Below are positions 1-64,000 of a stretch of 64,000 nucleotides of DNA, piece after piece. The notes under the pieces are model-generated. The model saw only the letters and a list, made by a program, of their open reading frames with translations, was not told the origin of the DNA and made no database searches. Location of the stretch: positions 2,279,195-2,343,194 of the forward strand of contig MU004182.1 of NCBI GenBank assembly GCA_010093605.1, written 5' to 3'. The DNA comes from Lophium mytilinum. Lineage: Eukaryota. A program made the translations under genes and the position numbers. Every line of letters begins with the position of its first letter. The first letter of the stretch is position 1.

Positions 1-5
1 AGGTT

Positions 6-1788
6 ATGTATACTACCGTATCCAAGTGCCCTAAAAAACTAACATGTATGGTAGCATTGGTCTGCCTTCCCATGCATCCCGTATCACGCTTCCTGGCTTT
101 TCCTCCCAGCATCCGACAAACGCTCTTTAAAACAGCTTCCAAAAGCCTACTTATCCACAATCATCGGACCCTCATAACTCTCGCTATTGAAACATCTTGC
201 GATGACACAGCCGTAGCTGTCTTAGAGACAAGAACCTCAAGCAGCCGTGATGGCGGCCCGCGCGTGGTCCTACACTTTCACAAGAAGGTAACCTCGAACA
301 GCTCGGCTTTCAAAGGAGTACATCCACTCGTCGCCCTTGAATCCCATCAAGAATCTTTAGCAGACCTCGTCAATGAAGCGATCCAGGAACTCCCAATAAA
401 AGGCCCATCGAATGCCAATGGAACAACTATAAACTACGACTTTGGCTCAGAGGGTGGACTAGAAGCCCTGCAGGATGAGATGGAGCAAAGCGATATAAAA
501 CATCTTCCAAGCGTAGAGCACAAAAGGTGTCCAGATTTCATCGCTGTGACCCGCGGCCCAGGAATGCGCTCCAACCTGTTCACTGGCATCGACACAGCTA
601 AAGGTCTGGCAGTAGCATGGCAAATACCTTTGGTGGGAGTCCATCACATGCAAGCACATGCTCTCACACCTCGACTTGTGGCTGCTCTCCAGCCCGTGGA
701 GTCGAGACGTTCCTGGCAAAATCGTGAAACTTACCCCAAGACTCCCGAATTCCCCTTTCTCTCGGTCCTGGTTTCCGGTGGTCATACCCTACTGGTACTA
801 TCGGAGACGCTTACGGAGCATAGAGTTCTTGCCACAACAGCTGATATAGCCATAGGCCAATTTCTGGACAAGGTTGCTCGTGTAATACTTCCAAAAGAAT
901 ACCTAGGACGAGCTGAGGGCACTATGTATGGTGCTTTGCTTGAGGAGTTTGCGTTTCCCTCTATCTCCGCGGATGCTATCCCTGAACAGAAAACCAAGAT
1001 GGTCCCATCCGCCAATGTTGTGAAAGACCGTCTATGGCGGCATGGGTATGCAAACTACAAGTCTCCATACAAAATGCAACACACCACTGCAGGAGGTTAC
1101 CTGTTGCGCAAATCTCCAGATCATCACGCCCAGGAATACCACTACAACGCCTCTAGCGACCAGAAGAAGGGTGACTTCAAGCCAATGACTGAGTGGGGCT
1201 GGGGATTTAGTCCACCACTTTCAAACTCGGCCGGAGGCGCAAAGCACAAAAGTTTGGAATTCAGCTTCTCCGGCCTAACAACCGCCGTACAGCGTGCTAT
1301 GAAGTTCTCTTTCGAATCTGGTAGACTTACCGACGTTGAAAGAGATGCAGATTCAATTAGCATTACGGAACGCAGAACCATGGCTCGAGAAGCTATGCGA
1401 GCTGCCTTTGAGCATCTAGCAAGTCGTATTGTGCTCGGACTACAACACATAAAGTTGACAGACCCTAAGCTAGCAAGCCAACTAACGTCTTGCGTCATCA
1501 GTGGAGGCGTAGCGTCAAATGGGTACTTGAGGCATATGTAAGTTGCTTGGTTCTACGTCTCCTAACCAATGCTAAGCTCTTAGACTGGCGAGTAATCTTG
1601 CTACTCACCGCTATCAGAACATGAGCCTTTACTTCCCACCGCCAAGTCTTTGCACGGATAACGCTGCTATGATAGCTTGGGCTGGCATGGAGATGTTTGA
1701 GGCCGGCTTTCAAGACGACTACTCTATTCGCGCTATTCGGAAGTGGCCATTGGAAAACCTGGTTAACGAGCGTCCCATCGGCAACTGA
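6..1788 (+). CDS. QRI7: Kae1/TsaD-family tRNA N6-threonylcarbamoyltransferase, mitochondrial QRI7-like; intron 1538-1583; start codon uncertain (6, 48 or 72)
   Basis: Motifs [29 protein letters not shown] and ISGGVASN. After the GTAAGT...TAG intron the frame continues with [12 protein letters not shown] to TGA at 1786-1788. Confidence 0.9.
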
Positions 1789-2589
1789 GCCGCTCTTTTC
1801 CTCTAGTCTGCTTTACGTCTTGTAGTACTTGGATTAGGGCATGACCGGAGAACACGCCACAAGCTGGTGTTATTCTAATGTGGAAAGAAAATCTGACCGC
1901 CCAATCATTTCATCTATAGGATACACACAACAAACACTGTTCACAGCTCCCATGGGACAAATCGCGCCCAGGGCTAACTTCATTCCCAGCCCAGAAAATG
2001 CAAATCCCTTCCACCGCATTGTGTATTTCAATGTCTGCAACGCCGTAGCACTTTACCTGCCAATGTCTAGTACCCATCCCAAGATTCATGCTACGTACCA
2101 TCAGACGTCACATACATCGGTGAGGTGTTCCCGATCACCTTGCATATGCACGGCCTCTTTCATTCCTAGTCGTCTCGGTCACTGCCGAATCTGCGGAGCG
2201 GCGTTCATCAATATAGATTACCCGGTCTGCAATTGATCTCCCTTACATTGTATGTCATCTATAGATCTATTTTTACTTTCCTTGTCACCACCAAAGCTGC
2301 CCTTGGTGTCTTTCTGCCTTTATTTCGGAAGTGCTTTAACCCTTCTGCGTGCCTAGATGCAGCACATGTGCAACCATCGGCCCGCGGGTGAGCTGGATCT
2401 GTTGTCCTTCGTCGTATCTTTCATCTGTTCAGACAAGGTTCTCAGTACTCAGGTGACCAGCCGGAATGGATGATAAGTGATATCGTTACCTCCATATAAT
2501 ACTTACTTCTTTGCACACCCCAACAAACAAGGTCAACCAGTTTGGATACTTGCTGCTACAAGCTGGGATATCCTGTCTACTGCCTCAGC

Positions 2590-3931
2590 ATGATGACAAT
2601 GTGTCAAGTCCTCATAGCCATTTCGGCACTCGTGGTCACGTAGGTGGTGTCTTTTCTAGATGTCTGTTTAAAATTTTCCCAACTAAGCATAAGCTAAAAT
2701 CTATTCCAGCTCTCACGCTAATCTATGCCCGACCTGCTACACCAACACTGTTCCAGGAAGGATCAATTGCCCACTGATCCCAGCTCTCACGACACCTTGC
2801 CACGAACTCAAATGCGTCTCAATCACCACCAGATCCATTCCCGGGCCAAACCTAGCCTGCCCCACTACCCCAACTATCACATCCTATGGCGCCTGTCCAA
2901 CTACAGCCACATGCCGAACAGGCTGTCTCGTCGTGACAACAACCAAAACAGGCCCTTCCTACGATTGTGGAGTCAGCTGGGAGACTGGTACCCCAAGCAG
3001 CGAAGCCAGCGTCACCTTCGAAACCGCCGCCACCGACTCCGCCTACGGGACCTGGGACGAGCGTGACAAATCAGCCACTGATGCTACACCGGCGACGTCC
3101 ACTTATCTGAACTGTATTCCGCCTCCGTGCTATACTCACAGTGTTCCAGCCCTTCTCTCTTGCCCTTCTCTTACGGCGCTTTCTCCTCCTTGCGTAGTGC
3201 CGGAGTGCGCGATCATCACGACAACGACTGTTCCAGGATCTAATCCCGCGTGTCCAACCACGCCCACGATCACCACAACGGACCCCTGTCCAACAACTTC
3301 AACATGTCGGAAGGGGTGTCTTATTATCACGAGTACGGTCACAGCGCCAAGCTGGAGCTGCGCTTTTGCCGCGAGCGACACGAGCGCAGCTGCGGTTACG
3401 TGGTATAAAAGAGATGCGGGACCGAACGCAGACCCCCAGATCTGGTGGGGCTCACCAAAAGCCAGCGTGAGCTGGAACAGGGCAAAAAGAGCTCCCGAAC
3501 CAACACTCCCGGTGACCCCATGCGTCGTCACAACCACCGCGACCATCGTCCCCCCCTGCGTCCCCACCGGCTGCCTCGCAGAAGAATACCTCTGCCCACT
3601 CTCCTCAGACGAGATGCCAGCGCGCCGAGATCTTGAAGCGCGCGAGGATTGCAGCACGGCTACGGCTACGTTTTTTGCTGGATGCCCGACATGTGGCGCT
3701 AGCTGCGCGACTCCGACGTCGTCGAGATATAGCACCGCTGAAACCACATTGTCTTGCCCTACGGCTACAGTGACGAAGCCGGCGAATTGCGATGGTGTGT
3801 ATTGTGTGGAGTGCGTGCCTAGGACTACGACGGCGGTGGGGGTGGAGGAGAAGAGTGAGAATTGGCTTGAGGCGGATTGTACGGCCATGACCACTGTGAC
3901 GGTGTTGGAGAGGTGTTGTCCTGTCTGCTAG
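2590..3931 (+). CDS. Secreted Cys/Thr-rich repeat protein with Kex2-like sites; intron 2640-2709
   Basis: Signal-like MMTMCQVLIAISALVVTSHA splices in frame into ORF 2933-3931. Two homologous ~85-aa Cys-rich modules; KR/RR/ERD processing-like sites. Confidence 0.75.
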
Positions 3932-4702
3932 GGGTATCAACGGGTTCCGGGAGGGCGGTTGGGAAAGAAGATAAGGGCCGTATATAGATTTGTCTTCGAG
4001 AGAAAAGTCTGCTGGGTTTCTGTTTGATTTTGTTTTACGCGCGATGGTCGCGCACTTGTTTAAGGAAGAAAAGGTTCTTATACAGAGCAGGATCGTGGTA
4101 TGCTAACTTTCAACATGCAACGATAGTTTTTGGAGTAGTTATTTGGTCGTGCTGCCTTTCACCGAGGAACTTTGGTCGCAAGTGAAAGACCAATTCTACA
4201 CCAGCACGTTCTTACTTGCATGCAAATATCATATCAATCATATAGGATCTTTGACGATATACTCGCTGAACATTCTGTGCGTTCTGATTGGATATCTCGA
4301 AACGTGTCACGTGGTCATCTTCTTGGCTGTGGCCTCTCTCAGACAACCTCGGAACCTTCCAACTTCATCCATCAATCCTCATCTCCAACATTGCAACGAC
4401 GTTAATCAATCATCGTAAAGTCATTATTCATCGCCAAAACAACCTCAAATGTAATCTTAACTCATCCCAAAGCTGTAAATACAGCTGTTAGCAGCGTCTC
4501 GGTGGTCTAGCCTCTATCTAGGAGAAAGTGAGCTGCCTTAAGCACCAGCACGCTATCTCCATCACGAGAGGAGGTAAAATGATAGAACTCGATATCTGAC
4601 AAACTGGCCCTCCAATCTGATTTTTGGAGTCTCTTTTATCAGATCGAGCAGCCAAAAAGGCGTTGTCGCGGCCAAGTTTGCGCCAAGGTTTAATTTCTTT
4701 GA

Positions 4703-4722
4703 AATGCCCTCGCGCTCATTGG
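4703..4722 (-). promoter_or_regulatory. Candidate CBC/HapX bipartite site (CSAAT-N12-RWT) upstream of CCC1
   Basis: Minus strand reads CCAAT-gagcgcgagggc-ATT, ~415 bp upstream of the vacuolar iron importer, a known HapX target class. The motif is short and could be chance. Confidence 0.3.
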
Positions 4723-5134
4723 CTGCCGCAGCAGTCATGATACCCTCCAAATCTACAACTCTAGTAGTTAGCACATATGTATAAAGGGCTAAGAAGAGCT
4801 CTGCAATACGATTTCATTAGAATTTTTCGACTAATTCTGCTGTGCTCTCTGATTATCATTCCTCTTCACTACACCTTCCTCCCGATAACTTCCTTGTACA
4901 CGAACGAAGAAAGCGCATATCAAGCAACGTTCCTAGGCCGTGATACAGTAGCTCTCAATCGAGGCCTATCTCCAGGTTTCACTGATAAGGGGTATTCTCT
5001 CTGGATTTGTATTACGGAAATCGTTCCGTTGCAATCAAAAGCACGCCACGCTCAACTTCCATTACCATCGGCCTCCGAAACTCCTCCTTGCCAAACTTCA
5101 ACGGTGTCAAACCCCACACTCTAATATCGTTGAA

Positions 5135-6115
5135 ATGATGCCGCACCTTCCGGCGGAACCTACAAGTACTCGGTCGAGCCACGCAGGGCTCTTTAACGAC
5201 GTAGACCTGGAACGCCAATCTACGGCCGTCAACCCGGCTCCGCATGCCGAACATCACACAAAGCATGGAGCTATTGTTCGCGATACTATCATCGGGTTCG
5301 CGGACGGGTTGACAGTGCCTTTCGCCTTGACCGCTGGTTTGTCAAGGTATGTTGAAATTTCCAGCACCTCATTTGAATCATATCTTTCTATACCAGATCC
5401 TCTACGTGGTGTTGTGTAGCTTGGGTACCAGGAGGGCCTTAACTAATGTATCATAGCATAGGATCCTCACGACTGGTGATCCTTGGTGGTCTTGCGGAGC
5501 TCTTCGCTGGTGCCATCTCGATGGGTCTCGGTGGGTATCTCGCCGCAGTGACAGAGCGTAAGCACTATCAAGTCGAGGAAGCGCGGGAAAGAATGGAAGT
5601 GAACGAAAAGCCGGCGGCGGAGGAGGAAGAGATTTATGAAATCTTTGCTGAATACAACCTGAAACGCGAAGTCGTCCAGCCGTTTGTGGAACACTTGAAG
5701 ACAGACAAGGAGACTTGGGTCCGAGTGAGTATACATCTCAGCTGTCTCGATGACTCCAGTATGCTAAGCTCTCTTTCAGTTCATGATGGACTTCGAGCTC
5801 CGCCTTGAGAAACCAGAAACATCACGAGCCTGGATCTCGGCGGTTGTCATGGGTTTGTCCTACTTCTTCGGCGGTCTGATCCCGATGATACCCTACTTCG
5901 CACTCCACAAGGTCAACATCGCGCTATTCGCTTCCATCGGAATCACGGTAGTGATGCTGCTGTCGTTCGGTTATGCCAAAGCGATCTTCACAGGAACGGA
6001 CAGGAAGACTGCAGTGTGGAGCGCGCTACAAACGTTGTTCGTCGGAGTGCTCGCAGCGAGCAGTTCGTATGGGATTGTCAGGGGTATCAATGCGATTCAT
6101 CCAGTGAAGGTATGA
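5135..6115 (+). CDS. CCC1: Vacuolar iron/manganese transporter (VIT1/CCC1 family); introns 5347-5456 and 5725-5779
   Basis: RDTIIGFADGLTVPFALTAGLS, GLAELFAGAISMGLGGYLA and GLSYFFGGLIPMIPYF; canonical GT-AG introns join three ORF pieces in frame. Confidence 0.93.
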
Positions 6116-6537
6116 TCGAGGTGGTATTCTGAAGGAAGGCGTCTCCATGTACTACGGTTTGGTATGGGTATACTGCCGTCCCGGCGACGGAGGTGAAAAT
6201 TGAAAGTCTTGGCATTCACCTTGAATAGCCCACCTGGCAATTGTGACGCAATCAATACCTTCGCACAATTGACTGCCAGTTGCTATTGTATGTCCACACA
6301 ATAGCATCGCATTCATATATCTTTCTTCGTCACGTCAACTACTTCCTCTCTCCTTCAACCGACACCCACCCTCTTCTCCAACCATCCAGCTTCTTCGCAA
6401 CCGCGACTCTGTTCCAAAAGCCACTCATACTTTCCTGCGACGTTTGTCTAGAACGATACGCCCGTCCACCGATTCATCATCTCACGATTTCCTGCATCCT
6501 CATCTTCAGACCTTTCGCTCAGCGCCAACTGTACAAG

Positions 6538-7551
6538 ATGCCTCGAGGAGTTTACGAGAGGAAGACCAAGGGCAACAAGACTGCTGGCCCAGCTACCGCC
6601 ACCGGTCCAAAGGTACAGAACAACCTTCTTAAATCCTACCAGACACCGCCATTAACCAGCTACCAGACTACACACGAGACATCATCCACTGCCGCTGCCG
6701 TTACCTCAGGCGAAGACCAGATCACCACCAGCCCCGACACCTCCCCTCCCACGCACTTCCCTCTCGTCCCGCGCCGCGAGATCCCCGCCCAGCGCACCGC
6801 CGAAGACCTGACCCCCTCTGAGCGTCACTCGCGCAACATGTCGCTGTATCCCGACCTCTACACCGCCGCCGAGAAAGCCTTCGACCAGAACCTCAAGACC
6901 AACAAGCAGAAGCTCACCGTGCGCCGCTACCTCCGCATGCGTCGCCGCAACCGCGCCCCCGTCCACCACGACCCGTACGAGACGCTCAGCTCCGACGAGA
7001 GCGACGCCGAGACGTCCTGGCACCGCAAGAAGCTGCGCATCCAGAAGAAGCGCAAGGCCCTGCCTCCTGTCGCCGCCGTCGCGAGCACCCCGGACCCTGT
7101 TGCTGCCGTCCAAACCGAAGTCGTTCCAGCCCTGGATCCCGCCTCCTCGTCGCTGTCCTCCCCGCCCGAGTCTGATTCCGACGCCAAACCTGTTGTGGCT
7201 GTCGCTGCGCCCGAGATCGTGGCCAAGGCCCCTGTGCGCCGCGGCATGCGCTGGACGGTGGAGGAGCGTCAACTCATTATCGATATCTTCAACGAGCATG
7301 CCGGAGAGCCGCAATTCACGATCGCGGAGATGATGCGGGTGTGGGTGGCCAGGATGAAGGGCCACCGCACCGTGGAGGCGGTCGGGCTCGAGTATCAGAA
7401 GTACAAGGCGTGGTATGTGAAGAGGGAGTTGCCGCCGCCGGAGATCTTTGGCAGGCTGAAGAGGGTGCCGAAGGGGGTGGCGAAGAAGGCTGATATGGAG
7501 GTGGCTGAGGAGGGAGGGGTGGAGGGTGGTGCGGATCAGATGGAGGAGTAG
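6538..7551 (+). CDS. Hypothetical basic/low-complexity nuclear protein with a C-terminal Myb/SANT-like segment
   Basis: Long ORF with coding-like codon usage, NLS-like RKKLRIQKKRK, and RWTVEERQLIIDIF...W...RTVEAV resembling a Myb-like repeat. Confidence 0.6.
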   Translation: MPRGVYERKTKGNKTAGPATATGPKVQNNLLKSYQTPPLTSYQTTHETSSTAAAVTSGEDQITTSPDTSPPTHFPLVPRREIPAQRTAEDLTPSERHSRNMSLYPDLYTAAEKAFDQNLKTNKQKLTVRRYLRMRRRNRAPVHHDPYETLSSDESDAETSWHRKKLRIQKKRKALPPVAAVASTPDPVAAVQTEVVPALDPASSSLSSPPESDSDAKPVVAVAAPEIVAKAPVRRGMRWTVEERQLIIDIFNEHAGEPQFTIAEMMRVWVARMKGHRTVEAVGLEYQKYKAWYVKRELPPPEIFGRLKRVPKGVAKKADMEVAEEGGVEGGADQMEE

Positions 7552-7881
7552 ATAGGTTTGGGTGGTGCCTCGGGATTCGGGGCTTGGGTGCTGTAGATAG
7601 CTGATAGGACACGGAATTGAATAGCTGATTCTGTTCATTTGGCAGTATGGCTGTGGTTTGAGATGTCTTCTGGGTGTATTCAAATATCTGAGATGTGATG
7701 TAAAGGTTGAGACACTGTGACCTGGATCGAAAAGCAGATGTAAAGGTATGACCCCTTGATTTAGGCTGTGGGTACTGTGTATAGCATCCTTCATTATAAA
7801 ATAAGTCATTTTGTCTACTTAATTGGCAGTATGGTTGTGTATTAACAGGTCTCCTGGGCGCATTCAAAACTCTGCATCATA

Positions 7882-8260
7882 ATGTCAAAGACTAAGCCCT
7901 CTAAATCTAATATCTGCTCTTCTACTGCTATTTTATAAGATATACTAGGCTGTACGTGCAGGCACACGGGTATTACACTCCTCTGGCGCTAGTTTTGCTT
8001 GGCTCATACCACTGTCAGGAGTAGCCTAGCCAGCATCTAGATATTTAGTTAAAAGGTGACGGTTTATAAGTGAGCACTTCGTGATGTTAAAGACTAAGCA
8101 CTCTAAATCTAATATCTGCTCTTCTACTTCTGTTTTTTAATATATACTAGACGGTATGTGCAGGCACACGGTTATTGCACTACTCTAGCTCTATATTTGC
8201 TTGCCTTATACCACTGTTAGGAGTAGCCCAGCCAGCATTTAGATATCTAGTTAAAAGGTA
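7882..8260. repeat. Degenerate direct repeat, 2 x ~175 bp (period ~200 bp)
   Basis: aaagactaagc.ctctaaatctaatatctgctcttctact...gccagcat.tagatat.tagttaaaaggt occurs at ~7887 and ~8088, with scattered substitutions, many of them transitions. Confidence 0.85.
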
Positions 8261-8494
8261 GCTTTTGGCCTTAGTAGGCACCCGCCTGGGCATGGCTTGG
8301 CCTGATATAGTGCGATTTGGAGCTTAAGTACTGCATATAGCTTCGAAGGTCATGAATTAGGTAGCTAGTTCTAGTCAATTAACAGTATCGATGCCGTCTA
8401 AGAAGCCTCCAGGATAAACCAAATATCTTAATACGTGATGTAAAGAACGAGACTCGGCGAATGAGATCGATTAGCAGAATTCCAGATACACAGT

Positions 8495-8850
8495 GTAAAG
8501 CAGCAGGCTGATACCGTTTGAAGTCCTTTGGCGGTGCGAGAAAACGAGAAATAGGATGTCAAATCCCGGGCGGTTCAAATTGTATTGGGTTGATTTAGGG
8601 CTTGTTTGGGGGGTGGTTGATACCGTTTGAGGTCCTTTAGCGGTGCGAGAAAGTAAGAGACAGGATGTCAAAGTCCGGGGGTTTCAAATTGCATTGGGTT
8701 AATTTAGGGCTTGTTTAGGGGGTGGTTAATACCGTCTGAAGTCCTTTGGCGGTGCCAAAAAATGAGAGATAGGATGTTAAAGTTCGGTTGGTTCAGATTG
8801 CATTAGGTTGATTTGCGCCGGTAAAGCGGCAGGCTGACACCGTTTGAGGT
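8495..8850. repeat. Tandem repeat, ~3 copies of a 109-bp unit
   Basis: Units start at 8509, 8618 and 8727 (t.ataccgt.tga.gtccttt.gcggtgc...aggatgt.aaa...ttca.attg.att.ggtt.attt). gtaaagc.gcaggctga.accgtttg occurs at both 8495 and 8821. Confidence 0.85.
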
Positions 8851-11800
8851 GGCCTGCGAAGCCTTTAGCCCTGGTGGAATTGTACTTTTCCGATGTTTTA
8901 TAGGGTACTATAGGACCTTAAGCGGTGCCAAGCTTGTATACGGATAGCCTGGAGGGCGTGTGGGGTAAAGGGATATACCTAGCTGTCACGCGGGGCACGA
9001 AAACGGTGGTACTCCGTTCTCCCTTTTATACATCTCTCTGCCGCTGCTTATGGTGCTCCGATGCATTTTTAAAAGTATAAATGACTTAGCTTTGGGCGAT
9101 GTGGAAACTTGTTAAAGCACTCCAGTAGTGGCAGACACGTGTACGTACCTACTAGATACATAGTATAATACCTATAAGATAGGGTGGTAGAGGAGTGGAA
9201 GTAGAAATTGGCAGTCTATGAATCTATAAGGTATACCTACTGTTTTGATAGTGGGCTAGCACCGTTAAAGGTCCTCTAGTATGTTATTACTACATAAGGA
9301 ATACCAGCTTTAGCAAGCCTTATAGTTCTCCAGGCCACCTTAGACGGCGTTGAACTGCTAGAGAGCGCTACATTTTTCTGCCTAGCGTGGCTGTATATGT
9401 ATCTACCATGAATCCTCTCCAACATGGCCGTTACTTACCTGTCGATATATATAAATGTTAGGCCGACGTGGGTTCAAGGTACCTCAGCCAATAGGAGGAT
9501 GGTCCGTCAAAAGGTAGCTTAATTTACATAGTATTGATCCCGACGATCTATAAGAACGTAGAAGAAGCGAACATAGACAGTAAAGTAGATACCGCAACCC
9601 TAAATCTTTGTTCTTGCTCTTTAACACCATTGTAGGGGGTAGCCCGATTAGCTGGTGTTTGCCTGGTCAAGAGCTGTCCTAGCTTACACTGTAGTAACCT
9701 TAACATCTCCCTAGACGATATAAAAGCTACAGGCTTTAGCCTAAGTTAGGTATAGCAACGCTTAAGCTTAATTCTTGCTTGCTGAATACTACTGTACTGA
9801 GTACCCTGACTGACTAAAGACTGGTCCGTTAAGATATAGCTCAATTCACGCTACCCGGACGATGATATCCTTCAAGAACGTAAATGTTGGCAGCTTGGGC
9901 AATGCCTCGGATATCCCAACCCTAGAGTTCCATTCTTTCTCGCTCGAGACCACCTTCTAGGGTAGCTCAGCTAGTCGCTCAGTTCGCTGTCGTTGTTGAG
10001 AAGCGCGGGGTGTGGAAAGCGTTGTGAGGTTAGCCGCCTACGACACGTGGAACCAACGCGACGTGTGTCCCAGGATTTCTTGTGCCTCATGGCACAGAGA
10101 CTCTCGTGGCACGGCAGAGTGGCGCGCGCGAAGCTGAAGAGCGGCGGCGCGAGGGCTCGGCACTCTGCTGCCGATAATTGTGGATGGCGGCAGTGCCGTC
10201 TCACCCGAGAGATGGATGCAACGGTATGCTATCCGGGATCGGATGAGACATTCTGGAACAGCTGTCATTTACAGATGGAGGGGCGATGCTGCTTGAATTA
10301 GGAAGGGCCGATGACTGATGATTGATGAAGACGAATGAGGGAGGCTGTTCGTGAGGATCGAAAGAGGTTGAAGTCGAGCGCCGCAAACTCTGGATGGGAC
10401 AGATGTCCCGGTGCCTGCAGGATGGAGTGGCACGGGTAGTCTCCCAGGCACAGTGCTCCTCCAGGATTGAAGAGCAGCTGCAGGAAGAGGCGTGAGAAGC
10501 CCGAGGGAAGCATGAGAACTGTACGATGGTTCGCGCATTCGTGGTAAGGAGTTCCCTCTATCTCAACACCCATTCTCCTTCCAGAAGGAGGGAGTGACGT
10601 GATGTTTGGACCATGGGGTCTTGATGCTCCCGAGGTCCCGGAGTCCTCAGCCACAGCCTTGTGAGGCGCCCAAGCCCTGGCTGTTTCACATTGTGAGTGA
10701 CAGGCAAAGAGCTGCATCGATACGGCGGGCCCAATTTCACTCTCCACAGCTCCCGCCTCAGCGCTGGATTTAAGCTTTGCGACAAGAGATCAGGAGAGGT
10801 ACGAAGGCGCAGCACTCCGGTGAAAGACCAATGCCTCCCTCGGGCCTCACAGACAGCCCGTATCCACGATGCCCGCACTGCTTACTGAGAGGGGTCAGGC
10901 GCATCCCTCGCTCTGCCATCCAAAATTTGGTACGAGTCACTGGTGCGAGACGAAGCTCCCCCGAGTGCGATTCGCTGCGGGCGGCGTCAGCGTAAATTCG
11001 CGGTTTTGACGCGGCTTTTGAAGGTGACGTGCACTCGCATTGGGTTCCGAGTGGGCCGTGGGCGTTGTGGGCGCCGCGAGCGAGGAGACGGGATGGAACG
11101 ACGTCCTCAACAAGGAGTCCTCTAGCTAAAACAGATGCTTCCAGGTAAGGAGTATTGTCGGTAGACGTTCCGGTACGCACGCCTCTTCTCACACACAGTC
11201 CCTCCGCCTCGGAGACGGGCGCACGTGCTTGGCACGAGGCATTGCAGCCACCACGCCTTGCTCGTCGTTGCATCGCATGATGGTGGTGCTTCCCAGTCCC
11301 AGCAAAAGGCGACGCTGGCACACTGGCCTCCCCAGCCGCGCCCCTGGACCTGGCGACGGCGCTGGTTGGTGTGTTCCTGGCCCGCCGTGTCAGCGCCTCG
11401 TTGTGGTTAAACTCAGGGGAAACCCTCGCTCGCTCTCCACCTCACCGCCTGCAGATCGGCTTGCAGGCACCGGCCATCCTCATCCCCTTGGCCAAGTCGC
11501 TGTTTCGAGAGCGCGCAAGCTCGTGCCGGCCCCAGCCTCAGCCAATGGCACCCGCTCTGCCCTCCGGATACGACGTCCCTGTCAGCGCTGCTATGCCGCG
11601 TCCAGCAACAAGCCTTCGATGGGGTCCACTCGCGGACGCTCTGCTGCTCCCTGCGGCGCCCCCCTTCGGCTGCAGCTGGCCCCAGATCGACTATTATTAA
11701 AATAATCAAGCCGCCCGCGCGGCTCGCCGCAGGAGAGAAAAACAGCGACGCACCCGTGGCTTTCCTGTTGTTTCACTCATCCATCGACCGAGGACCTCTC

Positions 11801-12024
11801 CTCTGTCCACCACGCTCTTTTGATCCTTCTCCGTGCCTCTTAATTGTAATTTGGCACACGTTTGCAGTGCAAAGTCTTTGCTTTGGCCGCGTCCTGTCGT
11901 TTGCGCTACTCCCACATCCATCCCGCTGATCATTGGCCGTCCGATATAAGGCCTGCTCCCTCCGCTAGGGGTACGCAATCAATCTTCGACGAGCACTTTC
12001 GAGGCCATTACCTCACTCTCCATA

Positions 12025-14187
12025 ATGGCTCCTTCAAGGCGCTCCGGTGCCATTCTGCCAATGCTTGTTGCATTCTTCTTCTTCCTCAACGCCGCCGTTG
12101 CCTCCCATGAACACCTCCACCAGAAGCGTGAGCATCTCAACCTGGAGAGGCTGTCTGCCATCGAGGAGAAGGCCGGCCTGCTGGAGAAGCGTGCCAACTA
12201 CATTGCCACCACTGGCATCAAGGGCACGCTGTCGCCGCGTCTGGAGATCCGCAACCTCAAGAAGAATGCCGACCAATGGGCCCTGTACATTCTCGGCATG
12301 CAAAAGTTCCAGGCCATGTCCCAGAGCGACCCGCTGTCCTACTATCAGATTGCCGGTTGGTACCTCCACGACATCTTCCATATGAACACAGCTAATTGAA
12401 ACCCCAGGTATCCATGGCCGTCCTTTCGTCACCTGGAACCAGCTTCCTCAAGTGAACTCCGCCGGAATGTGCCCTCACGTTTCCACCATGTTCTGGCCTT
12501 GGCACAGGCCCTACCTCGCCATGTTCGAGCAGGCCTTGTTCACCCAGGTCCAGGCTATCGTCAACACTGCCCCTTCTTCCACCAAGGCCAGATGGCAAAA
12601 CGCTGCCAACACCCTTCGCATTCCCTACTGGGATTGGGCTGCGGCTCCTCCTTCCGGCGAGGGTGATGTCCCCACTGCCATCCGCGACCAAACTGTGACC
12701 GTCACTGGTCCTACCGGTACCAAGACGCTGAGCAACCCGCTCTACCAGTACACCTTCCACCCGCCTAGCAACGACCTCGGAGGTTCTCCAGTAAGTTTTA
12801 TTTCGAACTCCAACGCGGAACTAGACTAACCTCTCAGTTCAACACCTGGACTACAACCATCCGTCGCCCGTACCGTGACAACGACCAACAGGCATGGCGC
12901 AGCAACAACGGCGACTTCAACGCCATCATGAACAGCAACCGCGTGTCTCTCCGTGACCGTGTGTACAATCTCTTCATCAACAACGCCAACTTCGCCCAGG
13001 TTAGCACTGAAGCCACTGGCACCAACACCGGCAATGCCAACTCTCACGACAGCTTCGAGAGCACCCACGACAGCATTCACGTCATCTCTGGTGGTGACAC
13101 CGGCCCAGCTGGAGGAGGAGACATGTACTACCTGGATCTGTCAGCCTTTGACCCCGTTTTCTGGCTCCATCACGCCAATGTTGACCGTCAATTCGCCATG
13201 TGGCAAGTCATCAACCCCAACACCTACGTTGGCAACGGCATAATCACCCAGAACAACTGGCAATGGAACTCTGGCGAGATGAAGAACGCGTACACTCCCC
13301 TGAAGCCCTTCACCAAGGACACCAAGGGCACCTACTTCACCTCCATGGACATCCGCAAGACCACGGCTCTGAACTACTACTACCCCGAGACCAAGTCGGG
13401 CGCCTCGGCCTCCTCCGTCAAGTCCGCCGTCAACACCCTTTACGGCCCCAACTCCAAGTCCACCTTCAAGCGCGACGTCGCCGGCCGCAGCCTCCCTTAC
13501 GAGGGCCGCCCCATCCGCCAAGGCGACCACGAGTACCTCCTGACCGTCAACTGCCACAAGTTCGCCTTCGACGGCTCCTACACCATCCTCGCCTTCCTCG
13601 GAAACGTCTCCGACGCCAACCCGCAGGACTGGTACACGGCCCCCAACCTCGTCGGCATCAACGGCGTGCTCGCCATGAAGGGCATGGGCAACTCGACCGT
13701 GCCCATCGAGGGCTGCATCCCGCTGACCACCACGCTGCAAGGCAAGGTCGCCACCGGCGAGCTTGACGACCTCTCCCCCTACAAGGTCTCGGCCTACCTC
13801 AAGCAGCAGCTCACTTGGCGCGTGCTGCGCTATGGCAACGTCGTCGTCCCTGCCGACGAGGTTCCCGGTCTACACCTCGCTGTCTCTACCTGCCCCGTCG
13901 AGCCTGCGAAGGCTGCCGATGAGTTCCCGACCTGGGTCGGCACGATGCAGATCATGGCGAATGTTACGGCGGGTAAGCCGGCTGGTCAACCATGGACGCC
14001 GCCCGCGAACCCGTACGGCACGCCTAGCTACCCGAGTGGGGTTTCGCCGAACGCGCCCTACCCGACCAGCTCGAATGTGCCGTGGAACCCTAGCGTGCCG
14101 GAGGATGAGCCGGGCTACTGTGTTAGCCACCAGACGATTGAGTATGTGGACTCGGATGGCAAGTTCTTGTATAAGGAGATGTCGTAG
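12025..14187 (+). CDS. Secreted tyrosinase (type-3 copper protein); introns 12356-12407 and 12791-12837
   Basis: Signal peptide; RLEI; YYQIAG|IHGRP; CuA CPH...FWPWHRPYL; LRIPYWDWA; CuB ESTHDSIH...AFDPVFWLHHANVDR; C-terminal shielding domain. Confidence 0.95.
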
Positions 14188-15179
14188 ATGGGGTGATGTT
14201 GTAAAAAGGGGTAGCAGGGGATGATTAATCATTGGGTTGGCATATACCGTTCTCGTGACTCTTTGGCATATAGCTTAGCTCACAACGCGATGGTCCCTTG
14301 GGTTTTTGGGATTCTTTCGCGTCGGATGATTTTTTTTGATTGTCAATATATGTTTTTTTTGCATCTGATGCTGTGTCTGTGTTGTGAATAATGCTGTGTG
14401 ATCGGTCTTGAAAAGATATGTAGTGGGGCTTAGCGTATTAGTACTAACACCTTGAGTGCAAGAAAGGGGAGTTAGAGGAAAATCTTTTGTATCCTCAAAG
14501 ACGTTTCTCGCAACCGATCGCTGAAATCGCCTGCATCAACCAACTCCCTTCATTTTCACTGTCTTGCTATACCCCTCCACCTCTAATACCGTTGTTATTC
14601 AGAGTCTATACACCACTGAACCGCCCCCAACGGGTGCGCTGACAGTTATATGTATCGCACGATGTATACTTCGAGCCACTCCGCGCGCTCTACGCTCGAC
14701 CAAGCACGTTCTCGCTAGCAGTCTTTAACCAGGGCTGTAGAAGAATGGTATGTAGACACGGCGGCGTTAGGACGCCGGACGTCTACCAGCAAGATCCAGT
14801 CCGGCGGTCTCCAGCTATATGTCAAAACATGGTAGCAGCGGGTCTACAAACAGAAACCAGGTATCAGTAGGCATTCTGGGGCTGTTCGAGCTTGCGTAGT
14901 CGAGAAACGGCAGGGTTCAGGCGGCAGTGAGATGGGGTGAATAGAACACAAGTGCGTGCGTGCCGGTTTGGACGCGGGTTTGGGGCGTTGTTGGTGCAGG
15001 TTTGTCCTTTTCGTCATTGGGGGGAGTATGTTGAATAGTGGCTTTAGTTGGGCTGTGGGAGTAGGGTGGGGTTGGTGCTGTTGGGTTAGAGAATGGAAGC
15101 TTGATCATCGGTTTGGATTCGATCTCGGTATGCGGTTGCAAGAGAGTGGGAATTAGATCCTGGGATCGAGGTGGGATTG

Positions 15180-15345
15180 AGTGCGGTGAGATGTATAAAC
15201 GGGAGCAAGTCCGTGCGATCTAGACTTGATTTTGGCATACTTTTGGAAGAGAGTGCGAATCAGTCTTGTGGCTCGAAGTAGAACTTAGTGCGGGCAGATG
15301 TATAAACGGGAGCCAGTCCGTGCGATCTGAACTCGAGTTTAGCAT
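15180..15345. repeat. Short direct repeat, 2 x ~58 bp (period 107)
   Basis: agtgcgg..agatgtataaacgggagc.agtccgtgcgatct at ~15180 and ~15287. Confidence 0.7.
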
Positions 15346-15480
15346 GTTATTGCACGACGTTTCAATTTAGACAATCAGTTTGAGGTGAGGTTGGGAAGGG
15401 CCAGGGGTCAGTCAACTACGCAAACCTGCTACCAATTTTTGCTATCAACCGACCTCCAATATTAATCTCACCAACACGTC

Positions 15481-16467
15481 TTATGCCCACCATCCCCATG
15501 TCCCCGCGAAAACGGCTAGAGTCCCGACGATCCATGACGCCTCCCTCCCCACGGCGGCCATCCCAAGCGCCGTCGGCGATGCTGCTGGAGATACTGACCC
15601 CGTCGATGTCGCACTAGTGCTCAAACTCGAAGTAGTTTCCACGGGCCCGCTGTTCGGGTCATTGGGGTTCGCGCCCGTTGACACGGGATCGGGACCGCCA
15701 TTTACAGAGCGGGTGGTCGAAGGAGCTGGGCGGAACGGGACTGAGATCCCGGTGACCGAGTCCGCGACCGTAGAGGTCTCGCTGTCAGTGGTGGTGAGGT
15801 AGTACGAGAGGACGGCGTGGGAGTGGCATGCGAAGGCAGAGTGCGGCGCGGTGTCGGAGTGGTCGGTGAAGAGAAGCATGGTGTAGCATTGGCCGTTGCT
15901 GGTGGAGGGGTTTAGAAGGGGTCGTTTGTAAAGTCCAGAATAAGGGGATGTGTACAAGGCGACGAGGCGGTTGGGCGGGGGAACTCGAGTCTTTCTAAAA
16001 AAAAAAGGAGAGGCGCCATGCTCACCATGTATATAGCTGGAATGGCGGCACTACCAGTAAAGAGCTCTGTAGACAGGCGGTCGCTATCCCAAAGCTCGTT
16101 GCTGTGGTCGGAACGCAGGCGAAGAAGTCGCTGGATTCGGAGACGGTGGAATCGGAGACACATCTGCCAGGGTAGTCTGATCGTGTCTAGTCTTAGCAGA
16201 TTTTCTAGAGGGGAATACGAAATGCTGTGGTGTAGATCAGGATGAAGATGGAGATGATGAAGAGTGATTACAGTAGCCATTGTAGTAGGTGTAACCAATC
16301 ACGTTAGACCCGGGGCCTTGTCGAGCCTTGAGCTTGTTGAGCGGGTCGAGCGGGGCGGGAGTGATCAGAGGGGTCCATTCTTCGGTTAGAATTGCAGTAG
16401 AGAAAGGAAAAATGACGGCTAATAGGAGGAACTTGTATTTGATAAGGGTCGGACGCGGAAGAGCCAT
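15481..16467 (-). CDS. Secreted, probably GPI-anchored Cys/Ser/Thr-rich cell-surface protein (3 exons)
   Basis: Signal peptide, ITPAP...KARQ propeptide, spliced Cys-containing domain (YYPGRC...FAC...TAC...YTC|NGQC), S/T-rich stalk and hydrophobic C-terminus. Confidence 0.7.
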
Positions 16468-17856
16468 AGTCGTTGCAAAAGCATGCATCTACAGCGTCGC
16501 AGCAGGAATGTTCCGAGGTTCCACACGGAACAAAGTCGAGCGGACTACAAGGCTTAAGAATGTCTCGTTGCTATCGGTGCCCAGCTTCCTCTATTCTGGG
16601 GTATACCTGGAAGTGGCTTGAGTAATACGAGGGGCTTGGTGTCGTGATTGGTGCTGCGGACGGTTCATGCTGAATTCCTTGGGCTGCGGGCTGGGCGCCA
16701 TATGTTCCTATTCGTTTTTTGTACCTCTCCATCGACGGAAGCTTGGCTGCTTGAAGAGGGCCGTCATTTCGTGCTTTCGAAGAAAAGATAATCCATCATG
16801 AAGAACGATGAAACAGGGAATGACACAGATCTTGAAGATCGTGTGCAGAGGAGCATGTCCCAGGATTCTCGCAAAGCTAAATCGAGGCAAGTAACTGTCG
16901 AAGTCATTCAGATAGCGGCTAAGGTGGAGGAAGTGTCGCTAGAGTGTGAGGGGCGAGGTCTGGAACTGATCGTCGAAAAGCATTGAGATTCCGCGCTAAC
17001 TTCAAACAAGCCTAGCATATCCCTTGACTAGGAGCCCTGGAGTCCTTCTTATGGAGCTTTCCTGACTACATCAATTACTCTTTGGACGAGAGATCCAACC
17101 TCTGGCGTACCACTAAAGATCTATTGTATTTTGCATGCAACTTGAACTCTCCAACAGCTTCCAGTCTTTTCGTGCGAACTGTTTTTTGGGCACTCGAAGT
17201 GCGATGGAGGCGCATTTTGCTTTCCAACTACTTTCAAGAACAAGAGCGGAAGACTCGATGTTATGAAGCACCCTCTAAGGTCCTTCTTGAAGCCGTCCTC
17301 CTTGTACTGTCTCTCTTAACATTTCAAAGACTGATAGAGATCATAATGACACTACTGAGAAGCTTCAACTTATCTTCGAAAAATCCTCTCATCAAGTAAG
17401 AAGTAGATCGAAAAGGATCAGGAGAAAGATACGCTGCACGTTCAAAAGTTGCCATGCTCTTACAAACTTCTGTCACTCCTTCTGTCCAACCCCTCTGTGG
17501 GGCCTCGATCTGCATTTTAATTGGCTAACGCAGCTGCATCGTGCTATCAGTTCGGTAACCCGCTGGCAACTGTGCCCCTCCAGCTGCATGTACCGCACTA
17601 CATGACAGGGTAATACGTGTCTAGTTCCCGCAGCTAAACCATCTCCAGTACTTCGAGAACCGTTCAATCGACGAGTGAGTAGGCTCCAGGTAAGTCGCCA
17701 GGTATAAGTACTAGAGGGGTAGGTAGTACATACCCCGCCACACGCAGTTCTGTCTACCAATTCCCAAACTCCTGGGTCGAATACTAGCTGCAAAATCCCA
17801 GACATAAGGTTCCAGACAAGAAACGCACGGATCCGCCCCAATAGCATTCATCCATC

Positions 17857-18989
17857 ATGGCATCTGCTGAGACAGCCGCCCCGGCAGCCACACTTGCCCC
17901 TGAACCAACCAATGCTCCCGAGCCAGCCAGCGTTCCCGGAACTACAGATGATCCCTCGCAGGAGTTCCTGTACGAGAACGGGCGCCGCTTCGCGAATCCA
18001 AAGTTCAAGAGCTCGTATACAATGCCCAACGACGAACCCGAGTTTGCGCGACTGGACCGGCAGCATGAGCAGTTTTGTTTCATGTTTGGTGGCGAACTGG
18101 GTAGAGCGCCGTTGGTCAAGGAGGAAGTCAAGACAGTCGTGGATCTAGGGACTGGAACGGGCATCTGGGCTACCGACTTTGCGAAGAAATACCCTGATGC
18201 GAAGGTGATTGGAATAGACATAACTCCAGTCCAAGTTACAGAGAAGACGCCAGCGTAAGTTAAGGAGATTTACTTTATATCGTCATGCTCTCTTCGCAAT
18301 CACGCGAACCAACAATCGCCCATCTTCTCATCGCTCACCTCAATGTCTTGGTCATATCACACAATCTCCTCTACCGCCCTAACACATCCAGCAACTGTAC
18401 CTTCCAGCTCGCGGACTTCACCGCCGCCTCGACCTGGGAAGCCTACCCCCCAGCGAGCTTCTCCTACATCCACGGCCGCATGATCGCTGTCGGCGTGCGC
18501 AGCTGGTCCGCCCTCGCGCGCCAATGCTACGACGCCCTCGCGCCCGGCGGCTGGGTCGAGATCCAAGAGCTCTCCTTCCCGCTGCGCTGCGACGACGGCA
18601 GCGCCTCCCCCGACGGGCCTATGCTGCAATGGTCTGCGAACATGATCGCGGGCGGGGCCGCCTTCGGCGTCGACATGACGGGCTCTCGCTACTTCCCTGA
18701 CGCCCTGGTGTCCGCGGGGTTCGAAGATGTGACGCTGAAGCCGTATCAGTGGCCGAATAACCCGTATAGCAGTGATCCGGTACTGAAGGCGATTGGGGAG
18801 AGCCAGCAGCATAATTTTAAGAATGGGCTGGAGGGGTTTAGTGTGGGGTTGTTTACGAAGGGGTTGGGGTGGAGTAAGGAGAAGACGGATAAGTTTTTGG
18901 GGGAAGTGAGGGAGGTTATTAGTGATACGAGGCAGCATGTGTATATGCCGATGTTGGTGATGTATGGGAGGAAGCCGCTGGCCAAGTAG
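17857..18989 (+). CDS. LaeA-like SAM-dependent methyltransferase; intron 18255-18391
   Basis: YENGRRF, YTMPNDEPEFARLDRQH, VVDLGTGTGIWATDFA, VIGIDITP, YIHGR, LAPGGWVEIQE and YGRKP. Confidence 0.92.
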
Positions 18990-20197
18990 GAGAGGGGAAA
19001 CGATCAGGGGTGTGGATGTCTAAGCTCTTTCGGACGGTGGTGATGGATAAATAGAACCTTCTAACGGGTGTCGTTTCTATGGCATATTGCTCTTTTCACA
19101 CTAGAAAGACGTGCTTCAAGGTGTGCAAAGTCCTTTTGGCACTTTCCGATGTGCTTCAATGCATTATCAGAAACCTGCCAGGACGTACACCCCGTATTCT
19201 GACATGATTGTTGGGTTACCTCATAAACGTACATACTTATCTTGGATCAGACACAAGTTCAGCGGTCCAGAAGATGCCCATATCGCTGAGCCGTTTCAGA
19301 TTAGTGCAAACCGATCCATACTGGGATCATGTTCACGCGGCTCCCATGCTGGTGGATCTGGCATCTCACCGCATTTTGGGAACCCCCCACGCCAGGCCTT
19401 TGTGAGCTCCACACCAAAGAACGGACACAAGCCTGCAGACCTTAGATGACAACCCTTCAGTCAACGAATATCGCGGTCTGTCGTACAACGAAGCGTAGAC
19501 GATAGGTCAGGGCTACCGGCAAAAGTGTGCACAAACCTATACTCTGGCCCAGTATTTTCGAAGGTGGACTGAAGAGGAGGTACAAACAAGCGTTTCGTCG
19601 CTGAAAAGCCCGCTCTGGTGGCACGGTCTGATGTTGGTCGAATGATGAGAAAAAAGTGGGTGCTCGCACAGCATTCTGCAGCCTCATTGAGACTTCCCGC
19701 TGTTGTACCGGAATGAGTGATGTCGAGGAGGAGCCCTATCAGATTAGGTATCACGCCCGCCGTGGACGTCTTGAAATAAGCATTACTACGGCGGACTAAA
19801 GCATCTTGGCTCGCATTGTGGCACCGCCGGCTGTGTTTTTCGCGCAAGCTGTTGCTGTTCGACGCGTCCGCGGGCGGGAAGCCCGACATCTAACGATATC
19901 ACGAGCTTTGGAGTCGAGACGGATGCGACGGTTGCAGATTGTGCAAAAGGCCCGTTCACGAATGGCTGACGGAGAGGCGGTATGGGCCCGTCCTTTATCT
20001 ACTAGGCCCAGCATTTCGAGATCAGTCAGGCCATGTAGGGTGATTGAATAATAAGGGTAAGACCACCGTCGTCATCGACGATAGCTATTTTCTGCTCCGA
20101 GAATAAAATCCCAACAACAGCCACAGTCGACATTCCATTCAATCTCACCACCACATCAATTGTGACCACTACTACATTTCTCACTACCTTACTGACC

Positions 20198-22104
20198 ATG
20201 GCCACTGATATTAGAACCCAGGCCCTGCAGAAGCCAGTCGACGTGGCAGAGGCAAGTCCCCGCCCTCCTTCACCAATTCCATGCTAACAGTCCCAGTATC
20301 TCTTCACGCGTCTGCGCCAAGTTGGCATCGAATCAATCCACGGCGTGCCCGGCGACTACAACCTCGCAGCCCTCGACTACATTCCCAAGGCCGGCCTGCA
20401 CTGGGTGGGCAATTGCAACGAACTCAATGCTGGTGAGTGCTGCCCCGCAATCCTCATTCTGCCCCTCCTCAACCCCCCCCAGCGGATGCTCCGGAACAAG
20501 ATGAATATTGACTAACATGGCTATCATAGGTTATGCTGCAGATGGCTATGCTCGTGTCAAGGGCATCTCCGCCATTGTAACCACCTTCGGCGTTGGCGAG
20601 CTCTCCTGCGTCAACGCCATGGCAGGCGCCTACTCCGAATACGTCCCAATCGTCCACATCGTCGGATATCCCTCCACTGCTGCTCAGAAAGATGGCATTC
20701 TACTGCACCACACACTCGGAAACGGCGACTACAACGTCTTTGCGAATATCTCGAAGGGCATCTCCTGCGCTACATCCCTCCTCAACGACCCCTTCGAAGC
20801 TGCTACCCTCATCGATCATGCCATCCAAGAATGTTGGATCCAATCGCGGCCAGTCTACATATCACTGCCCTCAGATATGGTACAAAAGAAGATTGAGGGA
20901 GCGAGGCTGGACACACCCCTCAAACTGGATTATGCTCCAAACGAGACAGAAAAGGAAGACTACGTCGTCGACGTCGTTCTGAAGTACCTCCACGCAGCGA
21001 AGAACCCCATAATACTCGTCGATGCATGCGCGATCCGCCACAGGGTACTCATCCCTTCTTCCCCTGTTATAGGACGCAGGCTGACATTTGTAGGCTCTGA
21101 AAGAAACCCACGACCTGATCGTTACCTCCGGCCTCCCCACTTTCGTCGCCCCCATGGGCAAAGGCGCTGTCGACGAAACCCTCCCTAACTACGGCGGCGT
21201 GTACGCGGGAGACGGCTCTAACGCCGGTGTCCGCGAGCGTGTAGAATCCTCCGACCTCATCCTTAGCATTGGCGCCATCAAATCCGACTTCAACACCGCC
21301 GGCTTCACCTACCACATCAGCCAGCTCAACACTATCGACTTCCACTCTAACTACACCCGCGTGCGCTACTCTGAGTACCCCGGCGTGCGGATGAACGGCG
21401 TGCTAGCCAAGGTGACGCAAAAGCTAGGCAAGCTCTCCATCGAGGAAGGCCCAACACCGTCGAACGAGATTCCCCAGGACGAGATCATGTCCGGCGAGCC
21501 AACCATCACGCAGGCGTGGTTCTGGCCTCGACTTGGACAGTGGCTGAAGGCGAAGGATATCGTAATCACAGAAACCGGTACCGCCAACTTCGGTATCTGG
21601 GAGACCCGCTTTCCCAAGGACGTCAACGCTATCTCGCAAGTTCTCTGGGGCTCAATCGGCTACGCGACAGGCTCGTGCCAGGGTGCCGCACTCGCTGCAA
21701 AGGAGCTCGGCATCGCGCGGACAATCCTCTTTACTGGAGACGGTAGTTTCCAGCTTACGGCGCAGGAAGTGTCCACGATGCTCCGGAATAACCTCAACCC
21801 CATCATCTTCGTCATTTGCAACGGCGGATACACTATTGAGCGATACATCCACGGCTGGCAGGACGCGTACAACGATGTGCAGGAGTGGGACTACAAGTCG
21901 CTGCCCAAGGCGTTCGGCGCGAAGCCAGGACAGGCGCAGACGTACCGGGTGGAGTCGAAGCAGGACGTTGAGATGCTGTTCTTGGACAAGAACTTCGTCG
22001 AGAGCAAGGCACTGCGATTCGTGGAGTTGGTGATGCCATGGGATGATGCGCCGAAGGCATTGAAGCTGACGGCCGAGGCGGCGGCGAAGCGGAATGCAGA
22101 GTAG
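20198..22104 (+). CDS. PDC1: Pyruvate decarboxylase; introns 20252-20296 (GC-AG), ~20433-20529 and ~21045-21093
   Basis: [41 protein letters not shown], and the TPP motif GDGSFQLT...NGGYTIER. Confidence 0.96.
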
Positions 22105-23202
22105 TAGCGGCTGCTAGAAAGACGGAGTTCCTCAGGTGAGGTGGATCATAGAGCGGCCACCTTCTTGAATGAAGAGGATTATTGCGATGATTTTCTGCGA
22201 AAAACTTGCAACGAGGTAATGAGACACGGCTTTGACGTCGTCGGGAGCGGCTGGACGGGTTATCAGCGCTCCCACATCTTCTCTTAATACTATAGACTTA
22301 AAAGCTTCTTACCCGACTTGTCTTTTTCCTGCTATCAGTTTCAAAAGCTCAGTCCACAGAAATGGGGGTGGTTCTCAAACAAGGAAGCAACGACCCTTTC
22401 TCCTGCCTCAGGCAAACCACACGCACCCAACCCAAATCCAACCTCACCACAACAGCCGCAAACTTCCCCAACAAAGATCTTCTCACATCGTCAAACTCCA
22501 CGGCCTATCTATCCGCCATCAGTGTCATGTTCTCCAGCCAACCCCACGGCCCCCAGAATTTTGTCTCGCTCCTTCAACAGCTTGCCGGAGACAGGGAGGG
22601 CCAGATCGTGCATTCACCACCAAACGCCGTTTCAGGGTCTTTATCTTTACGTCAGCAGGCAGCAAGCAAGCGGGAGTTCACCTGTCTACGAACACTCACA
22701 CGCCCTTCACAGCCGACGCACGTGGAGCTGCCGTGACCTCATGACGGGGTTATCTCCTCTGGCTACCTTCCACCTTCCACCTTCTTCCTTACAACTACAG
22801 TAGCAGGACGTTCACCACTACACTACAGCTCTTCTACATCACTGACTGGCTCCGGTTGAGGCGGTGTTGTAGAATTAGTTGACTGTTTTCACTCCAAGTC
22901 GACGTCAACCCCCCGACAGAGCAGCGCGGGTTCGTTTTTGTGACACTCAGCACCAACACCAGCCACGTCAGGACTTGATTTCGAGCGCGGTTCATAGAGC
23001 AAGAGTGAATTCAGGTAGGCGGGACCCCCCTTTCATTTTTATTGCCCACGTTCTACTGCACCACCCTTCCTCTACGTGCCTGATCCCCATCATCACCAGC
23101 CTTTGACCTTTCTTGACTCTAAGCAACCGCCAAGGCGCGCACTCTTACGTTCAATCTCACATCGAAGCGCGGGAAACAGGACAGCACGCTAGTACCGACA
23201 AC

Positions 23203-24441
23203 ATGGCATCTGCTGCGTCCGCCCCAGCGAGCCTCCGAATGACGCGCTCCCAGTCACACATAACCGACCACCGGTACGACTCGCGCACCTGGAAGCGTGA
23301 AAGGACGCTCGGGAAAGGCGGCGAAGGCACGGCTGACCTGCACATGTCGCGCTGGACCCCGAACACGAAGCTGGTCATCAAAGTGGTGAAGATGCCTCCC
23401 GACACAGCCCCGGACAAGGAAAACCGCCCGATCGAGGTTGTTCAGCTTGCCTGCATGCCATCGACTTGCAATCGGATCGTAAAGTTAATCGGCTTCGAGC
23501 TAAACACGCCGACGCTGGGCTTGTGCAGCATGTTCCTGGAGTACTGTCCGTTGGGGGATGTGAGGACCTGGCGGATTGCCAATTACGAGGACAAGAACAA
23601 CAAGCATGTTCCCGAATCGATGATCTGGCGCTTCTATATCCAGATGGCGCAGGCGCTCGCGTTCCTCCACCAGGGAATTGGCATGGTGTGTGCTGATGGA
23701 AAGCCGTATACAGGCTGGACCTCCCTAATCCACCGCGATATCAAGCCGTGCAATATCCTTGTCGTCGCCAACAAGGGATCCATCTACCCTTCCTTTAAGC
23801 TTGCAGACTTTGGTATCTCGAAGTTCCACGAACCCAGCAAGACGGATACGGAGGCGGGAACGTATCTCTGGCAGCCACCAGAGTTGCCCCGCATCTCGAC
23901 GCGAGAGGCGGACGTCTGGAGCATAGGCGCGTGCGTGCACTATCTAGCGACAGGGAAGGCGCCGGTGGAGGAGCAACAGGACTATCTCCGCCGCAACTGG
24001 GCTGATTGGGGCAACAAGTACCCGACCGGCGTGGATGCAAATGATAGGCACTGGTGGGACTCACATTGCCCACGTCAACCATTGCATATCAATGTCTCGA
24101 AGACGACGCAGCTTGAAGAGGGCGTAGGGAAGAGTAACTTGAGGCACGAGTACAGCACAGAGCTGGACAGATGTATGATGAAGGCGTTGAACATGAGGCC
24201 GGATCGGAGGCCCTTGGCGAAGAATCTCCTGAAGGCGTTGGAGAAGCATGGCAACCCTATTATCAAGAAGATGACGAAGGGGAGCGGGTTCGTGGATATG
24301 GCCATGAAGTGTGTGGCGGTGACAGACGAATCGGGTATGGACGCGATCGACGAGGGCGAGGTGGAGATGGTGTTGGATGAGGACGAAGCGGATTTTGAGG
24401 AGGAAGATCGGGATTCCTCCAGGAACTATCGGGGCAGGTGA
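23203..24441 (+). CDS. Ser/Thr protein kinase (NIMA/Nek-like subdomain wording), intronless
   Basis: LGKGGEG, VIK, LEYCPLGD, PESMIW, IHRDIKPCN, LADFG, GTYLWQPPE and DVWSIG. Confidence 0.9.
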   Translation: MASAASAPASLRMTRSQSHITDHRYDSRTWKRERTLGKGGEGTADLHMSRWTPNTKLVIKVVKMPPDTAPDKENRPIEVVQLACMPSTCNRIVKLIGFELNTPTLGLCSMFLEYCPLGDVRTWRIANYEDKNNKHVPESMIWRFYIQMAQALAFLHQGIGMVCADGKPYTGWTSLIHRDIKPCNILVVANKGSIYPSFKLADFGISKFHEPSKTDTEAGTYLWQPPELPRISTREADVWSIGACVHYLATGKAPVEEQQDYLRRNWADWGNKYPTGVDANDRHWWDSHCPRQPLHINVSKTTQLEEGVGKSNLRHEYSTELDRCMMKALNMRPDRRPLAKNLLKALEKHGNPIIKKMTKGSGFVDMAMKCVAVTDESGMDAIDEGEVEMVLDEDEADFEEEDRDSSRNYRGR

Positions 24442-24768
24442 GAAAATTACGCACCTTTCCAGGCATCTTTTTGCTCATTTTAACAAGATACTAGGGCCGT
24501 TCGGCGTAGCAAGAGGCGCTTCAAGCTCCGCAGTCGCGCTGCGGCATTTGTCTGAGGTAGTTCATATCGAGACTCACTTGGCTTGGCGTTTGGGTCTACG
24601 AAGTGAGACCGATGGGCATGGGCCGGCGTTGGATACCCTCCGTCTGACAAGTCGGATTTCGGCGATGGAAAGTATTGGCTGCATCTAACTTTGCGATTGC
24701 ATATTAGCATCGCCATAAACATTACACAATACCAATTCAGCCTCAAAACTTACTTGCACAGTGCAACC

Positions 24769-25542
24769 TCATCCACTTGGTGCTATCCTCCAGATTCTTA
24801 ATATCTGCAGCTTCTCCCACCCAGCCTTCTTACCACTGAATCCCACCGTCTCGACTGCCCAACTCTTTCCCCAACTCACAATATACTCTTTGACGTCGTT
24901 CGGCTTGTTTTGTGCACAGAGGAGAATGTATGCTACTCCTCGTGCCGGGTGTAGAATCTCCGGAAGCTGTGCCAGGAGCTTGTTCGTGATCTCCATCCCG
25001 TCTGCGCCTCCAGCGTAGGAAAGCGCCAGTAGATGCGAGTCTTGCTCAAACGTAGTAGATTTCGTGCCTAAAGGCAGCGCATTATATTTCTCATGCGTGA
25101 CTAGGTCCGGAAGATCTGGGGTAGGGACGTAAGGCGGATTGAAAATGAGCACGTCGACGGAGCCAGGCCGAATTAGGGATGTCAGATCTGCGTTGATTAC
25201 GTTGAGGAAGTGCCCTGGTTTCGAGGTCCTGGGATCTGCAATGGCGGTGCGTATAGTGGTGCTCGATGCCCGGCAGGCGAAGCTGTTGATGTCTGTCCCG
25301 AGGGCTAAGATGTCCCTGCGGCCGAGTATGGAAGAGGCATTGGAGGCGACGAAGGCGAGGACGACGCCGGAGCCTGTGCCGACTTCGAGGACGAGGGGCG
25401 GGGGGGCGGAGGGGGGGAAGCGGGAGTGGAGGAAGGCGGTTTCGGGGGCGGAGGAGAGGGTGTCGAGGAGAAGGAAGGAGTCCTCGGCTGGTTCGTAGAT
25501 GTTGTCGAAGGAGACGTGGGAGGTGGAGGGAGTGGGGAGCAT
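24769..25542 (-). CDS. MTQ2: HemK-family eRF1 glutamine methyltransferase (Mtq2/N6AMT1)
   Basis: MLPTPSTSHV..IYEPAEDSFLLLD, LEVGTGSG, FNPPYVPT, LSYAGGADGME and WEKL. Confidence 0.93.
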   Translation of the reverse strand: MLPTPSTSHVSFDNIYEPAEDSFLLLDTLSSAPETAFLHSRFPPSAPPPLVLEVGTGSGVVLAFVASNASSILGRRDILALGTDINSFACRASSTTIRTAIADPRTSKPGHFLNVINADLTSLIRPGSVDVLIFNPPYVPTPDLPDLVTHEKYNALPLGTKSTTFEQDSHLLALSYAGGADGMEITNKLLAQLPEILHPARGVAYILLCAQNKPNDVKEYIVSWGKSWAVETVGFSGKKAGWEKLQILRIWRIAPSG

Positions 25543-25665
25543 GCTATGTGTGTTGCATGAATGCCCAGGTGGGAAGTAACTAATTTAGAAGATGGTGGGG
25601 TGGGATGTAGTTTTGGTGATGGCGTTTGAGAGGTGCAGGTCGAGCCGACCGAGGTGTTTTTTGTC

Positions 25666-28600
25666 GAGTGATCTTATTTTACCTACGGCCAAGCACGCCA
25701 GGCCCCACGCCGGCGCGCGCACGGCTCACCACGCCGAGGTACGCCCGCGCACACAAATTTATATATAGAATTGTGCTGTGGCGTGTATGCATATATATTC
25801 ACTTAATTTCCTCTATTAAAGTAACTATGCCGCGCCCCTATATTAAGCCTTATTAGGGCCAGCTTACTAGCGAGCACTAGCTGCTATAGAACCCCCTAGA
25901 ACTTACTAATTAGCGTTAAAAGCTCTATAATATCGCCGCCCCTATTAAAATCTTAAATGCCGCCTTTAATTTATACTAGCTATACGTATCTAATATCTAG
26001 AAGTATATAAAAGACTATACTAGAAAGATAGATAACGCCTATATAAGGTTCTATAAGTGCCGCCTCTTTACTAAAATAAATAAATTCTCTAAGAAAAATG
26101 CTGCGAAGAATTCTAATAAAGAAATTAAGAGGTAGAAAAGAACCTATAATAGCAGCACCTACTTATATTCTATTTAGATAGAATAATATACTAGTTAAAC
26201 CTCTATATTCTAGAGTAATAGAGGCGGTAAGAGCTATTTATATACTCTTAATAGAATAGATTAGCTTAAGAGGAATAAGGGCCTTAGAAAATAGGTAGAA
26301 ATTAATATTATATATTAATCTGCACTATTTAATATACTTTTACAACTCTAAGAAACTTAATATTAACGGGATAGAAGGGCCTAATTAGTTGCTGCTAGCG
26401 GCGCGCATCTTATAGTGCAAGATATTATTAATTAGGGTAAATTCTAGAGAGTTAAGTATCTAGATCTTTATATTAAAGGCTATAATAATCCTTCTACCTA
26501 GTAGGTGTCCGCCGCTATTAAGTTTCTTAACTAAAATGGGTGGGTCTACTAGTAAATACGGGTTAATAAGCATAATATAGCTTAATAGGTAAAGAGGGCT
26601 ACTTTATATAATTCTTCTTCTAATAATATATCTATAGGTATAGTCTTCTACTATCTAGAGAGGCTAGAGGCTCTTAGAAAGTATAGCACGCTTATTCTTC
26701 TTAACTCTACGTATAAAATAAATAAGCTAAAATAGTATTTATATACCTTTATAGTGTAAGATACTATAGAAATATTTATTCTAGTAGCTTACCTTCTTAC
26801 TAATAGAGAGGACGCTAATATACTAGCAGTAGTAATAAGGGTTATTAAAGGCTAGTATAATAAAGGCTAGAGAGAGGCCTCTTAATAGGCACCACGTTAG
26901 TTTCTTATAGATAATTCCGCCGCTAAATAATTAGCTATAAAAATAGTATTTCTAGGCCTTTAAAAAGGAGAGTAAGAGGTAGAGTATCTTCTTTACTAGA
27001 TTTATTTACGCTGTACGCTTATTAGATATATAAAGAAAGAACTAATTTAGAAAGAAATATACTTAGCGTTATATTACTATTCTATAGAGACTATAGTATA
27101 GAAAGCTATAAAAAGAGCTATATTACTAGTATATAAGATTAAGGTTAAAAAGCCGGGGTAATATAATAAGATAATTATAGATATAATTGCCCCTACTAAG
27201 CGCAAGGTAAGCCGCTTTTCTAATTATTAATTACTTATATATATATTAAGAAATAGCTTATTAAGTATAGTATTATTAAAAATAGAAAGGCTGCGCAGCC
27301 TTTCTATTTTCTATATATATTATACTATAATATTTAGTCCTATATAGATCTTATTATAGTATAGAAAATTACTTTTTTACTTACTTAGCCTGTTCTATAG
27401 TATTTTTCCTGCGCGTACTTCTTATTATAAATATAAAACTTATATACTTATAGAGGAAAAAAGCACCTATACCCCCTCTAACTAACTACCTACCGGCCTC
27501 TATAGCACCTACCGCTTTACCTAGTTATTCTATTATAGTAAAAGAATAATATGCGCTATTACTATCTAGTTCTAGGGCTCTAGAACTATCTAAAAGTAAA
27601 TAGAGGAAGGTAAATTTTAACCTAGTTTAATACCTCTACTATAAGTAGTACCTAATACTCCCTTTATAGGTAAATTTTAAGCGCGCTTATATTTTATTAC
27701 TCCTCTAGATCGCAACTACTAATGTAAACAAGTTCTAGCACTATGCAATTAAAAAGAAGTCTTAAAATACTAAGAAAATAGCGGGCAAGCATTCCCTCTA
27801 GGGAATGCTAATAAATCTCTATAAAACTACACTATAATATAACTTACGTGCTACTAAAAGAATTACTTAATTATATTCTATATACCTACTAGAGGCCTAT
27901 TAATTTCTAGCTCTATAGTAATTTCCGGTGGTTATTTAGAAGAAAATAGTAGTAGAAATTAACCTAGCTAAGTAGTATATTAATAACAGTATTCCCCTTA
28001 AGAAATATAATAATAAGGTGCGTTATATATATAAATTCTTTAAAAGGTATAAGCTACTATACTACTATATATAGTAGAGAGAGATTCTCTATAAAATACT
28101 TAAGAAATTCTATTAGAAGGACTATGCCTATATATTTAAGAATGCCGGCCTAGAGATATACTAAAGCTAGGGCCTATAGTATATATAGCAGGCATAACGT
28201 AAAGAGAAAGTAGAGAAGTAGATAGCTAAGAATAGATAGACTCTAAGAGTATATAAGTAATAGAATATACTATATTCTTAGTAGTTTAATCTTATAGAGA
28301 AGAGTAAAACTATACCCTTAGAGAGCTAATTTAACTATAGAAATAAGTAGATAGATAGCCTTAGGCAGGCTGTAGGCCCCCTTATAAGAGGGAGCGCATA
28401 TAAGTAGCTTTTCTTAATAGATTTCTACAGCGTACTTAATACTAAAAATATATTTTCTAAAGGGGAGACTTAGAATAAGCTTAATAGTAAGAAATAGAAG
28501 GCTAGCGGCCTTAATTAGGGTAAATAGACTAGCCTAGAGCATAATCTTAACTATATTTAGATAGAGAATCTTAGAATAAGCTTAGATAAAGAGGAATTAG

Positions 28601-28872
28601 ATAATTCCGGCACTAAAAATAAGCTAGAAAGGGAGTTTAATAACATGTACTATAGGGAAAGTAGAGAGGATAAGTAGAAATACTATAAAATTAATATATA
28701 TAGCTATTTTTATAGATTTTTAGGGCCTTACAGCATTAAGCTTATATGTATATATGCTATAGCATAATTCTATATACAAATTTGTGTGCGCGGGCGTACC
28801 TCGGCGTGGTGAGCCGTGCGCGCGCCGGCGTGGGGCCTGGCGTGCTTGGCCGTAGGTAAAATAAGATCACTC
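25666..28872 (+). mobile_element. Mutator-like (MULE) DNA transposon, 3207 bp, RIP-inactivated
   Basis: TIRs GAG...CTC of ~130 bp (outer 95 bp identical). 9-bp TSD TTTTTTGTC at 25657-25665 and 28873-28881. Interior is very AT/TpA-rich. Confidence 0.95.
25830..28680 (+). pseudogene. RIP-degraded MULE DDE transposase (boundaries approximate)
   Basis: The + strand near 26690-27030 reads FFNSTYKINKLK*YLYTFIV*D...VAYLLTNRED...FLIDNSAAK*LA...YLLY*IY, reversible by transitions to DSTHKTN...TDDSAAEQ...HLLCxxH. TTNVNKF*H near 27715 resembles the catalytic TTNxxESWH. Confidence 0.8.
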
Positions 28873-28949
28873 TTTTTTGTCCTTGACGACACCACTGTTC
28901 CTGCATCACAGCATCTAAGTTTTATGCTTTGTGCAACAAATCGTCAAGC

Positions 28950-29511
28950 ATGAAGCCCACGACGAAACTGTTTGCGACCGTGTCTGGTCAGGCGACGAAG
29001 TCTCTAAGGCCAACGCAGATGGCGCTGCTGCCGCCGATCCCGCTCTACCGGCGGTTGTTTAGGGTGCATAGGAATCATTTACCACGAGAGGCGCGTTTGC
29101 TGGGAGATGAGTATATAAAGGCCGAGTTTAGGGCACATCAGAAGATTGATAATCCGGTGCATATTGTGAGTAGATTCCTTGCGGACAACGTCCCTGGATA
29201 CTGCTGATTCCGAGCAGATCGGCTTCCTGACAGAATGGCAAAATTATGCGCAATTGGTTGAAGGAGGGACTTGGAGGGGAGAAAAAATCGACAAGCAGAA
29301 GATTGAGAAGATGAGTGGTAAGTAGCCTTTTCTCTCCCTTCATTTCCCTAACGACCATGTACGTCACCGTCTTCAACACGCGAAGCTGTTCCTCATGCCG
29401 AGGCTGATCTCAACCGCAGACCAACAAATTGGACAGCTCTACGAGTTGATGCAAGCTATCCGGAAGCAAGACCTCATCGACAACGACCCGGAGTACGATC
29501 CGGACAAGTGA
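28950..29511 (+). CDS. SDH7: Succinate dehydrogenase assembly factor 3 (Sdh7/ACN9, LYR family); introns ~29167-29217 and ~29318-29420
   Basis: LLPPIPLYRRLFRVHR, LGDEYIKAEFRAH, NPVHI|IGFLTEWQNYA, KMS|DQQIGQLYELMQA. Confidence 0.92.
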
Positions 29512-29970
29512 ATATGGTGCGTAGATGCCCGAAGCTCAATTGACATGCTGTATAGCTGATGGCCACGATAGGTGCCCTGAGTCTTCACTACGCAGCGTCA
29601 CGAAGACACCACGCGGCGTCACAACAACACCAACACTATACCAGTTCATGCGGTTGCCATTGGAGCTGTATGCCAGCGCATCGATATCTTCACTCCTCCG
29701 CAGATGCGATCTACCTATATTAAAAGCCTTGGCCTCGTCCCTGTTATAGCGTTTCCCAGACCATTGAATACACACCACCGTACGCCGTTCGAGCCTCTCC
29801 GCAGAGCCGTTCGCTCCCTCATACCCGGGTTTCTGAGACACCCCAGGGCACCATACGCCGCAATAGAAATTTGTATACGGAACCACGAAAACGTCGGACG
29901 TTGCTGATCGTGGACGAAGCATTGCCTATTTCCGGAGCTCATTTCTTTGCCAAAACACTCCAATTCAGAA

Positions 29971-30366
29971 ATGTGCCACTGCGTTCAGAACCTGTCCCCA
30001 TCGTGCCCACACGCCTGGCTTGAACTCATCGACCCCTGCTACCCAGGCCAGAACCTCAACACCTGTCCACGTTTTCAAGACGGCTCCTTGTCAATCGTCA
30101 GTCGCCTACCTCCTTTCAGAAAGAAGTGGGCCCCTCCAGGATGTTGTCCGCGGTGTAATCTGGGCACGTACGATGGCAGAGTTACGAAGATGATTGTCCG
30201 GGAGAGTCACGGTTGTAAGCTTGGGAGGAGTCCGCCACGGCCGCCACCGAGGTCGAGGCGTGGATATGGGTATGGGTATGGGGACGACTATGGATACGGG
30301 TACAGGGGCCGCGGATCTGGATATAGGGAGCCTCAATATGGAGGTGGCTGTTGTGTTATCATGTGA
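29971..30366 (+). CDS. Small Cys-rich protein with GY repeats and a C-terminal CaaX motif (CCVIM)
   Basis: 131-aa ORF: MCHC...CPHAW...C...C...CCPRC, then GYGYGYGDDYGYGY, ending GGGCCVIM*. Confidence 0.65.
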   Translation: MCHCVQNLSPSCPHAWLELIDPCYPGQNLNTCPRFQDGSLSIVSRLPPFRKKWAPPGCCPRCNLGTYDGRVTKMIVRESHGCKLGRSPPRPPPRSRRGYGYGYGDDYGYGYRGRGSGYREPQYGGGCCVIM

Positions 30367-31111
30367 TTTTGCGGGCTTCATTTTCGGGGTTATGTGGATG
30401 AGATGCCATATCTTTGACTAGGGCCCTGGCGGGCCAAGTTACAGGAATATACTATTCTAGACTACTGAGACCATGTACAAAGCTATCTAAGGTATAGTAG
30501 TAACGATATGCACCAAAATCAACCAATTTACATCAATCTTCACCGAAGCCTCGCCTTCTAATCTACCTACTTGAAGATGAATCTATGTCGGTTCTAATTC
30601 GACCTCAAACGATTTCTCAATGCCATTATCTTACTCAATTCTATCCAGCATATGCTAATGACGTGACGCTGGCAAGTCGAATCGGGACTGGCCGGAGCAG
30701 AGGACGCCAGCTCTCCGAGAACCACATGCCCCGCGACATGCAACACCACGTCAGGGCTCTCTCGCGCGCATCGTCACCACTACACCCACGCTTCCTGTTC
30801 TTCCTCCCGATACCCCCGGCCCTCGAATCATATCCCACAAGCAACACGAACGTAACCGGCGACGTTGCAATAAACGTGGTCTCAACTGCTCAGGCAACAG
30901 CGGCGCAGTCGCGATTCCTACTTAGCTCGAGCTATCGCATCCGCAGCACTACACGCTACGATACTGCACAACACGAGTCTTACAGCATTCGCACAGCTTT
31001 ACACCGCATAAACACACATACCAAGCCGCGATTAAGCGCGACATAGTTCTATCTGTTACTTATCCCCGCTACCAAGTATAAACAAACCCCGCCACCACAA
31101 CAACAGCCAAC

Positions 31112-31738
31112 ATGGCTTCGTTCTTCGAAAACCTCTGGGCCTCGGTCTTCACGCCAGGCCCCACTCCGACCCTCCTGCTCGCCACCAACGCCTCCTTCGC
31201 CGCACTGCAGGTCCTCCTCCTCGCCCTCCTCCTCGCTACGTACAGCATCCACTTTGTGATTCTGTCTGGTCTGACTGCGGGGCTGTGGTGGGCGATCAAC
31301 TGGTTCGCAGGCGAGCTACGCGCTGCGCAGGAGAAGGAAGAGGCAGCGAAGCGGATACGGGATGCGCGGCGCGAGCGGGGCAAGGGGAAAGAGGGCCCTG
31401 GGAGTGATGGGGGCGAGGCAATGGATAGTGGGGACGATACGGAGGTGGATGCGGAAGAGGAGAGGAAGAAGGGGAAGAAAGGGGGGAAGGTCAAGGGGGA
31501 GAGGCAGAGCGGAGGCCTTGCGGCAACAGGGGGGCAGAGGAAGGAGAGCAGCCCCCCGGCGCAGTATACGGAGGTTAGTGGAGGCGCGGCTGGGGCGGGG
31601 ACGACGGTGGCCAAGGCGAGTCTGAGTCCGTTAGTTGAGCAGGTCGCGAAGAGGAGGAGTGCTGGGGAGAGCACGGGGGAGTTGAGCACGGATAGTGAGT
31701 GGGAAAAGGTTTCGGAGGAGGGGTCGCGGGAGAGATAG
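31112..31738 (+). CDS. PKR1: ER V-ATPase assembly factor Pkr1
   Basis: MASFFENLWASVFTPGPTPTLLLATN, SIHF..LS....GLWWAINWF..EL and C-terminal STDSEWEKV. Confidence 0.9.
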   Translation: MASFFENLWASVFTPGPTPTLLLATNASFAALQVLLLALLLATYSIHFVILSGLTAGLWWAINWFAGELRAAQEKEEAAKRIRDARRERGKGKEGPGSDGGEAMDSGDDTEVDAEEERKKGKKGGKVKGERQSGGLAATGGQRKESSPPAQYTEVSGGAAGAGTTVAKASLSPLVEQVAKRRSAGESTGELSTDSEWEKVSEEGSRER

Positions 31739-32132
31739 GGTGGGGTTGCTGAACAGAGATCTAGGGAGCGAACTTAGATGCGTTGGATTTGGTTTCGGAT
31801 ACCGTTGCGCTGTCTTAATGTAAGGAGCTACGTAGATCACATACCCCCGAGTCTTTATTAGTATTCATCAAGCTGTTACCATGTGGAAATACTGTCGATT
31901 CTTACTCCACCATCTTAACTTAGTGCTGCGCCGCTCGAAATACCTTCTGAACCTTGTAAGAAACCTGTCTTATCAAACTATGTCTAATGGTTACATCCAC
32001 TTTGCTCGAGCGCGCGATGCCTTCTCCCCGCCATTTATTTGACACTTCAAGAGTCGCCTCCAATTCAGGTTCACTCCCTCTTCAAGCTTCATCCCTAGCT
32101 TCTCATTTACCATCACCTCAGTTTGGGAACCC

Positions 32133-32869
32133 TTACTCTTCACTCACCAACCCGGAAAGCCTAAATACACCCCAGCCACACTTCTCCTCCGCCCATTCCC
32201 TTAGGTCTATATCCACATACCCCGTCTCTTCAAACCCTAACTCCAGAAACGACCGCCTCATCTGCGGCTCCGAGCACACAAACACCGGAACCCCCGCCTG
32301 CTTTCCCTTTTCAAGTAACAGCTTCATCAAGCTCGACCAAATCCCCCGTCCCCGATGAGATGGTCTAACATAGCTATGCGTCAACGCTACACTGCCGCAT
32401 TAACCACACGCTCTCAACACGCATGAGAATACCGCGCATATGATGGTAAAGACTCACTCAAATAATCCACACCCCTCCCCTCAACCCCCCCCTCAAGCTC
32501 CCTCGCAGCGCTCATGACGCGCTCGCTCACCTCCGGGACGATATACTCCGGTACACCCCCCTTCGTCACCCCCTCTCCCTCCGCTCTCCTTACTTTCTCC
32601 TTTCCGGCCTTGCGCGTCGTTACGAGGTGTCCAACGATCTCCCCCGTCTCGTCATCAACGACCTTCAGCAGCTTGCTCCCCGAGGCTTGGAATGATGCCT
32701 CAACGGCTTTGGTGGAGTGCGCCAGCTGGATTGCTTCATTGGGCCAGTCTTTGAATAGGAAGCGGTTTATGGCTAGGGGGAGCTTGGAGGCCGCGACGAA
32801 CGAGGAGATGGTTGGGATGTCGGGGGTGGTGATGGGGTGGATGGAGTAGCCTGGGAGGAGGATAGACAT
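32133..32869 (-). CDS. GNAT-family N-acetyltransferase (one intron, ~32388-32457)
   Basis: KVVDDETGEIVG, acetyl-CoA motif YVRPSHRGRGI, and FLELGF. Confidence 0.75.
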
Positions 32870-34145
32870 TCTTGATGCTTGGCGAGACTGAAAGATTGCT
32901 TGCGATGAAATAGGTAGCTCTTTTGTGTTCTTTCGTTCAGGGCATTGCGGGGGTTAAATGGTTTCTTGGGTGTTCGCGAGGAATTAGGCAACGAAATTCC
33001 GTTGCGGATTATAGAGCTAGGTGGCAAAGAGACGTCAGGTATTGCGCGTTTCATTCAGGCTGCTGCCGATTAAATGGGAGGACTGCTTTAGTGCTGATTT
33101 TGAAAGCGTTCTATCTGCTTGCGTGATATTTTGAGAGATGGTGTTTCCTCAAAATCTATGCTTTGATTCGTGGATCATGTAATGGTAGACAATAGGAAAG
33201 GGTTACCCGAAGCTTGCCACTAGCCCAACCACCTCCATCCTATGTAAATGCAATACAAAACCGTGCCGTAATGGAGTTAGGAGAAGGAAAGGAGTGCAGG
33301 ACCGAAAGCTGTAGCCTAAACTGAGAAGGATGATGTGACTATTTCGAAGTAGTTGGGAGCATTAGCAGAAGATGAGTGGACATTTTGAACCTTCCTTCGA
33401 TTGACTTTTGGACAGATGAAAGGTTCCCATGCCTTACCAATAAGCAGTGTACCGGATCCAGATCCATCCACTTGGAGATGGTCACGTGATATATTCACCT
33501 GCGACAGATATCATCACATTCAATATGGATAGTACGCTTATCAACCGCAGCCTGCGCATCGAACCAAGTTGACATACGCAATGGAGCTGAGCGGTGGATA
33601 ACGATAGGGAGTATGCATATGAACATGAAAAGCCATAACTAGCAGCACTGCTTCTAGCTTTTATCTTGTTTACCACGAGAGAAATCGGACTATCTTTGGG
33701 GTGTCAAAGATGCTACAAGAGACACTGTAAGGCGACTGGGCAAAGTTTCTGATAAGTGCTGCTATTCTGGATCTGAAAAGCTAAGCCAGCTCAGATTGGT
33801 TTGCATGCTTTTCGACGTTGGATTCAGTAATATTGATCCTGAATCAAGCCCGAAACGCAGTCAGTCGAGGATTGCCGTAGTACTAGGGGCCATCTGCATT
33901 GACTCGGAGGTTTAGCCAGCTGTTTCATGGAGGCGACAGGTTTTTATGTAATAAAGGAGAAACCGGTGGAGTTGGTTAGCATATTGATGGTGATGGTGAT
34001 GGCTAAAAAGGAGGAGAGTTTCGGTACTACGATTAGTCACGTGCAAGGCTACGCTCAGGAAAGACTAGGCTAGTTCGGACTACGTGTCCACGTTTCCCTC
34101 TCCTTCAGCATCACCTATCATCAAAACTTACCCCCGAGACTATTC

Positions 34146-35443
34146 ATGTCCACTCGGGTTGATGCGGATAAAGGCTCCCAGCTAAGATGGGCAACAAATA
34201 CTCCCAGAAAAGCTTGCGAACCATGTCAAATGACAAAACGGTGATGTACTCTCGAAAAGTCTGCGTGCTCGCGATGCATGTCGAAGAGTCTGCATTGCCG
34301 CTACAACGTCCACTCAAGATCAAGCACTAGCCATAGGCTTGTCACGGAGAACTTGTCGCATTGGCCGAGTCCATTTCGGCTGGTCTCTTCGTCCAACGTT
34401 TCAGATACCCTTGGTCTTGCTAAAGCTAACATCAACGGTAACGCGGGTTACAAGCCTCCCGATGCTCAGAGAGTACACTGTGCCATACTCGACTCTACGC
34501 AGATCAGTCTGGCTTCCACACTTGCTAGCCTCCAGATTAGGAGCCGGTGGATGGAAACGTTTGTTCCCTCTTCGAATCAGACACCTAAGACCCTCCAGCC
34601 ATACACAGTGCAGTATCTCTCATGTGTCTTAGCGGCATACTCTAAATCTATGACTTCTTCGGAGAAGTATCCTCCTATCATCCATCGTCTTCAAGTTGAA
34701 ACCGAGCAACTCTCGTTGACTTTGGCAACCTGTTATCGCCTAGTTCTTCAATGGGACTATTGCAGAAAAACCCCTAGTAACGTGGCAAAAGTAACGGAAG
34801 ATGTACAACTAGAGATGCAGCGGCTGCTGAACGAAGTACGTGATGTTTCAACTACCCAGTCCAGAGCTCGTTATTAAGAGCGAGGCAGTATCAGACCTCC
34901 ACTCAAATTAAGTTTCTCGCGGCGTTCCAAGCCTACCTCCTATACTCAATAATGGCCTTCTTACCGCCACTCCCTAATACCCAAATCGTGGGCCATTCGA
35001 CTTTCGTCTCATTACAAGAGATGGCCAGTAACGCGTCCGCCACCGGACTCGCCTGTACCGCAGAGCTATCCCAGACTCGCCCGACATGGGAGACATGGAT
35101 AGTGGCATCTGCGAAAAGACGTACGATATATGCGTCGTACCTGTTCAACAATGTTTTCAACGCAATCAATGGAGTCGGCACCTACCTAGCAGACGAATTA
35201 ACTGGTCTACCTTTACCAGCCACTAAAGCGCTCTGGGAGTGCCAAAATCGAGTCCACTGGGAAAGTGAGTACGATACGTACCTTGGATCCTGGAAAGACG
35301 GAGAGATTCAGATTGCCGAGCTATGGCGATCGGAAGCAACAGGTTCCCCAGAGCGGCGAGAGCGAGTTGAACGATGGGTTCACGCTGCGGATGAATTTAG
35401 GATGACTCTATTTGCGGTTTGTTGCCATATTCACGGCTGCTAA
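34146..35443 (+). pseudogene. Zn(II)2Cys6 transcription factor with in-frame TGA at 34242-34244; intron ~34836-34888
   Basis: RKACEPCQMTKR*CTLEKSACSRCMSKSLHC; downstream RPTWETWIVASAKRRT and ELTGLPLPATKALWE typical of fungal C6 factors. Confidence 0.75.
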
Positions 35444-35490
35444 TGAAGGGTATATATGTCTTCTATGGTTGAACCGAGACTTGTGAATAT

Positions 35491-36951
35491 CTATGATCTC
35501 TCTAGCTTTTCTCTTTTCAGCCTCTTCTTAGCCCCATATCTTGATTGGATGACAACTAAGCCCAAAGACAGAACTAATATCCCAGCTAGCATCGTGAATT
35601 CCCAACCAACGCCCATTCCATTCGCTATCGGAACTACCGCCGCAGTACCACCAGCTCCCATCAAACACCTCGCTAAGTTCAACGCGGCCGTTGCTGAAGC
35701 GCTACGTGTCGAGTATATATCCACCAACAACGTCGTTATCACAGACTGCGTGGCGCATGACGACCAGCCCATCACAAAAGTACATATGATTGGCACGGAG
35801 ATGTGAACCTTGTTCTGTAAAGTCCAGCCAAACACCACGGTCGCAGCTATCTGCATAGCGGCCCAGAGCCAGATCGTTCGCAACCGAGCATGTTCTAGCG
35901 GAAAGTCTTCCGCGTTTCCAGTGAAGCTGTTTTTGATTCGTCGGTAATCGAAGTCCAGGAATTTTCCGGTAGTCATTGTGCCCACGATACACCCAACTCC
36001 ATTCGCAATGTACGTCAAGCCAATCTCAATTTGGGACAGGCCATAGGTCTCATGAAAGAAGGTCGACAGTGCCGTTATAGTCATCTGCCATACCGTGTAG
36101 TAAATCGAGAGGAAAATGATGATCCAGGTTACCTCGCCTCCGAATACGATTCGCAACGGCCCGGTGAAATCTAGCTGCAATCTCTTTCGGGAAGGAGCAC
36201 CACTCAAGGTCCGGGAAAGCTCTAATTCGGTCTCATCGTGTCGACGCAATTGCAAGTATGCAATCAGAGACTGTCCAAGGCCTTTCGCCGGTATGGAGCC
36301 ATTGCCGACGAGCGATCGCAGGGTCTCTGGGAGGAAGACCACCAGAAATATCAAGAAGGTGCCACTAAAGATGGTCAAGAACCAGAATATGGCCCTCCAG
36401 CCAAGCGTTCCTGCAAAGATCCCGCCCAAGATCGGACCGCCTGCAGTAGGAAACAGTAGTCCGGCCTGGTAGAAGCCCATATATCCACCTCTTTCTTCTC
36501 GCGTCGTAATGTCACCAATCACGCCCGCTCCAATTGCAATCGTACTCGCACTTCCAGTACTCTGCAGGCAGCGTAGAATGACGAGTTGGTAGTAATGTGT
36601 TGTCTCTGCGAGGCCAATGCATGCTGAGAAGAATACCAAGAATGTGCAAATATAGGTTACGCGGCGGCCTTGGACATCGGCAATGGCCCCCCAGAGGGTC
36701 GGCGACAGACCCTGAAATATCATGTACGACGTCACCGTCAAATTGATGAGCTCTGGCGCTACACCGAAGTCCGCAGCAATCGTAGGAATCGATGGATTGT
36801 AGATATTGGAGGCGAGACCAGAAAATGACGCCGCTACCGATACAATGATGGTGATAACCGTCTTTTGGCCTGTCGTAAATATTGAATACGGGACCTGGGG
36901 CGCCGGGGGTGCTTCGGGCTGGGACTCGAGTTTCATCTCGTTTTCAGCCAT
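35491..36951 (-). CDS. MFS drug:H+ antiporter (DHA1, QDR-like), intronless
   Basis: NIYNPSIP, INLTVTSYMIFQGLSP, ADVQGRR, ERGGYMG, GWRAIFWFL and LPETL; ~12 hydrophobic segments. Confidence 0.93.
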   Translation of the reverse strand: MAENEMKLESQPEAPPAPQVPYSIFTTGQKTVITIIVSVAASFSGLASNIYNPSIPTIAADFGVAPELINLTVTSYMIFQGLSPTLWGAIADVQGRRVTYICTFLVFFSACIGLAETTHYYQLVILRCLQSTGSASTIAIGAGVIGDITTREERGGYMGFYQAGLLFPTAGGPILGGIFAGTLGWRAIFWFLTIFSGTFLIFLVVFLPETLRSLVGNGSIPAKGLGQSLIAYLQLRRHDETELELSRTLSGAPSRKRLQLDFTGPLRIVFGGEVTWIIIFLSIYYTVWQMTITALSTFFHETYGLSQIEIGLTYIANGVGCIVGTMTTGKFLDFDYRRIKNSFTGNAEDFPLEHARLRTIWLWAAMQIAATVVFGWTLQNKVHISVPIICTFVMGWSSCATQSVITTLLVDIYSTRSASATAALNLARCLMGAGGTAAVVPIANGMGVGWEFTMLAGILVLSLGLVVIQSRYGAKKRLKREKLERS

Positions 36952-38723
36952 TTTGGGAAGTTGGAATTGAAGTCGTTGAGAGTCGGGAGTAAGGCCTAAC
37001 ACCCGATACTTGTATGGTCCAATTTGTAGGGGAGCTGTCGTCGGGAGTTTCTAAGCCGTATGAGGGCAAGTCCCGCAGCGGAAATTCTTTGGAAGTGGGA
37101 TAGCGCAATCGGATAGTCGGCAAGCGTCCGTCATCGGCGTTGACGACACCTGCTGCACGTTGGACAATACCATCGTCTCTTATTCCCGGGGTTCCTCACT
37201 CCCTAGCCGACTTCCACTGATTCCTTTGGCCTAATTCAATCTCTACCACGGCTCTTTCGAAGTAATACGACCAAGGCCGACCGAGTCTTGCTTTGAGTTT
37301 TTCTAACTAGCCCGCTACCTTTACTCCCGAGGATATGGATACATCTCGACCACTCAAGTCTGGGATGCTAATCTCCAGTGTCAGCCAAACAATGTCTGCA
37401 CTATTTCAATACTGCAAATGGAAACAGGAATAGTTTACTCGAGAGCTACGAACCCCTCCATCCGGAGAACCAACGTCCAAGCCCAGATCAGAACGACACT
37501 AGACTCTCCGAAATCATCGTCGACATGGGTTCGAGGAGTTCATCTCATTAAACAGACTAAGCTGAGGCACCTACAAGTATAGCTACAAACTAGCTTTGAG
37601 ATCAGCTGCCTCCCATCATCAATCCATATTATCATCCCAAATACTTCCTTCACTCTATCCCACGCGACTTTGTGAATCCATGATGAGGTACTAAACATGC
37701 GAGAATAACAACTTGGAATCGACAAAAGCGCAACTCCATCTGCTCCAGAGATAAAGTTTGCAACTGCCAGGCTGAAAAGCCTATAGAGAAAGCCAGACAA
37801 GACAGTGGTAGTATCACGTGATCGAACACCCCGGCTCACCATTAATTCGACGCTCGTCAAAAGACACTCCGTGCGAATAAAAAGAAGATATGCCTATCCT
37901 AGAATAGCTAATATCACCTTTCATTTCACGGTGAATCCAGATGACCCCCATATGCTGATTTCAGGGGGCCTCTGAGCTATATAAGCTACCAAAATATGCG
38001 AGGGCAAGTCGGACCGAGCCTCCTTTAATTCCGTATCCGCCTCTTCAACCTCATTTCCACATCTTCGTCGGCCTTTTTCAGCAGACTAGTGGACTCCAGC
38101 CCCCGGCGACTCCGTGATAGCGCCTACAGAGTCAATGATGATCAAGAACATTCATCGCCCACTCTGCATCGGCACCCTTTGTGCGCTGCATACTGAGCGG
38201 TGCAAGAATCAACGGAGACTATCTCCATACACAATAGCCTTTGGCTCAACTCGCCAAGGTGATGAACCCGTTAGACTTCCTTGTATATCGTGGTAGTTAC
38301 TTGCAGCCAGAGGTGTCGCGCGCGTGGTCTGGACCCTGTTATTCCGGGTTGTCATAATCGCACTATTGCTCGTCCGTCTGTCTAACCAAATAATACCTCC
38401 TTGGAAGCGCCACGCACCGGTAGGGCCTAGCTTTAATGCATTGGGAAAAGAAGCCCCAACCCCACCTTCCTGAGCGGCTACTCATCGCAACAGACCTCGT
38501 TTAGCCGTGACATTCGTGGTGGAGAGCCCAGGACTGCAGCTGTGTCCAGGCAAGCCACAAGGCACTACTTGATTCGGGTCCATACTATAACTTCTAGCAA
38601 TCCGCTACCTCATGTCTCTCCAGTTTTTTGTCGCTCTCACACTCGTTTGATATCTGTCCAGCTTGACTTGCAGTCTCTGCACCCACACTCTTTTAAGATA
38701 CGTCTTCAGCATAATCTCCAGCC

Positions 38724-40208
38724 ATGTTTTTCCGCGCAGCTGTCGGAGTTCCTCTCCTTCTTTCAAGCCTTGCATCCGCCGCATTAAATGGCACTTACCC
38801 AGCGAGCACCACCACAAACCTCAATTGCGCCACGAAAATGGGCAAACACTCCGCTTGCCCAGTCCCCACTTGCACAAAGCTCTGGACTGTCGAGGCACCT
38901 CCGGTCATTATCCCCTCATATACGCAAATGACATTGACCTATACCGGGAACGCCTCTACGATCACCTCAACCGAGACGGTACAAGTAACCGCTACAGTCA
39001 CGGACTCGACTATCACTGACAGTATGTTGCTTCCTAATACCGATGCGTGTACAATGAACTGATTTCTTCTAGCGTTCTCGACGACATCGACTGAATATGA
39101 CACCATCACCGAGACCATCAGGTACATCCAGCAACCTCAAACCCTTCTTCTAGACCTGAACTGATGTCTCGTAGTACTACGACCACGTTCACTGAGACTG
39201 ACACTGCGACGACTACATCTACCTACACCTCCAGCGTGCCGACAGCGAGTGGCTTTGTACCTGTCTCTGACACGCTCAACGGTTACCCGGGTTCCCAGTC
39301 GCAAAAGAGAAATGACTGGAGCCAACTCGAAGCCCGCGCAGCCAATTCTACGGAGTGCGGTGTCCCGAAGGATGACTATCCCCAGTCTGTTGAGTGTATG
39401 TTTTCAGTTCGCGATATTGAACGAATTGGGCCCCGTGGATGTTCTCGTGCTGATCTTTTGCAGGTTTGGCTGAGATAATGGTTCAGTCAACCAAGTTGGT
39501 TACTGTGACGCAAAGCCCAACCGTGACGATTATCACTCCAGCTCCTTCCAGCACGACTGTGCAATCGACAGCAAGTACCCCTTATTGGTTTTCTGCGGGC
39601 AGTCGCTAATTTCTTCCTCAGACGACGTCTACCTCCACCATCGTTCCCGACGATGTTTCGACAACGGAAAGGTAAACCCGATGCTAAGAGCTACACCCTG
39701 CCAACTGAAGCTAACATCTTGCAGCTTCTCGACCACAGAAACTATGACCGAAACCGCCGTAAGTCCCCAATTCGCGCACTCTCACCCGGGCCGTCCATCC
39801 CACTGACATCGGTAGACTCTATCCTTCACTGAGACCGCTACGACTACCACTACCGTGGAAGCTGCAGCTGCAACGACCGTTATCGCAGCCTGCGCGGCCG
39901 ATAACATCGTTGGGCCAATTGACGGCCGCAGTATCTATAATGTCTTCAACATCGGTCCGAATGCAGCAACTATATACGACAATGCAGCAGCTACATCCGC
40001 TTACGACTGCTGTGCTCAATGCTTCAACAAGGACGGTTGCACCGGCTCTATCTACGGATATGGCAGGTGCCTCTTGATGCACAACAGCGCCCGCACATGC
40101 GACAGCCAGAGTGCGAATGTTGCGTACTTCGTAGCTCAGACGGGCTCCGGAGGTTACGCTGTTAGCAACGGCAACTGTGGGTACCTGTATGATCATGGCG
40201 CTTCGTAG
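38724..40208 (+). CDS. Secreted Thr-rich protein with a C-terminal Cys-rich (apple/PAN-like) domain; 7 exons
   Basis: Signal MFFRAAVGVPLLLSSLASA. Introns 39022-39072, 39122-39174, 39396-39463, 39571-39621 (GC-AG) and two more near 39672-39724 and 39759-39815 keep a continuous Thr-rich frame. Ends YDCCAQC...C...C...VSNGNCG. Confidence 0.75.
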
Positions 40209-40874
40209 AGGCCCTTCATCGTGCTCGTGAGACGGCTGCTAGAACAACATCACACCGCTGTAGGATCTCATCTTACGTTGAATAGTAACTTTTAATACAA
40301 CTCTTAGTTTGGCGCCAAGCATTGAGTCAACCGTGTTGATTTTTACGTTCCGGCTTAATGCCAGATGAAGCAACGCAGGGCCTCGGACAGTGATGAGCAG
40401 AAGGGCACAGGCTTATGTCCAAAAGCCTCCACGGACTCGGAACTTGCGCTAGTCGAACACTCATTATTAGCAGCTGCATGCATGTAGCTGATGTGCGAAG
40501 GATCACTACTCGGACCCCGTCGGGTTGTTTCAAAAAGATCATAGATCAGCCCGTACGTACGACGGGGCCCGTGTACGGGGTGGGGGGTGGCGGGAGGAGC
40601 GATCATACAACCGGGTATCTGACCTGCATCGCTATGCAAACCAAGGGTTTTACAAGCAGATCCGCTAATATATTTCTTAGAGTTTGTCGGCTCGCCTAAT
40701 CACAATCGGCGTGGCTTCAGCCTCAAGCTTGAGCATGTAGATATACATACAAGCGCGCTCTCAACAGCCGCATCTACTGTACCTCTAGAGTAAGCGTGAA
40801 ACATTACGACTCCATAACTCAGGAGCTTGTAGCAAGTCAACGGCGATGCCTCACCAACAGTTCCAAATCTTCGC

Positions 40875-43800
40875 TCACGACTCCGCAAGATGGAAATACA
40901 ACGCCGCCAACGCTGCCGACAGCGTCGCAACCATCCACTGGCCAATACCGAACCCAGACTCCTGCGTCTTCATCGCCAATGCCACGACGATCGAGACCAC
41001 GAAACTCAACACCAGAATGATACAGAGGGATAGACTCAGCAACGGCTTGTTCGGTCCTTCGATAATATGGATGCCCCAACCCAACGTCAGCTCATTAGGT
41101 ACGCTCTGCTTTAAAATGCTCGAATGCAACTTCTTCGGCATACGATCGAAGAACAGCCGACTCTGGCTGCCAGCGTGCTGCTCGTGGTTCCAGAAATAGT
41201 GGAAGAATGTCCTATGGTCGATCGGAGGAAGTGGGTCTAGCGGACACTCATGGTAGTGGTATCGTTGCTCTTTGACTTCTAAGTGAGGTGGAATGGCCAT
41301 CGGCTTGTCGTACACGCCTACGCGGTGGCTGTCAACGACGCCAAAGCGCACGAATTGGATATCGACGGGTTTGAAGAGGAAGCCAAATCGGCGGCTGCGG
41401 CGGAGGGAGTGGTAGCGTGCGTGAACTAAGGAGAAGAAAGCGCTGTCGGTTTTGACCTCGGTGATGCCGTTGCTGGTTCTAGAGGTTAAGGGGATCTCGC
41501 CGAGGCTGATGCGGAGGGTCCCGGTATTGACGCATAGTTCGAAGAAGCGGTCTGTAGCTTGCCTGGTGCTAGGGCTTCTGAAGTTGATGCATTGGGACAG
41601 TGGATAGACGTTCTGCGTGTTCGAGTTGGGATTTCCTGGGGCCCCTAACGTTTGCCGGGGGAATAGCGGCTGAGAGCTAATCCCAGTGGATCCAGAACTC
41701 GTTGGCATCAATACAGCGTTGTCGATTGTACTGGGCGTGTTTTGAAGCGTTACTCCCAATCGATGTGGCGTAGTCTGGTCGTGATCTTTTACCCTATCCT
41801 GAGATCCATCCAGCTTGTTTTCTTCCACTACTTCGAAACGATGGTCGATATCATCATTCGATCTAACATCATATTTCTGTCCCACCTCTACATCAGACAA
41901 CACACACTTGTTGCACATGCAGTATTCTTCTTCTGGGGCCTTGGTCAGGTGCTCTATACAGAGTTGCCGTTTGAAGGACTCTAGTGCATGTATATCATCG
42001 CACTTGTAGTCGCCGTACATTGATTCGCCACAGCTCTGGGAAGGGCAGAGATTTATTAGCAGGCATCTTCAGAAGAATAGACTCAAAGTGAATCCCATCA
42101 CAAACGCGGTAACCAACTATGCCAAGTTCAAGACTGGTTCGAGTGGGCATATTTAGGCTGTCTTGACTTCCGGAAACTGTGTAGATCTTTGAACTTCATG
42201 AAGAACTCAAGACTTACACAAGTCCACTCAAGCCGCTCATATCCAACTTTAACACGCGGACGTAAAGCTACTTTGATTCCAGCTATAAGGCGAGAAAGGC
42301 TTAAAGGTAGGTATACCTCGACACTGGCGATCTTTGGCAAGCGCGGAGTAGAATACGGTGAGATCACTTTGGCTCCATCGTTTGCATTAGAAGGGGATAT
42401 TGAATCGGGGAGCTCTTCTGCTCTAGGCTCGTTGTTCAGGCGGGAGGCCTGCGCCGCCTGCCCAAACTTGGCTTTGTCGCCCTGAACCTGAGCCTGATTT
42501 TCTGCCTCTGGGATCTTTTGGGTCTTGAAGTGATCATCATTCAACGAGGGAGAGATATCAGCATCGTGTGTGACTTGACCAAGCGAAGAGACCCCGAAGT
42601 TGTCTCCAAAACCCATCGCATTTGCCCTATTAAGTGGCCCTCCCCCAACAAGCAGATTAAAGTCTAGAGTCGTTTGGACGGTTGGCGATTCGGTAGCCTG
42701 AGGGGCGTGTTCAATTTCGGAGAGTATGAGATTGAGAGGCGCGTCGCGTATTGTTTCTTTACCACATTCGACGCACATGTCCGCGGAGTGGGTCCTGTGG
42801 GTATGTGAAGACTCCTCTTTATTCCGGACGGCCTCTAAGTCAGAAAAGGGCCGCTGAAGTGGGGCACTATTTTCTGGCGGTCCGTCGTTCTTCGTGTGAT
42901 CAGCTTCAGTTGCTGCAACTTGTTGCTGGTTATCTTTTCGCTCAGTGGACTCTTGCTGGCGAACGAATGCTTCAGAATAATGCGTGGCCTGGCGCCTTGT
43001 CTCCTTTGCGAGGTCTGCTTGGGTTTGGTACCATAGATCAACGTCGTCTTTCGTCTGGCCTTTTTGGAAATCGTCGGCCTTCACCCATAGTAATGCCTGA
43101 CCGCGATCTTCTTCCTTTAACGGCGCGAGATCTCCAGAATCAGATATGGAGCGACGAGGTAACTTCTCCACTGCTTCACTAACTCCAGGGGAGAGTTTCG
43201 TCCTTTTGGAAGAAAGAGAGGAACGACTGCCTTCTCGATAACTATGACCTAAATGGTTTCCACGACCAGCGCGGATGCCTCTTCCCCCCTGGTTGGATGA
43301 AGTGAACGGAACTGGAACAAACGGAAACTGAACCCAATCTGGCGTTGTATTTGGTTTCAACGAAGAGTTTTGATTGCGCTCATTCTCAATCTTGGGATCC
43401 TTGTCCTGGGGCATTTTCTCCCATCCATGTAATGAGGTGTCTGGGGTGGGCCACCATTCTGCTTTTAGAGCTGATTCAACTGAAGATAGGCTGGCAGGTA
43501 GCGCTTCCGGCTGCCGGAACAGTGTACTCCCGTCTGTACGTTGATCAGACCTAACACCAAGCGGGTTCTTTGAGAAGGTAAGACGTATGCCACCTTTGGT
43601 ACTGTTCGGCAGAGGATAGGCGTACAAGTGGTTTAGCGATTTGGTTGCCGATACAACATCCTCGAATTCGACGGAACACATTGGGCCATTCTGCTTAGTA
43701 CGAAAACATAGTCTTTTATATCCAGGTTCTCGAGAGAATAGGGACTTCAGCAGATCTTCCGGAGTGTCAATGGGCAAATTTCCCACATAGAGTGTGTTGC

Positions 43801-44734
43801 ATGGAGGATTATGATCCGCTGGATTATTTGGAGGAAAATTGGATCTAGTAGAAAGTGAGAAGATTGACCAGGTATGATAGGTATTTAAAGCTTCAAAAGC
43901 CGAGTTTGAATGAGGACAAATTAGTAGACACTAGTTCTCGTGGTACTTACGGGGAAGATGTTGATGGAGCCAAGCGTGGCTCAGGCCCAAGAGAGTGTTT
44001 GCGAGATGATGCAGTGCCGACGGGGACGGTGTTGCCGCTTCCTCTATTACGCTTCTTGATGACATCCGTTTTCAGCGATAGTGGCCGAACAACACCATGC
44101 AGCTTTAAGAAGAGACCGCACGCATTGCATAGCGGACGCCCTTCGGCGTTTTGTCGCCATAATGGGGTAATCTGGGTGAAGCAATTCGTGCACGTCGTCG
44201 GCACGTCGTTCTGGTCACCCTGTTCGGTTCCACCCGGAAGGGCAGGCCCCATCTCGAGTGATAGTATAGGATTTGATTCAGATAACAGAACTTTTGGTTG
44301 AGGGTTGTCTGCTAATCCTGGCGAACAGCTAGGAGGATGCTCATACAGTACGAATGGTTCAGAGCTAGAGCCAGATCGTCGCTCGAAACCTTCCAGCCTT
44401 TCCTTTAGTTTCTTGCCTATGGACCGTGAGCTGCAAAAGCCTGTACAACAACAGATACTCGCCTACGGTAATTGCGTTGAGCGATCCGATTCTGAACACG
44501 TCTCCGATCGGCCAGATCCGAGATCTCAGTGAACGATCCTGTAGAGGCATACTCCGCACTATATGAGGGCAATGAGTTTGGTCCATGGCGCGCACTTTTT
44601 GATGCGTCAGCATCTCGTGTTCTTTACAGTATGGAGTCTTTCGAATTCTTCATCAGAACTCACTCGCTGCTCTCATCGTCCGGGACACCTCCAGCGGACG
44701 TTGGTGGGTGTTGAGCTACCCACATAGGCTCCAT
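40875..44734 (-). CDS. Chimeric protein: bZIP basic region + AreA-type GATA finger + Whi3-type RRM + uncharacterised C-terminal domain with 2 TM helices (~1150 aa)
   Basis: Exons 44734-44664, 44594-44467, 44416-43951, 43844-42218 and 42035-40875 (71+128+466+1627+1161 = 3453 nt). Splice phases are consistent and there are no internal stops. The first exon is the least certain. Confidence 0.75.
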
Positions 44735-45466
44735 GACGGCTGTGATACTTCGGGTCGACCTTCAATTTCGACGAGACTACACGAGTATGGAGAGAATGCA
44801 GAGATGATTGAATGGAAAAATGTGGAAAATCCCCGGCTGCTTTCCCCAAGACCGCAGGCGTCGCAGTATATCCGGTCTCCAAGGCTGAACCGAAAAATAT
44901 GAAGATCCCGGCCAGATGGTCAAGAGGAATGATAGATGGACAATCTTATGCGAACGTGAACAATTAGCCTGATTGCACGTACAAGCTGCAGCAGTTCGTA
45001 CTCGAAGAATGATCATTCAGTCGGAATACAGGCGGGTTATGTTGAGGCTCGTTCGCCTTGAGGCAGAGGCGAAGGCTGATTCTCACATGCATGAGGCGCT
45101 TAGCCTGGGATGTCCTTAGCGCTTGGTTGGGAGAGTTGATTGGTTGACCCTTTCCGGCGCTGGATTAAGTATAAGAGGCGGCTGAGTGGTTTTTTGGTTC
45201 TCAGCTCTTTAGGTTTAGTTGCTGTAGTCCAATTTCTATGCATTAGAACGGCCCTGGCCAAGTTTAGCTGAAATAGTTTCGCGTGATTTACTCGTGTGAC
45301 CACTGCAAGCCGCAAGTACGTGGGCCTTCCCACAATCATTTGCCGTACATATACCGTCTCTCTAGTATCAATTCTGTATCGTTCGCGACCCAAACGCCAC
45401 CTCCAGTATCCGAAGCACGCCAGCCATAAACACATATCCTAAATCCAACATCAACCCCAGTCTTAA

Positions 45467-46463
45467 TTATCCCTGTGCATTCCCATCACCATTTGTCCCC
45501 CCTCCCGTTACACTAGCCACAAACTCATTGTACCGAAATACCTCTCCTCGTCCTCCTTGCCCGCCAAGCCCCATTCCTTTCCCTCCTTTACTAAAGGCTT
45601 TCCGACCACTGAACCCCTCCACCACTCTATCAATCTCCCGCTCACTCAGCTTGCTCTCTCCGGGCTCAGGCGCCGTATGCAACAAAGCATCCTTCAACTC
45701 CGCCAGGTCAATCTGACCCGAGTCGTCATCGTCGAATGCGGAGAAAGCCGCATTGAGTTCCGACGGGTGTGACAGCGGTGCAAGTAACCCAGCAAGGGTG
45801 TTCAGGTATGTTGCCAAGTTCATCGTCTGTGATCCGGCGGGGAAGTACGCGGACAACGAGGCGGGCGAGCTGTCTAGTCCAAGTTGGTTCAGCATGTCGG
45901 CGACATCGGCTGCGGCGATGATGCCAGTGTTGGAGCGATCGAGCACGCTGAAGGATTCGCGCATGCTATGCAGAAGAGGAGGTGGTATTTTAGTCATTGG
46001 GTCGCCGCTAGCGGTGCGCGTGAGGGGTACGGGGCGTGAGGATGATGCTCGTGGTGAGCCCGTGGCGTCGTATGAGGGCAGCGGGTTGGTCGGCCGGAGC
46101 GTGGAAGTTGTGGCGCTGGAACGCGTTGGAGACGTCGGCGGTTCTGGTGTAGCGGTCGTCCCGCGGGTTGTGAGCCATGTTGGCGGGGGGTTCGACGAAG
46201 CGTTGGTGGCTGTGGTTGGGCGAAGGGACGCCTGTGAGATCTTCTCCGGCGAGAGATTGGAAGGAGTGGCTGGCTTGAGGGGAGAGCTGGTAGGTGTCGT
46301 GGCTCTGACGGTCGCTGGAGACGTGAGAGGAGAGTTCGGCCGTCTGAAGGGCGAAGTGCGCGGGCTGTTGAAGGAGAGAGGGGATGGTTTGTATGGATTC
46401 GGAGTGGCAGACTAAGATTGTGAGTGGACGGAAGTGATTCCTCGTAGAACTCATACGCACCAT
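45467..46463 (-). CDS. EF-hand protein (myosin regulatory light chain/calmodulin-like) with Pro/Ser-rich N-terminus; intron 46412-46460 directly after the ATG
   Basis: M|SATPNPYKPSPLSFNSPRTSPFRRP...; EF hands MRESFSVLDRSNTG and AFSAFDDDDSGQIDLAELKDAL; exon 46411-45467 is 945 nt. Confidence 0.8.
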
Positions 46464-46919
46464 GACTGGTTATCGCGTTCTAAGTTGGATGTGAGGCGTG
46501 ATGGATGCTCCTGGTCGCGTAAAGTCTGTATAGCGGCGTGGTGTTGATGTTTGCGCGGGCTTAAAGTGGCGCGGCAACCGCCGAGAGCACGTGGTTCGGG
46601 GGTCGAAATAAAGTTGTTAGCGTGCTGGTTCCTACGCAGGGCCGCCCGCAATGCGACAGGGCGGTGTGCTCGGGGGTCTCTCCGCAGTGCAGCATCTGAT
46701 GCACGACAGAGGGGACGCTACTGAGCTCCTGAAATCACCCAATTCGACTCGTCCACCCTCCTCAATTATGTTTTGACCCCCTCGTCTCGTTCTACAGCAG
46801 CTATATACTATTTGCGCCATCCCTTTCTGGCAGGACACCTAAGGCGCATTCCCCATCCTTCCAGATCCTGGTGATCGTCTTCTAGGGACGGACTTGACCC
46901 TCATATTGGATAGACCCGA

Positions 46920-49528
46920 ATGGCTTCAGCAATGGCCCAGCGCCCAGCTGTCAATGGCGTCCCCTCTGCCCAGCACGTTCTCCAGCGCCAATCGTCCCTC
47001 TCCTCCTTCCCTCATCCTCAGTCCCGCTCGCCCTCGTCCCAATCCACGCGAAATACCCGCCCTGGGCGCTCACCGCAGCCGCCGACGGTCAGAGAGTCAG
47101 GAGGCTCCTCTGAATCTTCAGCAAGCCTCTCCCACGAATCCTCAATGTCCGTCTTACCAAGTGCCCCGAAACGCAGATTGCGCTCGCAATACCCCGCCGA
47201 GTCCTCCGAGAACCATGTCGAGTACATTTTGGTCGCGTCGTTTGACATTGACCACGGTTCTGTCATGGAGCACCAATACCCGGCTCCCATAAGCGGAGAC
47301 GAGACCATGCTGGCTGAGTTGATGTTGCCGGATCAAACCCACATGCGCAGTCAGGATTGGACAATCTTCTTTCTGCACAAGGACACAAGCGCGGAAGAAG
47401 AGGCTAGGGAAGAGCGGAGAGAGAGGAGAAGACAGAGACGGAGACGGAAGGAGGGTCTGGATAGTGACGATCCAGCGATAGAGGGAGGCGAGGCCAACGC
47501 AGACGTTGAGGATCTGGATGATGATGATTTCGACACCGAAGACGAGGAGGACGAAGACGACGATGGTATTGAGGGGCCTCCTCTCGTATATGTACTCAAT
47601 CTTGTCAATACTAAGCAAGATATCAAACACAAAAGGTAAGTTTATGATCCTTCAATTGGAGATGGTAGTAAGCTCATCCCTGTCCAAGAGGCGCAATTGT
47701 TAAGGCGATGGCAATATGTACGCGGCATTCTTTTTTACATATCTACAAGGTATGGACTCTCAAGTTAATGTACACTGGCTGCTATACTGATGATACTTAG
47801 CCTCTTCTCCTCTTAGCGCTCGAAGAGTACTTCCGCGTCCCGGTTCCTGAGACGCTCGCTTCTCTGTATAACGCCGTGAATTCGATGGATCTCTCCCTGA
47901 TGCCAAAGCTATCGCCCTTAGAGGGATTTATCCTTCAGGCTAGCGATGCCAAAGACATGTTCATTGAGAAATTTGACCTGATGATCAAACAGCGCATGGT
48001 TGAGGATGCTGAACGAGATTCGTTACCTTCCTCATCAGGGTCGAACATGTCTCCAGCACGGCACAACGCTACGAAATACGTTCTTCCACGCGATACTCAC
48101 GAGTTTGACTCCCGTGTGCATTACAATGGCATCCCCGTACCAATTAAAGTGCCAACAGCCATCAGCCCCGAAACTGTTGGCGACTTCTCTCTGATCAAGC
48201 TGATTCAGACTTTCTCGACACCACATGCCACTTCTCCGCAACCATTCGCGCTCCACCCTCACCTCACGACGAGCGGTGCCTACACTCACCCCATCATCGT
48301 TCTGGTCAATGCGCTGCTTACTCAAAAACGTATCGTCTTTCTCGGACACAACAGGCCATCCGGAGAAGTCGCCGAGGCTGTGTTAGCTGCATGTGCGCTC
48401 GCTTCTGGTGGCCAGCTCCGAGGCTTCACTCGGCACGCGTTTCCATATACCGATCTCACCAAGATCGACGATTTACTGAAAGTTCCTGGCTTCATCGCTG
48501 GTGTAACAAATCAAATCTTCACTCACAAAGTAGAATGGTGGGACCTGCTTTGCGACCTTCCCACAGGTCGGATGAAGATCAGTAGCCGTATTGAGGCTGC
48601 TCCTGCCTCTGAAGGGGTGCAGTTCTTTCAACAACAGCAAGCTGGGCTTGGAGGCAACCCGAGCCTCGGCGCACAGATCGCCAGTGCAGTGACAGCGGGC
48701 GAAGGTAAGGGCGCTGTGGACTTGACTGGTGATAACGCATTCATGGAAGGCTTGCTGCAAGCAATCGCAAATCGTCACGGCGAGGCTGCCATTCGAAGCA
48801 AGTGGCGTTTCTGGGTCTTGAAGTTCACTCGGTTAGCTGCTGCATTCGAGGAGCTTGTGTACGGCGCATCCGCATTATACATCGGGCCGCACGAGACCGA
48901 GGACGGAGCAGGCGCATACGGCGTATTCGGCCACGGATACGTCTGGAACGACGACGTTTCTCGCATGAAGGAACTAGCTGCGAACACGCATCGTATCGAA
49001 GGATGGAGGGTTACTCGAAGCTATTTTACATTTATTCAGGATCTAGCAAGGCGGTGGGAGAAACGGCCTGTCCGCGGAATCGACCTACAACATCAGCATG
49101 ATCGACTTCGCTGCGCAAGGCTCAGCCATGACCAAAGTGCCGCCATCTACCTTGCTTTTGCGCAGGCTGTGGAAGAAGCCGGTCCTAGCTACTCGCCATC
49201 GGATTCGATGGCGGATCTTTCATCAGGCGTCAATAGCATCAGTATGGATGCTAGTGGTGAGCTGTCGCCACGGAGACCACCGAGCGAGCAGCTGCAGTAC
49301 GACACCATTTTGCAATTGCTGACAGTCGTCCCGGAGACGAACAGCGGCCTGTTTTACATCTCTTTAGGACTGTTCCACCCGCGGCCAGACGTACGCATCG
49401 CAGTTGTCAAGCTACTAGAGCGCATCGTAGAACATCCTGCAGGTCGACATTTTTGGGCTAGCCTGGGGCGATTCGCGAAGCTAGCATTCTTCAGAGTAAA
49501 GAGAGAAGAGACTGGAGCGGGGAGGTGA
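46920..49528 (+). CDS. mesA: Afi1/MesA polarity protein (Arf3-interacting, DENN-like); introns ~47636-47688 and ~47750-47800
   Basis: [78 protein letters not shown] and FPYTDL. Confidence 0.9.
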
Positions 49529-50078
49529 CACCATTGACTGATGACATCCCGACACCTCGTCGTCGGCGATTCATCACAGCATGATTTACGAGATGACGAA
49601 GCGGGACTGGCGTGTCAATTGGGAACATCTACGAGCATATTTGCGGATCCGCACGACCTATGGCGGATGACGAGCTCTTGACATAGGGGGTTGCATATAT
49701 CATGCTTTATACCGTGTAAGCATTGTCCGAGTTATTTAAGGAGCCCAAGAGGGCAGAGTTTCAAAGACTTTCCTCCCTTCACAAGGATCCGTAGCAGTCA
49801 CGTGCATCACATGCTGCACGTCGCAAGAACAGGCGTTGAGGTAAGGTTTGGTTGAGTTTTGTTGTGAAGCATCCAAGCCTTTGGTTCATCTTGTGAAGCC
49901 ATTGTCAGAGCCGTTGTATCCGTCCACATAGGCATGTTTTCTTTTGGTAGGTCTCTCAGTCACTGTTGTGAACTGTATGGAATCCGTCGCCATACTCGTC
50001 AAGCATCGTCCAGTACGCCTCCAAAAGAGCAGTTCATCTCCGATGGCTGAGTAATCCTTCCTCCACAGCTTTGCTAGT

Positions 50079-50723
50079 CTATTTAGGATACCAGGCCTCG
50101 CTGTGACTCTGCAACATCGCAAGCTCCGTCACCAAACGGCCCAGGCGGACGCCAGTCTCGTCGCGGACGTCAAAGGCCATTACAGGGCCGTAGCACACTT
50201 CGATTCTCGTGCACGGCGGACTGGCCACCTGCATATCCTCCCAGGTTGCCCGGTGATCGGCGTCGGCTCCAGATGCTGCAACTCCGATATTCGGCATGGT
50301 GAAGTCGAGCCGCCGGTTCGCTATCAATCTGACAGTGGAGATATCTCGAGCACGAGGATGGAAAACTTGATATCTCATCCAACCTGGCGAATCTTCGGTA
50401 TCGCTACTGTGTGGCTCCAGGAAGGGGTTGAGATGCTTGGCCGTGATAAGCCTGTGGACTTGAGGCGGATCATAAACCCGGCCACGCCAGGTGGTGATAG
50501 TGACCTCTTCGTCTTCGTATATGGCTGGTGGCGAGGACGGGTCGCGAGGTATAAGCCACATGGCCTGCTGGAGTGGAGAGGAGTTGGCAATGACCTCCTT
50601 CCATTGCTTGCAGACGCGCTGAGCTTGGAAGATGTTTTGGATTGGGAGCTCGAGGAGGATGAATTCGAGTAGCTCGGTGACGCCGAGGACGCGTTTTGCT
50701 GCTGACGCCTCCATCTTCTCCAT
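50079..50723 (-). CDS. F-box domain protein (paralog 1)
   Basis: VLGVTELLEFILLELPIQNIFQAQRVCKQWKEVIANSSPLQQAMWL. Confidence 0.85.
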   Translation of the reverse strand: MEKMEASAAKRVLGVTELLEFILLELPIQNIFQAQRVCKQWKEVIANSSPLQQAMWLIPRDPSSPPAIYEDEEVTITTWRGRVYDPPQVHRLITAKHLNPFLEPHSSDTEDSPGWMRYQVFHPRARDISTVRLIANRRLDFTMPNIGVAASGADADHRATWEDMQVASPPCTRIEVCYGPVMAFDVRDETGVRLGRLVTELAMLQSHSEAWYPK

Positions 50724-51219
50724 TGTCGAGGTGAGGTGGCGACTTGTGGATGAGGAAGCAAGGCGGGTGTTGTAAACTTGGGTAGCGGTCTTCTAAGTGA
50801 GTTCGGTCCGTCGTCGTACCGATGAAAATCATGCTAATTTGACTATATATGATCCCACTCACTTTTATTGACCGAGGATAATACTTGGGAGGTGCATGTC
50901 ACTAGGCTTCGCGAGGACTCACCCTCATCAAATGTATCACAGTTCACAGATAGGTATGTATGTATTTCAGGTATATGTACAAACGATTTTGTCACTTTCG
51001 AAAGACCAAGCCATTCAACTTCCACCTCCGTCTCCTTTGGAAATTGAAAAGTCACTCTCTCTGTTGAAGTGAAACCATGCATCCGTAGGTCTATCTAAGG
51101 TGGTGTCAGGACTGCCAGGCCCGCCTTCACACTTCTTATATACTCGCACAGGTTCAAGGCTCCCAGGGACCTAGCTAGCTCACTCAACCTATGGGTTGGG
51201 CCCCGGCTTGCTGCCCGCT

Positions 51220-51882
51220 TCATCCGCAAAACACCCATCTCGTCGTGTCAGCCCAAAAATCTCTCCGCTCCAACGACGCAACCGCCCTCACCAGCTGTCC
51301 CAAGCGGACTCCAGTCTCATCCCGAAGGACCAGGGGCACCTCGTAGTGGAAGCTCGCTGTCTCAACGACCTTACAAGGCGGGCTTGCAATCTGCATATGC
51401 TCCCACGTCGCCTTGAAGTTGGCATCGGATGCTCCGGAGTCGGTCGTCGGTACGTGCAACCGGATTTTCTTTCGAGATACCACGCGGATGATGTCGCCGT
51501 CGCCCTCGTTGCTGCCCGTGTCCACCTCCCACATCGGTCCGCTCGGCAAAGGGTTGGCGGGAAGGGAGCGGTCTTGGAAAAGGGGGTTTTGGTGGGACGC
51601 GTCGAGGTATTTGATGACGGAGGGAGCTTCATCCGGAACCAGGCTGAGCTGCCATAGGTGGTAGGCGGGGGCTTCAGTTCCTTCGTACTTAGCGGGTACT
51701 GAGGAGGGATTGGCGGGTGCGAGCCACATGGCGTGTTGAATGGGGAATGAGCTGGAGATGGCGGCCTTCCAGCCTTTACAGACACGCTGGGCTTGGTAGA
51801 GGTCTCGTAGAGGGAGTCCGAGAAGAATGAGCTCGAGAAGCTCGCTAATTCCGAGGGTGCGGTTGGTCGCTAATGCCTCCAT
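51220..51882 (-). CDS. F-box domain protein (paralog 2)
   Basis: TLGISELLELILLGLPLRDLYQAQRVCKGWKAAISSSFPIQHAMWL; shares ATWExMQxASPPC and RDETGVRLGxLV with paralog 1. Confidence 0.85.
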   Translation of the reverse strand: MEALATNRTLGISELLELILLGLPLRDLYQAQRVCKGWKAAISSSFPIQHAMWLAPANPSSVPAKYEGTEAPAYHLWQLSLVPDEAPSVIKYLDASHQNPLFQDRSLPANPLPSGPMWEVDTGSNEGDGDIIRVVSRKKIRLHVPTTDSGASDANFKATWEHMQIASPPCKVVETASFHYEVPLVLRDETGVRLGQLVRAVASLERRDFWADTTRWVFCG

Positions 51883-52256
51883 TGTCGAGCGGGCCTGTGG
51901 AAGTTATGAGCTGCGGTTGTGCTTCTCTCGCGGTGAGCTTCTAGGTTTTTTCAATGGCGGAAGGGGTTTTATGCTGACACAAATCTATGCATTAGATTCC
52001 ATTCACTTCCCTCGCGGTGTCCTTTCCAGTGCCTCACTAGGATATCTGTAGACTCGTTTACGGTCACTTGAAGAGCGTCATAGTCCAGTTTCTATTAGTA
52101 CGTTGGAGGTCCAAAACCCGCGGTAGAAGAGTGGACGGATACCTCTAGTAAGGTACTGTACTTACAATATTTAGTGAGCAGCAAGCCTATTAGGTCGTAA
52201 GACAGTCCCACTCTTAGCCTATGAATCGCTTACCCGTTTTCCGACCCTACATCTCA

Positions 52257-53114
52257 TTACAAAAACGAAAGTTTATATGCAGTATGGCAGCCACTTAGAG
52301 ATGCCACAGCACACAGTGCCCATATAAGCCAATCCGCCGCTTCTGAAAGTGCGTTCAGGTCAAACATGACACATAGGAAAAGAGGAACTACCGCCGCAGC
52401 CAAATACGACCAACGAACCATGCTGAAAAAGAACACAGGAACGAGCACCCACGGCAAATGCACCCAAAAGAATCGCTGGCACTCCCAGACGATGGTTCCA
52501 AAGGTCGCAACAATAGCACTGCCGTCCAAGAGTAGCCCGCTGCGTAACTTTGGGATCCAAAGACCGTCATATTCTGGTTTGCGCAAGTCCCAGTGCAGCA
52601 TGAATGCGGCCATATAGAGCTCTACTGAAATCAAGGAGACCTCGAGCATCGCTGCGAACATTGTAACAATTGGCAGGATACCTCCAAGTGCAAAAAGAAA
52701 CGAGTCTTTCAGATCTCTCGGTGCGGAACGAACGCCTTGCGCGAAGGATTGCACACGTTGCTGGAGCCAATTCCCGAGCCAGTTCCTGCGCCGCTCGCGC
52801 TCGGCCGCATTCATCCCCGTATAAACAAAAGCGAGATCCGGAGTCCTGTCGCTATTCCAACTCGATGTATCTAGCAACGGGATCCACGTTGCCGCATTTT
52901 TTGTCGAACTGAGAATATCCCGTCTTACTTGATCGATGATGTTCGCAATCAAGCCCGCGCGTTGCGGTGCTATTCTCTTGCGGGAGCTTGGATGGAACTT
53001 CCCGAAATTGAACCATTTGTTGCCCCAGATGTCCTCGTTGTACCAGCCTTGTCTAATATAGAACCTAGGGTCCCGGTCGTCTCTTCCCGTGTCTGCGAAT
53101 ATGTTGTTGTCCAT
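52257..53114 (-). CDS. Hypothetical membrane protein
   Basis: 285-aa ATG ORF with several hydrophobic segments in the C-terminal half. Confidence 0.55.
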   Translation of the reverse strand: MDNNIFADTGRDDRDPRFYIRQGWYNEDIWGNKWFNFGKFHPSSRKRIAPQRAGLIANIIDQVRRDILSSTKNAATWIPLLDTSSWNSDRTPDLAFVYTGMNAAERERRRNWLGNWLQQRVQSFAQGVRSAPRDLKDSFLFALGGILPIVTMFAAMLEVSLISVELYMAAFMLHWDLRKPEYDGLWIPKLRSGLLLDGSAIVATFGTIVWECQRFFWVHLPWVLVPVFFFSMVRWSYLAAAVVPLFLCVMFDLNALSEAADWLIWALCAVASLSGCHTAYKLSFL

Positions 53115-53641
53115 TGGGGTTATTTTGAATAGCGACGAAGACTAGGAGTAGTAATATGTGAATGTCTGCTGATAACAAGCGAGTTTTTGTGATCGTGCGG
53201 ATTTCCTGCTGTAAGTATTAGAAGCCAATTCACGAGTTCACGAGAGCTTTTGTTCTGTATTACGGCTTTCTGGTTCTACTGAAGTGTTCTGGTATGCTCG
53301 GCACTGCATCATCCAGCTATGTTTTCGTGCTTTAAAGAACCATAGACCATCAACAAAGACCTTCGTACCCACCCGGCGAATGAAAGACGGGCAACATAGC
53401 AACAAAGGCCCTGCCAACAACCAAAGCACAATGCAGACAAAGAACTGCCAAACATGCGAAACCGACTACACTCGATACGAAACACACCCATCGTCCACCC
53501 CCAAAGTTCACGTTCGCCATCTTCAACACCATCTCTATTTCCCATCACCACTATCAAACTTAACCACTACTCTTCTCTAGCAAACCTTTGGTAACTCTAT
53601 ACTATTTCACTCTCTACCAAACTACCTACTAAGCCCGCACC

Positions 53642-54001
53642 ATGCGCCCGCCCACTCTAAACCTCGCCCTGCTCTCCCTCTTCGAATCCCTCATCTTCCT
53701 TTTCATCACCATGCTGGGCCTCTCCCTCTCCATCGAATTCGTCAAGCTCTTCCGAGCCGCCGCCGTGTTTAGCCTGCGCGACATCGTTTCAGCTACCCGA
53801 TCCGACAACGGCAACGCCTTCATGGTTTGGAGTCTCGGCAATCTCTTCGAGCGTTACCTTTTCGCATGGCAAAATAGAGTTCTCGACTGGCAGGCTACGC
53901 TGATGAGCCAGTTCTGGTGGGTCGTTGGGGGTTTTTTTGTTGCTAATGTGATTCGGAGGGTACCTGTTCTATCTCGGCATAGGCTGGAGGGTCGAATGTA
54001 G
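53642..54001 (+). CDS. Small hypothetical membrane protein
   Basis: 119-aa ATG ORF with two hydrophobic segments and the C-rich-to-G-rich gradient seen in real genes of this window. Confidence 0.5.
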   Translation: MRPPTLNLALLSLFESLIFLFITMLGLSLSIEFVKLFRAAAVFSLRDIVSATRSDNGNAFMVWSLGNLFERYLFAWQNRVLDWQATLMSQFWWVVGGFFVANVIRRVPVLSRHRLEGRM

Positions 54002-54167
54002 AGCATGAAACGTCCATTTACGGGCCCTGACATAATCAAAACACTATAAAAGTGGCGCGGAACCACCTTACCAATCCGTTTGAGTGATGTTTGTGCCTAG
54101 AGCCGCTGTCTCGTCGAGCTCGGCATGTGTATCTTTATTACCTACCCCTTGAATCCCACGCCCGAAG

Positions 54168-56503
54168 CTACGCGGTATTCCATCTTCCGCATCCGTCACA
54201 AATCATATCTCTCAGGAAGTCATGATCTAGTGACTCCCGCCGCTCCTTAACTCGATGTCTGACTTCCACTGCAATCAAGTCAACGGCCTCGAGCACCACC
54301 TTCACGAAGTCGGGGCTTGCAGCTTTTAGGGTGACTCTGACGGGTTCCCCGGTTCTCCAGTCTCGCGGAGGCGAGTTTTGAATTTCCGAGTTCCACATGG
54401 ATCGAATAGCTGTTACATCTGCGGCGGATAATAAGGGTTCGGTGGCAGTGTCGAGCGATGGCATGGACAGAGCACCTAGGAAGCCGTCGATATCGGTAAC
54501 GACAAGACGTCTCTCCGCAGAGTGCGGTTCAGAGTCGGAGGCCTTCGGCGCCACGCTAACGAAGCAGTACTGGAAGCCAGTAGCGTTATACCCTTCCAGA
54601 TCTCCCCTCTGCTGAAAAACAATGGCGGTCCATTCTCCTGGCTCCGAGTAGCGTAAAGTACCGAGCGCACCACAGCGGTGACTGTTGCTGTTATTAAAAA
54701 AGGTGGGCGCGAGAGGGCGGATTCCAAAATCAGGCTAGAGTAGAGTCAGCGATAGTTTTCATTCAAGTATTTAAGAATGCGAGTCATCTAAGGATTCGAG
54801 TCCGAGCAAGGACGAATGTGTATACATAGACCTTCTTCTCGCTCAGAAATGAAGCACTCCAGTGGATGTTAGGAAGTCAATAAGAAATGAAACGTACCGC
54901 AGGACCCACAGCAAGAGAGGCTGCAACAAATCTACTATCCGCGTTGCCAATCGCATAGTCACGGAAGTTGGTACTGCGTAACATGCGTGCGATGGTGCAC
55001 ACGACGTGACTTAGAGGAGCACATGCATCTCGAATATCTGCGAATCTGCTTGGAGAATGGTAATGGTGTCTCCCAACTTCAGGACGAAGCTTATCACAGA
55101 GATTTCGTAATGCGGCATCGCGACCAGCCGTCATATCAGTGTCCCTCTCTTCGAGCTCAAGCCGCAGAATTTGAGAGACAGGTGACGTGTGCCCGGGTCC
55201 GGTCATAAGATTATATGGAGAAGGCGCGGACTGTTTGCCGGTAGCGAGAAAAGCAATGAAAATATCCGTGTGAAGCAATTCGGAAACACCAGATTCGGCT
55301 ATTGCAGCTACCGCAGACTTCAAGTCGAGCTGCGGCATATGCATGAGAACGACTCTCTTCAGGATCTTGCAGCTTGACGCCAACGCTTTCAAGTCTTCGC
55401 CAGTGATATTGCACAGGGAGAGGTCGAGATCTGTTGCCGTAGAAGTGACTTTAAGATCCTCCAACAACTGGAGGATCGCGGTTCTCGGCATTTCAGAGAA
55501 CGGACTTAGATCGATTTTAGCTTCCCCTCGGAACGCCTTCCGAAAAAGGGCAGTTCCGCCAGGATACTTCGAAGAGAAGTCATTAGCGAGATATTCAAGG
55601 AGAGCTTTTCGAGCCATTGTTGTGAAATCGGGGAGCATTTCGGCATCCTGGATCCAAGTTCCGTGTTCGGGGTCCTCAAGTGCTATTTGAACCACACGCC
55701 GAAACGAAAGCGTACGGAGGCTGGTCATAGAGTTTTCCAATGGCTTTGGCGAGTTCACTGGTATGGCTGAACAGTCCAGATACCCTGGAAAATCGGCTCG
55801 GTCCCGCCATCTCTCCTGTGGCCATGTTTCCTTGAGTGTCTCTTTCGATATAAGTGGTCTCGCGTTGCATCTCATCAATGCTGGGTCCAAGTCCAACGGT
55901 TCATCGTGACAGTCTCTGACATATTCTGTACCTTTCAGAGGAGTGAAATAAGGCTCTCGCGTAGCCGCTTTATCCTCTTCCTCTTCTTCTCCCTCGTCGT
56001 CATGCGTCGGATACCGACGCTGTAGACGTACGAAGCAATACCGTATTTGATTCATATCCGTGATATCGAGGACTGTGATGCCATCATTGCTGGCGACCTC
56101 ATTGAGCTTTGTGTTGATCCGCAATACGTGCGCAGAGTTGGCGTAATGTGGAGGAAGACATGAAGCGCCAAGTACAAGGCAAGTAAGGATGAATGGGAAG
56201 GGCCGCGGACCAACTCCACCGCCCTGAGGTGTCTTGTAGTTCCAGGTCTCTTCGTTAAGTGTCGCAGCATGCTTGAGGTCATGGCGTAGTAATGCGCGAT
56301 TGGCCGGCGAAGAGAAGATTTGGTATAGCAAGTCACAGTCTTCAAAGAATGAGTCAACATGGAGACAGGTGTGGAAACTCAAACTCGGTGAACTTACGTT
56401 GAGGTGCAGTATAATGATCGTGCAGCTGGTATTGAGCGACGGCCAGCACGCGATAACGAAGCTTGACTCTCGCTATCACGAATATTGGATGTTCTTGTCC
56501 CAT
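54168..56503 (-). CDS. Uncharacterised fungal protein with LRR-like segment (paralog A); introns 56340-56397 and ~54735-54897
   Basis: MGQEHPIFVIARVKLRYRVLAV; NDGITVLDITD...YCF; LDLSLCNITGEDL...LKRVVLMHMPQL; last exon PDF...PGEWT...YCFVS joins ORF 54168-54554 in frame. Confidence 0.7.
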
Positions 56504-57169
56504 ACCAATGGTGAAACACAATTTTGTATTGGAGCTTCGGAAAAGAAGTCGTGAACACTCGTTGGGCAAATGGCTGCTCACAACGACTGCATTGCCGTTT
56601 ATAGAGATTGTTCGACAAAGAGAGAAGAGGGACGTGGGTGCAGCGGCCTAAAACAGGTCACTGGCGCTCGCTCGCGTAGCGCTCACATGATCCCATATTA
56701 TCCACGTGCCTTTGTTTTGCCCATAGGCGAATACATACCTCCTCACGAGGCCGGACGAGAGTGCCTGGGCACCTGTTTCAAAGCTATAAAGCCCTCCTGG
56801 GACTGCTACCCTGAAACTGAAGCCCGAGGATCGGTGACGGTTGTTGCGACTACCATTAGCAAGATATGCGGTGATCACAGAGACCTCCACCTAACCATGG
56901 ATCGAGGCACCTGCCAAAGCTTTACACACTGATCATGTGATCATTGATTAATAGTGTTGTTGGAATCTGTTTCACCATCACTTCTGTACTACTCTTCCTT
57001 GCTGATTGATACTTCTTTACCACTTCCGGTTGCAGTCTCGTCAAGACCAAAAGAGTCAAGTAGCTGATCTCCAGCTTGAGAGCTCGAATCCCAGTTCAAA
57101 GTTAATGAGCCCTCATTGAAGCAATCAAACTAGTAGGAAACAGCACCTCTTCATAGCGGCTGCTACTAC

Positions 57170-59503
57170 TCACAGCCTCAGATTACCACACATCTTACAG
57201 ACCCCGGAATTGGCTCCAACCCTCCTATCGATGGCTCCAAACCTCCTAGCGATGGCTCCAACCATCCTATCGATGGCTTCAACCCTCCAATCGATGGTGG
57301 CCTTGATGTCTTTGAACACCTCTAGACAAGCCAACACGAACCCCTTCTCCAGGACTTTAAGATGTAGACCTGCAGTCTCGGTCACCCACATGGCCTTGAG
57401 GCGTTCTGCTTCTTTAGTGGAAATGGCCTTGAGGCGTTCTGCTTCTTTAGCGGAAGTGGCATTTTGGTACCGCGACCCCATCACGATGTCCAAAAAGTCA
57501 GATGCCTCGGCAACTATGACGTCTACATCTGATAGAGACGTGCAGTCACTATTTTCAACCGTAGTGACGAAAGCGTAGCCAACGCTCTTGATCTGGTTAT
57601 CTTTATCCATGATTCTAGCGGAAATGACGGTCCAAGTTCCAGGGCTGAGCGATTGGAACGCCGCGGTGGCGTGGCAGCGACCAGTCCCGGGACCGTGGAT
57701 AGGCGTATTGGATATGAAGGCGGGTAAGTGGCGAACTTTGTAATCGGGCTACGCATTAAAATTAATTGTTAGCCATTGCCTGGACGCCCTAGCCCGATTC
57801 TCCGGGTAAGAGATCTACTTACAGCATCTCCAAGGGCAAAAGCCGGCCCAGCAACCTGACATTCGTAAGGCTCAGACGGGGTCACCTCGAGATCCACACA
57901 GCGGAAAACGCCATTGAACAGTCGTGTCAGGGCGCATATTAGGTGCGTGGGCGTGGCCAGCGCATCACGTACGTCAAGAGTTGCGACTGAGTAGCAAGAC
58001 CTCTCTATGTTCTCTAGGTCGACGTAAAGCCTTCCATACGTGTCCGCTGATAACAAGGAGGGCGCACGGAATCCGGGCCAGCGACGACCTATATTGTCTT
58101 CGTGCAGCACAATATGAAGGATCTGAGCGACGGGAAAGGCGGTATTGGGGCCGATTAGCTCCCTCGGTCCGTGGTCTGGAAGGCTGCGGCCTGTTGCTCT
58201 ATACATCGGGTGTGTCCATGATGTGTCATAAAGATCACTATGGAACAGCTCGGTGATACCTGTGCCGGTAATTGCTGAAATAGTAGACGCGAGACTAAGT
58301 CCGGGTAGGTGCATGACTATCAGTTCTCTAAGATTTTTAGAACTCTGAACGATTGTTTCTAGGTCTTTGCTAGTAATATCACACATCGAGAGGTCTAGTG
58401 TAGTGGCACTAGTAAGGACGTCAGGATCTTTTAGAACCTTCATAATGTCGGCGTTCGGCCAGGACGAAAAGGGACTGAGATCCAAATGCTCTTTTCGACG
58501 AAGATGTTGTATCAGCAACGGTATGCCACCTGGATGTTGTGGCAGCTCTTTCGCGTTATCGGTGAGTGAGTTCCAAAGCATAAGATTAAAGAGGTCGACA
58601 GTCGCAGCACGTTCGAACCACCAATGATCCGGATGATGGAGAGCTTCTAGGAAGAGACACGGAAAAGACAATGCAAAAAGAGAGGGAGGTCTCGGCAGCG
58701 GCTCGCATTTTCTTTCGATGTCGTTACGAGAGCACCAGGATGTCCACGGCCATGTGCGCCGGAGTGCATCGGCATCAATGAGTGGAATGAAACGGAACCA
58801 GCTTGAAAGCTCTTCGGACGTAGTGCAGCCACTGTGGTATTTCATAAACTCCTCCGCAGTGAGGGGTCTCGTTTGGTACTTCTGCAGAGGATCCTTCGGA
58901 AGTTCCGGATTCCGATTAAGGGAACCCATTTGCAAGAAGCAATATCGAATGCGTGAAAGATCGGTGATGTCAATAACAGTAGCGTTGCTATCGTTATTGT
59001 GGTTTTCCCACCGCTCATATGGTATTGTTTGGAAATCTCGCATCTCAGCTACCTTGCTGTATTCCGGAGGAAGACATGCCGCTCCAAGAGCCAGGCATAG
59101 CGATAGGAATGGCAAAGGTTGTGACTTTTCAGTAAGCCGGTTCCAATATTCATCTTCCGAATTTGCGGCATGTTTCAGGTCGTGGAGAAGCAAAGACCGG
59201 TTAGCGAGGGAGGAAAAGATTTTGTATATCAATTCGCAGTCTGTGTCGAGCAGTCAGTGACGGTCAAAGCGCGGTGAACTATTATGCCTAATTGCAAAGG
59301 GTCTTAAAGCACCCATGGCAGTTGGAAATGAGTGTCTGAATACCCATCACAAGACAGTAGAGAATCCCACATGGTGGGATATAGAAGCAACACTTACGAC
59401 GAACAGCGAGATCGGCTCGCAAAGTTGGAACAATGGCCACTGCAAGCCCTCTATAGCGATGGCTGAGTTTTGCGATTACGAATATCTTGTGTTCGCGAGC
59501 CAT
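57170..59503 (-). CDS. Uncharacterised fungal protein with LRR-like segment (paralog B); introns ~59241-59397 and ~57749-57822
   Basis: MAREHKIFVIAKLSHRYRGLAV; NATVIDITD...YCF; LDLSMCDITSKDL...LRELIVMHLPGL; last exon PDY...PGTWT...YAFVT joins ORF 57170-57610. Confidence 0.7.
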
Positions 59504-59943
59504 GTCAACGAGCGAACTCTTCTCTGTTCGATTGAACGCAATAAAAGTGTAGTGATTAATCCTGAGTGCAGCGTGAAGAAGCAGCGAGCAAAAGGAAAGC
59601 GGTATTATGTTCGTTGGGCAATCGCGCCTGCGTGACCTGGCACTATAGACCTCTGGCCCTAGCTGAACTGAATGAAGGCATTGTCAATGTTCGAAGGTGC
59701 CTAAGTACACGTATCCCATCAAGCACAAGCTTTCATCACTGTGGAGTATAGACTCTATGTGGACTTCGTGCTAGAAACACCACCGATTGCGATAGGACTA
59801 GAAGCACCACGGACAGCGATAGGAAACACTGTGCACAAAGCTATTACGCCTCTGGAAGGATTATGATGTTTTATACTTGGAATGGTTAAGAACATTGAAT
59901 GAGAACATATTCAAAGAAACGCGTTGACTGCAAAGACTGTCGC

Positions 59944-60546
59944 TCAAAGTTTCGGCTTACCCTTCATCCTTATCCATAAGCCCTGGCCCTTCACCAAGAC
60001 GTCACCTTTCGCGTCTTTCACCACACAGCTCAACTCTATTTTACTACCTAGATCATTTACTTTTGTTTCAAAGCCAATAACCCCGGGACACGGTATGGGG
60101 CGAAGGTAGTTGATTTTCAACCACGCTGTCGCCATCCAACCAGCGAGGTCAGGCTCCTTCTCCTCGCCCTCATCCTCTAGACTGTCCCGACCATAGATAA
60201 GCTTGCCGTTGTGTTTTTCAACGCATAGCATGCCCCATGCCAGCGCTTCGTCAATGAGGGTGGACATGGCACCGCCGTGCATCATTCCCGGGAACCCAGT
60301 CAGGCCCGGGCCGTAGGAGACGAGGGTTGCGACATCTGTGATCAAGCCGTCGGGTGTTTCGGGTTTCTTGCAGAACTCGTACCAATGGCGCACGCCGTCG
60401 TTACTGCGCATCGTCTTGCGGTTGAAGCAGTCTTGGTTGCCCGTCGCGGTCAGACGGCTGCCGCGGATGGAGGCGGTCCATTGAGGATCGGAGAAGAGGG
60501 GGAGGGCCCACGGGAGGGACTTGAAGGTTTCGGGGTTTATAGCCAT
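59944..60546 (-). CDS. HotDog-fold thioesterase (PaaI/THEM4-like)
   Basis: GFPGMMHGGAMSTLIDE and TAWLKINYLRPI; C-terminal PKL is a possible PTS1. Confidence 0.85.
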   Translation of the reverse strand: MAINPETFKSLPWALPLFSDPQWTASIRGSRLTATGNQDCFNRKTMRSNDGVRHWYEFCKKPETPDGLITDVATLVSYGPGLTGFPGMMHGGAMSTLIDEALAWGMLCVEKHNGKLIYGRDSLEDEGEEKEPDLAGWMATAWLKINYLRPIPCPGVIGFETKVNDLGSKIELSCVVKDAKGDVLVKGQGLWIRMKGKPKL

Positions 60547-63073
60547 TGGGGTAAGGAGGGATGCGTGGTTGATGTCTCGTGTGTTCCTAGGCGTGAATGA
60601 GAAGAATGCGGGGGAGAGGATAGCTATATATCCTGCGGCAAGCCCATCGCCTCATCCCAGCTCGCCAATTCTCTCGATGATGTGTTAGGCGTCTGCTCTG
60701 GCCGCATAGATGAACACCACGGCACAGGCTGAGTCTGGGAGCTAGGAGGTAGCGGGGAAGCTCAGCGGTTGCTGCTAAAGGCTAGCTTTCCGAGAGAAAA
60801 CAGGTAAGCCTCTCTTCTTGTAGATCAATAACAGGCCTGCAAAGAGCATGCTAATACTAAGGTGATATCGAGTAGACGTGACTTCGACAAAGCGTAGAAC
60901 CTTCCTTCATCGTTATGGACTACGAGCATTAGGGCGACCTGGCGGGCGAAATCGAGCGGATGACTAAGCGGCGCTAACGCTCAAAGCATCAATTTCAGGC
61001 GTTCCTCACATCAGCACGGCGGCTATGTATGTAGCTGAGAATATAGGAGCTATTGGAACCTTTTACTGTCATGATAACTGTGCATTATGTTCCTGTTTTT
61101 CTTGCCGTTTGACACCCGGGTACGCTGCCTCCTTAAATCCGAGGTTGACTAGAGAGACACTCTCCTCCTCTTCTACAGGCAATTTTACAGCCTCGAACGC
61201 CGGAAAATATGATGGCTTCGGCGAAGGGCTTCCAACGGCCTGCCAACCACCACCTACTTCGTACTCTGTTGGACCGCGTCGCTTCTACGTGGTATCTCCT
61301 AGCCATTAAATTATCTACTCACAACTCCACTAGTCATACAGCCAAAAGAAGTCATCAAGGAACCTGAAAAGCGAGTCGATGGAAAGGAGTGTCTAGGATC
61401 TCACCAAATCCTCCTTAGAGTCTACTTCGGTGAATGCTACCGGTTCACCTTTGTAGTCTACACGAAACTGCAATTTGGCCGTGTCCAGTATCACCACCAG
61501 ATCATAAGTTGCAGATATGTACTTCTGTCCGGTCTCCGGGTCGTGGAAGCTACTCTCGTACCACAGCTTTTCGCACTCGATACCGTGCTCAACTGTGCAG
61601 AACCGCTCAACACGGGCAGACGATCAGGCGATGAATCGGAAGGTCTAAAAAGACTGGGAGGAAGAGCAATTGAGTCGTCAGAAAGCCCAACAAGAACAGG
61701 CCAGTCTCCAGCACCCTATTCGTGCTGAGGTGGAGGCAGATATTAAGAAAAAGCGGTCCAAACGCTCTATCTTCCTCCCTTCATACCCTCTATCATCAGC
61801 ATTCTGTCCATGTTTGTAGACATTCCGCCAGGTGTATCGGAGACCCTCAAGTCGTGGATGGGTAATGATGGATCCGGAAACGTGTGATCCAGTTTTCCCT
61901 AGTCTAATTTACCGGGTTCGAAGACTAGATATGGCAGGAAAGCCAATGCAAATCTCTACCGCTACTTTCGCATTCCGAGACCATGCTGAGATTCACATGC
62001 GAGTAATCCGACGCTGCCGAAACATGTATAACAGGACGGTTCGACACGGCACGAGAAGAAATGGGGTGGCATGGTTCAGCTATAATATCGGTCAGCCAAC
62101 TAAAAATAGCACAGGCAGACGACTTGCTGCAGGCAAAGACGATTCGAAGACGTGCTTCTAGAGAAGAAGTACGAATGATACATCTGGACACTGTACACGA
62201 CATATCGCAAACCTCCGGTCACCTTGCGTGACACTAAGGGCGCATCGGAGAGTGATCATCTGGACCACAAGCTCATAAACGAGGTAACCGCTTCCGGCCT
62301 CAGCCTTGTGAGCAGAAACGCCCCAACGCCGCTTTAAAACGGCCGATCCCGAGACGCGCGCAACGCCAGAAGAGGGGCCGAGACTCCTATCAACAAGAGC
62401 AAGCCTGCTCAAAAGAATGAATCTTCGTGTTCCTACCCGGGAATCCGAGAATCTCTACGGGGATGCCTTATGGCAGTATTTTCACGGCCTTCATGCCTTC
62501 CATGAACCCTGTATCTCCAATACAGAATGTAGCGGCGGGCAAATCGGAACGCGTTGACAGTATGCAAGCATCTGTGCAGCCATTGAAACCCTCGCATCAG
62601 CGAAAAATAGAGAAAGAGGTGCGAAGTTCCCGTCAAAGCAAGCGAGTCAGTCTTTTAATGATTTACAGTACCCTACTTGGGAGCCACCATTAAGTCCGCA
62701 CACAACAACCCAATTTCCTTTGGATCGAGACCCACGACCGCGGCCTAATACTGTAAATGAATCTCTTCATGAGAGAAGCCAGTCTCGCGAAGTCACTGAA
62801 AACAGTCAAGAATCGAGGCTTGGTATGCTACCCTCTATGAAACATACAGAATTATTCAGGTGGACTTACAAGTGGTACCACAGCGCGAGGAGACCGAGGA
62901 AGTTCGAGAGGCCCTGGATACAAACGAAATGAGACGGTTCGCGCAAGGTCATATTCAAAGAGTGTAGGTGGAATGTCACATTTCATCAAAGATCGACCTG
63001 GTGTAAGTAACTTTCTCTCTCAACATCTGTCTGAGCCGATAGCTCAAATTTCTAGCTCAACACATCTGAAAAG

Positions 63074-64000
63074 ATGTCACGCTCAAACGATGTCCGCTGT
63101 AATAATAACGTCCACGCTACCTTCGAAACCAAATTGGAAGACTCCCGTGCCCAGACCGAAATGTGGAAAGCGGCGTACCAGGAGTTACAAGAAAATTTCA
63201 TCCGAAACGATCAAAAACTCAAAGATACTCGGGATGAGCTCGATAAAGCGCTAGCTGTGAACGAACGTACGAAACAATCCGTTACCAAGATGCAAAAAGC
63301 CATGGACGATAAGGAGCTATTTCTAGGCCCTCAGATGACAGACGACGACATCCAGACTAAGTTCAAATCGCTTATTGGTTCCATCAAAACCTGGTCGTCC
63401 AGCTTCCTCGGTGACTACTCGAAGCCCAAGTTCAGTCAGGAGTCTGTCCTCGGATACGCACAGGTTCTTTCGCTTTGCCCTGAGGTCCGCTCCATCGAAA
63501 GTACTCTTGCTAACAAGAAAAATCGGCGCCTTTTCGTGCGAGGCTGGACTGCGTATGTCATGAGCGATCTGGTGTTTCGACATCCAGTACCAACGCCGGG
63601 TGGGGAAGGTCCCAAAAAAGTTGCATTTTCGGACCTATGGTTGGAAGAAAGTGACAGAAATAGTCTGCGCGAGTTGGAAAGTAGGCTCTTCTACGATAGT
63701 GAGTACGAAGCCCAAGGCCATCCGCGCATCTCTTCTTTAGGATGATGACAAAGACTAATCTAACACCGCCCAGAATCCTATCACCCTCACACGTTCAATG
63801 ACTGGCGCGCCTTCACCATAGAGCTCCTCTCCAAAACATACAGAGATAACGGCCTCACGGACAATGCCAGGACGCAGATTACCTCCGCGGCGCGGGAGAT
63901 CATGAGTCTCATCGGGGTCTGGGCAGCTCCCGAGCGGCATATCGAGCTCGAAAACAAACTCATATCCATTTTTGAAGATGCCATAAAGCTATCGCAGCTT
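63074..64000 (+). CDS. Hypothetical coiled-coil protein, partial (runs off the window; upstream exons in ~61.4-63.0 kb likely but unresolved); intron 63699-63773
   Basis: Coiled-coil stretch, then DDDIQTKFKSLIGSIKTWS and LFVRGWTAYVMSDLVF; after the intron FNDWRAFTIELL continues open to the window end. Confidence 0.6.

Follow-up and report, generated by a model that had tools for sequence, protein, structure and literature searches.

A Lophium mytilinum gene carrying altered fragments of three regulators on a predicted membrane-anchored unit

Several known systems are close to the gene described below. Membrane-bound transcription factors, among them the yeast proteins Spt23 and Mga2, are one such group. 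Others, such as MYRF, SREBP and ATF6/CREB3L, carry one or more DNA-binding modules in their N-terminal part and an anchor near the C-terminus, a layout shared by the putative NDT80-plus-TM class of fungal proteins, proposed in 2026 as a new type of membrane-bound transcription factor (PMC13294678). The supplement of that paper contains none of the four accessions or orthogroup identifiers that we looked for. A second group consists of plant NLRs with integrated decoys and the equivalents proposed for fungal NLRs (PMC12258605), in which diverged copies of host-regulator fragments, made by duplication, are placed on a different scaffold.

Chimeric genes are also known to arise from gene fragments, as in jingwei and the captures by Pack-MULEs and Helitrons in plants. 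In Drosophila examples of partial-duplicate chimeras, several fragments form one transcribed frame in one lineage. The gene described here, from the wood-inhabiting fungus Lophium mytilinum, has features in common with all of these systems. We found nothing specific in the literature on this gene or its architecture.

Gene model and splicing

The locus lies on the minus strand (positions 44734 to 40875) of the window, the whole 64,000-nucleotide stretch of L. mytilinum DNA that was analyzed. Five exons join there into one open frame of 1150 amino acids, with a coding sequence of 3453 nt, a single stop at its end, and four introns of 69, 50, 106, and 182 nt, all of them GT..AG. The first-pass annotation had described a continuous frame of about 1150 amino acids in five exons, which this reconstruction confirms, and the peptide strings that it quoted were all located in minus-strand ORFs at the positions it gave. 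Exon 1 (44664 to 44734) opens with the start codon at 44734, which the GenBank model (P0001) also uses, and is followed by exon 2 (44467 to 44594) and exon 3 (43951 to 44416). The 542 codons of exon 4 (42218 to 43844) hold the RRM piece, a linker of about 410 amino acids, and half (the first) of the motif with which the family unit described below begins; they lie in a frame of 600 codons without a stop, a length not produced by chance. Exon 5 (40875 to 42035) ends with the stop codon at 40875 to 40877, and its product is 100% identical to residues 732 to 1117 of P0001. GenBank already has the locus as one hypothetical protein (KAF2501739.1, 1117 amino acids), in which one donor site is misplaced relative to the five-exon model. 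There is an in-frame TGA 11 codons 5' of the start codon.

One contig of run X3 links exons 1, 2, 3, and 4 and omits exactly 69, 50, and 106 nt, that is, intron 1 (44595 to 44663), intron 2 (44417 to 44466, within the bZIP-like basic region), and intron 3 (43845 to 43950, between the areA and whi3 pieces). A contig of the DNA run X1 retains all three. The RNA nature of X3 is a guess of the tool, none of the runs listed being recorded as RNA; we read it as cDNA-like, given that three GT..AG introns present in the DNA contig are missing from the X3 contig. Exon 4 is one unbroken piece of this contig, which extends upstream of exon 1 beyond position 45000, and another X3 contig spans 40680 to 42035, exon 5 included. 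Two of the junctions singled out in the first-pass annotation, 44466/44417 and 43950/43845, are therefore seen spliced, while 42217/42036 is not bridged by any of the contigs listed, which give no cover over 42036 to 42217, and is supported by the continuity of a motif. Joining 42217 to 42036 removes intron 4 (42036 to 42217) and restores the family-invariant sequence W-x-C-x-C-G...YGD[YF], which the intron divides and which is unbroken in 40 of the 150 homologs listed (P0002 and 39 others). Two X3 contigs end exactly at 42218 and 42035; with one study behind it, this hints only weakly, if at all, at a branch at the splice sites. Contig depths (43.7 and 557.6) do not rank the exons, since the exon-5 contig also includes 501 nt of the transcript of the convergent neighbor. 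We are highly confident that this transcribed gene is real and chimeric.

The N-terminal pieces and their parents

The most N-terminal piece (44364 to 44566, residues 34 to 84, spanning intron 2) is a bZIP-like fragment of about 50 amino acids that consists of the basic region only (residues 48 to 80) and comes from a small bZIP-like family. It is 77 to 79% identical, over some 42 amino acids, to small fungal proteins named BZIP domain-containing by their sources. The assignment to a fungal bZIP basic region made in the first-pass annotation holds as far as this similarity goes, but the Pfam models bZIP_1 and bZIP_2 (PF00170 and PF07716) score below their cut-offs (10.5 versus 27.6 and 11.5 versus 22.3 bits) and match only the basic region and first heptad (profile positions 7 to 35). 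No leucine zipper follows the basic region; instead, there are about 12 helical residues and then a Ser/Pro-rich stretch, and the donor family is just as short at this point. A conserved motif ahead of the basic region has been lost, and the basic region itself is intact.

The second piece (43953 to 44246, residues 124 to 221) is a 98-residue fragment of areA with the GATA finger (residues 142 to 169, 44109 to 44192) and its flanks. Pfam GATA (PF00320) matches it with 54.9 bits against a cut-off of 26.8, and the finger matches the solved finger of Aspergillus nidulans AreA (PDB 4gat) with an E value of 5e-33, so the AreA/NIT2 DNA-binding domain noted in the first-pass annotation is present. 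The fragment derives from the fungus's own AreA, an intact protein of 917 amino acids (P0235) that is encoded, as the annotation had anticipated, elsewhere in the genome, on another contig; 79 of 104 positions (76%) are identical to its residues 669 to 772, species-specific flanks included. Like AreA/NIT2 (PDB 4gat/5gat), the chimera retains the four zinc cysteines (CX2CX17CX2C) and the basic tail in the alignment. However, the similarity is not colinear along the whole of AreA, as only those residues align and both the N-terminal domain PF08550, carried by P0235, and the C-terminus are absent. The finger has six substitutions and a seven-residue deletion at positions that are identical in the AreA proteins of Lophium and Mytilinidion. 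RIP was considered as the source of the substitutions and set aside: read codon by codon, three of the six finger changes are G:C-to-A:T transitions and no stop codons are found.

The third piece (43547 to 43840, residues 224 to 321) matches Pfam RRM_1 (PF00076) with 33.6 bits (cut-off, 20.7) and is 75 to 81% identical to proteins named Whi3 or Scw1, including the characteristic N-terminal flank of their RRM, which agrees with its earlier identification as the RRM of Whi3. The chimera has about 100 of the roughly 500 to 740 amino acids of these RNA-binding proteins and no Whi3/Scw1 similarity outside the RRM (matches cover 28 to 48% of a 330-residue query and align over about 100 residues). 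Lophium's own Whi3 does not appear among the best 120 of 2584 or the best 120 of 2171 matches. Four of 59 ortholog-invariant columns have changed, among them the aromatic position of RNP1, which is F in 11 of 11 Whi3/Scw1 orthologs and S in the chimera; RNP2 is intact. The altered position matters for stacking on RNA.

All three copies are therefore altered at sites held fixed in their parent families, and the binding of nucleic acids by the captured modules may be impaired for this reason. Downstream of the RRM, a linker rich in S, A, P, and E (42317 to 43546, residues 322 to 731, about 410 amino acids) gave no match in Pfam and, for residues 325 to 715, none in the Atlas. GC3 is 0.41 to 0.50 across the first 926 codons, compared with 0.71 in the conserved core of the C-terminal unit. 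The only protein with GATA and RRM together among 120 matches listed was the chimera itself, and no Mytilinidion protein resembling its N-terminus was found among the matches listed. Recorded from one species, the architecture looks like a young, one-species invention as far as the sequences compared go. A search around the locus revealed no transposon or repeat signature, only short, chance-like matches, in which respect it differs from the partial-duplicate chimeras.

The C-terminal unit and its family

The C-terminal unit belongs to a large family of the Pezizomycotina (646 proteins by phmmer, as clusters at 50% identity, E ≤ 1e-3), for which there is no Pfam model, none of 67 members matching a family-specific entry. 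The unit opens with a CxC hairpin, continues with a beta-grasp-like core, and closes with a hydrophobic helical hairpin at the C-terminus. The chimera has all the marks of the family: the motif W-x-C-x-C-G..YGD[FY], a conserved core that ends with GWG-H-I-EG, and a pair of hydrophobic helices at the C-terminus. The N-terminal motif (42006 to 42289, residues 741 to 774; ...RPR..G..R.EW-C-x-C-G...YGDY), which spans intron 4, is a beta-hairpin in the model of P0104 (pLDDT, 90 to 94). It is followed by a variable insert (41550 to 42005, residues 775 to 926), the counterpart of which in the P0104 model has low pLDDT, and by the conserved core (41046 to 41549, residues 927 to 1094), which has weak ubiquitin-like/beta-grasp matches. 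The two helices (40878 to 41045, residues 1095 to 1119 and 1126 to 1150) are a predicted membrane hairpin, helical in the model, with a Kyte-Doolittle maximum of 3.1 in the first helix and a weaker second one. The gene model and the domain comparisons agree with the first-pass annotation that a single gene carries parts of three unrelated regulators, each a short copy, together with a C-terminal unit that has a predicted membrane anchor.

The models of the unit are confident (pLDDT, 85.1 and 92.4; the AF2 model of the core has a pLDDT of 92.4 and a pTM of 0.84). Foldseek returned nothing for the unit at E ≤ 1e-3, and VIA matches are dominated by the helical hairpin, with membrane hairpins at Z 5 to 6.8 and weak beta-grasp rows at Z 3.1 to 4.0, so no fold or function could be assigned. 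The closest homolog, from Mytilinidion (P0002, 641 amino acids, 78% identity), is without the captured pieces, and the alignment of the two begins only at residue 695; identical positions are 72 of 135 in the variable insert, 147 of 157 in the core, and 62 of 68 in the C-terminal helices.

The N-terminal regions of the family are mostly long, Pfam-free, and unalignable. A Pfam domain of any kind is found in 12 of 46 long homologs, leaving 34 without one, and a DNA-binding domain exceeds the Pfam cut-off in 4 of the 46. NDT80 (P0102, P0149), Myb (P0050), and ankyrin repeats (four proteins) occupy the place where the chimera has its captured pieces, and one member has HET. The homologs' N-terminal domains are varied, as the check proposed in the first-pass annotation asked, and they are scattered over the family tree: the 12 labeled rows need 12 changes, and the shuffled mean is 11.5. 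Some of these domains may be artifacts of gene models.

Possible roles of the chimera

Of the options raised in the first-pass annotation, we infer that the data are best matched by a transcription factor that is tethered and may be released. Our best reading of the mechanism, which we hold tentatively, is a lineage-specific, membrane-tethered regulator that binds nucleic acids. A GATA finger and a predicted anchor stand in one polypeptide, as in membrane-bound transcription factors, and in relatives the equivalent position is taken by DNA-binding domains of the NDT80 or Myb type. The N-terminus is hydrophilic, the strongly hydrophobic helix lies close to the C-terminus, and there is no signal peptide; with the anchor at the extreme C-terminus, the N-terminal 1090 amino acids should therefore face the cytosol. 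Such an orientation would keep the GATA finger, the basic region, and the RRM at the membrane. The tethered protein might then keep GATA-site DNA, RNA, or AreA partners at a distance from the nucleus; alternatively, a cleaved N-terminus, without an activation domain, might compete with AreA. Unlike the membrane-bound transcription factors, the chimera has no recognizable ICA, S1P/S2P, or other release device (neither a cleavage site nor a processing domain could be recognized), its anchor is a different, unnamed beta-grasp-like domain, and it combines three unrelated nucleic-acid-binding pieces, all of them altered.

The tethered regulator has to be weighed against a rival explanation, that the C-terminal unit is what works and the captured pieces are evolutionary by-products: decaying relics with no regulatory part to play themselves, which would either make up a disordered extension or be bypassed by an internal start. 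The changes fall on central positions that are invariant in the parents (the aromatic residue of RNP1, the loop of the finger, and the motif ahead of the basic region), the bZIP-like piece has no zipper, GC3 is low in the first 926 codons, P0002 does without the pieces, and Pfam-free N-termini are the rule in the family, all of which this explanation accommodates. Nevertheless, RNP2, the basic region, and every one of the four zinc ligands have been preserved, the 5' exons are found in the spliced X3 contig, and 735 codons and three splice junctions have stayed open and in frame although the captured pieces have diverged by about 25% in amino acids. Under neutral drift, about ten stops would be expected over this length (a rough estimate of ours and not the output of a tool) and none is present, so that the extension has probably been kept open by selection; the improbability under drift is likewise our own reasoning. 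On balance, we consider a by-product somewhat less likely than a tethered regulator. Far more improbable is that exons 1 to 4 end inside a retained intron 4, exon 5 being a separate transcript, or that the locus is misassembled. The unbridged junction and the different donor in the GenBank model would suit this view, and a retained intron 4 would bring a stop 30 codons past the donor, but the intron cuts exactly through a motif that is contiguous in 40 of the listed homologs, exon 4 contains the RPR...EW half of the unit, in the same contig as the RRM, and a 30-kb DNA contig, perhaps derived from the source sample, matches the whole locus without differences.

An integrated decoy, in which the regulator pieces mimic the targets of an antagonist's effectors and a hit on them makes the membrane unit signal or kill, is distinctly unlikely. 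The scattered N-terminal domains of the family would be in line with it, as would HET and ankyrin repeats among them, and a Trichoderma NB-ARC/TPR protein (P0158) contains an AreA-type finger that shares the chimera's R-to-Q change in its loop. However, an equal scatter would result from promiscuous fusion or from inconsistent gene models; near-identical cores occur in proteins of 311 and 849 amino acids. Whereas NLRs with integrated decoys have a nucleotide-binding oligomerization domain (NOD), a repeat sensor, and a paired helper, the chimera has none of these, and its scaffold is a unit with a predicted membrane anchor. Neither the exons nor P0001 match an NB-ARC or NACHT family of Pfam at E values up to 10, and the neighboring genes are ordinary housekeeping ones, with no NLR or helper nearby. 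No effector is known. The receptor or cell-death machine proposed in the first-pass annotation has therefore no marker here and the decoy no direct support, because NOD and known death or pore domains are missing from both chimera and unit, the fold of which gives weak matches only.

A broader idea, which we regard as unlikely, is that the unit could be a general device of the Pezizomycotina by which exchangeable N-terminal domains (NDT80, Myb, GATA, ankyrin, HET) are kept at the membrane, either as a new release system for membrane-bound transcription factors or as a bait-and-execute surveillance receptor. The Lophium gene would then be a triple-cargo or triple-bait version, made of copies from Whi3, a bZIP-like protein, and AreA, the nitrogen regulator. 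If the unit served to tether or release proteins, membrane-bound transcription factors would gain a fungal class; were it an executioner, it would represent a non-NLR path to bait-based surveillance. As it stands, the chimera is a one-species curiosity with a putative function, a young fungal gene supported by splicing and built from pieces of three regulators, with the areA parent identified in the same genome. It also brings to notice a large ascomycete family of membrane proteins lacking a Pfam model, the N-termini of which are unusually changeable and sometimes DNA-binding.

Gene model and transcript evidence

We found that the chimeric gene of Lophium mytilinum (Dothideomycetes) is encoded on the minus strand by five exons (44734-44664, 44594-44467, 44416-43951, 43844-42218 and 42035-40875), separated by introns of 69, 50, 106 and 182 nt, each with GT..AG ends. 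Its spliced coding sequence (3453 nt) gives 1150 aa with a single stop at the end, and all the peptide strings quoted by the first-pass annotation are found in the locus. A phmmer search with exon 5 retrieved the GenBank model of the gene, a 100%-identical protein of 1117 aa (KAF2501739.1/BU16DRAFT_613580), which its sources name "hypothetical protein" or "RRM domain-containing protein". We found no description of the locus in the literature; it is already a database entry.

A search of sequencing runs returned two of DNA type, from which the assembly may derive, and one that the tool guessed to be RNA. In the latter, a 2622-nt contig spans 42218-43844, 43951-44415/6, 44466/7-44594 and 44664 to past 45000, omitting exactly 106, 50 and 69 nt, each bounded by CT..AC in plus-strand reading, whereas a 30-kb contig from a DNA run retains these stretches and shows zero differences across the entire locus; hence, introns 1 to 3 are spliced out as predicted. 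One spliced molecule carries the RRM, linker, and initial half of the family motif along with the bZIP-like and GATA exons.

A second contig of the guessed-RNA run spans 40680-42035, and none of the listed contigs crosses intron 4, whose support is comparative. Joining the end of exon 4 (...EWTC) to the start of exon 5 restores a motif that is unbroken in P0002, the homologue from Mytilinidion resinicola, and, over the whole listing, in 40 of 150 homologues, with its W, both C, and G invariant in a 40-sequence alignment. With the GenBank donor (42317/42316), 33 residues are missing, the RPR...EWTC half of the motif among them. Since the spliced contig reads continuously through the omitted 99 nt (42218-42316, minus strand), whose residues are present in P0002, the junction chosen in the first-pass annotation is the better one. 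The chimeric gene is very probably real, and separate genes or an artefact are highly unlikely.

The exon-5 contig extends for 501 nt more, joining 40613/14 to 40680/81 (40584-40681, plus strand) and skipping 66 nt that read GT..AG in plus-strand orientation; hence, the convergent upstream neighbour, which has Thr/Cys-rich ORFs near 39450-40240, has a spliced transcript that runs over the 3' end of the chimeric gene.

Captured fragments and their age

The bZIP-like piece (residues ~34-84) is 77-79% identical over ~42 residues to small fungal proteins (114-584 aa), several of them named "BZIP domain-containing" by their sources; the search gave 22 matches from 176 candidates, with Lophium and Mytilinidion both unrepresented. 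On the chimeric protein, Pfam bZIP_1 and bZIP_2 reach only 10.5 and 11.5 bits, limited to the basic region and a single heptad. The donor-type proteins are likewise under the Pfam cut-off and lack a long zipper, and a motif that they conserve immediately before the basic region is gone from the chimeric copy.

The areA piece (residues 124-221) aligns to residues 669-772 of P0235, Lophium's own AreA (917 aa, PF08550), with 79/104 identical positions, and the aligned flanks depart from those of A. nidulans AreA. P0235 lies on another contig and is the intact areA that the first-pass annotation proposed to look for elsewhere in the genome. Over the captured stretch, AreA does not differ between Lophium and Mytilinidion; in the captured copy, six residues between the PGGT and GTAS flanks are substituted, 7 aa are deleted, and the tail has diverged, with the four cysteines and the basic tail retained. 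The RRM piece (residues 224-321) is 75-81% identical to Whi3/Scw1-type RRMs of many fungal classes. Compared with 11 orthologues, 4 of 59 invariant columns are altered, including the RNP1 aromatic residue. Lophium's own Whi3 was absent among the matches listed, and only the chimeric protein combined GATA and RRM among the 120 matches listed.

P0002 (641 aa) is the closest homologue, with identities of 147/157 in the core, 62/68 in the helices, 46/55 in the N-terminal motif, and 72/135 in the insert, and the alignment begins only at Lophium residue 695. Among the matches listed, Mytilinidion has none to the first 125 or 330 residues except its AreA; on this sequence comparison, the mosaic N-terminus is Lophium-specific among the sequences searched. 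By our own rough estimate, ~10 stop codons would be expected in 735 codons drifting to ~25% divergence; the open frame and three intact introns point to selection acting to keep the extension translated.

GC3 steps sharply within the coding sequence (40878-44734), being 0.71 in the conserved core (last 220 codons) versus 0.41-0.50 in the preceding 926 codons and 0.56-0.62 in neighbour genes; the low side takes in the ancestral N-terminal motif and insert of the C-terminal unit. The flanks contain ordinary genes (EF-hand, Afi1/SPA, MFS, Pkr1, kinase) and no transposon-like repeats. An AT-rich island at 26001-28000 (GC 0.29 versus 0.43-0.60 in the rest of the window) may be a RIP-affected repeat.

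The C-terminal unit and its family

Exon 5 has no Pfam match, nor do any of 67 short homologues match a family-specific Pfam model. Against 1.84 billion representatives, phmmer matched 646 proteins at E<=1e-3, of which 288 reached <=1e-10 and 52 reached <=1e-30; all named examples are Pezizomycotina, and the Atlas lists Ascomycota. In a complete unit (~320-360 aa), a W-x-C-x-C-G beta-hairpin is followed by a variable insert, the conserved core, and a pair of long C-terminal helices. Confident AlphaFold2 models were obtained for the family member P0104 (pLDDT 85.1, pTM 0.77) and for the chimeric protein's own core (pLDDT 92.4, pTM 0.84). Foldseek gave nothing at E<=1e-3, its weak rows being ubiquitin-like/beta-grasp folds, and VIA-align reached Z 5-6.8 for the helical hairpin only, with beta-grasp domains at Z 3.1-4.0. 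The first C-terminal helix is strongly hydrophobic (Kyte-Doolittle 3.1), the second weaker, and the protein's N-terminus hydrophilic, from which the N-terminus is predicted to face the cytosol and the C-terminus to anchor the protein in a membrane.

Among the 46 of 150 listed homologues with at least 400 aa, 34 carry no Pfam family at E<=1e-3 and 12 carry one: the chimeric protein, ankyrin (four), NDT80 (two), Myb, HET, and, under cut-off, C2H2 and CorA-like (two). On a unit tree of 102 rows with a profile match spanning enough of the unit (48 were dropped), these 12 require 12 changes (shuffled mean 11.5; 500/500 shuffles as low), so their scatter is complete, matching the variable pattern foreseen by the first-pass annotation; the NDT80 and ankyrin rows sit in different starred clades. 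The same pattern would be expected from promiscuous fusion or uneven gene models: near-identical cores are shared by proteins of 311 and 849 aa, and by others of 464, 622 and 1333 aa. One NDT80 member is the RefSeq "p53-like transcription factor" of Trichoderma citrinoviride. A 2026 paper (PMC13294678) proposes that fungal NDT80-plus-TM proteins without the ICA domain of MYRF form a new class of membrane-bound transcription factors; like them, the NDT80 members of our family combine this domain with a predicted membrane anchor, and the unit may be present in them.

Possible roles of the chimeric protein

The gene belongs with chimeric new genes and possibly with membrane-bound regulators, on a scaffold family that is uncharacterised. 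We tentatively regard its product as a membrane-tethered regulator, in which the unit would keep the cytosol-facing GATA finger, basic region, and RRM at the membrane and the modules would work by sequestration; alternatively, released modules might compete in the manner of an AreA that has no activation domains. Somewhat less likely is the main rival reading, in which the modules would be relics and the N-terminal extension that bears them evolves fast in general. The integrated-decoy receptor originally proposed is improbable: swappable family N-termini, HET in one member, and a Trichoderma protein with an AreA-type finger pair between NB-ARC and TPR domains speak for it, but it has no direct support because the protein lacks NOD and death domains and no helper is nearby.

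That protein, P0158 of Trichoderma aggressivum (1736 aa), has NB-ARC at 696-886, two AreA-like GATA fingers (best 951-984) and TPR at ~1390-1660, and is possibly a fungal NLR with an integrated GATA domain, on a putative gene model. It shares an R-to-Q change in the finger loop with the Lophium captured copy. Other odd contexts of such modules occur in metagenome/ENA proteins (P0220, P0251, P0207): proteins of 1240 and 1331 aa join an AreA-like GATA finger to a Zn2Cys6 cluster, and one of 620 aa has a Whi3-like RRM alongside ankyrin repeats.
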